From positions 253,789-317,788 of the forward strand of contig ML996706.1 in the NCBI GenBank assembly GCA_010356995.1: DNA of 64,000 nucleotides, written 5' to 3'. This document shows positions 1 to 64,000 of this stretch, in pieces (position 1 is the stretch's first letter; each line of letters opens with the position of its first letter). The notes beneath the pieces were generated by a model. It did not search any database. It had not been told where the DNA came from and worked only from the letters and a program-made list of their open reading frames with translations. Position numbers and translations under genes: made by a program. The stretch is from Trichodelitschia bisporula (lineage: Eukaryota).

Positions 1-1138
1 ATCCTCCACGTTTCAGAATTGTCGGGGAATGGATAACCATAGGCGCGGAAGAACGTCTTTGGCTTCCAGTCGAGTATCGCAGTCCGGAGGCCCTCGCCAT
101 TCACGGGGATAAGATTGGCTTGGGGTATCGGTCTGGTCGAGTGCTGTGTATGGAATTCATTTGCTGAAGTGTCTCTTAACCTCCTCCCCACCCACCTCCG
201 TAGCGGCCATTGTCTTTTTATACCTTTTTTTTAGAGCGAAAGTGGCAATGAATTACGTGATTGAAATGGGACAGCTTTGAAATCGAATCCTCCAATTACA
301 AATAGTAGCAATGGCGAATGAAATTATCGCCATCAGTGATGTAATAGCTTCAATACATTGTGGATCTGGAAGTATCTGGAATTAACCATTCCTTCACAAC
401 GCAGAGAAGATATGATGGAATGTGGTGACTGTGTTCAAAGTTTGCCACTCCTAGCTTCTTTCGTCGTGCAGAGCGTTGACGAAGACGGGGCCAGGCCCTA
501 GCTCAACCTGGTCCAAGCCGGAAAAGGGAGACGGTCACGTACAGCATGTCCTCTCATTAGCCTCCATTGATAAAGACGTGAAGCTATACTAGGATGCTAG
601 GGGGATAATCCTGTGTATGTCATCCGAGACCCTGCACAGAGAGCCTGATTCTAGAGCGCCACCTCCACCCGCGCCACTATCTCCTCCGCGCCACCAACTC
701 CACCCGCGCCACCAACTTTACCCGTGCCACCAGCCCAGTCGCCACCTGCGCCACTGCCTCAGCTCGTCTCCCTTCCCCCGCCACGGTACAACCCCGCACT
801 CAGCTCGCTAGTCACCCCACGCGATAATTGGAGTGTGGGATAGCGTTGCCTGAGTCACGTTCAGACAGAGGTGACGCTGCAGAGACGGAACAGGGGTCCT
901 ACAGGCGCCCCATGATACTTCGCTTGCAGGCCCAACCGGGCCAGTTCTGGAGGGGAACCGGCGACAGGCCGAAGACGGGGCGATTTGAGGAGGCGTGGGT
1001 GTTCAATGCGGAGGCAGGACGAGCACACGTTACTGCCCATCCAAAATCTCTTAACGCGCCAGTAATTTACATTCCAATTGAATGAAATCTGACGCTGGAT
1101 TTGGCGGCAAGACGGAGGAAGGTATCAGCTTCCATTGA

Positions 1139-1240
1139 TCACACCCTCCTGCGCTTGTGGATGGCGAGGTTCCCACGTTGGTAAAATTTCTGGCCACATT
1201 CACAGGCAAACGGTTTTTCCCCGGTATGGACGCACTCGCA
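1139..1240 (-). pseudogene. C2H2 zinc-finger gene remnant
   Basis: Translates as HTGEKPFACECGQKFYQRGNLAIHKRRRV, a canonical TGEKP linker plus one finger lacking its last His. No intact gene around it. Confidence 0.5.
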
Positions 1241-2589
1241 TTGTCGGGGCGGCGACTCATTGACTCCGATAGAGGAATGGAGTGCGCCGCCGCTCAAACC
1301 ATCTCCCGACCGTGTGGATCCATAAGCACAGAAGGGTTGTGGAGGCGGGCGCGGCGTAGAATTTGACTGACAGCACAGCACAGCACGGGAGGCGGTGCGG
1401 AGGTCGTCGAAGACCGCCACCACCCCCATAACACCCATTAACCTCCCCCACCTGCCCCCGGCGTTCCTAGCCCCCGCCTCTGCCACCGCGAATGTTGTTC
1501 ACCGCGATCCGCGCCTGCTGCTGCTGCGTCAGAGCTCATCGTGGAACCCGCTGGACCGCACGCACTGGCTGCTAGCGGGAAGGCGAGTAGCTAGCCGGTC
1601 CCGCCGTGCCGCCCGTCGTGTACCCTAACGATCTCCAGCGGCGCCGCGCCCACCCACCGCTCGACGTAGACACCGAGGCGCAGAACCCGCACCGTACATC
1701 CCAGCTGCTCGAGCAGTCACTCCGCAAGCTACGCCAGCTGCTGCATCCCGGCGCCTTCACCGAGTACAGTTCTGCGAGGCTGCCGGCGTTGTCGAGCCGA
1801 CGGGCCAGCGCCCGCGAGCCGCTACGGTTGAGCCTGTTCGACAAGGCTGGTCTCCATCAAGGCCCATGTTGCGCACCACTATCCCGCTGTGGCCGAGAAG
1901 CCGCGGAAGACGGCCCATGTCGTGATGCCGCCGGTGCGGCGTGTGTCTACGCCACATGGCAAAGGTCCGCCCCAGGGCGAGACGATTCAGGTGGAGCCGA
2001 AGCCCCAGATGACGCCTGCGCCGGACATACTAGGCAGCATCCAAGTGACGGCTCGGAAGCCGGTCCGGCCTGTCATCCAAGTCCAGCAACCTGTTCAGGC
2101 TCGGCCAACCGTTCGGTCCAGCCTGCTCAGGTTCGGCCAGCAGTCACGGTCCAGCAGCCCGTGGTTCAGCCAACCGTTCAGATCGGGCCAGCCGTTCAGG
2201 TTCAAGCTACCCAGGTCCAGCTAGCCGTGGTCCAAAATGTCCAGCCCACTGTTCACCAGACCGCCCAGCCACCCGTCCAGTCAGACGATGAGCCAACAAT
2301 ACATGTCAGGCCCCAAAGCAAATGCAGACCCGCACGCTCAATGCCGCCGCCGCCGGGGACAACTCCACGATCCGCATCAGCATGGCCGCGATGAGTACCA
2401 GGAATTCCCCGACGTCGACGCCCGGGTGGTGGAAGAGGCGCGCAAACGCCCACGCCATGACGTGCTGGAGCTGAGCATCAACCAGCGCGAAAAGGCCGAC
2501 GCCGCGGAGCGCGACGACCCCGCGTACTTCATCCAGGGCCCGGGCGACGAGGGCGACCCGCCGATGCTCGCCGAGGCGCTGCAGGTACG

Positions 2590-2760
2590 TGTTAAGAGGG
2601 GATGTGTGATCAATGGAAACATCACAGCATCATAAGTTGGACCAAAGGTCTGTCCATGAACAAGTTGCTTGATTGTCAAAGAGGTGGGGATCCCGAGTCT
2701 ACTTATACTCGAGCACTGTGGCTGAAACTGGGTAAGGCTGAACACAGCCACCGCTTTCCA
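2590..2760. repeat. 171-bp direct repeat, copy 1
   Basis: Aligns without gaps to 3596-3766 with about 14 mismatches by eye. Confidence 0.9.
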
Positions 2761-3595
2761 GCATAGCTCGCCCCAGTATCTCGCGATTGTGGCAAAGGAT
2801 TCGTCTTGGGGAACTTCATTCTGGTTAGCTAGGCCGGGGAAGGATGAGTTGCTCTCCTCACCAACGTCAATCCCCGAAGAGGGCAGTGCAGCAGCTGTAG
2901 TCGTCAGACTGGGAGGGTAGTGGATTGAGAATGCATGATCGCAAACTGTGCAGGTTAGATCACCACCTGCGCCCACTGGCGCCGAAGCCTGCATGCAACT
3001 GCACACCATCATTCCTTGCCTGAAGCGGCATGGTCCACGGAACACCATGATGGGTGGGCTGGAAGGGCATGAAGAGAAAGGGCGCCGGAATATTTTCATG
3101 ATGGATGATAGCGTCCCTAAATCTGGAGTTCTTGATCGCGACTGACGTGGGTGCAGGCAGTACTGATGGTGTAAGTTGCTAGGCCTACGTGTTAAGGTAA
3201 GGTTCGGTTGCTTGAGAGAGAACTTCTGGCCTTTGCTTATTCGCCAAACACATGGAATTTCCTTCAATCAATAACACATGCGTGTATCCTTGGACGCACG
3301 CAAAAAAAAAACCCTATATCGACGCACGAATCGGATCCAAAGCTTCCAGCCAACCGATCATCACTTCGCCTTGATTGGTATCACATGGAAGCAAGGCTAT
3401 GATGGTTAGAAGGGTTTCCGGCCGACGGGCTCTCTGCACAGCAAGTGACGATCAGCCACGTTCCCGATGTAGCCACGCATGTGAATCAAGCCACCGAATC
3501 CACTCACTCGGTTGGTATCGGCCCGACCTTTAATCCGAGAGCCAGTGCCCCGCCGCGCTAATGCTCGCTCCCAAAGCCCTACCCGACATGAGCAC

Positions 3596-3766
3596 TGTTA
3601 AAAGGAGGTGTGAGACTAATGGAAACATCACAGCATCACAAGTTAGACCGAAAGTCTGTCCATGAACAAGTTGCTTAATTGTCAAAGAGGTGGGGATCCC
3701 AAGTCTACTTGTACTCGAGCCCTGTGGCTGAAACTGGGTAAGGCTGAACACAGCCACCGCTTTCCA
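3596..3766. repeat. 171-bp direct repeat, copy 2
   Basis: Aligns without gaps to 2590-2760. Confidence 0.9.
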
Positions 3767-5135
3767 ACACGTTCATCATGTCGCAGCTCTTTCTCATCTC
3801 GCACGGTCTCATCGCGCAATACTGGATTGGCTTGGAGCATGATTTGATCTACAGGCGCGTTGATATTGAGGGTCTTTGCTTTGGAGCGTAGTTTATCTAC
3901 GGGATGAGAGGGGGGGTGTGAGTGAGCGAGGCGTTGGCGCGGGCTAGATATCCAGGCTGGGTTAGGGCTCACTCGTTTACTTTGATCTCGGGCTGTGTTT
4001 CTGGTGCCGCGGGCTGCTAGATTGACGAGATATCCTCCCCATCCAAACCTGCTATCCTCGAAGGCCTTCATCACCGCCAGCGCGATGGGGACGTCGGCCA
4101 TGATACAATTGTACCCTGCACGGTTGATCCCTGCCTCTCCTCCTGCACCCCCCTCTTACTCCCCGCAACAACGAAATCAAGCACCTCTTCCCTCCTAGCC
4201 TACGCAACATTCGCATCATTAAACGCATGCAGCAATGCACGCCCCTGGGTCCGGTTAGCCTGGGGTGACGACTAGAGAGCAACCATCCCACCCGTCCAAA
4301 GATTGTACATCTCCCTCCCCCTAACCAACCTCTCTAACCCCACTAGCGCCATCCACGCCCATCCGCGCCCACCCATCCACACGGGCTACTGGGATGATCA
4401 GCCGGCCCGACTACTGGGGCTTCGGGAGTGCGTCTAGGCAGAGGATGGCGAGGTAGGAGGCGCTGATGATGGGGACCGTTCCCGGAGGGGCCACGGGTGA
4501 TTGTCGTGGCGTCCTTGAGGACGAAGTGGAACAGGGACGGCGACAAATCAAGGCTGTAAGGGAGACGGTCAGCACGGCGGCAGAGACGGCACGTTTCAGT
4601 TCCAACTCACTGATGCAGGACGGCGAGGATATCCATTAGCAGCGCGTCCAAGTCGGCATCCCGCGGAGACTCGGCTGCGGCGCGGCCTCATGTTGGCTCA
4701 CGCCATTGAGCTGGAGCAAGTGCTTCTGCTTTGTAGATGGTTATCGGGCGCAGGCGATGCGGGTCGCTGGCAGCCTGCACAGTGGGCGTGATGGCGGGTG
4801 GTGGGGTTGGCGCGATGATTGCGCTGCGCGACGATGCGTGCGGAAGGGCTCTGGAAGATGGGGTAACGCGATGGTAGCCCTGACTTTCTGTTGCAGAAGG
4901 CGGAAAGAGAATTAAGAAGTGTCGATGCGCGGGCGTGGAGGTTTGTCGAGGGGTGTGAAGGTGGGGAGGAGAACACCCTGGTCACGCAAAGCGCACCTCA
5001 AAGGGCCGCCCGCTGTGCAGCACTGAAAGATGATGGCCGTGGGGGGAGAGAGAAGAAAGTAAACAATTGTTCATTCACATTTGTGGTGCCAAAAGCGCCT
5101 CACCAACAATAGGAGAACCACAACGCCCGCACTCA

Positions 5136-5720
5136 NNNNNNNNNNNNNNNNNNNNNNNNNNNNNNNNNNNNNNNNNNNNNNNNNNNNNNNNNNNNNNNNN
5201 NNNNNNNNNNNNNNNNNNNNNNNNNNNNNNNNNNNNNNNNNNNNNNNNNNNNNNNNNNNNNNNNNNNNNNNNNNNNNNNNNNNNNNNNNNNNNNNNNNNN
5301 NNNNNNNNNNNNNNNNNNNNNNNNNNNNNNNNNNNNNNNNNNNNNNNNNNNNNNNNNNNNNNNNNNNNNNNNNNNNNNNNNNNNNNNNNNNNNNNNNNNN
5401 NNNNNNNNNNNNNNNNNNNNNNNNNNNNNNNNNNNNNNNNNNNNNNNNNNNNNNNNNNNNNNNNNNNNNNNNNNNNNNNNNNNNNNNNNNNNNNNNNNNN
5501 NNNNNNNNNNNNNNNNNNNNNNNNNNNNNNNNNNNNNNNNNNNNNNNNNNNNNNNNNNNNNNNNNNNNNNNNNNNNNNNNNNNNNNNNNNNNNNNNNNNN
5601 NNNNNNNNNNNNNNNNNNNNNNNNNNNNNNNNNNNNNNNNNNNNNNNNNNNNNNNNNNNNNNNNNNNNNNNNNNNNNNNNNNNNNNNNNNNNNNNNNNNN
5701 NNNNNNNNNNNNNNNNNNNN
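5136..5720. other. Assembly gap (N run)
   Basis: Run of n characters. Confidence 0.99.
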
Positions 5721-6038
5721 TCCACCATCACCGCCTTACTCAAGACGGCATTGCCGCCTCCGTCAAAAGTTGTGCAGCCCTGCGGATGGCGTCAAAGAGG
5801 CTCGGGCCGGACGATTTGATCCAGCCGTTGAAGAGGCTTCAGATCTCGTCATCGAGGAACAGAGCCTCGTCTTCCAGCGAGGATGTTGCGTTCGAGGATG
5901 TCGACTTACCGAGCGACAAACAGCAACTGGCCGAGAAAGTAGGTTCGGTCCGCGTAGCCCGCCCAAAAATGCGCAGATATCGGGTCCAAATCGACTGACA
6001 CCATCGAGCTATCTGATAATGACACGGCCTCGGATTGG

Positions 6039-9000
6039 ATGCTGCAAGAGAGCCTGACTCAGTCCAACACCAGATGCCAACTGAAGCGCGAGGAATACAC
6101 AATAGGATGGATATGCGCCCTCTCGATCGAACTCGCGGCAGCCAAACAGATGCTAGACGAAGTGCATCAGAGTCTCCCTTCAAATGAGGCCGATTCCAAC
6201 ACCTATGAGCTCGGCCGCATCGGTGGACACAATGTCGTGATTGCGTGCCTACCCGTAGGCCAAATGGGAACCAATGCGGCAGCCTCGGTTGCTACCCAGA
6301 TGCAGTTGACATTCAACTCTGTTCGGCTCGGCCTGATGGTGGGCATCGGGGGTGGTGTGCCGAGTACAGCCGATGTACGGCTTGGGCATGTCGTCGTCAG
6401 TCGACCGTTCAAGGATCACAGCGGAGTAGTGCAGTACGACTTCAGCAAGATGACACCAGACAAGTTTGAACGGACTGGATATCTCAATTCCCCCCCGCAG
6501 GTTTTCCTGAAGGCAATAGCAAGCCTAGAGGCCGATCACCTCCGAGAGAGAGTCGGCTTCTCACACTCTCTTTCGAAGCTCGCCCAGGACCCAAGATTTG
6601 CACGGGACAAAACTGGACCGGATGATTGATACGACGCTACCTACAATCATGAGGGAGGACCTGACGACTCCCAGAAGTGCCGGAAAGAGTACGTGGTACG
6701 ACGGCAGCTACGCAGCGAGGATGTTGTCGTCCATTACGGCACCATAGCCTCCGGGAACCAAGTCATGCGGGATGCGACGATAAGAGACAGACTCAGCGTG
6801 GAGCTTGGAGGCGTGCTCTGCTTTGAGATGGAGGCGGGGGCTCATGAACAGGTTTCCGTGCCTTGTTGTGCGGGGAATATGCGACTATGCGGACTCGCAT
6901 AAGAACAAGAGCTGGCAGCCATACGCGGCAGGGACGGCAGCCGCGTTTGCAAAGGAGATACTCTCCGTTTTGCAGCCGGCCGAGGTGGCCGAAACGCTCA
7001 CAGTGGTTGAAGCAATCAAAGCGGTAAATGGTTGGTACGCCTGTGTTTTGACTTACCAGTTTTCACCACATACAAGAATGCTAACCAGTAGAGAAGATCT
7101 CAACACTGTACTCAAGATCTTACCCACCGCTGAGGAGGCGCCATTCAATGCATATCGGTGCCAAGACGCGCCAACCTGTCTTCCTGGCACCCGCGTCAAC
7201 CTTCTCCAGGAGATACACAGTTGGGCCAATGAAGAAAACTCACCAAGCATCTTCTGGCTGAGTGGGCTGGCTGGCACTGGCAAGTCCACGGTGGCGCGAA
7301 CAGTGGCCACTAGGTGTTCCGTGGAAGAATCTCTTGGAGCCAGCTTTTTCTTCTCTTGAGGTGGCGGACATGTTAGCCATGCCGGCAAGTTTGTGACAAG
7401 CATCACAGTATAACTTGCAGACAACGTGCAGGCTCTGAAGCCGACCATCTGCGATGCTATCACCAAGTGCAGCAACATCGCAAGCCTGTCTTTATTCGAC
7501 CAGTTGCGCCATCTTGTCCTCGGTCCTTTGTCGAAGCTCAAGGGCAACCAATTCCCTTTTACATTTATGCTGGTGGTTGACGCGCTCGACAAGTGCGAGA
7601 ATGAGGACAGCAAACGGATCATTCTGCAACTGCTGGCGGAAGCTCGGTCGTTGGAGAGGCCACGACTCCGAGTGTTTTGACGAGCAGACCTGAAGTTCGT
7701 ATCCGACATGGCTTTATCGAAATTCTGGAAATCGAACACCGGGACTTTGTACTCCACAATATATCACCATCCATTGTTGACCACGATATCCGCACTTTTC
7801 TACGGCATCAACTCGTATACATTGCCCGCGAATATTCTCTTCACGCTGGCTGGCCAGGCGAGCAGATCATAAGTCATCTTGTCCGGAATGCAGGTGGCCT
7901 GTTTATCTGGGCAGCAACCGCATGCCGCTTTATTCATGAAGGAAAACGATTTGCTACAAAGAGACTGGATACGATCCTGGACCAAAGTCGCACTGCTGTC
8001 AACGCCCCGGCGACGACACCAGGTGATAGCAAGGCTATGCTATGGGACTTCGGCCCGGAAGAGACCCAAAAATCCCTCTGGGGCCGTTCGGAAACGATTA
8101 CTGCCGTAGCCTTCTCACCGGACGGCAAGCAGCTGGCATCGGGATCCCCCGATGGAACGATCAGGCTATGGGACATCAGCTTAGGAAAGGCGCTACAGAC
8201 ACTCCAGAGCCGTTCGCATTCAGTCATGGCCATCGCCTTCTCGCCGGACGGGAAGCAACTGGCGCAGGGATTGAGCGATGGTTCGGTCATGCTAGGGAAC
8301 CCTGACTCGCAAAGGGCCCTACAGATGCTCCGGGGCTCTCAGGGTGAAAATCATAGAGAAGATATTCTCACGGTAGCCTTCTCGCCGGACGGCAATTTAC
8401 TGGCATCATCCCACAGCACTAGCTTGTTCTGGGACGCTAGCTCGGGAAAGGTGCTTCAAACGATAGAAGGCCACTCGGATCGGGTGATTGATGCCGTATC
8501 CTTCTCGCCGGGTGGCAAGCTACTAGTATCAGCATCCTTTTGCACGGTCACGCTATGTGACGCTAGCTCGAGAAAGGTCCTTCACACGCTCGATGACCTT
8601 TCTGAGTCCATATTTGTCGTGACCTTCTCGCCAGACAGTAAGCTGCTGGTATCAGTATCCTGGGAAGCGGTGATACTGCATGACTCCGACTCGGGACAGC
8701 TGCTACAGATACTCGACCCCCTTTCGACTCCGGTTGACGCCCTAGCCTTCTCGCCGGATGGCAAGCAGCTGGCGGCGGCATCTCTTGCTGGAATCACTAG
8801 GTTGTGGGACATCGACTCGGGAACGTTCAAAACTTTGGACGGCTTCTCCGATCAGGATTCGGTATGGGATGCGGATTTTGACTCCGATTTGGACGACGCC
8901 GTAGCCTTCTCAGGGCTGGCACCGGTATCCCACAAAAGTAGGATCGGGCCTAACCACGAGCTCTCGGGCACTTCGCATGAGCCCACCACTGAAGTCCTCC

Positions 9001-9940
9001 CGCCGGACGGCAAGCAGCTGGCGTCGGCACCAGGCAATGAAACGGTTAGGTTTTTAGACCTCGGCCCAGAAAGGATACCCAAACCTCTCTGCGGCTCTCA
9101 TCATGTTCAAGCTATTGCCTTCTCGCCGGACGGTACTCAGCTAGTATTGAGCCACAGTGCAACGACCTTTCTGTGGATATCAGCTCGGGAAAGGTGCTAC
9201 ATACTCTCTACTACACCCACGATCCCGTTAGGGCCGTAGCCTTCTCCCCGGACGGCACCCAGTTTGCGTCTGTACACTCCTCAGGAAGGGTTAGGGTGTG
9301 TGATTTTAGCTCAGGAACTGGGCCCCGGACGCTTAACCCCGACCATGCCATTGCGGCCGTGGCCTTCTCGCTGGACGGCAAGCTGCTAGTGTGGGCCATG
9401 GATGATCATGGACCAACCAGTCTATGTGATCTCTACCCAGGAAAGCAGCTTCCTGGCTATGTTCTGGATAGAGTCATTGCCTTTGTCTTCTCGCCGGACA
9501 GTAAGTGGCTGGCGTCGACGACCATCAGAGGAAAGGTCGTGTTGTCGAATGTCGACTCGGGAATGGTGCTATGGGAATACCGAGAGAGTTATACTAGGCA
9601 CGTCGGCGTAGCTTTCTCGCCTGATGGCAAGCAGCTGGCGTCGACATCAAGCTCGAACAAGATTAGACTATGGGACTCTGGCTCGGGAAAGGTGCTGGAA
9701 GTGTTCGCGTGCGATCGGGGCACACATGGTAATATCATGGCTCTGGCCTTCTCGCCGGACGGCAAGCAGGTGGTGTGGGCATCCTCCTTCGGAAGGATTA
9801 TGCGGTGGGACGTCGACTCAGAAAAGTATATTGCGGGAGAGACACAAAGGGCCTCAAAGGGCAAAGGGCGCGCCTCAGAGGAAGGTATGATTGAGGAGGA
9901 GCAGAGTGTCTCAGAGGGCAAACGGCAAGTCAAAGGGTGA
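6039..9940 (+). pseudogene. Disrupted fungal NLR: PNP_UDP (Pfs)-NACHT-WD40 (HET-E-like)
   Basis: PNP_UDP motifs YTIGWICAL, LMVGIGGGVP, HYGTIASGNQV and [18 protein letters not shown] Walker [10 protein letters not shown], Walker B LVVDALD and TSRPE. About 13 AFSPDGKQL WD40 repeats. Stops at 6627, 7357 and 7411; frameshifts near 6840, 7675 and 9170. Confidence 0.9.
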
Positions 9941-10588
9941 GATGACGGCGGTCGCATCGCGGAGATGAAGCCCAAAGGCACCGCTTGGCAGCACTGGTAA
10001 TTGTCAAGAGCAAGCTCGATCTGCGTCACTCATAGCTTGCGATCAGTCCTAAGATCGAGTCCACACCCTTTTCCCGCACGCTAGCAATAGATATCAGCTT
10101 GCTGTCATGCTACCCAGAGAGTTGCTGCCGCTAAGGGAGCGGATTTCTTGAAGAGAAGGGAGTAAGTAGTAGTAAGGCACGAGAGCTTCTCATCTCCAAC
10201 TCCCATATCGTCAATCCATGTCGGTTCCCGTTTCTTGCAATATTTCGACTCGAGTGGCACCCCTGCCTATAACTAGTTTACGATCGTCTTGCCTTCACAA
10301 CAACATGTCGGCCGTGACGTTGGCCGACACTTCTTAAATCCGCTTACCCCTACCGCCCAATCGGCAGCGACACCGAAAGCAGCACAAATGGCCTCAATCA
10401 ACAACATCGTCTGCAAACAACGCCCGTTATAGTGCCGTTCTGTCTCGTTTGAGATTGACACCCAACCCGATCGCGCACGGCAACGACGCAATATCGAGCA
10501 GAGCATCCGGGATCTCGGAACCGGCGCATAAGAAGATGGCATCGCTCGAGGTTACCAGCCATGCCGAGCCGCTCTCTCCGCTATCACA

Positions 10589-12442
10589 ATGGCAAAGTAC
10601 TTCGCCGTAGCCGCCCTGCTGGCCGCCCTTGTGGCTCCCGCAGCCTCCTTGCCCGCTGGCCTCGGCATCCATTACGACGGTGACGTCGACGCACCCCTGC
10701 TGAAGCTGGACTACGCGACGTACCGGGGCAAGTACGACAACGTCAGCGACGTGCGTTCCTCCTGCCCTAGAACCCCAAAAACCCTTCTAACCCCTCGCAG
10801 GTCTTCATCTTCAAAAACATCCGCTTCGCCGCCCCGCCCGTTGGCAACCTGCGCTGGGCGAAACCCGCCTCTCCACGACCGATCGCCGAAATCCAAGACG
10901 GGTCCGACGGGCGGCAGTGCGTGCAGGCGGGCCAGGCGCGTGCTGCCGGTCCGCCCGCCGGTGAAGACTGCCTGTTCCTCGATGTCACGGTTCCGGGTCG
11001 CGTGTTACGGGAGAAGGGCCTGAAGCTGCCGGTTGTGAACTGGGTGTATGGCGGGGCGTACAGTGCGTTCTCCCCCTTGTCTAAATTAGGATTCCGCTCA
11101 CACATGCAGTCGTGGGCTCGAAAGAAGGGTACGTCCTGCCCTCCCTGCCCGAGCGAAACTAACCACCCAGCGCCAACGCCGCGGCCATGATCCGCGCCTC
11201 GAAGGGTAACCTCATCTGGGTCGCCGGGAACTACCGGGTACGCCCGCCCCCCCACCCACCCTTCGCTCTAGTCTAACCCTCCAGCTCGGCGCCTACGGCT
11301 TCCTCACCGGCACAACCGTTGAGAAGACTGCCACTCCGAACGCGGGGTTTTGGGACCAACGTGCCGTCCTCCAATGGATCCAGCAATACATCGGCCTCCT
11401 CTCCGGCGACCCCGGTGCGGTAACCACAATCGGCATCTCCGCCGGCGCGGGCTCTATCCTGCACCACCTCGTCCTGGAGGGCGGCACGCTCGACCCGCTC
11501 TTTACCCGCGCCATCCTCCAGTCCCCGGGCTACAACAACTGGCTCGACCGCGCCGGTCAGTTGGAAGCCAATTACCAGCGCTTCGAATCCCTGGCCGGCT
11601 GCACCGGGCAGGGTCTCGCATGCCTGCGCAACCTCTCGGAGCCCGCCCTACTCAACGCCAGCATCGCAGCCAATGCCGGCCAGCGCCCCGGCAGCTTCGC
11701 CTTCGGCCCGGCACCAGACGGGAAGTTCATCGTCTCGAGCCCGACGCTCGAAATCGCAGCGGGCCGGTACTGGAAGGGTCTGTCCGGACTCATCAGCAGC
11801 CACGTCGTCGACGAGGGTGGTAGCTTCTCCGATCCCGCTATCGCCACCGACGCAGCGTTTGATGCGCTGTTAAATTCTACGTATCCAGGCACTGGGCTGG
11901 CAGGTCTGCGCGCGGGCGTGCAGCGCCTGTACCCCGCAGTGGGGGCAGATGCGGCTCGGGCCGCGGCGCTAGGGTACAAGGATGCGCGGGGCCGGCTGGG
12001 GCGCGAGATCAGCGAGATGAGTTTCACGTGCCATAACCGGGTGGCGGCGGATGGGTATCCAGGCAAGACGTGGAGCGTGCAGTACAGTGTGCCGCCGGGG
12101 ACGCATGGGGCGGATCAGACGGGGACGTTTTTCGACGTCTTGGGCCCGCGGGGACAGGGGTTGAGTGAGGGGGAGAAGAGGGAACGGGTGGGGTTTCAGG
12201 GGTTGTTGGTTAGTTTTATGCGCGGGGGGGATCCGAATGCGTATAGGGATGGGGAGGTGAGTGTTGAGTGGCCGCGGACGACGGGGTTTAATGCCACTAC
12301 GTTGGGGAATGTGCTTGAGGTGCATTCGTTAGAGGGGAAGAAGGGGATGCGGATTATTGAGGATGGGTGGGTGATTAAGGAACGCTGTGCGTTCTGGACG
12401 GATGCGCAGCGGGATGTTATGGCGACGTTGAAGACTGGTTGA
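10589..12442 (+). CDS. Secreted type-B carboxylesterase/lipase (alpha/beta hydrolase), 4 introns
   Basis: Signal peptide MAKYFAVAALLAALVAPAAS. Motifs FKNIRFAAPP, EDCLFLDV, WVYGGAY, nucleophile GISAG and catalytic His GTHGAD. Introns approx. 10751-10800, 11063-11109, 11129-11170 and 11238-11284. Confidence 0.9.
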
Positions 12443-12901
12443 GGCGGTTGTGTACCTCCAGAGGTTGGATGTATGACGCGCAGCGATTCGAGATCGCTAT
12501 ATCCTGGATCCTACTATTTGTGTTATGATCACTAACCCAATGACTTGTTCTAGCCAAAGCCAAATATCCGCTCCTTGGGTAGAGTAGACGCCTGAGGTGG
12601 ATAGGGCATCAGGGCGTGTATGGCACCAAGGCATCATTCTTACAGTTGGAAGGAGCATATCAGCGTTAGGAAGGGGCATGGCAATAGGATATGGTAATGG
12701 AAGGCGTACATGACGTAATTTGCACACGATGGAAGGCACATACGGAACAGAGGACACAGGGACCAACACATGAATATTTGTCTGGCTTCGCCTCTCTCTT
12801 CTCCTCGTCTTTCCACGATCTTTCGCTTTGCTCCGTAGCCTGCAGACCTGTCAAGCCTATGCTTCCATTAGCTCCTCATACCCCATGCCAACCACGAGCA
12901 A

Positions 12902-15900
12902 CTATCGCCTCCTCAACCACCACTTCCTCTTCCGCGGAGGAAGCTCCTCCTCACCAACCTGATGCCTCGCCACAACCTTCAAAAACACTTCATCAAACGT
13001 CGACGGGAGCACCGAGTAAAACTCAATCCCCAACTCCCGCTTATGCCCTTCCATCAGCGCAAACAACGCACTAATATCCCTCTCCCTCTCGCTCTCTTTC
13101 TCCTGCCCCTCAACTTCGCTCCCCTCCACCTCTTCACCTTCCCCAATCCTCCCCCGCGCCGGCACATTAAACCGCATCTGCCCATGATACGGCCGGCCCT
13201 CGACCTCCGCCCCCGGCAGCATGCGCAGCACCCAGTCCGCAACAGCGCGCATCTCGTCCTCGCTGCTACCCGGCGCGCTGGCCAGCACCATGTGGACATG
13301 GAACCCGTGGCCGTACTTCTTGCGGAGCTGCGAGGTAGAGCCTATATCAAGCAGATGCTTAGCAAGCACGCCTACGCGGTCCGCAAGCGCGTCAGCCTCT
13401 TCCATGGAGTGTGTCTAGGATCTGTTAGCTAGCTTCGCGGGCCGTCGGTGGTGGATACCATACCGTGAGCAAAATCGAGCGTCCGGGGCGAAACTTCGCC
13501 AGCGTACGCCACATCTTGCGCTTAGCCAAGGGGTCCATGCAACTACTCGGCTCATCAAGAAGCACAACCTCCGGATCGCCCACCACCGCAATCGCAAGAC
13601 TAAGCTTCCGCTTATTGCCCCCACTCAGCTTGCCCGCCATGCGCGTCTTGAAGGCCCCCAGCCCAACGGCTTGGATCATAGCCTCGACAACAGCGTCCAC
13701 GTCGCGCACGCCGCGGATGCGCGCGTACAGACGCAGGTGCTCCTGCACGGTCATTTGGTCGACGGCGTCGAACTGTGGACACACACCCAGGTGCGCGCGG
13801 GCCTCGCGCCTGTTGGCCAGGACCGAGATCTCGCGGATGAAGAGCTGCGATTCCCCACCAGAGGGTTGGATTTCGCCGCGGAGAAGCGAGATGGTGGTTG
13901 ATTTGCCGGCTTGGGTTGTTAGCAAAGTTGGGAAAGGGGAAGTGAGACGTACCGCCGTTCGGGCCGACGAGCGCGAAGACTTCGCCTTGCTTCACTCCGA
14001 AGGTGAGGTCGTCCACCGCTGTCATCCGCCCGTGTGCTAGCGTTCGAAACTCCTTTGTTATATGCAGCGCACGTAGCCCGTCTGATGAGGTCATCGCGCG
14101 GGTTACTTCGGCGGCGACTTCGGGCTCAACCGCGGTGGACGGCTGATCCTCGCCATCAGGGGGAGGCGTGCGCTTGCGACCGAAGTGGCCGAGGGTCAAG
14201 CGGTGGTCGCACCAGACAAGGAAGGCGAAGAGGAGGGCACTCTGCACGATTAGGTAGAGCACGGGACCGCCGTAGAGCGTCATGCCTCCCGGGTAGGTAG
14301 CTTTAGTGGGCGGGCTGCCGGAGCACAGGACGGAGAAGAGGTTTAGGCCCACGAGCACGGCGCGCACAAGTTGCGCGGCCGGCGAAATGATTCCGATGGT
14401 CCAGTGTGCGATAAGGATTTCGCTTTCGTAATTCTCGGGGTTGCCATTCGCGGTTATTGTCATATAGGCCGTGAGATACATTACGACCATGAAGCTATAC
14501 TGTTAGAGAGGACGGGTGGGCTGGATGCGACTTACGCTTGACCACCCGCGGCAAAGGCGAAGGCAGAAAGCTGGGATTTTGCGATGAACGAGAGGAGGTA
14601 GGCAAGCAGGGTGGATGCAATGCCGTAGAGTGAAAACACGACGAAAAGGTAACCTATACCAAACCATGCTGCCGAAGTTGACGCGGCCAAAATTATGACG
14701 GACAACGCGCTGATGAGCACTACGAACATCCAGTCAAAACACAAATGGGCCATCCAGAGCGGAAATGGCCGCACGCCATTAGAGTATTGCAATGCTTTGA
14801 CGTTTCCAAGCCGCTCGCGAGCCGGGTAGAGTGCAAAAAAGGCGGGAAAAGCGGCCATTACCAGACTAAAGTAGAAGGTGAACTGCAGTGTCTTATCGGT
14901 ATCCGAAGGCCAGGGAAAGTCGAAAATTGAGTATTGGACTTGAATTGAAGTGTTGGTGAGAAGGACATTAAGAGCATTCTGAATCACGATGCTTGCATAG
15001 GTGCCTTTGCCTACATCAGACAGGTATGCGAACGTTGGATCGGCTCCGTTGCCGCCTAGAAAAATGCCACCGGGTGTGACGTTGGCGTAGTTTTGGCTGA
15101 CGAACTGATTGAACTCGGGGAGAGTGTTGACGGGGTGCACCGCCTGCAAAACGCCTGTGGTGTTGCCCGAGCCAAACGTTACGTTTGGTAAGGAATTCAC
15201 AAATAATTGCAGGCTCTGGCCAGACAACGCGCTCACGGGACCGACCACGAGTAGCGGGTGTATGTCGTCTGAGAAATTGGCGGTCTTTGCGATGGAGACT
15301 TGGTCCGCCAGAGAGCAGCCCGGATTGGTGACATCCTTCAGGAGCATCGAGATTAAGGCTGTGGCAATGATAGGGAAGAGGAGTACGATGACGTAGGGCA
15401 GAGCATTCCGCCTCAAGATCGTGAGTCTTTTTCGGAACAATATCAGGGTCTGCTGATAGGAGCCTAGATGCTTAGTATCCGGTGCCCTGATCTCGCCGTT
15501 TGAGCCATCGCCGAGGGATGAATCTTTCTCCTTGATGTGCTCATGGGGGGCCTTTTGGGTTGAGCGGATGCTGTTGAGGGGAATGTGCGCGTCATCTTCC
15601 TCCAGTTCGGATTCCACATCAGCGTACTTTAGAAAGATCTCCTCGATCGTGGGCCCATTGACTTGAATGTCCTTGTGGCCTTCCGCTTGCAGCTTGCTGA
15701 CCAACTCCAGGACCTCGGCTGAGGTATCGACTCGGTGAACTTCTTCGAACTTGCGATGGTCCTCAAGGTTATGGTTCGAAGTGGCGGTGGCAGTCGTGAC
15801 GACGCGAAACCCGTCTCCAAGCTTGTTCTTTAGTTCAGAGATGGAGCCGGCCGTTCTGATTTGGCCCGCGGCCATAATGATCAAGTGGTCCGCGAGAAAC

Positions 15901-17974
15901 TCCGCCTCGTCCAGGAAATGGGTAGTGAGAATGATGGTCCGGTCGCCTCGCTCCGCGAGCAGGATATCCCAAACGCGGCGTCGACTGAGCGGGTCAAGTC
16001 CACCGGACACTTCATCCACGCAGCAGACACGGCTGCCACCAGCTAGCATCACGAGGAGCTGAAGCTTGCGTTTCTGCCCACCGGAAAGGGAGCTCGATAT
16101 GGATTTGGCCTTATCCATCAGGTCGCATTTCTCAATTAGTTCTATGGCGTGAGTTTTGACGTTGGCGCGCTCCCGTGATTTCAGGGCGGCAAAGATATTC
16201 GCATGTTGCTGTACAGTCAAGCTATCCCAAAGGACATTCTGAGGCCGGTTAGATGGATTAATCACAGCTTCACGGAGGAATACCTTTTGGGGACAAAGTC
16301 CAATCCCGCCTGTGCCATCGATGGCGATGGATCCACCAGTGATATTCGAGAGGCCAGCAATCGCGTTCTTCATGATTAGTATTGTGCGTAGCGACATATC
16401 ATAAAACTCACTAGGGTTGTGCTCTTTCCGCAACCATTGGCGCCAATAAGCACCATAACCTGCCCGTGGCCAGCCGCAAGACTGAGATCCTTCACCGCAT
16501 GCACCGTCTCGCTCTTCTGACCAAAAAGAGGCAGAATGTACCGCGCAAACCAGTTTGGATAGTAAGTTTTGGTGAAATGATCGACCCGAACCGGGTGCGC
16601 AAGGCTCGACTCGGTGTAGATCGTGTTCCGCCCTGGTCGTGTACCGGCCGTGCCGTGGAGGGTGCGCTCGACGATTGCTGCCAAAATAGGGTACACGATG
16701 ATCTGGATGATGAATGCAACCCACAGCACAATAAGAGGAAGGCCCCAGGGGTTCGTGACGATAGGTTTGACCAGGCTGGCCGGCACCTGCTTGTACTCAC
16801 TCCTTGAGATGCCGATCATGAAGTTCACGAACGTCATCGGGGTGAAGAGGACGCTAAGCACAGCGATGGCGCCGGAACTCATCCATTTTGACGTGATTTG
16901 GGCAACGATGCCGAGGATGAGAGTGATGAGGACAGAGATGATGCCGCTAAGCTGTGCTCTCCTGTAAAAGGCCGCGTGGAGAAGGCTGAAGGAGACGAGA
17001 GCAGCACCAGTGAGGATGAAGCCAATCAAAACGATGCCGGCAGACGTCTTTTTGAACAAGCCACCCTTTGCGATGAGAGCCATCATGATCCATGACGGTC
17101 CGTAGGTGATGCTGAAGGCAATATGATGTGACACAAGGCGGATAACCTGCGGTTCCCACCGACGCAGATTAGGCATCATCGACTCGAGGAGGTCCGCCAT
17201 TTCGATTTCTCGTTCCAGTGCCATGCGCCCAACAAGCTGATACGTGACGCCGATGAAGCCGAGGTACCAAATGATGGCGGCAAAGTTGTAGTTCGCCTTG
17301 ACGATATTTAGCGTCAATGAGTCACGGTAGCCTTGCTTCGTCTTCGACGTGTACGGGTACTGCTTCACGGTTGGCAGCCTTGTCGACGTCCCCATGACAT
17401 TGAGGTCGGCAATTGCGGCGTCAACAGCACGCTGCAGGGGAAGATGGTAGACCTGGACATCGTTGTCGGCCTTCTCAACATTGACCTGGACTCCAAGCGC
17501 GACGTCTGCGCGGAGCGTGTAGCTCCACCGCCCGCCCTCCAGTGGTGAGGAGTGGAAGACAACGGCTCCGTAGCACTTGGTTACGCCTTGCAGCTGGGAT
17601 CGACATATGGCACGGAGGTCGTCCTCGGTTGCCACAACGGTGACATTGTGGCCTGCTGTACGCGGCGGTGCGGCAACGGCATTGATAACCCGCTCAATGT
17701 CACCGCCGACATGGTTGTTGTGGACCAGAACCAGGGTGCTGCGGCCGCTGGACGCGAGACGCATGCCATCGACTAAGGACCGGACATCATGAGGCGCGCC
17801 AATGCCGTACGTCGCAGTGGGGAAGTAGACGCGGAGAATGACCGAGATGTAGATGGCAATGATAATGGGCGCGACAAAGGCTCGCCAAATGGTGGCATTG
17901 ACGGCCCTGACATTGAGAATGATGAGAAGGTCCTTACGCACGAGAGTTCGGATTTGACGCCATGCTAACTCCAT
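12902..17974 (-). CDS. ABCA-subfamily full-size ABC transporter (multi-exon)
   Basis: Two TMD+NBD halves. Motifs GANGCGKST, LSGGQKRKL, VDEVSGGLDP, GPNGAGKST, LSGGNKRKLS and LLDEPS. Start MELAWRQIRTLVRKDL is typical of ABCA. Confidence 0.93.
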
Positions 17975-19747
17975 GATGCTTAAGACGAAGGGGCAGGCCA
18001 GCAGGTCATTGGTGAATTGGGACTGGAAGAATATGTTATTAGAAGGCACATTAAACTACGACGTTAAGATGGATGCCATTGGCATGTAACAACAGGAAAG
18101 AAGACAACACGCGTTAAACACGGAGTTAGAGAGCGACAAGGTCGAAGGCAATCATGGTTTTATGTAATCATGCCACTTTGGCTTGAGCCGTGTTCGAGAA
18201 GGGTGGATGAAAGGAGCTCAGCCACCTCGGAGAGTGGAATACGGCCAAGGGAGGCCGGGTTAGCCGTCCACTCGTCTCGCTTGGCCTTCGGATTGGCCAA
18301 GGATGTTGATGTCTGCTGTGTGCGTCGCGGTGGGCGTTTTCAGGAGCGAGGAATGCGGTATTTCCGCGCGTACTGATAGCTGACGCCTAGTTTTAAGTGC
18401 TGGTATTCGCATATGCGAGTCGATGATGGTTCCGATAGCAAGAGACATCGTCGAGGGTTGGTGTACGGTATCGGAGAAATATCGATGTCAGATCGATGCA
18501 GGTAGCCGGCCAAGATTTCATATCGTACTTGGCCCGGGGGAGTGGGGCACAAAGTGTGGAGATCCGCGCCGCGTCATCCAAGATGGTTTTAGTTCCGCAG
18601 CGTGTTGACGACGTTCGTGATGTATGGAACCATCGCATTATCTTCTCCACCATTCCCACCAGCAGCCCACTCACGGTCTTCCCATCACTGTACATCCGTA
18701 TCCACACAATACTGCAGCCTGTTTCAAGATTGCGGAAAACAGGCCACGGACGAAGCGCGAGCAGGCAGCACAATTCTCAGAGGGGTGAATGGGCGAACTT
18801 AGAAGCAACAGGGGGAGGTTTCGTTTAGGGTCTGAAAGACCGAGGGGAATATGAGTTGGATTCCATGCACTCGGCTCTAACAGAGGAATTGAGTCGCCAA
18901 TCGTATCTGCCTCTGTCCGCGAGGCACACATCGCATAGTTGCTATCCAAGGCAGACACCAGCACCCGAATTCAAGAAAGCAATCCGTATACCAAGCAGAG
19001 CAATGCCAAACGGGCAACCGATCAACCCTTGTAGGAATGTTATTCTAATCTTAGTCTAATCATCACCATTGAATGTGATGTCCTCTCGCCAGCCCGTACT
19101 CGTACGCACCATACGGACTTACAACCATTTACAGCTACTCGTAAGACTCCCACTCCCACACCTACTCCACCGCCCCCACACAATGGAGGTCTTCCTGCAT
19201 GTGACAACCCTTCAATCATTGCAAATCTCACGCCCAGTATCGGGGAAACAAGACGACACAGTCCGTATCAGCATGGCTAGGAGCTCAAGTCACCAAATCA
19301 TAGCATCAGAAGAAGTAGAGCGCAAAACAGTAAGACTGGATTTTCTCAACACCGTAAATGCCATATCATCCTACGCTTCACACGACATCGAACGGGGGTA
19401 TCTTGAGAACGCCGCAACGCCCAGCAGCCTCGCTGAAAAAGTGTACGATGGAAACAAACTCAAGAAATGACGCAGGCTTCAAGGGGTGATTAGCAAACCC
19501 ATACCAGATGCCCACTCTACACTTACATGTATTTAGCGGGCGAAGTCCTTAGAAGAACCAACCCCAAAAGTCCATCGAATGGTACTCTATGGAGAAAGCG
19601 CGCCGCTTGAAAAAGACATTAGCATCAAGACAACGAACCAGTAGTAGTAGGGGGTGAATATCTTGATAATATGTAAAGGTGATGAGCAGCTCGGCGATAT
19701 GTGCGTATTCGTGATTGTGAAGCTAGTACTGAAACTGTGGCTCAGAC

Positions 19748-21083
19748 CTAGGATGGGGGAATGTAGAGCAGGGGGCGAGAATATCCACGAGGAATCATGC
19801 CAAAGGCATTCCGCTGGTCTACACCAGGCGGGAATACTGGGGGGCGGACGGGGGTCATTTCATAAACCAAGGGGCAGCGGGCAGGAGGTACAGCGCGGTG
19901 CACTTTGGGATACCTTCTGCGACGCTGCTGGGGACTATCCGGGTCCCTCTCTACGAGAACGCCGTTGGAATCCTCGACAAAACCGGAAGGGATGCGCCAC
20001 CCGGTGACAGGCGCCACCGAGTATGTGTCCATATTGCTACGCGGCACCTCTATGGAGGGAACCACGTCGGGGACGGAATGACGCATGGGGAGTCTCCCGT
20101 ACAAGTACGAAGTATTTCGGCCTTGATGTTGTATGCTATCTCCGGCGGCCACGACCTGGTAGTCATGGGGTGTACCCCGGAGCTCGAAGTAGATTTCCTG
20201 GTGGTGCTCTCGGTCCTCGGCTTTGAGTTTCCTGTCTTGGAGTTCATCGTCTTCATCGTCGTCAGAGACGAGGTCGATCCATTCCTCGAAGCCTTGGGTG
20301 ATTTCCGTCTCTCCATTCTCACCGCGCCATTCCTTCAAGATCTTGATGCAAGACGGACTGATAATTCCCCTTGCTTCTGGCTTCGGCATGATTTTCAGAA
20401 GCTGCTCGTAATTGGTGTATACATGGCGGATGTGAGCAGAAACTGCAAGCTGCAACCGCTCCAGAAGAGGCTTGTCTTTGGCATCACCAACACGACCCTA
20501 GGCGGTTAGCTGGATAAGTTTGAAAGGAGGAATACTCACCACCCGGAAGGCACGATCGATGATGGACTGTGCGATCCCCTCCGGCATGTGAGGGAAAAGC
20601 TCGCGCATCAGTACCGGCAGCTCCGGCTCCTCATCCTTATGGCGGGCCATTGACCGAGGCTTTGCAATCCCTTCCAAAGAGATAGTATGGGCAAGAACAC
20701 GGCATGCGGCCTCAACAACCATAACCGGGAAATAGTAGCCAGCGCGAGTGACATGGAAGAAAACTCGATCTGGCCTCACAGGCGGCCCCTTGCCCTTCGA
20801 GTCGGCAACTTTCAAGTAAATCTTGGCATTGCGCTTCCGACATTGCTCTTTGCAATACGAAGTGAAGGCTTCAGCGCCAGGCGCAACGAACCTGTAACCT
20901 CTAGGCGGTTTACCGGTTTCCTAACGGAAGATTAACGAACCTGAAGGGAATGGCATGTGGTACACTCACAACTTGGAGCGCCTTCTTGACGACCCGGACT
21001 TCGCGAAGCTCAACTTTGTACTTGTTATTGTGGCCGCCGTGCCTGATTAGGGACCGGGCCCTGATGTCCCGTTGATTGCGCAT
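19748..21083 (-). CDS. DUF2293-domain protein (start uncertain)
   Basis: Spliced reading gives PPRGYRFV, MRELFPHMPE and QLAVSAHIRHVYTNYEQLL, which match DUF2293. Confidence 0.75.
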
Positions 21084-21681
21084 ACCGATCAGTTCTTCAC
21101 CACCTACACCTACCTTGCCCTACGGAACAAAGCTATGCAGATATGATCAGTCAACTTTATGCAGTGGGTTAGAGGGTGGTGAGGATGGCGGATAAAGCAG
21201 AACGGATAGCGAAAAAGCAGAACACGGTGCTCGCACTCTTAGAGAGAGGAAGCACCTTTCTACAGCGCGCAGCAACAAGGTAAAATGACCTTTGCAAGCA
21301 CACTTATGTGCAAAAAGAATCTCTCAGGGAGTGCGGCGGCGCGTAGTAAAGGTGTCGAGGGGTGGTATTGTCGGTGACAAGTGGAGTACTGGTGACGCGG
21401 CAAGCGGTTTTGGCGAGGCCCTGCCGCCCGGGCCACTGTTGTATTCACTCGATCGGCCCATATTTTTTCCATACGGATTACGTGTGCTCATTTTTGACTC
21501 CTGCTCTACTGATGGCCATGGACTGTAGTGCAGAAAGTTATTGCAGGTCGCAGGGCTCATTTTGCTAGCCGATGAAGAAGCGACTTTTACGGCGACCCCT
21601 CCGCGTCCTCGAACCAACCTTCAAAATCAGGACAGCCAAACTACCCCTTCTGTATCCAGACCACAGCTTGTATCCCTCAGC

Positions 21682-22121
21682 ATGGTAGCGACTAAAGCCG
21701 AAATTGTCCGCGGCTACCGACACCTCCTCCGTGGCGGTTACCATGCCGTCCAATACTCGACACCAGCACGCTACGTACTCCGCGACCGGCTGCGGCTCAA
21801 CTTCCGCCAGGGCAAGCCCGAGGACTTCGAGCGGTGGCGCGTGGACAACACCCTCGAGCTGCTTGCCAACGCGGCGAAGCACCACGGCCTAGAGCACAAG
21901 TTGGTACGCAGCCTGCTGATGACATGGTACTGGGAGCCAGTGCATTGGGAGGATCGCGGCGTCACGGGCTTGAGCAACAAGTGGGATACCCGCCCTATGG
22001 CTAGGAGCTTTACTAACGGCACAGAAACGGTTGGTCGTATCCGTTCCGGGCCCGAGCCTACGATAACTTCTACCACACTCTGCACATGCTGAACGAATCA
22101 ATGGGTCTGTGTCTGCGGTGA
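21682..22121 (+). CDS. Small mitochondrial LYR-like (DUF1763-type) protein
   Basis: IVRGYRHLLRGGYHAVQYSTPARYVLRDRLR, one intron near 21981-22024, C-terminus MLNESMGLCLR*. Confidence 0.75.
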
Positions 22122-22147
22122 TATCTGGTATTCGCCCCAACGGCGCT

Positions 22148-23047
22148 CTACATAAAATCCTCCTCATAGTCCGTCCCCCGGTCCTGATTGCTAGACGCTG
22201 CCACAGCGTCCTCGGAGAATAAATCGTCGTAGGCATGGTCACGCTGCCAGGCCTTCTGCTTGCGCTCCTTAGCCACGCGTGCCTCCTCCTTCTGCCGCGT
22301 CTGCTGGGCCGCGCGGTCGCGCAGCCGCAGCTCCTTCTGGCGGTCTTCGCGCTCCTGCCGCAGGTCTGGGAACTTCTCTACCCGTGTCTTGTTGAGCCGG
22401 TTGACGATAGGGTTTTCTCGCTGGACGACGTGGATGCGCTTGACCTGGGGAGTGTTAGAGGGGATTGCGGGGTAGGAAGGAATGGTGATGGTGATGGAAG
22501 GGTAGAAGTGCCTTTTTCTGGTCCTTGAAGCCAACCTGCCCGACAGCCATGCTGCCGTCCTTTTTCAGGTTCGACCACGGCGTGTAAATGACCACAACAT
22601 TGTCCTTCTTGTTGCCTATGCCTGTGAGAACCCTCCATAAAGCCCGTGACGCACGCACCCTCAATAGAATTCGCCTTCGTCAGCTGCGCGCAGTCCGTGA
22701 GTAGCTCCTCAGGGATGTTATCCCACGTCTGGTCCTCCTGTAGTCGCAGGTAGATATGCGCACTCGAGAGATTGTCGGCGTGGAACTAAAGCATCGGCAC
22801 ATGTATACTCGAGGGAGAAAGTGAACACCATACCCTTCACGCGTCATTAGCCCGCTACGAATGTTCACGCACTGCGTACCATACATCCTCCTCCCAGCCG
22901 TACTTGATTAGCTCCTCGTCTGTGGTACGTTAGCGGGGCTGGATTGTGGCGCGGGCATAGAGCGGGGCACACACTTTCCACTTTGTCTTTGCCGACGTAG
23001 ATGAAGGCCGAGGGCGTGACGGTGTTGCTGGTGAAGTAGTACACCAT
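22148..23047 (-). CDS. CCDC25: CCDC25/Jlp2-family NFACT-R (DUF814) protein
   Basis: MVYYFTS...[38 protein letters not shown]...[36 protein letters not shown]...EEDFM*. The model needs 5 introns, one of them GC-AG, and a 1-nt exon. Confidence 0.93.
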
Positions 23048-23639
23048 GGCTAGGTTATGTTTTTGGAAAGCTTGTGGGGATATTGTTGGTTACAAAGTGG
23101 AGTTGTTGCAGCGAGATGTTCGATGCGAGAGTTGGGCTTCACGTGAGAAGGCCTGCAAAATCGTGAGGCGGCGGCCAACCGGGATTTCAATGGGGCGGAG
23201 GTCGGCGCATTGCTTCTACAAAGTTGGAGCTTTGAGCAATAAATACAGCGACATACGGTGGAATATCATTTCAAGACGAATGACTGACACATCACAAAAA
23301 TCCTCATAAAGTTGCTCCATAGCTATTTGTGCTCCACATCAAGTCTGGTCAACATCAAAGCTAGGAACAGCGTTCCTCGCTTCGGACTATCAATCAAAAG
23401 CGTATGTCCTTCTGACTGTTCATAGATACCTCCCCACACGTCGAGCAGACCCGTTCAGCGGTTCGGCTCGTGGACCGCCTATGACGCGGGTGTAGAATCT
23501 CCACCGGTTGAATATGGTCTAACATCGAGCGCAATGAAGTCCCGCATCCGATGTCCATGGATACAAGATAGAGAGCTCATGTGGTATCATCTCTCGTAGC
23601 ATCGTCCTCTCGTAACATCAGCCCTCCATCCCCAATCCA

Positions 23640-23998
23640 TCACGTCTCCTCCTCGCCCTCCTCTTCGGCATCAGGCTCGGGGTACTGCGCACGCAACTCC
23701 TTGATAACATTCTGCTTCATTAGCCGTCGCCCAACCTAACGCCCAAAAGGAGGCCGACCGCAAAACTCACCGCCAACGCCTCGGGATTAACCCCGTTCTC
23801 AATCAGCGACACGCAGTACGACAGCTGCTGGCGGTTGAGTTGGGTATTCTGGGTCCCATTAGTAACTATAGTTTAGGGCATTGGAGGAACATGGGGGAGA
23901 GGTAGAGCTACCAACAACGTCGCAATCTCATGCAAGATATCAATAACCTCACGCGCCGCCTGGCGCTTGTCCGCATCCTGGGGCTGGCTGGGCGCCAT
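23640..23998 (-). CDS. MZT1: Mitotic-spindle organizing protein Mozart1
   Basis: AAREVIDILHEIATLL|NTQLNRQQLSYCVSLIENGVNPEALA|NVIKELR with two canonical introns. Confidence 0.92.
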
Positions 23999-24576
23999 TT
24001 TCCTCAAGCCCACACGTCCAACCCGAACGAAGCGAAAAGGTGAAACCGCCGGATTCTCGAAAAGTGAACTCCGAGATGACACTGCTGTTCTGTCCTTGTA
24101 CGCAGGTGACCACGCGCGCGTGGAAGCAGAACGCGCCCCAAGGAAACCAGTGCCCAGCGGCCACCCAAAAAAGTCGTAGCTGTCATGTCAGCAAAGCGCA
24201 CAGGCGAGGCAGCCACGACTTTCTCGAATGGCCTGGCCCATGTTCTTCCGCACCCGAGACGCGCGACGTCAACACCCCGCCGCACCACCCCAGCCCTATG
24301 GTTCAGGGCGGTTACGATTGACATTCGACGTCTCTGCATTGCTAGATGCATCCGCGTACTGACGTCAGGTCGTGATGTCAACATCTCGTGTCTGGCAACA
24401 TTAGAGGAGGTGGAGAGGGTATTAAAGGCGCCGGCTGCTCACAGGGAAACATGAACATAAACCACATCACAGTCCAAACCACCATTACAATCCCAAGCAC
24501 CTCCACACGCCTCCAACCGAACATCAGTCAATACATCAACTCATAGCAACCTCAGACCCCAAAACCCACCGCCTCA

Positions 24577-24915
24577 ATGCCGCTCAAGACAACCCCCGAC
24601 CCCCTTGCGCCCACCCTCCCCCTGGCAGCAGATAACGCAACCGACATCCCTCGCTCCACCGCCGACACAGCCATGACCGGTGAAGTAATCACCGGAACCG
24701 GCGACGCCATGTCCGCCGAGATCGAGACAAAGCGCCTGCACATCGGGCCCGACAACCCGTCGAGCAAGGGACACGACCGCGCCTACAAGCATGGGCACAA
24801 GAAGCAAGGCCTGATTGACGCGCAGTCGGGGCATGAAGGAGCCGAGGTTGATCCCATCCCAGGCGAGGATGAGGATCAGGATGTACTGAGGGGGCGGAGA
24901 GATGGGGTACAGTGA
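24577..24915 (+). CDS. Small hydrophilic hypothetical protein (112 aa)
   Basis: ATG ORF in a good context after a C/A-rich leader, with coding-like codon usage. No family recognised. Confidence 0.65.
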   Translation: MPLKTTPDPLAPTLPLAADNATDIPRSTADTAMTGEVITGTGDAMSAEIETKRLHIGPDNPSSKGHDRAYKHGHKKQGLIDAQSGHEGAEVDPIPGEDEDQDVLRGRRDGVQ

Positions 24916-25096
24916 TTTCGTGTGGTGATGACGGCTAGTTGTGGTTTAAAGGATTGTAGATACTAGCACGGTCGACGAGCCAAAGGGACTCGCATCGAGT
25001 CGCATTACAACTATATGATATCGCTTCTTTACCTTTTCCCAAGAATGTACAACTAAGAATATCCTCCCATCACCAACGCCGATCCCCCAAAGGCTT

Positions 25097-27375
25097 TTAA
25101 TCCACAGCCTCCTTCCCACTCCTAGACCTAACCGGACTAACGCCCCGTCCAACCAACCCCGCCCTCTCCACTCCAAACGCACCCAACCCAGCTAAACCCA
25201 GCCCACTCCCCGCACGACTCATGCCCTCCCTGCGCGCCGGGCTCCCAGCCCCAACAACCACACCCCCATCATCTACAAACTCAACATTGAGTACCGGGGT
25301 CGCCCATCCCGGCGCCTTCCCGGCCCGACTCGAACTCGTTCCCTCGCTCGCATCACTGTGATCATCCTCTTCGTACGGCGGAAGATCGAAGTCGCCCGCA
25401 CCGACGCCTTCTTCCAACACACGTTCATAGGCCGGAGTGCGAGTCAGGCCCAGCTTGCTCGATAGTCGGGCTGCGAAGTTGGGCCGTGGGGAGCCGCGCC
25501 TGCTCGGCGGATGCCCGAATAGTTTGGCCCAAAGGGAGGAGCGGCGCTCGCGGCCGCAGAGGAGGAAAGCGGCGAGGAGGACGATGAGGAGGAAGAGGAT
25601 GAGGCCGGGGACGCGGCGCGAGCCCGATGTCCCGAGCACGTCGTGCCACTCCTGTGTCTCGGGAGCTACGGTGGTAGTATTTCCTGCGACTGTGTCCGCG
25701 GCCTCGTCTGCCAGGTCGTCGGGAAGGTCGAATGCCTTGCCTCCTGCAAATTGAAAGTCTGGCGGCAGCGAGCTGGCACCGGGGATGTTGGACCCGAAGC
25801 CGACGGGCTGGAAGTCGTCCCCGGGAACCTGGCTCGAGGCGTAAAGCACCATCTTGCCGAGCGTCCAGCTTACCTCCGTACCCTGGATCTTGTTGACGGC
25901 CTGGAAGGGGTCGAGGAAGCCCTTGCCCTTGGAAGTGGGTAGCACCGTAGAATTGGGCAGTGTGTTCGAGGCGCGCGGTATGCCGATGCCGTCATGTAGC
26001 ATGTTGATCAGCCACGAGGCCTTAAAGCAGACCTCCTGCACCGTGCGCTCGTCCACCTTGCCCCACTTGCGCGCCTTGATGCCAGCAGCGATGTCGTCCC
26101 ACGGCTGAGTGCAGAAGGCATTGACGCGCTCTTGGTATGTGTTGAAGTCGTAGGCCTTACCCTCGTCCGATGCAGCGAAGATCTCATGCGTCGTGTGCCA
26201 GTACTCTGACACGCCCACGAAGTGGTTAACATCGAAGTCGATAGCTGGGACGTGCATGCCACCCAGCAGACACGGGTTGTCCAAGCAAGGCTTGTCCTTG
26301 TCCAGCAGTGGGTACGTCTGTCGGACACACTCGGCGAACTTGCCAGTCCCGACTAGATGCGGCCCCGTGACGACGTCCTCATCCGAGGACGGCTCAACCG
26401 GGTTGCCCTCCATTGTTGTGACAAGACCAGCAGGCAGACATGGATCCGGGAGCTCACTTTCATGTGTGTCTACAGACTCCTCCAGTGCCTTGATATATCG
26501 CCGCCGCGCCTCATTTGCGCCGAACCCCAGCCAAGTGGTCACGAACACGCGGTACTCCTGCGGCTGGCCATTCAACGTGCGCATACGGAGCAGCTTCAGG
26601 TCATCGGCGTGTCTGTCGGCCTCGGTGGCATTCGGCGCAAAGGCGATCTGTGCCGACGCGCCGCCCATATCCAGGAATCCATATGTGTGATGGTCTTTGC
26701 CGTGATTATGCTCCTCGGGGTGGTCAAAGCCGCCGAGCAGGTAATTCGCCGCCACCCATCCGTAGAGACCTTCCGTCTCTCCCGGAATGACTTGAATGTG
26801 AAGGTCGCAGTCTGGGACCTGGAACTTTGTGTTTGAGCGAACATAGGAGCAAATCTCCTTCAAGACGTCTTTGCGCTGATTGTCTGGCAGTAACCTCATG
26901 CCTGCCGTAGCGAGGAGGAAAAATGGTGTATGCTCCACTTGATCATGGGGTACATGTGATAAGGCATGTTCAAGCAACGGCGCGAGGTGATCTGGTCCGA
27001 CTTTCGTCGGCTTCTCGCCGAACGTGGATACACCTGCGACAGTCAACACACGTTCCAGGCTTGGGCGCAGAGCATACACACCAGGCTTAGTCTTCTTTGT
27101 CCAGTTCTTTTTCGTCACAAGCTCGGGAAGCGTCTTGAGCTCCTGCGGGCTCGCTTGGCTGCGCGCGCGTTCGCTGTTGAGCCATCTGTACACGTAGACG
27201 CGTGTGCCCTGATAGTGTCAGTCCAACCGTCGCGCGGCGCGCTGGACAGAACGATATACCGATGACCCAGCATCAAGAATCACACCGTAGCGCCCTAAAC
27301 GGTATCGCATCAGTACCAGGACGATAAGGAGAGCATCAGCGCGCCTGTGGCAAGATAGCACTCACACTTTCCCAT
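25097..27375 (-). CDS. YND1: Golgi apyrase (GDA1/CD39 family)
   Basis: Spliced start MGKWRYGVILDAGSSGTRVY. Apyrase regions ATAGMRLL, GETEGLYGW, DMGGASAQI and SWTLG, plus a C-terminal TM segment. Confidence 0.93.
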
Positions 27376-28217
27376 CGCTGAGTATAACGAAAGGCGGACG
27401 AAAGGATATTAAGAAGGATCTACTGGCAATGGGACATAGCAAGAAGTAGGCTGGATGTCAACGAGCGACGAAATGGACACGAAACGGTGGTTGCGGGCTT
27501 TTCTCCCAACTTTCCCAAGAGACTCTGGACTTTGGGGAAGGTGGAGTCTCTGGGACAACGAGACAATTGGGCGAGAACGGCAAAGAGAGTCCAGGGTGTC
27601 ATTCCAGCACTGGAGCAAGGGTTAGGGGGTAACGGGGGGCAGAGACGCCAAAATTAGCGGGGGGGGGTAGGGCCTGGCCAGTGCCACTGCAGAGGGGAGG
27701 GGGGCTCTGCAAGCTACTGACGCCACTGGACAAGATTCTTATCGTCCGCTGCTGGAATGCTTTCTCAGGAGCTGAAAGGGAATAATATGGCATATGGGGA
27801 CCTACAATAGCGCATATTGACTGAACGATAGAGGAATAATGTCGGTCTGATTGATTGAATTGATGAAGCTATGACAGTGAATCGTGATAGTGAAGTTGTA
27901 CCGTAAAAGGAAGAGAGCGAGAGTGGCCAAGACGGAAGACAGAGAACCCCCAAGGAAGACGCGCGGCTTCTTCTTCCGGACCAGGATTGCCACTTCCCGT
28001 CCGTGCGATCCCGCTTAGCGGGTAAGGCGACAATAGCCTCCTCACCCCCCCGAAGATCAGGCACAAATTGTGCCATCCCTATCGATATCGCTTCTCCATA
28101 TACCGAGTACTACGACAAAGTGAGCGAAAGTGCATCATGTTTGATCTTTTGATATCATGCTTCACTTCCCGTCTCTCTCCGCCCTTCCCTGACCTTCGCT
28201 CAACCCCGCATCAAACA

Positions 28218-29084
28218 TCAGTTCAGCAGGAAGCGCAAAAACGCCTTTCCCACCTCTACTCCTTGATCGTGGTCCGGTAGCCGCTTGATGGCATCCTCAT
28301 AAATGCCGTCCGGGAAAATGCCGGCTGCGTGTCGCGCATGCAGAATCTCTTCTTCAATCTCCTTGGTGAACTCCGGGTGTCCTTGCACCGTGATCAGCCG
28401 GTCCTTTTGGTACATGCCCTGGTTGCTACAGCCATCCGTCGAGCCCAGCTGCTCTACTCCGCTGGGACATCCGTACACAATGTCGCGGTGCATTTGGTAC
28501 AAACTCTGCTAAGGCGTTAGCTGCAGGAAACTATTGAGCGTGAGATCGAGGGACTGTGTCGTACCAGTTCGGGTCGTTGAAATAGCGCTTTTCCCGCTTC
28601 GCTCAGCTCGATAGGTGTCACCGAGACCTCCCATCCAGCATCTCCAAGGTACACACGCTGGCCTAAAGCCCGCCCGACAATTTGATGTCCAAAACACACG
28701 CCAATAATCCGCACGCGCTCTTGATGCAAGGTGGTCTTGACAAACTCCACGAGGTCGAGGATCCACGGGTCGTCAAGGTACGCACTGTGCTCTGTCCCCT
28801 AGTCAGTTCTGCACTTCATACTAGGCGCACTTCACATGTTGCATACTGGACCCGGTAATGAGGATGGCGTCGATGTCGTCCAATGCTGGGTAACTCTTTG
28901 ACTGCACAACGTCGTAGAAGCTGAGCTCTAAGCCCTCAGTGGCACTCAACCCTGGTTGCTTAAGTGTTTCGGCCGCGCGCTCAAGCAGCTGCTTGAAGAC
29001 ACCTCCATACCCTCCGAATTTGGCCTTGGTGTTGGTCAACGGCGTGTCGCATTCGAGAATGGCAATGCGGAGCGGTAGCTTCAT
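28218..29084 (-). CDS. Class I glutamine amidotransferase-like protein
   Basis: LRIAILECD, ILITGS, GVCFGHQI and QGHPEF (Cys-His-Glu triad); two introns. Confidence 0.9.
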
Positions 29085-29864
29085 GGCTTTGGTGAGGTCC
29101 CACGTATCGCCACAGTAGTAGCAGGTGTTCAAATTGCCACCCTCTTGAGAAGCCAATTGCTATCCTACTGTAGTGCAGACTGCAGCTCCGAGACCGGTGG
29201 TTTATCTCTTATCGATGGACTGGTAGATGACGCAAGACGGACACGACAAGGTTTGGAAGTTGCAACAGGGCTAACAGCAGGACGGAAATGGATTGATGAC
29301 CTGTAGTGCCCTCCCAATGAATGAGGAGTGAACAATGCCGAAAGGCACATGGCGACTAATTTCCTAGCGCGCTTATTCCAGCGAGCTTGAACAAGCCTTG
29401 AAAAGAACAGTCCTGCCGTGGGATGGTCCCTTACAGATGTCAAGCGTAGAAGCGCTCGACATCACCGGTCAATGAGGTCTGCCGTTTATCGAATCACATC
29501 TTTGGATGCCCTCGCCGGAGCCGATCCCCCCCCACCTCCCTCCACTAGAACTAGTCCGGGAGCGGCATGACATTCGTCAACTCTTACCGCTTAGGCCCCG
29601 ACGACAGCGGGGACCGCGCCCTTTTGTAACAACAAAGCTGAGAAATACAAACACGCCCTTCGGACGATTGTCCGCCTCTACGTTTTGCGCCTCGTGCTTG
29701 CTATATACATCTACTAGACATTCTTTGAGATCTTGGGTTGGAAAGTTCACTGCAAATACTACGTATAGACACTTGGTTCAACCAGCACCCCAGGCTTTTC
29801 TTTGCTTCGAAATCACTTCAGCAGTACGGAAGCAGCGGCGGAGTCTCCTGTACCACCAAGCAAA

Positions 29865-31766
29865 ATGGCCAAATCCGGTTCAGATTCGCGTGTACCAGCC
29901 CATGGCTCCGATGAACGAACACCCCTTCTTCACGCGCATTCGCATCCCGAAAGTCATCACCATGGTTCTATCGAGCGACGGCTTTCTGTATCTACCCCCA
30001 GCCATTGGCTTGTCCCAGATGCTCCAGAGGAACCCAGCATCTCACCAGGCGAACATGAGGACGACTCCGAGAATCCCTCCCACTTTCTGGGCGACTACAC
30101 GAAAAGACAATTCTGGATGATATACGCGCCAATGCTGTTGCAGTACTTTGTGACCACCTTTGACAGCACGCTCATGGCATCCGCCCACCCTGTGATAACG
30201 TCCTATTTTCATTCTTCGAATTCGGCGTCATGGTTATCAACCGCCTTCATGTTGACCTCGACGGCGTTTCAGCCGCTCTTTGCGCGCGTCTCGGACATGG
30301 TTGGACGGCGTCCGCTGTACATCTTTGCACTTACCATGTTCATAGCTACGACGGCCTGGTGTGCCTTAGCTCAGAGCATGGGGAGCTTCATCGCAGCCCG
30401 AGCATTCTGCGGACTCGGTGCCGGCGGCGTGATGACCATGGTAGGCATCTCAACAACGCAAGACCCCTCAATTAATACTAGTAGGCTAGTATCATAACCA
30501 ACGACCTCGTGCGAATCGAAGTCCGCGGCACTTACCAATCCTACATCAACATCTTCTTCGGCTTAGGCTCCTCATGTGGCGCCGCTTTTGGCGGCTACCT
30601 CTGCGATACCATCGGCTGGCGCTGGACCTTCGGCATCCAGATCCCGCCCATCGTGCTCATTCTCATCGCCGCCTTCATCACGACGCCCCACGACCTGGGC
30701 CCGAACCTGGCGAAGCACTCGAACCAGAGTTTTGGGCAGGTGCTCAAGGGGTTCGATATCACTGGTTCCCTCCTGCTAACCACCAGTGCGGCAGCGTTGA
30801 TTCTCGGCCTCAACCTGGGCGGAAACATCTTTCCCTGGCAACATCCCATCATCATCATTTCGCTCATCGTCTCCGTTCTCGCGGGCCTCCTCCTCATCCG
30901 CGTCGAGTCCCGTGCTCCCCGCCCCGTCATGCCCCTCGCCATGCTCTCGCAATCCCCACGAGCCAACCTCGTCTTCTCCAATTTCTTCGCCATGATAGGA
31001 ATCAACACCGTCATCTTCAACGCGCCGCTCTACTTCCAGGCCGTGAAACTGGACTCCGCGTCTATGTCCGGGTTCCGTCTCGCACTGCCCAGCGCGTCGC
31101 TCACCGTGTGCGCCGTCGGTGTCGGGTTCTTCATGACGCGCACGGGCCGCATGTATGGCCCCATTGTCGCGGGCTCGCTGAGCATGATTATCGGTGCGTC
31201 CTGTCTGGCCGCCATGTGGGACGGTATCCCGATGTGGCTTGCGACTGCGTTCGTGATCCCGCCGAGCCTCGGGCAGGGACTCATGTTCCCTGTCTGCTCG
31301 GTTGCGGTGCTGGCGGTTAGCAGTCAGGCGGACCAGGCGGTGATGACGAGCACGCTGTCGCTGTGGCGGAATCTGGGAACGGTGATGGGGGTTGCGGTTA
31401 GCAGTCTTATTGTGCAGAATTCGCTTGTCGTGTATCTGAACAAGTATATCACAGGGGCGGACAAGGCTGAGGTAGGTCCTGCTTCGATTTTTGAACTCAG
31501 GCTTACGACTAGACAATCAACCGTATCCGCAAAGCCGTCCGGGCGATCCAGGATCTGGATCCCCTGCATCAGCACGAAGGTATGGGCGAGATCCATTACA
31601 TTAACACGCATCTGACTTCCCAGCTATGACCGCCTACTCCGCCGCGCTGCGCATAACCTTCCTCTCCGCGATTATCTTCTTCGCCATCACCACCGCCCTC
31701 GCACTCCCCATCAAGCTCCCCCTCCTCGGCAGATCGCAGCCTGCGGACGAAGAAAACAGCGCCTAG
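29865..31766 (+). CDS. MFS transporter (DHA2/Vba-like, 14-TM)
   Basis: N-terminal ERTPLL dileucine-like motif, SWLSTAFMLTSTAFQPL, SDMVGRR and GWRWTFGIQ. Three introns; the last exon ends ...DEENSA*. Confidence 0.9.
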
Positions 31767-32534
31767 TCATACGGCTGCATGAGCTTGTTCCCCGCGACAT
31801 CCTCCGCGAAGTTCTCGATATGCGTGCTATGGCACCAGGGCTTGCTGCCAATCTCCTGCTTAATCGTCTCCGAGAAGCATCCCGACCACCCCTTGCGCGG
31901 ATGCGCACTCGTCACGCTCTCGATCGTCTCCTTCGCGAAGAGCTCCGCAAAATGGCCCACATTGTCTGGTCCCAGTTAGTACCAAAATCCCTCAAAAAAA
32001 TTTGAAGTAAATTCAGCATCACCCACCAAAAATCGTAACAACCTGCAACACCGCCCCCAGCGCCGTAATATTCCCCGTCTCACCCAAATCCTGATGCCGC
32101 ACAATGGCTTCAAACACGCCCTCGGCCTGATCCTTCTCCGCGCCCACGTCGCGTAGCTCGCGCAGGCCCTCCAACGCACCCCACCACTCGAAGCTCATCT
32201 TCGTGGCGCGCAGGTTCTTCGGCGTGCACCCCAGGTCATGGAGCAAGCAGGTTAGGTAGAGGGTTTCGGCGAAAGTGGGCGTCAGCAGGTGCGACAGGTG
32301 CTGCGTTACTAGTGCGATGCCATAGGTGTATACGCGCAGGCTGTGGTTGAAGACTTGTTCCGGCAGCTCCTTTTGGGCGAAAGACCGAATGGTGGTGCTG
32401 AGCTCGCTGGTGGGTTCCGGGGCGGAGGAGGCGGCGAAGGGCGCGGTGGACTTCGCGGATGTGGTGGACAGGAAGGCCTTGAGAGAGACCGGGACGGCGG
32501 ACCAGCCGTAGGGGAGTTGATCGGCGTTGGACAT
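31763..32534 (-). CDS. Cyanamide hydratase, HD-domain (DDI2/DDI3-like)
   Basis: YGWSAVP, FNHSLRVY, CLLHDLG, TKMSFEWWG, EAIVRHQDLG and KPWCHST. Intron 32026-31966. Confidence 0.9.
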
Positions 32535-33342
32535 TGCGAGGGGAGTCGAGTGAAAAGCGGATGTTATCGTATTGACGGAATCGAAAATAAAATTATCGAA
32601 TTGGTGCCGTTTTGGAAGGCTGAAGCCTCGTCTATATATCTCGGCCAACTTCCACTCAGACGCCCTAAAATTTCCGCGGAAATGCCCCGCAAGGCTTACT
32701 TACGCTCCATCTGTTGATAGAGTCTAGAACCCCCACGATGATGTCGTGGAGCTATGTTGATCTGTGCTCCGGTGCGGGGAGGGGTCTGCTTACTGATGTT
32801 GCGGTACTGCAGTGCGGCATTGCGGCAGCGGCGGCAGCTCCGGGATGGTCGCGGCAGGGCTACTTGAAATGTGTGGGCGAGGGTAATGGCGGGCGTGTCA
32901 TGGATTAGCGGGGAAAGATGACGTAGTGCTCAAATAGCAATGGAATTCGTCGGCTCACATTGCTTCTGCACAGATGATGTCGTAGGGCGTAGAGATCGAA
33001 AGAGCTCGTAGGCCATGGTGTTCTCTGGCCTGGCTGCTTCCGGGACTTGTTCCGGCTGGAAGTGAAGTTCCGGGCCAGACACAGGTCATACAACTTGGAG
33101 ATTTCATCGGATGAAAGGGCATAAAAATATCTTACTTGAGATCTACGCTGGAGGAAAACCTACTACGTTGCATCTCTAACAACCCTTAGCACTGACTCCC
33201 CCGTCTCTATCCAAGGCTCGATCGTCCCTTCCTTTACTCAACCCACCTCCGCTAGCCCGCATCACCCCCACCTCGACCCACCAAAAAAATCTCCACCATG
33301 GCAACGTTCCTTCCCATGCCCCCAAAGAGAGCAAAAAGAAAC

Positions 33343-33435
33343 CTCCCCCGCCTGGGCTTGAACCAGGAACCTCCTGATCGCATTTCTCGAGAAGAGATAA
33401 CAGTCAGACGCGCTAGCCAATTGCGCCACGGAGGA
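33343..33435 (-). tRNA. tRNA-Asn (GTT) with 19-nt intron
   Basis: Minus strand TCCTCCG TGGCGCAATTGGCTAGCGCG TCTGA CT GTT A [TCTCTTCTCGAGAAATGCG] A TCAGG AGGTT CCTGG TTCAAGC CCAGG CGGGGGA G. Full cloverleaf followed by an oligo-T terminator. Confidence 0.95.
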
Positions 33436-34132
33436 AGAGGAATTTATGGATGAAATTTCATGGCTGGGACACACGTCCGGCTTGAGACGGGATGGGAACT
33501 TCGATGTCATTGCACACATTATGCCGATGCTCTTCTTCAGATCATATATTCGTAAACGGGTATCAAAGTTCCGAGATGCTACTCCAATACAAAGGATCAC
33601 TGGTCCAGCTCCTTCTACCGCCAGTCCAGCTTCTGGAACTGATTCCTCAAGCCAAAAGTAGCAACTCCATACAGTTGTACAAGATACATCATGAACACCA
33701 GTTCTACGTCCCAGTCCCTCGTTCGAATACAAACACCAGAGCATGGTAGGACCGGAAAGGGCAACAATCCCAGGGAATACCCGGTGCCGTTTCGTTGCTC
33801 GTCGGCCAGATAGAGAGTCGTCGTGTAGTTGCGGGACCATGTTCTCGGGTGATTGGGAAAGTCGCGGTTGGCAATCGGTTCGTCAAATAGAGAAGGGGCG
33901 CCTGGAAACTTTTGGGTGATGTCGCGCCGGTATCCCTCTGGAACTCGTCCCGCCTCTTAAGCCGAATGCAGAGGTTGTTGAGCGGCGCATCGCATGCACT
34001 ACCAACTTGCCAAAGTCAGAAGAATCCCGACGACCACGCGCGCCAGTCCTCATCGCATAAAGTAGAGTCGTCCACACGCAGACAACCTCCAAGAGAACCC
34101 CAAACACCCATATCCATCACAATGGCACCCCC

Positions 34133-34597
34133 TCAACACTCCAATTCCGCCGCCCTGGCCTCCGTCCACCCTTCTCCCTCCGGCAGATCCTCAAGATCCG
34201 CCTCCGCCAACTGGGTCCCATAAAGCTCGCACGCCACACTCGCCCACCCCCCGGGACTCCCAAACCGCGGCGGTGCAGGCACATCGCCCGCCTGGAAGAC
34301 GCTGGCGCAGTCGCCGGGCAGGCCGTACCCCGCACATGTCTGGAGACAGGCATCGAAGAGGGAGTCGCTCGTTCCGTTTACGACGCGCGGGTCCGATGGC
34401 GGGAGGTAGTATGCGTAGAGGAGGGTGCTGAGGGTCACTGCTGTGGGCCGGAAGGGCGCGGGGAGAAGGAGGGCGGCTGTGGTGCAGTTTGTTATGGGTT
34501 TTGGGAGGGGCGCGCCAGCGCGGGTCGTGTGGGTGAGGGGGAGGGCGGGGGCGAGGGTGAGGAGGGTGGCGAGGAGGATGCTGTGCTGGAAGTACAT
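34133..34597 (-). CDS. Small secreted cysteine-containing protein (154 aa)
   Basis: Signal peptide MYFQHSILLATLLTLAPA, 6 Cys, intronless ORF, upstream TATA-like element near 34690. Confidence 0.8.
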   Translation of the reverse strand: MYFQHSILLATLLTLAPALPLTHTTRAGAPLPKPITNCTTAALLLPAPFRPTAVTLSTLLYAYYLPPSDPRVVNGTSDSLFDACLQTCAGYGLPGDCASVFQAGDVPAPPRFGSPGGWASVACELYGTQLAEADLEDLPEGEGWTEARAAELEC

Positions 34598-37500
34598 TTT
34601 GAAGCAATGTGTAGAGGAACAGGAGTATCGAAGTCGAGAAACAGCAGTATCGAGGTCAATTGCCCCCCATCCGCCGCGCGTAACTGCCCATATAACCCCT
34701 AGTGGCTGGGTTGTGGGGCTGGGACGTCATGACAAGGGATGACGTTGTGCGACAAAGTGGCAGGGAAATATGTGTTGTTCTCTAAGCGCGCACAACAACG
34801 CAACCTATTGTTGTGAAGAATCCAACTCCAGAAGAGCGGTTGGTGAAGCTATGAAGAGTTGTTGTCCAACGAAGCCACTTCCAGGTCGCAACGCGACGTG
34901 CGCCCCCGAGGCTGAGGTTGGTTGTGGCGGGCGGGTGGCGTGGCGCCAGCCTCCTTCGGGGATCGACAGGGGTAAGAAATAAGTTATTGCCGCCCCGCAC
35001 CCAAAGTAGCGGCTGAGGATGGCAGCGACTTCTTCCGGCGCGCTACTTGGGTGCGAATTCAGGCTCTGCTGGTTCTGACTCTTCGTCTCTCTGGCGGCAA
35101 ACTGATATCGCGACGTCGCAACCGAAGCACGTAGCTACAGTCTCCAGCGGCGTTCACTTCTGCTGACTCTCCGACTCAGCCTTACGGTGGAGCAAGGGCG
35201 TTCGAGATAAAGTCCGCACAGTGCAACATCACCCTCAGCCTTGCAAGGCAACCTCGGCCAGGCTGAAGGCAACCCGGCGCCAACGCGCGAATGCGCCACA
35301 AATATCTACTCACATACGGTACCTTCGGCGTAAATCCAACCATCCAGACCTGACTATGTGCATACCGTGACCGGCAGACGCTGCGGGGGAACCAGACTAT
35401 GCCACTTTAGTTTACGGATGTACGGGTGTATGCCGCCCCCAATGGGCGCACGCAAGGCTGCGGCCCTATGTGTGCCCTGCTCCAAGTTACCTAGTTATAT
35501 GCGGAGGGCGCCTTTTTGTGCAAAGCACCAGCGGCCTCATATGCGCATACGGCAGGATGTCCCACCCACCAATCTCCTCGTCATCAATCCCATAACGCCT
35601 CACGCTGCGCAGGACAGCAGGCGTTTCCCGATCAGATGGCAGCAGCGCCACGTCTACACTCGGGCCGGGGCGTCTGGTGTTCGATAGTACAGTTGGCATT
35701 ACGAAGGAGAGATAGGCCACCGGAACATGTCCGCCTCGCCCTACAAGCCGCGCGGCATCAGAACTTTAAGGTGGTATCCAACAAGCGATGTATAACTGCA
35801 CCGCCCCGCACGCAAGGGTCCACTGAAACGATCGTCAACGGTCTGGACGTGGGGTGCGGATCTGCCGCGTCCAAGCGTGGCGCAGGCTGATGTACGGGGG
35901 CGAGCCAAGCGGCTGGTGCCCGAGTGCGCCAATAGTCGTCGCCAGAGGCTCTGATGGTTTCTGCGACGAGAGACGTCAACCCTGTGGCAGATTCCAGATT
36001 TGTTGGTTCGTGGCGCGGGTGAAGTAGTGCCGACACGATCAGGTTGAGACCGGAGAGCCGGGAAGCGAGCACACCTGCCGCTAGGAGCGATGCGGCTGCC
36101 GTACCGGCCGCTTTGGGACGCCGGAGATTTTGCGCGGGGTTGATCGCTGAACTTGGGATGTGCCGCGGGAAAGGGCGGCTAGATACCGAACCCCACACTT
36201 GCCCGGGGATGTTACGACCGAGAGAGTACAGCGTATGGGACGCGGAATGAGGATTTTCGCGAGAGGAGGCTGTGTAGCATCCTGGTCATGTTTGTTGCCC
36301 CAGGCTGCACTTTCGGCGAGCTTGGCCGAGGAGCTTCGACTGCCGGAAAGGGCATTGCCGGACGGATGCCCAGTGAATGTATATTGCGCCGAGATATTCG
36401 CCGGAAAGTGATGGTTATATTCCGCGGGCGCCGAAAGCTTGAAGAAGAAGGATGTCGTGGGTGTGCGCGGTACGCATGTAGTGCTCGGTCATGTAGAAAA
36501 GCGCTCCCAATGGGACGAAGGGCTTCAGAAGCGCGCGCAGCCCATTGGCTCCTGGTTACGGAGACTGGCATTGAGTGGACGCATGATCAGAAATTCCTGA
36601 GACGTCGTTGGCGATAACTTACCCCTCCATTGCAGTTTGGCGACGATGCCGAGCCGTAGCTGGCTGGTATATATCTGATGCGGCCTGGCGCTTAGTGCAG
36701 GGTCCTTACGGTACAGTATCCCATGATGCAGCGAGCCACGCAGGTCGATAATTTAGCGAGGTTGCGGGATTTTGTCGTAGCGTAGTAGAAAGGTCCGGCA
36801 TAAAGTTGATTTCCTGCAGGCGTCGTAGCCCACGAACTCGTGGCAGCTGGAAGGCTGAGCTGTCAGAATCATGACGTAGGACGCCCAGACGCTGGTGAGG
36901 TGTTGTTTCTTGACTTTAAGGTCCTAGCGTGCGAGGGAGGACGTCGCCGCCAAGGGACACCAAATTTCGTCGTTGCCAGTTGCCACCAAGGGAAGGCGAC
37001 TAACCTTGGAGTATGAAGTTGTGGGGATAGAGCCCGCAAAATATGAGGCTGTGCATGGTCGAGGATCCGGACGAGATCCCATCAAGTGGTAGCATTCCTG
37101 ACTGTACTCTCATTTCCTGTTGTTCAGCAAGGTAATCAGTTACGCATCGAGGAGCAGATGACACCTCTCGGCGCGCGCAGCGCTATTTCACGCCTGACTC
37201 TGGTGCACTTTTGGTGCACAGCGACCTCTCGAGGAGCACAGCAAAGCTGCCAAGTTGGCGAATACCTTCGGCTCATTTTCTGAGAATTTGGGCGAAACTA
37301 TTCTGGAATTTTTGACGTCGGTCGTCACTAGCTGCCGTCGCCCCGAGATTTCGAGACTGAAGGCCGGTTGTCTCAAGTGCACAGCCGGGAAGTGGTCAGA
37401 CAATATACTAATACTCCGCATTGTTGCGGGGCCGAACTCAACGACTTCTCATCGGCGGGGTTGGATGGCCTGTGGCTGCCGGGTTCAGTATGTCGCGCCC

Positions 37501-39493
37501 AATAGGCGCGGAACGGGGTGTCGTGCTGCAAGTTGCAAGTGCGATACAATACGTAGGTGGAACGTGAAGGGGCTTCCTCTTTGTCAAATGTCGGGCTCGA
37601 AGCTCTGGGCTGAGGCAACCGAACGTCTCGTGTGACACCCTAGGGACCCGATGGTGAGGAAAGAGGGGACACGAATGATCGAGTTCTCTCCCATACGAAA
37701 TCCCATTCTCCCGACGGGCTGGCGTGGCTGGGACAAGGAAGAAGTCGAGAAGGCGAGCGCAAATTGCCGCCAAGTGTGACAGTGTCGGACCCGCACAAGT
37801 GATGCGATTCGAATGCGAAGCGCCTGCGGCAGCGCAGAAATGCTTGGTACCGCACACAGTACGGTAGAGGATGGGGGGTCGGAGGCGAGGTTTGCCTGAC
37901 AAAAATGCTTGGGATGTGCGGTCATGATGCGTCTAAAGTGTTGTCTGGAAAGTGCAAACCACACTCTTGGGGGATACTTACGCTACGCTTCTGATCCCAA
38001 TTTTTTTGATTTTGATGAGCGCGATACAGCTTAGGTGCTTTATTGACGAGATAAGACGATGCCTAGAAGACAAGGCTATGAATGACTAGGCAGATCTGCG
38101 AGCTTCGGCTGGTAGTCCAGCCTTCCTACTGACGATGCATATAACCTTATATGTTTACCAAAGTAAGAGTTGGTACGCCTGAAATGTAAGTGGTGTCGGG
38201 GACATTGGCCGTTGCAGACATGCAGCACGCGGACAATCTTTCTCGGGTTGTGGACTGAGTGCCGCTAACTACGCAATGGCACACCATTTGGGGTCTGGTG
38301 GTTGGATCAAAGAAATCGAAGGCGGTAAAGATCGGGAAGAGACAAAAGAGGAGGGTGGGGTAAAAGGGTACGGGTATATAGCCCGATGAGTGACTGAGAA
38401 GGCGTTCTTTTGAAAGGAGCAGGTTAAATTTGATCATAGCGATGCGCTGGTGGTACGAATTGGAGCATGGAGTCGAGTAGACTAGTTCTAGCAGCTGTGA
38501 CGCTGCTGGTGCGTACATTCGTAGTAGTATGACAGTTTCTGAAAGGACGACGATGCTAGCTGCGACGATGCTAGCTGCCAGCTGCCATTGCGCTGCTCTC
38601 TCTCGGCGCTGAACTGCGCCTTCGCACTCTGATTCCTCGCCTCTTCTCGCCTATCCGAGCTTGGGATATTTCCTTGGTATGAAAAATGGGGAAGTTGGAC
38701 TTTTTAAGGAGAAACTCTCACGACACTGCTGCTCCTCTACAACGGAGTGGGTAGGTACATAGGAGGGTGGCTATGCTAGCCTTGGCGCACCACTCAGGCT
38801 TTCCTCGTTGGGCCGAAGGGACAGGGGCGCTTTGCGATGGCAAGGGTGATGGATCCTCCCCCCATGCCCCCCCCCATTACTCGATTCTTGAACCTCTTGC
38901 TTTGTAAATCTTCTAATCTCAACCGGGTTCTCCATTCCATCGTCTCCCAGAGAACTTCCCACCTGACCTTGTGCTTTTGCTCGCTTCTTTGCTTGCTCTC
39001 TGTATTCTTTTAGTCCTTCTCCTCGTCAACAATGCCTTCCGTCTAGCTTCCGTCATGGCGCTTGCTCCTTTTGGTCTCTCCGAACACTGCCACACAGACG
39101 ACAGCTTGGTAGACTTACGGAGCCGCGCTCCATTGTCCACCTCCATTGTCCACTGTTACTGTTCGATTGAAAGGGTCCTGTCTCGACACTCGGTCTTCTC
39201 CGTCACCAGCCTCATCCATTCAGCTTTGTAGTTGCCGTCGCCACAGCTGTTAACATACGCGTCGAAAGTCTGCGCCTCATCAGTGTGACGCGACTATCAC
39301 AAGACTTCGCCTCCAAACCCACCCAGACTCAAGAAGTACTTCAGGTTTCTGCACCCGGAAAGTCACCATTCTCCGTTGCCGATACCGCACCATTTGACCC
39401 TAGACCGTTTGCCTGATCGCAAACGACTTTCCGCTGGATCGCCTGTACCGTCAATCTAGAGGAAGTATAGCTCCGTGGCATTAGTCCAGCTAT

Positions 39494-42400
39494 ATGGTCG
39501 ACCAGAGTCCCGCGGCGCCCCTAAGACGGCCCCGCGCGCCGACAATCACTGTTGATACATCGGCGGTTAGTGAGCAACATGGTAAGTGGTTCTCCTCTCC
39601 CATGTTGGAAGAGATATGGCGCATTACCAAGATGGGCGCATGTTTGCTCGCAGCACTTGCGCTGAAAGCCTGGGGCAAACTGAAGAAGCTCGTTCGAGGG
39701 CCGCGGACGCGTATTTTCACGCGTCGGGCTACCAGTTCTCCAAGGCCCCAGCAACCGCACTCATCCTGCTCGCATTTTTCTGCCACTTCTGCTTCCAACT
39801 CGCCCCAACTCAATCGCTGACATCTAGTCACTGCAGCTCCTGAGGTTTCCTCACCATCCACATTCAATTCGGGAGATCCGAATTCGTTGGTTGTTCCCAT
39901 AAGACAGAGCCGTGCGCGAGGCGATTCCGTCGACTCACAATTGACCCATTCATCACATTCCAGTCGGACATTCGTCGAAAACCCATCCTCCCCGATACAC
40001 GGAAGTTCCAACGTCAGTACAACTTCCGGGATGGGTGAAGACGACGTCGACCTCTCCACCGAGGAGATTCCCGACAATCCATTCGCATTCACTCCGTCGC
40101 AGCTCCAGAAGCTGCTCGATCCGAAGAATCTTGGTGTTTTCCAAGCTTTGGGCGGCCCCGTCGGCTTGCAAACTGGACTCCGAACCGATCTTGTCGCCGG
40201 ATTGAGCATTGATGAGCAGACGCTCGATGGAAAAATCAGCTTCGAGCAGGCGAAGTCCGCCGCAGATGACACAGAAACGCCACGCCCCGAGCCTGGAGTC
40301 GGACGCACAGATACCGCTCAAACACAACGGACCACACGGGATCGCAAGTCATACGTCGACCGGGAACGCATCTTTGGGGAGAACCGTCTCCCAGAACGCA
40401 AGTCCAAAAGCATCTGGGCGCTCGCCTGGATAGCTCTACAGGACAAGGTGCTGATTCTCTTGAGCATTGCGGCTGTCGTTTCGCTGGCCCTCGGCCTTTA
40501 TCAAACCTTCGGCACCACGCATGAGCAGGGAGCAAAGGTCGAATGGGTAGAGGGCGTGGCCATCATCGTGGCCATTACCATTGTGGTATTCGTTGGCGCT
40601 GTCAATGACTGGCAGAAAGAAAGACAGTTCGTTAAGCTCAATCGGAAAAAGGAGGATCGCATGGTTAAGGCTGTTCGTTCAGGGAAGAGCCAGAAGATTT
40701 CCATCTATGACGTCCAAGTCGGGGACGTGCTTCTTCTGGAACAGGGCGACATCATCCCGGTAGATGGCATCTTCATTGGTGGTCACAATGTGTCTTGTGA
40801 CGAGTCTTCCGCTACAGGCGAATCCGATCTGATGAAGAAGACGGCCGCAAGCGACGTTTTCGAAGCCATCAAGAAAGGCCAATCGACTCGGAAAATGGAC
40901 CCGTTCATTCTGTCCGGTGCGAAGGTTGCGGATGGGTTTGGCACGTTCGTTGTCACGGCTGTTGGCCAAACCTCCACCTATGGACGTACAATGATGGCGC
41001 TTCGGGATGATAATGAAGTCACACCGCTGCAGTTCAAATTAAACGTCTTGGCCGGTACGTACCTCGACAAGCCATCGGGAAAAGCTAACAACTGCAGGTT
41101 ACATCGCGAAGCTCGGTAGCGCTGCCGGTCTTCTTCTGTTCGGCGTCCTTCTCATCGAGTTCTTGGCCCGTCTGCCTCACAATCATGGCACGGCGCAGCA
41201 AAAAGCGCAGCAGTTCCTGCGCATTCTCATCACGGCCATCACTATCATCGTTGTAGCGGTCCCGGAAGGTCTCCCGCTCGCTGTCACTCTAGCCCTTGCG
41301 TTCGCGACAAAGCGGATGACAAAGGATAACAATCTGGTTCGGCACCTTCAGTCTTGCGAAACCATGGGTAACGCGACTGTCATCTGCTCCGACAAGACGG
41401 GCACCCTCACGCAAAACGTGATGACGGTGGTGGCGGGTACGATTGGAGCTGGCAATCTGTACTTTGGCGAGGCCGACAAGTTGCCCAAGCGCGCCGCAGG
41501 CAAGACATCGGAATCCGTCGAGGTTACGAGTCCCGTCGAGAGTGTAGACTCTCCAAATTCGGCTTCATCGCCTGCACATGGAGCTGGAATTGAGGTGTCC
41601 CTGGCCGGCCTCCCGGATCGCCTCAACGCTGAGCTCCGTGAGATTCTGAAGCAGTCCATTGCTGTCAACACTACCGCCTTTGAAGGGGTTGAGAACGGCA
41701 AGGCCGCCTTCATTGGAACCAAGACCGAAACCGCTCTCTTGGAATGGGCTCAGAAGTACCTTGGCCTCGGCGAGCTCAGCACAGAGCGCAGCAACGCTCC
41801 GTTGAAGCAACTCTTCCCGTTCGATTCTGGCAAGAAATGCATGGGCGCCGTGGTCTCGATCGGTGCCGGTAGGTACCGTATGTACATCAAGGGAGCGCCG
41901 GAAATCTTGCTCGACCACTGCTCAACCATTGTCGACGACCCAGTCGAGAAAATTTCGGTCAAGGCCCTTCAGGATAACCACAAAAAGGACCTCAAGGGGA
42001 CCATTATGCAGTACGCTAAGCTTTCTCTGCGCACCATGGCCATCGCCTATCGCGACTTTGACGACTGGCCGCCAGCGGGTGCCGCGCAAGAGAATAGCGA
42101 TGCCGACTTCAATCGCGTTTTCAACAGTCTGACCTGGCTTGGCGTGGTTGGCATCCAGGATCCTGTCCGTGAAGGCGTGGCCAAGGCCGTCGGCGACTGC
42201 CAGCGTGCCGGTGTAAACGTCAAAATGGTGACAGGAGACAACATTGAGACTGCGCGTGCCATTGCGAAGGAATGCGGCATTCTCACCGAGAACGGCCTTG
42301 TCATGCAAGGCCCGGATTTCCGTCGCCTAGGTCGGCCTGAGATGGAAGATGCGGTCAAGAAGCTCTGTGTGCTCGCGCGCTCCAGCCCCGAGGACAAACG

Positions 42401-43613
42401 GATCTTGGTCAAGACGCTGATTAGCCTCGGCGAGGTTGTGGCGGTCACGGGTGACGGTACAAATGACGCACCCGCTCTCAAAGCTGCCGACGTTGGCTTC
42501 TCTATGGGAATCACTGGGACGGAAGTCGCTAAGGAGGCCTCCGACATCATCCTTATGGATGATAACTTCGCATCCATCGTTAAGGCACTTGCTTGGGGGC
42601 GCACTGTCAACGACGCCGTTAAGAAGTTCCTCCAGTTCCAGATCACTGTCAACATCACGGCTGTCGTTCTTACGTTCGTTTCGGCGGTCTCCTCCGAGTC
42701 GGAGTCATCTGTCTTGAACGCCGTTCAGCTTCTGTGGGTGAATCTGATCATGGATACTTTCGCTGCGCTTGCTCTTGCAACCGATCCGCCCTCGGGAAGT
42801 CTTCTGGACCGCAAGCCGGAACCGAAGCACTCTCCGCTGATCAATCTCACCATGTGGAAGATGATAGTCGGGCAGTCGATTTTCCAGCTTATTGTGACGT
42901 TTGTCCTCTATTTTGCTGGTCCGCACTTCCTGCACTACCCCGAGAGGCAGCAGAACACTCTAGTGTTCAACGTCTTCGTCTGGATGCAGATATTCAACGC
43001 AATCAATAGCCGTCGGATCGACAACAGCTGGAACGTTTTCGAAGGCCTGCACCGCAATTTCCTCTTTATGGCAATCATGCTGATTATGATCGGCGGCCAA
43101 GTGCTCATCGTCTTTGTCGGTGGAGCCGCCTTCGTTGTTGAGAAACTCACTGGTGCGCAATGGGGCATCTCGTTGGTTATTGGAGTTCTCTCCTTACCCA
43201 TTGGCGCCTTGATTCGCCTGATTCCGGACAGTTGGATCCGGATGTGCATTGACAAGTTTGTCCCAGCGTTCATGAAAAAGCGCCGCCCCGAGGTCCATGA
43301 TCCCGAGGGCCAGTACGACCTCGGCCGCGCGCTCCTCGAAATTAAGGACGATCTCGCTTACCTCCGTCGCATCCGCGGCGGCCGCATCAACCAAATCAAA
43401 CAGGCAGTGCGTAACCCGCGCGAGTTCATTCAGCGCTCTCGGAGCGGATCCCGCATATCCAACTCGCCGATGCACTCCGCGCTCGGCATACCGGGGCTGC
43501 TTGCCGGCACGATTGGCGGCCTGTCACCCATTGAGCGGCCTGAGAGTTTCCGGGACCAGCAGCACCTGTCGCCGCCACCGTCGTCGGCAGGACGCGGCCC
43601 TGGCCATGCCTAA
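39494..43613 (+). CDS. PMC1: P2B-type calcium-transporting ATPase (vacuolar PMCA-type)
   Basis: DESSATGES, VPEGLPLAVT, phosphorylation site ICSDKTGTLT, KGAPE, MVTGDN and GDGTNDAPAL. Introns 39582-39827 and 41055-41097. Confidence 0.95.
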
Positions 43614-44395
43614 TCATTGCATACGTGGCGTTTGGTGTCCGGCATTCTATCCTTGGGGTGGCATGCGCAGCCATTTTCTTTTTACCAACATTTCGATACC
43701 CATTCCTCCGGTCCCGAGCAATAGACAGCATTTCAGCGACCCGGGCCTCTGGCACTGAAGCCGTTTGTACCCACACCTTTCTTCACTGTATATTTTTTAC
43801 CACTTTCGCTCACCTGGCTTCAGTGTCTAGCCGGCGGTCGCGCTCTTTCCTTGGTCATGGTTCATTACGGGGGCGGTGGATGGGGCGCATACGGTAGCAG
43901 TATGCTGCAAGAAGGGAGAATCACTCACGCGGAGGGCTGGGATGTGCATACGTAAGGGAGAGTTCCGGCTAATCATAGAACCTAAGTGCTCCATAGACAA
44001 GTGCGTGGTGCGTGTTCGGGGGCGATGTCAGTAACTGCATGGCTCGTTCTTGGCCGTAAACGAGAAACGCGTAGTGGCCTATGAGGCGAAAAACTCTCCC
44101 TTCACTTTCTGTGTGTCTAAGACTTTGCTTTCTTGACGTGCTTGCTGCGCAGGTGCTCGTTCGGTATTGGCAAAAGGCGTGAGGTGCTGGTGTGGGTTGT
44201 CATGGGGGGGAGATAGAGGTCATTCAAGCATATTACAAACGCTACCTTTCGATGCCCTATTTGACGTGAAGCGAATTTGCCACAAAACGCCAGCCATGGC
44301 GGACCACAAGCGTGCTTTTCAACATCGCATACAGCGCTATGTAGGCCCCATCGCTGCCATTCCACCCCACAGCGATCATATACCCCCCTCCGATC

Positions 44396-46033
44396 CTACA
44401 GATGCAAACTCCCTAACCCCAGCCCACTCAACTCAAATACAACCGGGCTAACCTCAACCGCAAGCCATCCAATCCCAGCATAAACAATCAGCTTCGTCAC
44501 AACCTCGACATCATACCTAACGCGCGGCTTCTCGACACCGCGGAATATCTCACGCCGCTCCGCCCGCTCCCTCTCCTCCTCGTTCTCGCCCAGCCCCTCA
44601 GTCGGGCCCCTCGGACTCTCCGGCTCAGCAGACAAGCTCTTGCGCCGCTGTTCCTGGCGGTACGCTAGCGCCTCATACGCATCCGCCACGCTCTGCGGGC
44701 CAACACTAACGGCGCGACCACGCCGTCTGCGCACATCACCGACTAGCTGTGCCACCTCCGCAGCGGATGGGAGGACGTTATCATCGTGGCGCAGCTTGGG
44801 CACGCTATCGTACTGCGAGGCCTTGAGGAAGAACCGGCGGGGCAGATCGGCGCCGCCGAGCTCGATCACGCGGAACAGGGGCGGGAGGGTGCGGAGGAGG
44901 AGTGACTTGGCTGTGGCGCGCCAGGCGAAGATGAGGAGCACGCCCAGGGCGACGCGGGCGAGAGTCGTGGGCCAGCCGAGAGAGGCGAAGCTGTAGGGCG
45001 TGGTGCCCGGGTAGGGGTGCGGGAGGGAGTATGGGCCGTTGGCGTAGTGGCGGAAGGCGAGGGAGACGCCGATTAGGACACCGGCGAAGCACACGCTGTC
45101 GTCGAAACAGGGGCAGTCGTCGGCGGGTTCGGGATGCGTGCGCACGACGGCCAGGATTACGGTGAGGAGTAGGAGGATGTTAAGAATTGGGCCGTCGTGG
45201 ATCCAAGTGTCGAAGGCGTCGCCGGCAAGGATTTGTACGACGGCGATGAGAGCGCCTAGCGCGGAGCCAACTACGACGTCGAGGAAGCCGTGCATGCCGC
45301 AATATAGGCGCCCAAAGACAATAGACGTCCCGTAGGTCCAGCACAAGGCTTGGAGGCCAGTGCTCACTCCCCACGACAGCTCGTTCGTGGTTCGGAGCTC
45401 ATACAAGGCGTAGACAACTACCGAAATGGCATTTGTGGAGTGTGTCGACGGGAATCCGTACTCCAAGGCTGCGGAGCCTGACATTGTTATGCGCTGTAGA
45501 GGCGGGGACAGGGGCCTAGGAAGGCAGAGAAGATCCTTGATAATGCCGCTGATGATGACGCCCAGGGCGAGGAGATGCACCATTCTGTAGGTTCAGGGTC
45601 AGCCTCGCGCCCAAGTACCACTGTGTAGAGGGGGGACATACGCCCGGCCCAGCCTGGTATAGCCACACCAGAACAGCACTGGCAGCATAACCATGAAGAA
45701 CGTGTGTGTGCCCAAGTTCGCCGTGAACGCGAAGTAGGAATCGAGCGTCGGCGTGCGGAATCGGGCCTGCAAGCGGGCGAGATAAGGCGTCTCGTAGCGA
45801 ACGACGGGGATCAGCGCCTGGCGGAAGGCATATCTCCAGCGGGATAACCTCGCGACATCTGCGCACAGGGTTAGAATGCCTTTGCCGGTCTATGGAACAG
45901 ACAACGTACAATGGTCGACAGGCCGCATGCCCGCATCGAGGATCTTCTTCTCCGCCGCATTCTCGAGGTCAATGGGCGTCTGGAGGGCAGGAGTCGATCC
46001 CGCCGGCGGCGCGGCGGGAGCATCATGCATCAT
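44396..46033 (-). CDS. LCB3: Sphingoid long-chain base-1-phosphate phosphatase (PAP2)
   Basis: ANLGTHTFFM, KDLLCLPRPLSPP, EYGFPSTHS, GRLYCGMH, DDCPCFDDS and RYDVEVVTKLIVYAGI; two introns. Confidence 0.92.
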
Positions 46034-47026
46034 ATGAGCATCTGCGAGGGGCGATTTTGGTTCCCGGTAGGAGAAGATGAGACGTTAGAGTTCGTGAGGG
46101 GATCAGTGACTTTGGCTAGGCACTCTAGGGAAGCAGTGAGCAGGAGCCAGTGGCCGGTTTAGCGCCGAGATCGAAGACGATCACGTGTAAAACGGGCGCA
46201 TTTTGGCGCAACTCAAGACCCACAAGGCTGTTAAGCTTCTTTTCTTCTGATTTTGAGACATATTTGTTGCTTATACGTGGATGTTTGAAGATATGAGCGA
46301 GACGCTTTAAGAATGAGACGAACTGTCAACCGGAATGATGTTGCCACGTGAGAAGCCGGCGTCATGCATCACAGGCATGTACCGTAAGCGGGCAACCTCA
46401 AGCAGAGATTATTGAATTGAATATGCTCTGGTGGTCTCCGGAATGAAGCCAACTCCCACACCTACCAGGTGCAAACGGAGTACGCGATGGCATTGAAAAG
46501 TTGGAAATACAGAGTTCGTCAATGGCTCATAAATTGATGCGATGGGCCAAGGTGCAGGGCGCCAGGCTACATACGCGGGGCGCCGTAGTGGGGCCGTAGA
46601 TAGGGAATGGGTATCGCCCAGCATATATAACTGGGACTGAGTAGTGAGAATGGAGGGGAGATGGCGGTACAAACATGCAGTGAAAGAGTGCGGAATATGT
46701 CTGATCTCCCTCATGGAGCATGGAGGATCGGGATGGCGGAGAATTGTTCCTGCACCCCGGTCGCGCCCTGAAACGTCATTGCCCGCGTGCGTCGCCCTAG
46801 CAACGGCCCAGCTTCTAAACACGCCCAGATAGCCCTGCATCACCAATCGCCCGCCTGACTCCCGCAACCACGAACCTCAACCCCCCCAACTTCTCCTTTC
46901 CGCTGTACATAACGAGCCCTTCGTTTAAGAACTGCTCACTGCGCACATCTTCAAGTGCTAGCGTACTGCTTGCTTTCGTCTCCATCACCCACTGTCTCCA
47001 CCCCACGAGCTAGACAAACAGCTATC

Positions 47027-47997
47027 ATGTCTACCATCAAGCCCGTCGCAGCGGCGCAGACGTCCAACTACGACTATCTCCGTCGTAAGAACTCAGAGCG
47101 CGCTCCCGTCTCCCGCGAGTCTTCACTCCGCAAGCCCATTCGCGATCCAAGCGAGCGTGTGAGCAATGGCACCGTCAGCTCCGCCATGACCACGTCTACT
47201 GGCTACGAGTCCGCCATGACGAACATCACCGAGCCTCCAGCATTCTCCAAGAAAATCGTTGTTGTGGGCGATGGTGGCTGTGGAAAGACCTGCCTCCTTA
47301 TCAGCTATGCTGAGGGTCACTTCCCTGAGGTACTTTTCCCGCTCTCTATCCGCTGCGTGTTCTGACATGCGTAGAAATACGTCCCCACCGTCTTCGAGAA
47401 CTACATCACCATGACTACTCACCCACCCACGGGGAAGAGCGTTGAGCTCGCTCTCTGGGATACTGCTGGCCAGGAGGAGTACGATCGTCTCCGTCCGCTG
47501 TCGTATCCTGAGACGGACCTCATCTTCGTGTGCTTCGCAATTGACTGCCCGAACTCGCTCGAGAATGTTATGGACAAGGTATTTGCACCCCTTATCCTTC
47601 CTCAATATGAATCTAACTTCGCAAGTGGTACCCCGAAGTTCTCCACTTTTGTCCCACAACCCCCATAATCCTCTGCGGTCTGAAGTCCGACCTACGTAAC
47701 AAGAAGTCGTGCATCGATCTTCTCCGCGCCCAGGGTCTCCAGCCTATCTCCACAGAGCAAGGTCGTAATGTTGCTCGGAAGATGGGCGCCCATTACATGG
47801 AGTGTTCCTCCAAGGAACGCATCGGCATCGAGGAGATCTTCGATACCGCCATTACCATGGCCGTAGGTGATGAGGGCCAGGAGCGGGAGGTTCCTAGCAC
47901 GAGCGGGTCGGGCAGCGCCGGTGCTGGTGGTCGGAGTAGCGGGCTGGGCGTCTCGGGGAAGCGCAAGAAGAAGCGGGGTGGGTGCAGGATTCTCTAA
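47027..47997 (+). CDS. RHO4: Rho-family GTPase, Rho4-like with N-terminal extension
   Basis: [39 protein letters not shown], polybasic tail and CaaX CRIL; two introns. Confidence 0.9.
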
Positions 47998-48426
47998 AGG
48001 GGACGGGGGAATGGACTACGACTGCATGACCGACACGCGATGCGCTGCTGCTGTTTGACTTTTTCTTTGTGGGTCGGGATTGAATGCATCTCTAGCGGCG
48101 TTATGGTGTGGCTCATCTAGCGGCGTCTGTTTTTCTGCGGACGTGATGTCAAGGCTTTACAGTCAGCACGTGGTCGGAGGCTCATGGCAGACGGGAGCGG
48201 TGCTCGACATAGACGGTAACACGAGGTTGCTCAGTTGTAACAGAAAGCGATGTGACCATAATTCGTCAGGTTTTCGTCTCAAATCATGGAGCTACTCCAT
48301 TGCCTTGCTGTGTGAATCGTGACCTGCCTCCCCATGCCCAATGTGCTGAGCCATTGCAGCATTCGAGCTCATTTGAGAGTGTGTTGGTACGACATATATC
48401 ACCCATACCAGCATCTCAATGCTACT

Positions 48427-48759
48427 TCATCCCCTCAAAATTTCTGTCGTCTCGCCCTCTTCTGTGCCCTCTCCCGCCGGCTGCTCTTCCTGCGTACCCA
48501 TGACGGACTCGAACTGACTCCACAAGGCCTCGACGCTGCTGAACTCGTTCCCGACGGCGATGACAGCTTCCACGCTGCGGTTCAGGCGGTTGAGGTTCGT
48601 AAGGACGGAGTCCATAGACTACGCGTTGTTAGAACCGCCAGCTTGGGATCACGGGGCGGGGCATTGTACGGCGGCTATCCCGCTCACGAGCAAGGCGCGC
48701 TGCTGGTGGAAGAAAGTTTGTTGTGAGAGGTCGGCGGGGTTGGGGCGTGTTGTGGACAT
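48427..48759 (-). CDS. DAD1: DASH complex subunit Dad1
   Basis: [52 protein letters not shown] with one intron. Confidence 0.92.
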
Positions 48760-49740
48760 TCTCAGAGACGTGAGATCGATGTATTAGGTTTGTGGCGTAG
48801 AGAGGCGGTAAATTGCGTCGCGGAAATGATGGCGTATGGGATTTCTGAGCCCCGATCGCGGATCGTGCATCGTGGTGTTGATGTTAGGCGCGTGGCGGGG
48901 TGTCAGCTGCTTTTCTTGGCATTGTGGGGTACCGTATCGTCGAGATTTCGGACAGCCTTAAGCTCAACGACATCCACTCTCGCTATGCGCTCGTGCTTTC
49001 TGGTCGGCCTCTGCATGAAGTCAATACTCCTGTCAGATCCCGTATGGGGATCTCTTGCTGGCCAATGCACATTCAATGTCTCGTGGTTCTGTCCATCCAT
49101 CGGCAAGCCGTTGCACCCTTCTCAACCAGCTTCCGTACCTCGCATTTCAAGAATGCCATGTCCTCACTTACTGCACGGGCAGCATGGGCTGGGCTTTGTA
49201 GCTGGTCATTTGTATCCAATCATTTTCATCTTCAAACGGATATATTCCGCTTAGCAAACAAATTATGGTCCCTCGCTGTTCCGGTCTTCGCAATTCGGGT
49301 CTTCAGAGACTTCGATCCGGATTCATATCCGGCCACCTACTACGTATCCTAACAGAGCCATGGCATATCTTGGCCATTCAAAGACTCTTGAGTCGGGCAA
49401 TACTGTTTCAAACTCTACGGAGTAGACAGTGCTTTACTCACAAGCTTGTCCCGAGCTAGCACATCCTCAGGTTAGAGCTCGCCCTCCTAAACCCACTTCT
49501 TTTCGCCTTCGGTGTTATGCTTGCTGCTACCTCAGCCCCGTGAACAGAACGGTCGTCCAATCCTTCAAGTGCGGATGTGTATGTTCACCCGCGCCTGGGA
49601 TTCTGATGTACACTTGGCGGATATGGATAGCCGACGGACAAGCAACTCCACGAGGCTGAAATGCGGGGTGGAACCAACGCATATAAGTCCTCTGTAGATG
49701 CTCTAAATCAGGACCAACAGCCTAACATCTCCAACTCACA

Positions 49741-50569
49741 ATGTCCGACCTTACTGGAAAAGTTATCGCCATTACCGGTGCCGCCTCCGGCATCGGCCTC
49801 GCAACCGCCTTCCTTCTCGCCTCGCGCGGAGCTTCCCTCTCGCTTGCCGATATCCAAGGCCCCGCTTTGGACTCCACCGCCGCCGATATCAAGGCTAAAC
49901 ACGATGTTCCGATCCATACGTCCGTCGTCGATGTCCGCAACGTCGCCCAAGTCGATGGCTGGATCGAATCGACGGTTAAAGTCCTCGGCCGCCTTGACGG
50001 CGCCGTCAACCTCGCCGGTGTGATCGGCAAGTCCATTGGCCATGCGGGCGTGAAAGATTTCGACGAGGAGGAGTGGCAATTTATCATCGATGTCAACTTG
50101 ACCGGCCTCATGCATTGCATGCGTGCGCAGCTTAAGGTCATTGCCGAGGGCGGGAGCGTCGTCAATGCTTCTTCCGTTGGCGGCATCATGGGCCGGGCGT
50201 TCAACTCGGCGTATGTGGCAAGCAAGTGGGCTGTTATTGGACTGTCTGCGTCGGCCGCTAAGGAAGTTGGTGAACGGGGAGTGCGAGTGAACGCTGTCTG
50301 CCCGTAGGTCTAGCGTCTGTCTTCTCGTTGCCCTTTGCTTATTGTCCAGTGGCTTCATTCAGACTCCTATGCAGGCCAAGTCGAACGAGATTCAGTTCCA
50401 GAAGGGCGAAGAGTGGAAGCAGATGAAGGGCACAGAAATGTACGGTGTACCTCTGAGGAGACCAGGGCAGCCGGATGAGGTTGCGCGACTTATTGCGTTT
50501 TTGCTGGGAGATGATTCCAAGTTTATCACGGGGGTTGCGTACCGTGTTGACGGAGGTTTGGTGTGCTAG
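49741..50569 (+). CDS. Short-chain dehydrogenase/reductase
   Basis: TGAASGIG, VNLAGV, YVASK and VRVNAVCP|GFIQTPM; one intron. Confidence 0.92.
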
Positions 50570-50934
50570 ACAAGGTAGGATCTGTCGGGGTGCGGGTTCA
50601 GTAGGTATCTTTGCTAATATTGCATCGCAGGGACCTTGGCGATGCGGTTTCAATCCACGATGGTGCGCTTTGCCTCTTTATTCCAAATGTATGGCGTAGT
50701 GTGGACTGGCAAAATGGAACCCATGACCTAGATCAACATGTCAAAAAGCAAAAGCATGAATCGCCTTCACTGGCGCCTTGTTCCTGACTTAGCTCAGACA
50801 GAGCAAGCCGTTACCGTTGCGTTGCTCCGAAGTGCCGACACTAGTAATGCTTGATGCCTTAACCTCACCAAGAACACAAGACAACCAACCATGACAGTTG
50901 ATGAAAACGACCCACCGAAACCCGAAGGTTTTTA

Positions 50935-51034
50935 CTTACCCGCAGCGATTTGAACTCGCAACCGTTTAGTCCACTCGCCGAGACTGACGTTAACGACGAG
51001 CAACCGAACAGCTGGGCCGTTTACCCACAGGTAA
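50935..51034 (-). ncRNA. tRNA-like structured element with Pol III A/B boxes (atypical ncRNA or tRNA pseudogene)
   Basis: Ends TTACCTG/CGGGTAA pair. A-box-like TGGGTAAACGG, B-box GAGTTCAAATC, long central hairpin and a downstream TTTT. Confidence 0.45.
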
Positions 51035-51525
51035 TTATGCGAATAAATGCTGCTTGTTGAACATAATGCAGTGCTCCTGAAGGCCATCCCATTCTTCTTC
51101 TGAGGCTGATACCTTGCATACTATCACCACCTGGTGATGTGCTGAACTTCTTCGCTTAGGCAACACAACAGCAACTCTGCAGACTGCCAGCAAGCCTTCT
51201 AGGGCTCTCCAGCCCATACTATATGCTGTTCTCCCCCTCTGTCCGCAGGAGGCCTTTGGGCGACTTTTGTAGCTCATAACACCTTGTACACACTTCAACC
51301 GTAGATAATCAGCTACTGCTAATCCCTGGTTTGCTACTATATTTCTCCGCTTTTCTCGCAGTGCATGGTGGCCCAAAGCTTGTTCAGATGCGTAGCCAAC
51401 TGAACTTCACCTTCCACTTTCGGCCAAGCTGACATCACGTGCTTCAACGAGCAATCTTCGTCAACCGCAGCCGACCCGGAAAATTGATTTTCCGCTCCCG
51501 TGGCCCGTGCCACCGTGCTCCCAGG

Positions 51526-51532
51526 TATAAAA
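51526..51532 (+). promoter_or_regulatory. TATA box upstream of U2 snRNA
   Basis: TATAAAA about 45 bp upstream of the U2 5' end, followed by a pyrimidine tract. Confidence 0.6.
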
Positions 51533-51572
51533 CTCGAACCTCCCCCCTTCCAAACCTCTTCTTCTTTTCTTC

Positions 51573-51758
51573 AGCTCTCTTTGCCTTTGGCTTAGATCAA
51601 GTGTAGTATCTGTTCTTTTCAGTTTAATCTCTGAAACGACTCTACGGAGTCACTTCAAGATTAATCTTATTTTTGTCACCCGCTGGCCGGCCTCTGTGCT
51701 TGCGCATGTCGACCGGCACTGTGTCGCTCCTATTGCACTATCTGGAGCTGACGCGAAC
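51573..51758 (+). ncRNA. U2: U2 spliceosomal snRNA
   Basis: GGCTTAGATCAAGTGTAGTATCTGTTCTTTTCAG with the branch-recognition GTAGTA, stems IIa/IIb, Sm site ATTTTTG at 51669 and stem IV loop ATTGCAC. Confidence 0.95.
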
Positions 51759-51884
51759 AACCTTTTTCATCATGGTCTTCGGCTTGTCCGGGGCTTTGGA
51801 GAAGAAGATCTTTTGCCTTCGTTAAACTGCTACCGTTTGAGAAAGCAAACGTCATGGCTTCATCACAGCCTAATAGGCGCTAGG

Positions 51885-53575
51885 TTACACCTTTTCCTTC
51901 ACCAAATCCCTCGCCGCCTCCGCCTCATCCGCCTTCGTAAGCGCAAACATGAAAGTGATAAGCAATTCAGCAACTTCCTCCAACCCGACCGAGATGCGAA
52001 TCTGCTCCTCCTTCATGCCCCACTCCCTCACCTCCTCCAACTCCTTGTCATACAGCGCCTTCGGATGCGGCAGAGCCAGCGTCAAATGCGCCCCCAAATG
52101 CGGCCCATTATGCACATACAAATGATCATAAAACGCTTTCGCCGCCCCTACACTCGTAAACTCCACGCTAAGCAAGCACCCATACCCCGGTGTAAACTCA
52201 GCCGTTGGGGGCCTCATCAGCGCTTCATAATGCTCCTTCGTCTCGGCGACCTGGGGGTAGTACACGCGCGTGACGCTGCTGCCTTCCAAGGTCGCCCTGT
52301 GCGAGAGGTACTTCGCTAGCTCCTGGGCATTGCGATTCAGCACCGCCGTGCGGGCAAGGTAATCCGCACTGTTGTGCAGCAGCGTCTCCGCGTCGGCAAC
52401 GAACATTTCCTCCATCGCACCGTTGAAGTGCGTCGCTAAATATGTGTAGTATTTGGAGGAAGGGTTTAGAACCACGTTCCCGCCCATCACGTCCGCGTAC
52501 CCGCTGAAGCTTTTCGTCAGCGAAGTGACCAGCACATCAGCCTCCGGGAGAACGTCGACGTTCGCAAAGCTGCCGATCGTGTCGTCCACGACCAGCACGG
52601 CCTCAAACCGCATCGCGAGGGCCTTGAGCGCCGCCAGATCCGCAGTCACAAGCAGCGGGTTTGACGGGATTTCGGTCCAGATCGCCTGCACTGGCGACCC
52701 CGCGGCGGCCTCGCTTTCGAGGTACGTTTCCAGGGCGGCCAGCTCGGTGCCCAAGGGAAAGAATTGCACTCCTGGACCGAAGTACTCGAACACGTGCACT
52801 GTGCTGTGGAACGGGAGGTTGAACATCACGGTCTTGGTTCCGCGGAAGTGCAGCAGTGCGGTGTGGGCGGCGCAGATTGCCGTCATGCCCGTTTGGTACA
52901 GGTGCACGTCGCCCGCTGCTACATACGGTGATCCCTGGCGCTGAGCGCGGTTCAGCAGCTGCGCAATTCGGGCGCGCAGTGCGTCGTGCGCTGGCGAGGT
53001 AAACGGCGTTTCGGGGCCTGGGAGCGGAGACTCGGCTAACGGGGTGTTGGCGATTGAGGACAGGGCTGCTTCCGCCGCCCGGCTGGAGAGGCCGCGGCCG
53101 GTGATGGTCCACCAGGGGACGACATCCATCATTCGGGCTGCGGGGAAGAAGAGCGCGGTTACCGGGGGGGTGGTGTTGAGTGATGTGATGGAGAGGGTGG
53201 ATGGGTCGAGCGGGTCTTTGCCGTCGGTGCGTGGGGTCGCGGATATGAAGTCTGCGCAGGCATGGGCGGCGACGGGGCTGGGGAAGGGGAGAGCGAAGAG
53301 GCCTTCGTCCGGTGAGCGGGTGGATAGGAGGACGCCGATTAACTAGCTGGCGTTAAGGGAGAGAGGTCATGGAGACTGATCCTCACCTGTTTCACGTCTC
53401 GGTGTAGCACGAAACGCGGGTACATGTCGACGAACTTGGCGAAGAAAGCCGGATCGCCCTTGAGGAACTCGAGCATGTTCGCCCAGGTCGGCATGTGCGT
53501 TGTTATGGCGTGGCGGGGGGCGGGAGGGATGGCATGGAAGTGCGGTGTTGGGAGGGGGTTTCCAGTGAAAGGCAT
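51885..53575 (-). CDS. Cystathionine gamma-synthase-like PLP-dependent enzyme
   Basis: MYPRFVLH, YQTGMTAI, TEIPSNPLL, VVDDTIGSFANVD, SLTKSFSGYADVMGG and IRISVGLE; one intron near 53386-53347. Confidence 0.9.
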
Positions 53576-53932
53576 CGTGGCTGTTGGGGTTGAATTGCTG
53601 TTACGAATAATGAGGTGGCTCAAGGAAACTGAGGATGTGTTTCTAGCGATCATCACCTATATATGTGGCTGGCGTTTGTGGGGGCCACATCAGAGTTGCA
53701 ATAGATATTGCAACCCTGTGATTCTTGTGCTCGTGTTCGGCATTCTCACCGAGATAAGCAGCGTAAGACGCGCCGTTGAATTTGAGCTCAGCCTCGTTGG
53801 CCAAGCCTTTCTTACCCTGTCGCCCATCTACGATGGGCTCGTGAGGGCGATGTGCCTCAGGCAGCACGATAGCGTCACGCCTATGACTCGATGCCAAGAC
53901 ATAGGGCTTGGCAACGTATATAGATCTGAGAG

Positions 53933-53951
53933 CTCTCTCTCTCTCTCTCTC
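53933..53951. repeat. (CT)n microsatellite
   Basis: About 9 perfect CT units. Confidence 0.8.
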
Positions 53952-54575
53952 ATCATCAATGCATCTATTGTCTCCATGCTTCGTATACTCCACCTGCATC
54001 AGTGATACAGTTGACATACCCAATAGTGGTACTGGCGAATAGCTGCCAGAACTTTCCTAGGCGGCGGCCATGACCCTTTTCCCGTAGCCCTCGAGCCGTA
54101 CAAGGTACATTGATAACTGAGCCCAGCATAATCGTGCATGCTTAGTGGCGTCTGGCCAATGATGATGAGAATGGTCACATATACTCCAGATCACGACTAT
54201 TATGCTTTTAAGGTTGACATTCTGGAGTGTAATCCCATAGAAGAAGTATGTGTGTAATCTGAGCGGGTGCACAGTTTTCCTATGTAAACCAATCAACTTC
54301 CCAACGACCCGGTTTCGCTCCCATCGACCTCCGCCCCTGCGACAATGAGCCCTACTCGGACCGGTAGACTGGTGTCAATGCTACCTTTGCGTCGAGTAAC
54401 CCTCATGTTCCACCGGGGCTCAGAACCACCATTTCTTCGGGCGGTCAATTCCAGAGACCGTCTTAAGACGCCCGAAGCCGGACCGGGACCGATCGGCGGA
54501 CGGTCCTCATCGTCTGACTATCTAAGGGTACCCGGACGGAAAATCAGACGGATCAGGGCCTATATTCAGGTCCGC

Positions 54576-55162
54576 TCAGAGCCGTCCCACGTTACGTTTC
54601 CTCCACTCGCCCGGTTCATCGCTACAGTCCGGAGTCTCCTCGCTTGAAGTTGGACTAGGACTCCGCTCAGCCTCTGTACGGGCCGGAATATCATCGGGCT
54701 GCTTTTCTTCTTCAGGCGACTTATCGCTTGCAATGGCGATCGGATCAGGGCGCCGCTCAGCTTCTGAGCTGGCAGCCTTAAGCCTCTGCGCGTCACTGCG
54801 GGTGACACGCTTTTCGCCACGGGTGACATGCCTAGCGCTAATGCGGCGCTTTTTGCCACTGTCACTACGGGTGACACGCTTCTCGCTGCGGGTGCCAGGC
54901 TTCTCGCTGCGGGTGACACGCTTCTCGCTGTGGGTGTCAGGCTTCTCGCTGCGGGTGTCAGGCTTCTCGCTGCGGGTGTCAAGCTTCTCGCTGCGGGTGA
55001 CACGCTTCTCGCTGCGGGTGACATGCCTTTCGCTAATGATGCGGCGCTTTTCGCCATTGTCACTACGGGCGACACGCTTGTTGCTACCAAGGAGGTGTTA
55101 ATGGTGGCCGAAATATGTCGGTGGTGTCGATAGAGCGACTAGACGAGATACGGCAATGCCAT
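54576..55162 (-). CDS. Orphan low-complexity protein with (V/D)TRSEK(R/P) heptad repeats
   Basis: ATG at 55162, intron 55151-55084 (GTATCT...ATTAAC...TAG), then an open frame MALPNKRVARSDNGEKRRIISERHVTRSEKRVTRSEKLDTRSEKPDTRSEKP... to TGA at 54576. The 3' end may be spliced further. Confidence 0.55.
54795..55080. repeat. 21-bp minisatellite (CTTCTCGCTGCGGGTGACACG-like) with higher-order duplication
   Basis: About 7 near-identical tandem units at 54869-55022, flanked by degenerate units. 54820-54880 resembles 55016-55079. Confidence 0.9.
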
Positions 55163-55387
55163 TGTGGGCTGCGGGAGCGACGAAAAGAGCGTGAGACTCG
55201 CATCCAACCGCGGAATGGTTGGACAAAACTCAATTTGAAGGCGGGCGGACCATGCTTCACCAACACAAAAACTAGCCATCCATATGGCATGGGGGTATCT
55301 TTACAACGGAATCAATCAGCCGCCAAGTGCAATCGACCAAAAGTGGACATGCATCGTCCAAACGAAATCTCTTCGAGCTTATACGGC

Positions 55388-57043
<1,656 letters not shown>

Positions 57044-57374
57044 GGTGCACACAGAAGCAGACAAGAAAGCTTGAATAGAGGTGGAGATTTGATGAAGCTT
57101 CTCAGTGGGGGGATTTTCGCGATAAAAATTGATGGTGAAGAGAGCAGTTGTTGCAATGTAAAAGTGTAAAGTGGTGGCAAAGTGAGGACGCGGGAGCTGT
57201 TGTTTGGCGGGTGCCTTCAGGTCTCTGATTGCCAAGAGTTCATGGCCGTTTATTCGCCAAGGCCCCGCAATGTGAAAAGCGTCCAAGGTCCAAGGGGTCA
57301 AACCACCGAAAACTTCCCTTTACAAAGCAAACCAACATGCATAGCTGCCGCTGTCCGCCCATCTCACAATAAAC

Positions 57375-58256
57375 ATGGAGCTAGCTACCCTCTCTAGCAA
57401 TTGGAAGCAGCTTAAGAAAACTCTGAAAGTCGCTTCCCCAAAACCCGACTCTCTCAAGCGCAAGCGTTCCGATGCACCTTCAGCTCCGAGCAAGCGAACC
57501 AAGCCGGGCAAGAAGATGGACAGCACCGTACCAGGCACAGCAAAAAAAGTTACCAGACAACGCGCGAAGAGCACCAACGGCCCATTAAATGTTGTAGACT
57601 CTGAAGAACCCGAACGTCCCGCCACCAGTCACGGCACCTATCCCGCTACGCCCGACGCGGTCGAGAATGAAGGTGTCTCTCCCACCGCACTTGCCGGCCG
57701 GTATATAGCACTGGACTGCGAGATGGTTGGCGTCGGACCGTCCCCAGACAAGACAAGCCAGGTTGCCCGCGTGTCTCTGGTCAATTTCCACGGCCACCAG
57801 CTGTACGACTCGTACGTTCAACCACAGGAACCTGTCACGGACTACCGAACACACATCACGGGAATCACGGCGCAGAAGCTGAAGCAAGCGCTGCCGTTTG
57901 ATGAGGTGCAAAGCGATGTGCGCACTCTGCTGGAGAACCGCATCCTCATTGGCCATGCGCTCAAAAACGACTTCGAGGTGCTACGCCTTACCCATCCGCG
58001 CGACGATATCAGGGATACGGCACGCTACCCTAAGTTCCGGGCGATGAGCGCCGGACGTACACCCAGTCTGAAAAAGCTGGCCAAGGAAGTTCTGGGCCTG
58101 GAGATCCAGACGAGCGTACATTCCAGTGTGGAGGACGCGAGGGCTTGCATGTTGCTATTCCGACAAGAGAAGGCCGGCTTCGAGGGACAGCACAACCATC
58201 GACCAAAGGCAGGCAAAGGGAAGAGCGCTGGGAAGAAAAAGAAGGGAAAGAAGTGA
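57375..58256 (+). CDS. REX4: RNA exonuclease 4 (DEDDh)
   Basis: LSSNWKQL N-terminus, YIALDCEMVGVG, LIGHALKNDF, RDTA and HSSVEDARA. Confidence 0.93.
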   Translation: MELATLSSNWKQLKKTLKVASPKPDSLKRKRSDAPSAPSKRTKPGKKMDSTVPGTAKKVTRQRAKSTNGPLNVVDSEEPERPATSHGTYPATPDAVENEGVSPTALAGRYIALDCEMVGVGPSPDKTSQVARVSLVNFHGHQLYDSYVQPQEPVTDYRTHITGITAQKLKQALPFDEVQSDVRTLLENRILIGHALKNDFEVLRLTHPRDDIRDTARYPKFRAMSAGRTPSLKKLAKEVLGLEIQTSVHSSVEDARACMLLFRQEKAGFEGQHNHRPKAGKGKSAGKKKKGKK

Positions 58257-59321
58257 AACGTGCATTGCATATTTTCAGGCATTTGGGTACGGCGTCTGGC
58301 TTTTGGCGAAAGTGGATATACCCCTCGCGAAGGTTTTTAAGTCAGCATCACGGCAGTTCAAGCCCCAGCTCGGTGTGCAGCGTGACCTTTCCGTGAAGCC
58401 CACTTGACATATTTCCGGAGCAGCTCCATTTTCGAAGATACCTTGACTGGCCACTTCCCGGGTAGCCTACATGCACACAGCGGTTGTCGGCAACGTGATA
58501 TCAGCCAGTGATATATGGCCTACACGCAAGCATGGATGGATGTTGTACATTCAGAAAGATATTTCGCAGTAGGCTGGCTGCGTTCCAACTCTTCGCCCTT
58601 CTCGTCCTTCTCGTCCTTCCAACGCCGTGGAAGATGACATCCACATTCAATCCCAAATGTCTCTGTCCGCATCTCATCCCTTGAGCCTCTGGTTGCCCTA
58701 CTGGCCCCCGGTCCATAAAACAGTGTAGTCGCTTGAATAGACTGGTGCCCAGTCGGCCGTTAGGCTTGTCACGTTGAAGCTACGGAGGGGAAAGAAACCG
58801 TAGCAGCATCCGACGTGGCTGGAACTGATGACGTAGCCGCTTCGGTGGAGGGCGTAGATCATCGAGTGGCCACGCCACAGGAAGAGGAGTAGGACAGCTC
58901 GGGTCCACTTCATCTCCTCTGCCGCCAAAAATGACCAAAGCAGCAACCTATTCGATAACTCAGATCAGAAAGCGCTCTCGGCGAAGTCAACCGGTATGTA
59001 CTCACGGTACGAAATTTCCAAATCCTGTCGGTAAGGTCTCATGGAAGCCGGTATTTCCACTGGGTAATGAAATGGGCGCATAAACCGTGAGCCAGAGAGG
59101 ACTAACACGCCCAGGTAGACCAGGATGATGAAGGCAGTATCGCGGAAGGTTGGTCCCATCTGTACACAAACTCGTGTACGCATGTACTCGTAAATGTCTG
59201 GACCGGCAATGGCTCCGGCTTCTGAGATCTTGCAGGATCTGCTGCGGCCAATTTCGGGTTCGATGAGACTCTCGCGGCACCACGCACTGATACAAGACTG
59301 ATTTGACCAAACATGCTATCG

Positions 59322-61505
59322 TTAAGGCTCGGGTTCCCGAGATGAGGTCCCTGTTGCTGTTGAGGTTGAGGATTCCGGTGGTTCCACCGCTTGTAGGGCT
59401 GGTCGCTCTGAAGCCGGTTGCGCTTGTATGTACTGATCCAAAGCAGCCTGCAGTTCATCCAGATAAAAACCGCCCATAGGCAAAGGTATTGCATATTTAT
59501 CCGATCTCATCAGCAACATACGCTGCACCGCGGCCTGTGCAGCCATCAGGACGAGACGGTGCTGAACTATAAGCTTTGGAGACCGCTGTAGCTGTGAACT
59601 AGACGGCTGCTCGGGTGCTGAAACTTGTTCTTCTTCGCCCTGAGATTGTTGGGCCTCGGGTTGCCGACCCTGATGTTCTACAGCCTGATATTGCTGATTT
59701 AGCATTTCGCCTATGCACCCCGACAAATGCATGAGACGGTGATAGTTTGCTCCAAAGCTGGCGTCTTTGAAAAGCAGTCCCGGACCTTGAATTTGCCAGT
59801 CCAGAAGGTTCGTCAGAACCAGCAGCTGCTGGCCAAGCTGGCTCTGTGGGGTTCGCGGCTTCTGAAGTTCTCGTTGCTGATAAAGCGGAAAGCTGGTCAT
59901 CATACGCTGAAGTGGAGGCGGCTGAAATTGCTGTTCATGGCGCTGGACAGTCGAGGGAAGTTGAGACTGTTGATCTTGGTCTTGCCAGGATTGCTGGCGT
60001 TGTTGAGCATGCCGAAGCACCTTCATCAATTTGTCTCCTTCCGGTAGTCCCTTCTTGCTGAAATAGGCAAGCATATTGTGAGTTTGCTGAGCCAGCTGAA
60101 GGTATAGCGCATGTTCGAGCAGCCTTTGAAGATCTTGCAGCTGACGATAATCGGTATGGATGTCATGCAATATATCCAGACTTCGCATTCGCCATTCCAG
60201 AGACATTATGGCGTCACGCATTTGGTGTCCAATTTGATCCGCAGGAGCTTGCGTCTCGGCTTGCCCTTGCTCGTGGTACTCGTATTGCGGGTGTTCTCCC
60301 AGTGGTATAGACAGAAGACTGAGGGGCGAGTGCAACGAGCGGTCTTGTGCACCACTGCTACTTGAATCCAAAAATGCCACCAGGGCAATCAGCAAGGCAA
60401 ATGCTGTGACGACGTAGGAAGCAACCGTGAATCCTGTCTGTACGCTGGTCTGTACATCAGCCCCATACCGCCGTACCGACACCGCCGACCACACCACGGA
60501 GCATATGAAACTGAGGATCATAGGCAGAGCGATCATGATTCCGACGAGGTTGGTGTCCCAGCGCTGCGCAAAATTGAGTGCATGAGTGTGTGCACTAGGA
60601 CGTGCAAGAACCCCCATAGCTCTGAGCTGCATAATGAGATCGATTTTGCTGTCACCGAGACAAGACGGGTTGTAGAAGAAAAATATGGGGCGTGAATTCG
60701 AGGTGTATCGGCTGAGATCAAGTATGAAAACTTGCTTGCCAATCGCCGCATGGCCGTGGAGCTAGCGTATGGGTTCGCATCAGCATTCATTGCATATCAA
60801 GAAGTTGAAAGTTGAAAGTTGATAAGGTACATCGGATTCGACAAGAATGCAAAGCCAGAACAAGAGTTTTGCCGGCATCCAAGGCGAGTTTCTAATGCGG
60901 CAGGTAGGGATGATTCAACGATGCCATTTTAGGGAGAAGGAGAAATGTACCTCTGTAACCTCAATATATGCTAGGCTTCTCATGCCGAGAGCTTCGAGAA
61001 GGCCACGCTTCGCCTTTCCGAGGTAATAAAAGGATGATATATGGCGCAGGAGAGCGTCATCGGCCATGTTGATGCTGCAAGGAACTTCTATGCCGTCCAT
61101 GCTATCACGGAATAGCAGCAGAGAGCACGGCTCAGACACTGGGGTTATCGCCGCGAACTTGTCTTCCCAAGCTTTAGTGTAATCCTGGTAAAACGCCTCG
61201 TCGTCAACCAGAAAAAGGTAAGTCCAGGAAACATAGCTCACGACCAGGTCGAGCCGGAAGACCTCAACTGCCTGAAAGTACAAAGCTATCAACGCTATTA
61301 CCCATGAAGGGGCAAGGTGAAACAAGAACTCGGCAATGTGTACGAAGAATTTGGTAATGTATACGAAGAAAATGAATGGGAGTTTGAAGGGCAAGAAAAT
61401 AAGATTCAGTTGCCCGTAGAGTCGACCCAGTGCGAGGAGTCGCCAGAAGAAGCGGGACGCTCCGATGACCGCAGGCATACGGTGTACGGGGTAAGTTGCG
61501 AACAT
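59322..61505 (-). CDS. Hypothetical membrane protein with Q-rich C-terminus (exon structure uncertain; may be two genes)
   Basis: Long ORFs 60915-61505 and 59322-60632 on the same strand carry hydrophobic segments and are separated by intron-like sequence. Confidence 0.5.
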
Positions 61506-62404
61506 TGGTATCTTGACGTCACCAGTTCATCGTACTCCGTGACTTATGGTTGATGAAGTTGGAAATGAGGCAGAGGAGGGGATCGCAAGACTCCTGTCCT
61601 GGTTGCTGATTCAGCTCTCAGCTGGATACGGCTGAGTGGCAGGCCCATCCAATGAGATGGCTGGATGCTGAATTTTAAGGTAGCCAACGCTCACAGGAGC
61701 TGTCAGGGGGAACAAGAGGCAAAGGATCACATTTTGGTACGTTGATAAAAGATTTTGGTCATACACAAGGGTATGGCCTTTGCCTCCAGCTCTTCACGCC
61801 AGAAAAAAGCTGCCGTTGCTGAAGCATCAAAGTAAGGTTAGACATGCCTGGGATATCAGTCGCGGGAATCTTACAGCAACTTCAACACCAACTCCTCGAA
61901 CCGAACAGCTGAGCGAGTTCGCTTCGCGCCATCATCATCGTTGCTCAGCATGAGTACAGACGTCCTTTTCACATGGCCTCCGGTCATATACCCCGGATTC
62001 GGGATTCAGACCAACCAAGCCTAAACCGGCAAAGAGCCGAGCGACCCCAGCCTTACGGGCACGAATATACACACCCGAGCAACTCGGATTCGCCTAAGTC
62101 GAGCAGGTATACATACACCCTAACCGAAAGATCAAGTTAGTATGCCGCCAGAAAAGTGTATATTAACACCCTACCATCCGGTCTTCCGCAGGCGAGCTCG
62201 CCCAGATTGCGCATCGCCATGCCATCAACCTGAAGGCCACTAATTCCCCGGACCGACAAAGTGCGGCTTCCCGCACCCTACATGTGATCCCCGCGATGCA
62301 TGTATATTTAATTTTCGTCCCGACGTGCCTTTGTTATCGTGGCACCCTTCGTTCTTTTCCATTCCAGACCGCTCGTTTCCGGGGTCGTATCCCGTACAGG
62401 CACC

Positions 62405-64000
62405 ATGCCGTCCCTCCGCTCGTTCCTGTGTCTTGCATTTGCCGCGCTGGTCCGTGCCGGCCCCCTTCCCGATGGCTACAATACCCGCGACTCGCTCGGG
62501 ATCGATGCCGAGGCTGGTCCGGCCGTAGATGCGGCGAATGCCGCGACTATGCCAGTGGTCACGCTGCCATACGGCCAGCACCGTGCGAGCAAGTACGACG
62601 CGGCAACCGACGTGCGTGGGCTCCTTCCCTTCTGAGCACAACCCCACGTTTTTACCCCACTCTATGAAACACGTTCCTTTCTCCGATGCCGGCTAGCCCT
62701 AACCCACGCAGATCTACACCTTCAATAACATCCGCTTCGCCGCTGCTCCTGTGGGCGACCTGCGCTGGAAGAAGCCGCAGCCTCCACTCCCAGTAGCCGG
62801 CGTGCAGGATGGATCGAAGGGCGCCGCGTGCATTTCTATCGTGCCGAAGGTCGGGCTCAACTTCCTCGGCGACGCGAACTACAACGCTTCGGCTGCGGCG
62901 CAGAATGCCATCATCGGTGGGTTGGGAGCGGCCGCGGCGCCGCTGATTTTTGGCGGCGCTGAGGACTGTCTGTTCCTCGATGTGTATGTTCCTGGCAAGG
63001 CGGTACGCGAGCCGGAGAAGCATAAGTTGCCGGTGGTGAATTGGATATATGGTGGTGCTGTGAGTACTCCCAGTTAACGATGAGACGACAGCTAACGTAC
63101 CAGTTCCGTATGTCACTCCCCCCCTCAACCTCAGCCACTCTAACCCCACAGTCCTCGGCTCCAAAGACATGCTAGGCGTCTACTCCGGCAACCACCTAAT
63201 CGAGCTCTCCAACAACAGTATGATCTTCGTCTCAGCAAACTACCGCCTCGGCACATTCGGCTGGCTCGCCGGCCGCACAATGGAAAAGGAATCGACCCCA
63301 AACCTCGGCCTCTGGGACCAACGCGCCGCCCTGCAATGGATCCAATCCCACATCCACCTCTTCGGTGGCGACCGCACCACCGTCTCCGCCTGGGGCGAAT
63401 CCGCCGGCGCCTCTAGTATCCTCCACCACCTCATCGCCTTCGGCGGCAAGCAGGACCCGCTCTTCCGTCGCGCTGTCCTGCAGTCTCCCGCCTTCGAACC
63501 TATGGGCGACCGCCTACCCAACGGGACACTCGAAGCTGTCTTCCAGAACTTCACTAGCCTGGCCGGATGCGCAGGTAAAGGGCTGGCGTGTCTGCGCAAA
63601 GCCCCACTGTCGGCACTCAACCGTGCCAACCAGGCAATCCAAGACGCAGCCCCGCGCGGGGCCTTCGGCGTCGGTCCCGCAGCCGACGGGTCCTGGGTGC
63701 GCCAGTTTCCGGCCATAGAAATGAAGCGCGGGGCCGTGTGGCCGGGTCTCGAGAGCGCCATCATCAGCCACACCGCCGACGAGGGGACCATTTTCGTCGA
63801 CGGGCACATCCAGTCCGACGCCGCGTTCGACGGCTTCGTGACGCAGGTCTTTGGTCAATTGGCGACGAATACCGGGTTCCTGACCGCGCTGCAAACCCGG
63901 TATCCCGCGGCGAGCGCAGCGGGGACTAAGTACGCGAATGTCACGGCGCGGGTTAAGGATTTCATCCGGGATAGCAGCTTTACGTGCAATGTGCGGTACT
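62405..64000 (+). CDS. Secreted type-B carboxylesterase/lipase (runs off window end)
   Basis: Signal peptide MPSLRSFLCLAFAALVRA, FNNIRFAAAP, EDCLFLDV, WIYGGA, NYRLGTFGWL and GESAG. Introns 62612-62711, 63060-63103 and 63108-63151. Confidence 0.92.

Follow-up and report, generated by a model that had tools for sequence, protein, structure and literature searches.

The CCDC25/Jlp2 gene on the minus strand of a 64,000-nucleotide stretch of Trichodelitschia bisporula DNA (contig ML996706.1, positions 253,789 to 317,788; hereafter the window) raises the question of how its reading frame is kept across a 94-nt interval (22786..22879) that does not behave as a single intron. The first-pass annotation of the window had proposed that this interval consists of two abutting introns separated by an exon of one nucleotide. 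Re-reading of the sequence confirmed both the coordinates and the letters. On the minus strand, with slashes at the exon borders, the region reads ...GAT GTA TG / GTACGC...GCTAAT...GTGAAG / G / GTATGG...GCCGAT GCTTTAG / TTC CAC. The features of the gene and the evidence for each are the following.

23047-22148, minus strand: CCDC25/Jlp2 gene (NFACT-R domain)
22975..23047, minus strand: coding exon 1 (gene model; RNA contig piece 22975-23065, joint 22919->22975)
22920..22974, minus strand: intron of 55 nt, GTGTGT...GCTAAC...CAG (sequence; contigs of both X3 and X4, two sequencing runs, skip 55 nt)
22880..22919, minus strand: coding exon 2, 40 nt, ending in TG of a Trp codon (RNA contig piece 22878-22919, in which the aligner assigned two ambiguous letters to the exon 2 side)
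22835..22879, minus strand: upstream abutting intron, 45 nt (part of the 93 nt missing from the RNA contigs; orthologous intron in 17 distinct metagenome sequences)
22834..22834, minus strand: very probable one-nucleotide exon, G, the third base of the Trp codon (TG+G) in the DVWFH motif (canonical-intron enumeration)
22786..22833, minus strand: downstream abutting intron, 48 nt (sequence; inside the 93-nt skip)
22659..22785, minus strand: coding exon 4 (...ANSIEG), NFACT-R_1 core (PF05670 match; contig piece 22658-22784)
22616..22658, minus strand: intron of 43 nt, GT-AG (sequence; 43-nt contig skip, cut +1)
22512..22615, minus strand: coding exon 5 (...KDQKK) (gene model, profile match, contigs)
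22445..22511, minus strand: intron of 67 nt, GC-AG, with the unusual donor GCACTT (sequence; 67-nt contig skip)
22148..22444, minus strand: last coding exon (VKRIHVV...YEEDFM and the stop codon 22150-22148) (gene model; contigs)

Exon 1 starts with the ATG at 23047-23045, encodes MVYYFTS...KVE and ends in phase 1. The gene belongs to the CCDC25/Jlp2 family (NFACT-R_1, PF05670) by its domain score and by full-length similarity to annotated CCDC25 proteins. Exon 4 alone matches PF05670 with 39.3 bits, above the Pfam gathering score of 29.8; the remainder of the profile is matched by exon 5 with 25.1 bits. The 45-nt intron features the 5′ splice site GTACGC, a branch-like GCTAAT 12 nt before its 3′ end and the 3′ splice site AAG; the 48-nt intron has the 5′ splice site GTATGG, a weak branch candidate CCGAT and the 3′ splice site TAG. 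The placement of the 67-nt skip near the end of the gene is ambiguous by 3, and the ends GC..AG result solely from the +1 placement; the same position in relatives has GT donors.

Five gene models were compared at the interval. As the first-pass annotation had stated, removal of 22879-22786 as one 94-nt intron leads to a frameshift, and retention of either half brings a TAG into frame. The frameshifted product is truncated at 72 aa. The stop follows 45 aa when the first intron is kept and 53 aa when the second is kept, in the latter case being the TAG of the second intron's own 3′ splice site. Removal of both the 45-nt and the 48-nt intron restores D-V-W-F-H and gives a protein of 213 aa. This product is identical to NCBI protein P0001 of T. 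bisporula, named coiled-coil domain-containing protein 25; hence, the public T. bisporula model already encodes DVWFH. Use of the upstream donor GAT/GTATGG is also in frame and yields 211 aa without VW.

The junction was observed in contigs of two runs, X3 and X4, from one sample of one study; that these runs are RNA was guessed, being read from the spliced joints. The contigs of both runs contain five joints matching the five introns of the gene. These joints are intron-sized and absent from the DNA runs, and X3 and X4 were therefore treated as cDNA-derived. At the site, with mean word depths of 855 and 335, the contigs skip exactly 93 nt (22784->22878, ambiguous by 2), not 94 or 99, and a net skip of 93 nt is what the two-intron reading predicts. 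An mRNA made from the upstream donor, which the first-pass annotation had named as evidence against its own proposal, was looked for in these contigs and was not found, the skip being 93 nt and not 99 nt. An indel error at the junction was looked for in the DNA contigs of runs X1 and X2 (word depths 424 and 219), with the same outcome: over 21900-23400 they agree with the window without differing letters or indels, X1 and X2 possibly being the source reads of the assembly and their contigs thus not independent of it. No intermediates lacking one intron occur among the X3 and X4 contigs, which cannot show the absence of such forms or minor isoforms.

Exhaustive enumeration leaves a unique canonical solution. 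Not one single GT/GC-AG intron gives the observed mRNA. There are three possible single 93-nt cuts, with the ends GT..TA, TA..AG or AC..GT, and a U12-type or other non-GT-AG single intron was rejected on these ends. The only two-step canonical route is the removal of the 45-nt intron and the 48-nt intron, whichever comes first. One base of the 94-nt interval is retained in the mRNA, 93 being skipped, and canonical sites allow only G22834 to be that base. It is preceded by a canonical 3′ splice site and followed by a 5′ splice site, and both introns are complete and of workable length. The DNA of the junction is correct according to the X1 and X2 contigs, which may be the assembly's own reads, and to 17 distinct metagenome sequences. 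Other RNA-confirmed introns in the stretch compared with the contigs measure 43, 44, 55 and 67 nt; introns of 45 and 48 nt are thus of normal size, and one of 93-94 nt would be about twice as long. G22834 can with high confidence be considered a genuine constitutive one-nucleotide exon of CCDC25/Jlp2, lying between two abutting U2-type introns.

Intron definition is the usual mode of recognition for short fungal introns. The T. bisporula interval contains two U2-type GT-AG introns, of 45 and 48 nt, that are both complete and ordinary in size. Their facing splice sites are separated by a single base (AAG/G/GTATGG), and each intron would be recognised alone by intron definition. Chemically, the introns can be removed in either order, since the one not yet excised stays intact. 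The adjacent splice site is covered while a spliceosome sits on one intron, and removal of one intron after the other is therefore most likely; we infer such sequential removal from the logic of the sequence and from its conservation. The product is ...GAT GTA TG+G+TTC CAC..., with the Trp of the conserved DVWFH restored. A contribution of RNA structure, joining the sites through a 7-bp inverted repeat (GTGAACA and TGTTCAC) between the introns, was rejected as chance, since the fold of the region is less stable than those of shuffled sequences (z = +1.56), of which 193 of 200 fold equally well or better. In the window, GTATGGT occurs both where the exon ends and where the second intron begins; an origin by tandem duplication of GTATGG was dropped, as this repeat is not shared by other loci.

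The conservation of the site was studied in fungal metagenome loci, namely the best 80 of 313 matching stretches, all of which look pezizomycotine. The layout TG/GT...YAG/G/GT...YAG/TTY is present in 20 of the 80 loci (17 distinct sequences), with sub-introns of 48-163 nt. Three loci (L046, L050 and L077) have the downstream phase-0 intron alone (TGG/GT...AG/TTC), which is the counterpart of the 48-nt intron of the window; such loci are to be expected if the upstream intron can be lost as a unit of its own. No intron occurs at the site in 53 loci, one locus is partial and three do not contain the search motif. The alignment check proposed in the first-pass annotation thus found the internal AG/G/GT conserved at orthologous loci from several fungal classes. 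It is kept in 18 of 18 orthologous two-intron sequences (the window and the 17 distinct metagenome sequences), which include close relatives and are therefore not all independent. Each of the 18 intervening sequences has exactly one AGGGT that leaves both halves at least 45 nt long, a state with a frequency of 0.004-0.054 per sequence in shuffles. Judging from the sequences, the AG/G/GT layout is not a product of chance. In the close relatives L065, L067 and L068, every substitution lies outside the splice signals and the AAAG/G/GTATGT core. A cDNA and genomic contig pair of one organism (at least 93% identity, with and without introns) was not found among the 80 loci, and the inclusion of the G at the metagenome loci is deduced from the conserved Trp.

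The weakness of the second branch site, pointed out in the first-pass annotation, is real and recurs across orthologues. The second intron of the window has no CTRAY branch motif. Of the 18 sequences, 11 have CTRAY in the second intron at a distance of 5-45 nt from its 3′ end (43-45 nt in 4 of them), and 16 have the motif in the first intron. Both 5′ splice sites of the window deviate at position 6 (GTACGC and GTATGG).

The two-intron layout is found in two families of Pezizales: the protein of locus L058 is about 94% identical to that of Terfezia claveryi, and the exon of L059 is 98% identical to those of Wilcoxina mikolae and Trichophaea hybrida. In the phylogenetic tree, L053 falls inside Penicillium, eight loci group with Sordariomycetes, L013 groups with Candelaria, and L065, L067 and L068 group with Trichodelitschia. 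These class placements come from a quick tree of the 213-aa protein with many weakly supported forks and from best-hit identities, and some of the reference proteins were assigned to classes according to general taxonomic usage. As far as the tree and the identities tell, the layout is common to Pezizomycetes, Eurotiomycetes, Sordariomycetes, a Candelaria-like lineage and Dothideomycetes. The simplest reading of a layout shared across these lineages is an ancestral Pezizomycotina feature that was later lost repeatedly, and the CCDC25/Jlp2 one-nucleotide exon is probably older than the Pezizomycotina radiation. Many lineages would have lost the two introns jointly, and a few only the upstream one.

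The observed junction could also arise if the 93 nt were excised in one step as a non-canonical intron with one of the three end pairs (GT..TA, TA..AG or AC..GT), the internal AG/G/GT being irrelevant. The aligner does place a single 93-nt skip, the contigs alone cannot tell which G or T stays, and intermediates, whose absence contigs cannot show, were not observed. However, none of the three end pairs corresponds to a known spliceosomal type, and AGGGT, with a branch-like motif before it and a GTRNG donor after it, occurs once in each of the 18 otherwise unalike intron sequences. Moreover, three loci have lost precisely the upstream half while keeping TGG/GT...AG/TTC, and no RNA structure stabilises the region (z = +1.56). 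One-step excision is highly improbable. An error of the assembly, in which a G was dropped from a true TGG/GTACGC (TGGGTACGC at 22880), would turn the interval into an ordinary 94-nt GT-AG intron with no micro-exon. The mRNA would look identical in that case, and X1 and X2, as perhaps the assembly's own reads, are not independent witnesses; nevertheless, their separately assembled contigs (word depths 424 and 219) have no indel, and an intron of 94 nt would be about twice the local size. In addition, TG/GT together with AG/G/GT recurs in 17 distinct metagenome sequences, which come from many samples, and the identical error would be needed every time, which makes a lost G barely credible. A functional mRNA formed with the upstream donor GAT/GTATGG and the TAG/TTC acceptor, encoding 211 aa without VW, has in its favour that the model is in frame and that exactly VW is absent in 12 of 64 named public homologues and in 15 of 188 further proteins. 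The RNA contigs, however, skip 93 nt and not 99 nt. Models of sister species, about 90-95% identical, are distinguished by nothing but the VW gap, and VW is present in short cDNA-like contigs from that group. The locus with about 94% identity to the Terfezia model that lacks VW shows the TG/GT...AG/G/GT layout. The probability of such an mRNA can be regarded as negligible.

A separate proposal accepts the micro-exon as real and regards it as a regulatory switch as well, in which skipping of the G or intron retention leads to premature stops, NMD tunes CCDC25/Jlp2 and the layout is kept for this reason; an NMD-linked control point had been suggested in the first-pass annotation. All three alternative products bear early stops, the layout is retained across classes and a weaker branch signal is seen repeatedly in the second intron. 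On the other hand, any retained coding-region intron gives stops, and the loss of both introns in 53 of 80 loci speaks against a function that the fungi cannot do without. The contigs revealed no alternative isoform, a point of little weight because contigs drop minor forms. A regulatory role of this kind is unlikely on balance. The joint proposal, that the AG/G/GT exon was present in the common ancestor of Pezizomycotina and has been kept as a splicing-coupled dosage control, is similarly doubtful. According to it, skipping of the G or stalling between the two excisions would give frameshifted or stop-containing RNAs cleared by NMD, and the balance of outcomes would be determined by the second intron's branch site, which is systematically the weaker one.

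Ratchet points, or zero-nucleotide exons, belong to very long animal introns and feature a 3′ splice site set against a 5′ splice site with no nucleotide kept. The constitutive one-nucleotide exon of CCDC25/Jlp2 resembles them in that, after the first excision, the upstream exon would abut a functional 5′ splice site (TGG/GTATGG), and differs in that one nucleotide is kept and both introns are of about 50 nt. A recursive splice site was rejected because AG/G/GT leaves one base, which is present in the mRNA. Recursive splicing at ratchet points is named as a model in the work on Arabidopsis APC11 (PMC4674806). The stwintrons of Pezizomycotina are likewise short complex intervening sequences removed in two consecutive U2-type splicing reactions, and the DNA-level loss of one component intron leaves a canonical intron (PMC5587772). 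The order of stwintron splicing is obligatory and no exonic base is left, because a splice signal of the external intron is split by the internal one (PMC5587772). In contrast, each of the CCDC25/Jlp2 introns is complete in itself, they can be removed in either order, and the mRNA retains one base. The classification as a stwintron or nested intron was rejected after all two-step GT/GC-AG routes had been enumerated, giving just two self-sufficient abutting introns.

One-nucleotide exons are already known from Arabidopsis APC11, Fusarium CYP621A and Coprinopsis, and the CCDC25/Jlp2 case is new and unusually widespread. A search of the literature outside subscription journals found no paper on a micro-exon in CCDC25, Jlp2 or DUF814 genes. 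The APC11 gene of Arabidopsis thaliana has a constitutive single-nucleotide exon (Guo and Liu 2015, PMC4674806). As in CCDC25/Jlp2, this exon lies between GT-AG introns, is needed for the frame and was wrong in public annotation, and its authors also argue for intron definition with removal of one intron after the other (PMC4674806). APC11 differs in being a plant gene in which the exonic base is an A, 333 nt into a 422-nt interval, and in having been proven by minigene substitutions, whereas the CCDC25/Jlp2 exon is known from contigs and sequence comparison (PMC4674806). Its rice paralogues have no intron and hence gave no evidence of deep conservation (PMC4674806), while the CCDC25/Jlp2 exon spans fungal classes.

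Closer at hand are the P450 genes CYP621A of Fusarium, where a one-nucleotide exon, described there as the first fungal case, occurs in 20-24 genes of one genus (Nelson and Syed 2026, PMC12940212). Both cases belong to Pezizomycotina, share the core AG/G/GT with a G completing a codon in a conserved motif, and have a total intervening length of about twice the median intron; the CYP621A exon is supported by orthologue alignment and RNA reads (PMC12940212). CYP621A, however, is a rarely expressed P450, whereas CCDC25/Jlp2 is a well-expressed, widely conserved gene with the exon in at least four classes, including Pezizomycetes (PMC12940212). The long-read annotation of Coprinopsis cinerea lists 13 one-nucleotide exons in 13 genes and likewise stresses that gene models break if such exons are omitted (PMC12230235). 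This fungus differs in being a basidiomycete, and in the passages available the genes are unnamed and conservation is not discussed (PMC12230235).

Of the 64 named public gene models, 29 are wrong or odd at the VW junction, including the 12 without VW. In Terfezia claveryi and Wilcoxina mikolae, the public models are missing exactly these two residues. Such a gap would be expected if a predictor unable to model a one-nucleotide exon resorted to the in-frame upstream GTNTGG donor. Predictors and protein databases thus carry a systematic error in a protein family related to RQC, and the AG/G/GT signature can be searched genome-wide for further exons of this kind. The locus also corrects the impression that fungal one-nucleotide exons are confined to a Fusarium P450 (PMC12940212). 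CCDC25/Jlp2 offers a natural, well-expressed and evolutionarily replicated substrate for spliceosomes facing sites one base apart. Exon definition is impossible at an exon of one nucleotide, the order of removal and steric exclusion are testable, and dozens of sequence variants from different fungal classes can be compared. The three states found at one site (both introns, the downstream intron only, or neither) make a clean case of intron loss beside a micro-exon. If the ancestral reading is true, the CCDC25/Jlp2 exon would be the oldest and most widespread one-nucleotide exon known.

The first-pass annotation had described an apparent single-nucleotide exon in the CCDC25/Jlp2 gene, and direct re-reading of the window matched its letters and coordinates exactly. 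The features of the locus are as follows (slashes mark splice borders):

23047, minus strand: start codon ATG of CCDC25/Jlp2
22880, minus strand: end of exon 2, ...GAT GTA TG
22879-22835, minus strand: first intron (45 nt), GTACGC...GCTAAT...GTGAAG, within the 94 bases between exons 2 and 4
22834, minus strand: exonic G
22833-22786, minus strand: second intron (48 nt), GTATGG...GCCGAT GCTTTAG
22785-22659, minus strand: exon 4, beginning TTC CAC, with a Pfam NFACT-R_1 match (39.3 bits, gathering score 29.8)
22445-22511, minus strand: last intron of CCDC25/Jlp2 (67-nt RNA joint), GC-AG, with the unusual donor AAG/GCACTT
21529-22150, plus strand: convergent neighbour gene, with a 44-nt GT-AG intron at 21981-22024

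The remainder of the NFACT-R_1 profile is covered by exon 5. Five gene models of the locus, built by coordinates, were compared, and they bore out the predicted reading-frame consequences. Removal of one 94-nt intron causes a frameshift and the product ends at 72 aa, while retention of the first or the second intron brings a TAG in frame after 45 or 53 aa, respectively. Use of the upstream donor GAT/GTATGG gives an in-frame product of 211 aa without the residues VW, and removal of both introns with the G retained gives 213 aa carrying DVWFH. In an alignment of 20 homologues, F39 and H40 never vary and D36 hardly does. The best protein match, from Trichodelitschia bisporula (Dothideomycetes, order Phaeotrichales), is an NCBI protein of 213 aa, letter-for-letter identical to the two-intron model; DVWFH is therefore already present in the public protein.

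Contigs of four public sequencing runs were compared with the window over 21900-23400. X1 and X2 are DNA runs of one sample, which may be the source of the assembly itself, and their contigs showed no differing letters and no indels. X3 and X4 come from another sample and another study, and their RNA nature was a guess beforehand. Their contigs (1303 nt at a mean word depth of 855 and 1254 nt at 335, respectively) show joints of 55, 93, 43 and 67 nt within CCDC25/Jlp2 and the 44-nt GT..AG joint in the convergent neighbour; since none of these joints occur in the DNA runs, the contigs derive from spliced RNA. For the 67-nt joint, canonical ends are obtained from the +1 placement only, and relatives at metagenome loci L013, L016, L049, L052, L065 and L068 have GT donors at the equivalent position. 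The 5′ ends of the RNA contigs lie at 23053-23065, 6-18 nt upstream of the ATG, and one enters adapter sequence, which points to a very short 5′ UTR, the contigs being unable to define the transcript start. One RNA contig spans both convergent genes, so their transcripts appear to overlap at the 3′ ends, although such a contig is no proof of a single transcript.

At the site itself, the RNA contigs skip exactly 93 nt (22784 to 22878, with the position ambiguous by 2), so the mRNA reads ...GAT GTA TGG TTC CAC.... The skip is thus neither the 94 nt of a single frameshifting intron nor the 99 nt of the upstream donor. The outcomes named beforehand as contrary to the micro-exon, an upstream-donor mRNA and an indel at the junction, were both looked for in the contigs and neither was found. 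All GT-AG and GC-AG introns of at least 20 nt in the exon 2-exon 4 pre-mRNA, and all ordered pairs of excisions, were then enumerated. None of the single canonical introns in this set yields the mRNA seen in the contigs, and 93 nt can be cut out in one piece in just three ways, with ends GT..TA, TA..AG or AC..GT. In two steps, this mRNA is reached solely by removing the 45-nt and the 48-nt intron, whichever goes first. A nested arrangement of the stwintron type is excluded, as the enumeration returns this pair only; stwintrons (PMC5587772) share two-step splicing with the site and differ in their defining nested feature. The remaining RNA-confirmed introns over 21900-23400 are 43, 44, 55 and 67 nt long, and thus 45 and 48 nt are ordinary lengths here and 93-94 nt is double. 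Folding against shuffles revealed no special RNA structure across the region (z = +1.56). A 7-bp inverted repeat, GTGAACA and TGTTCAC (22863-22869 and 22821-22827, minus strand), joins the two introns and is probably due to chance, the fold being no stabler than the shuffles. We consider it very likely that the G is a real one-nucleotide exon.

Metagenome contigs were scanned with the 20-homologue alignment; 473 stretches matched, of which 313 code for a relative. The best 80 of the 313 were used, and from these the DNA lying between the ...D-V/I and F-H codons was extracted. The two-intron layout TG/GTRNGN...YAG/G/GTNNGN...YAG/TTY was found in 20 of the 80 loci (17 distinct sequences), with sub-introns of 48-90 and 48-163 nt. 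L021 is incomplete at the site, with CAG/G/GTATGA...TAG/TTC visible; 53 loci are intron-free there, and three lack the search peptide motif. Another three (L046, L050 and L077) carry a single phase-0 intron, TGG/GT...AG/TTC, as would be expected if the upstream intron were a discrete, precisely losable unit. Exactly one AGGGT with at least 45 nt on either side is present in all 18 sequences (the 17 distinct ones and the window), compared with 0.4-5.4% of shuffles per sequence, the 18 including close relatives (L065/67/68, L016/73) and so not all being independent. The conserved internal AG/G/GT, proposed earlier as a check, is thereby found in 17 distinct metagenome sequences of several classes. 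In all 18 intervals, whatever their length, removal as one intron would frameshift the gene. Among L065, L067 and L068 (~95% identical), substitutions spare the branch motif TTCTAAC and the AAAG/G/GTATGT core. The weakness noticed in the second branch site is real and recurrent: CTRAY occurs 5-27 nt from the end of the upstream intron in 16/18 sequences, but within 5-45 nt of the end of the downstream intron in 11/18, in four of these 43-45 nt away. In L042 (~1640-1730) and L048 (~420-505), which group with Dothideomycetes references (beside Dissoconium, Zasmidium and Septoria), both Trp-codon introns are absent and another intron, at a discordant position 9 nt upstream, separates the E codon from the D codon (GAG/GT...AG/GAC ATC TGG TTC).

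Loci were placed by comparison with named proteins and by a maximum-likelihood tree, built quickly from 126 rows, with SH-aLRT support only and many weak forks; for five species the class labels used were looked up. L015, L026, L072/75, L079, L021, L071, L076 and L063 fall in Sordariomycetes, with L016/17/73 as their sister; L053/56 lie within Penicillium, L037 at the base of the Eurotiomycetes group, L013 next to Candelaria (Candelariomycetes) and L065/67/68 next to Trichodelitschia. Two further protein searches settled the long branches that had no placement in the tree: the 138-aa exon of L058 was 94% identical to the Terfezia claveryi (Pezizaceae) protein, and the L059 exon matched its counterparts in Wilcoxina mikolae and Trichophaea hybrida (Pyronemataceae) at 98% identity. 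Together with the tree, these matches place the layout in Pezizomycetes and several leotiomyceta classes. The one-nucleotide exon of CCDC25/Jlp2 is RNA-supported in T. bisporula and common to several fungal classes. On the tree, the three site states require at least seven changes among 78 scored rows; parsimony cannot separate gain from loss. The simplest account is that the layout arose once, before the Pezizomycotina radiated, and was then lost repeatedly; independent gain of an equal intron pair one base apart in many classes seems less plausible. Database protein P0230, labelled Lyophyllum atratum (an agaric) and lying on a 9.8-kb contig, shares 90% identity with the exon of L059, the Pezizales-like locus, and reads ...DIWY-FH at the junction; contamination or a wrong label may explain this.

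Recognition of each ~50-nt intron would be by intron definition. A single base between the splice sites leaves no room for exon definition or for two spliceosomes next to each other, so the introns are presumably removed in succession; Guo and Liu make the equivalent argument for the spliceosomal 1-nt exon of Arabidopsis APC11 (PMC4674806). Excising either intron leaves the other complete (TGG/GTATGG... or ...GTGAAG/GTTC), and hence the sequence imposes no order. Judging by the CTRAY counts, it is the upstream intron that has the strong branch site; this may help its donor to pair with its own 3′ end, which would avoid a skip to the downstream acceptor and loss of the G. A further role of the site as an NMD-linked control point, as the first-pass annotation had suggested, is unlikely; many lineages exist without both introns (53/80 loci).

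One-nucleotide exons themselves are already known. Two fungal studies describe one in Fusarium CYP621A, confined to one genus, with an AG/G/GT core identical to that of CCDC25/Jlp2 and called there the first fungal case (PMC12940212), and 13 in a long-read annotation of Coprinopsis cinerea (PMC12230235). Recursive ratchet points are likewise two-step, but differ in that one base is retained at our site. No report of a micro-exon in CCDC25, Jlp2 or DUF814 genes was found in literature outside subscription journals, and CCDC25/Jlp2 is a newly recognised case.

For a predictor unable to model a 1-nt exon, the sole in-frame escape would be to take GTNTGG in the exon as donor, deleting VW. Among the 120 matches listed, 64 are NCBI-named proteins: 35 read ...VW-FH, 12 lack exactly VW, five carry additional residues separating DV(W/C) from FH, and in 12 the upstream part is different or missing. 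In 188 further proteins from all sources, the junction is intact in 120, without VW in 15 and with extra residues in 11; 31 differ, nine are N-terminally cut and two lack the motif. The VW-less models include those of Terfezia claveryi and Wilcoxina mikolae, whose nearest metagenome relatives, L058 and L059, show the two-intron layout. In Sordariales, the two-residue gap is the only difference between models 90-95% identical to one another. Such gaps are probably misannotations due to the micro-exon, which would make the one-nucleotide exon of CCDC25/Jlp2 a systematic source of annotation error.
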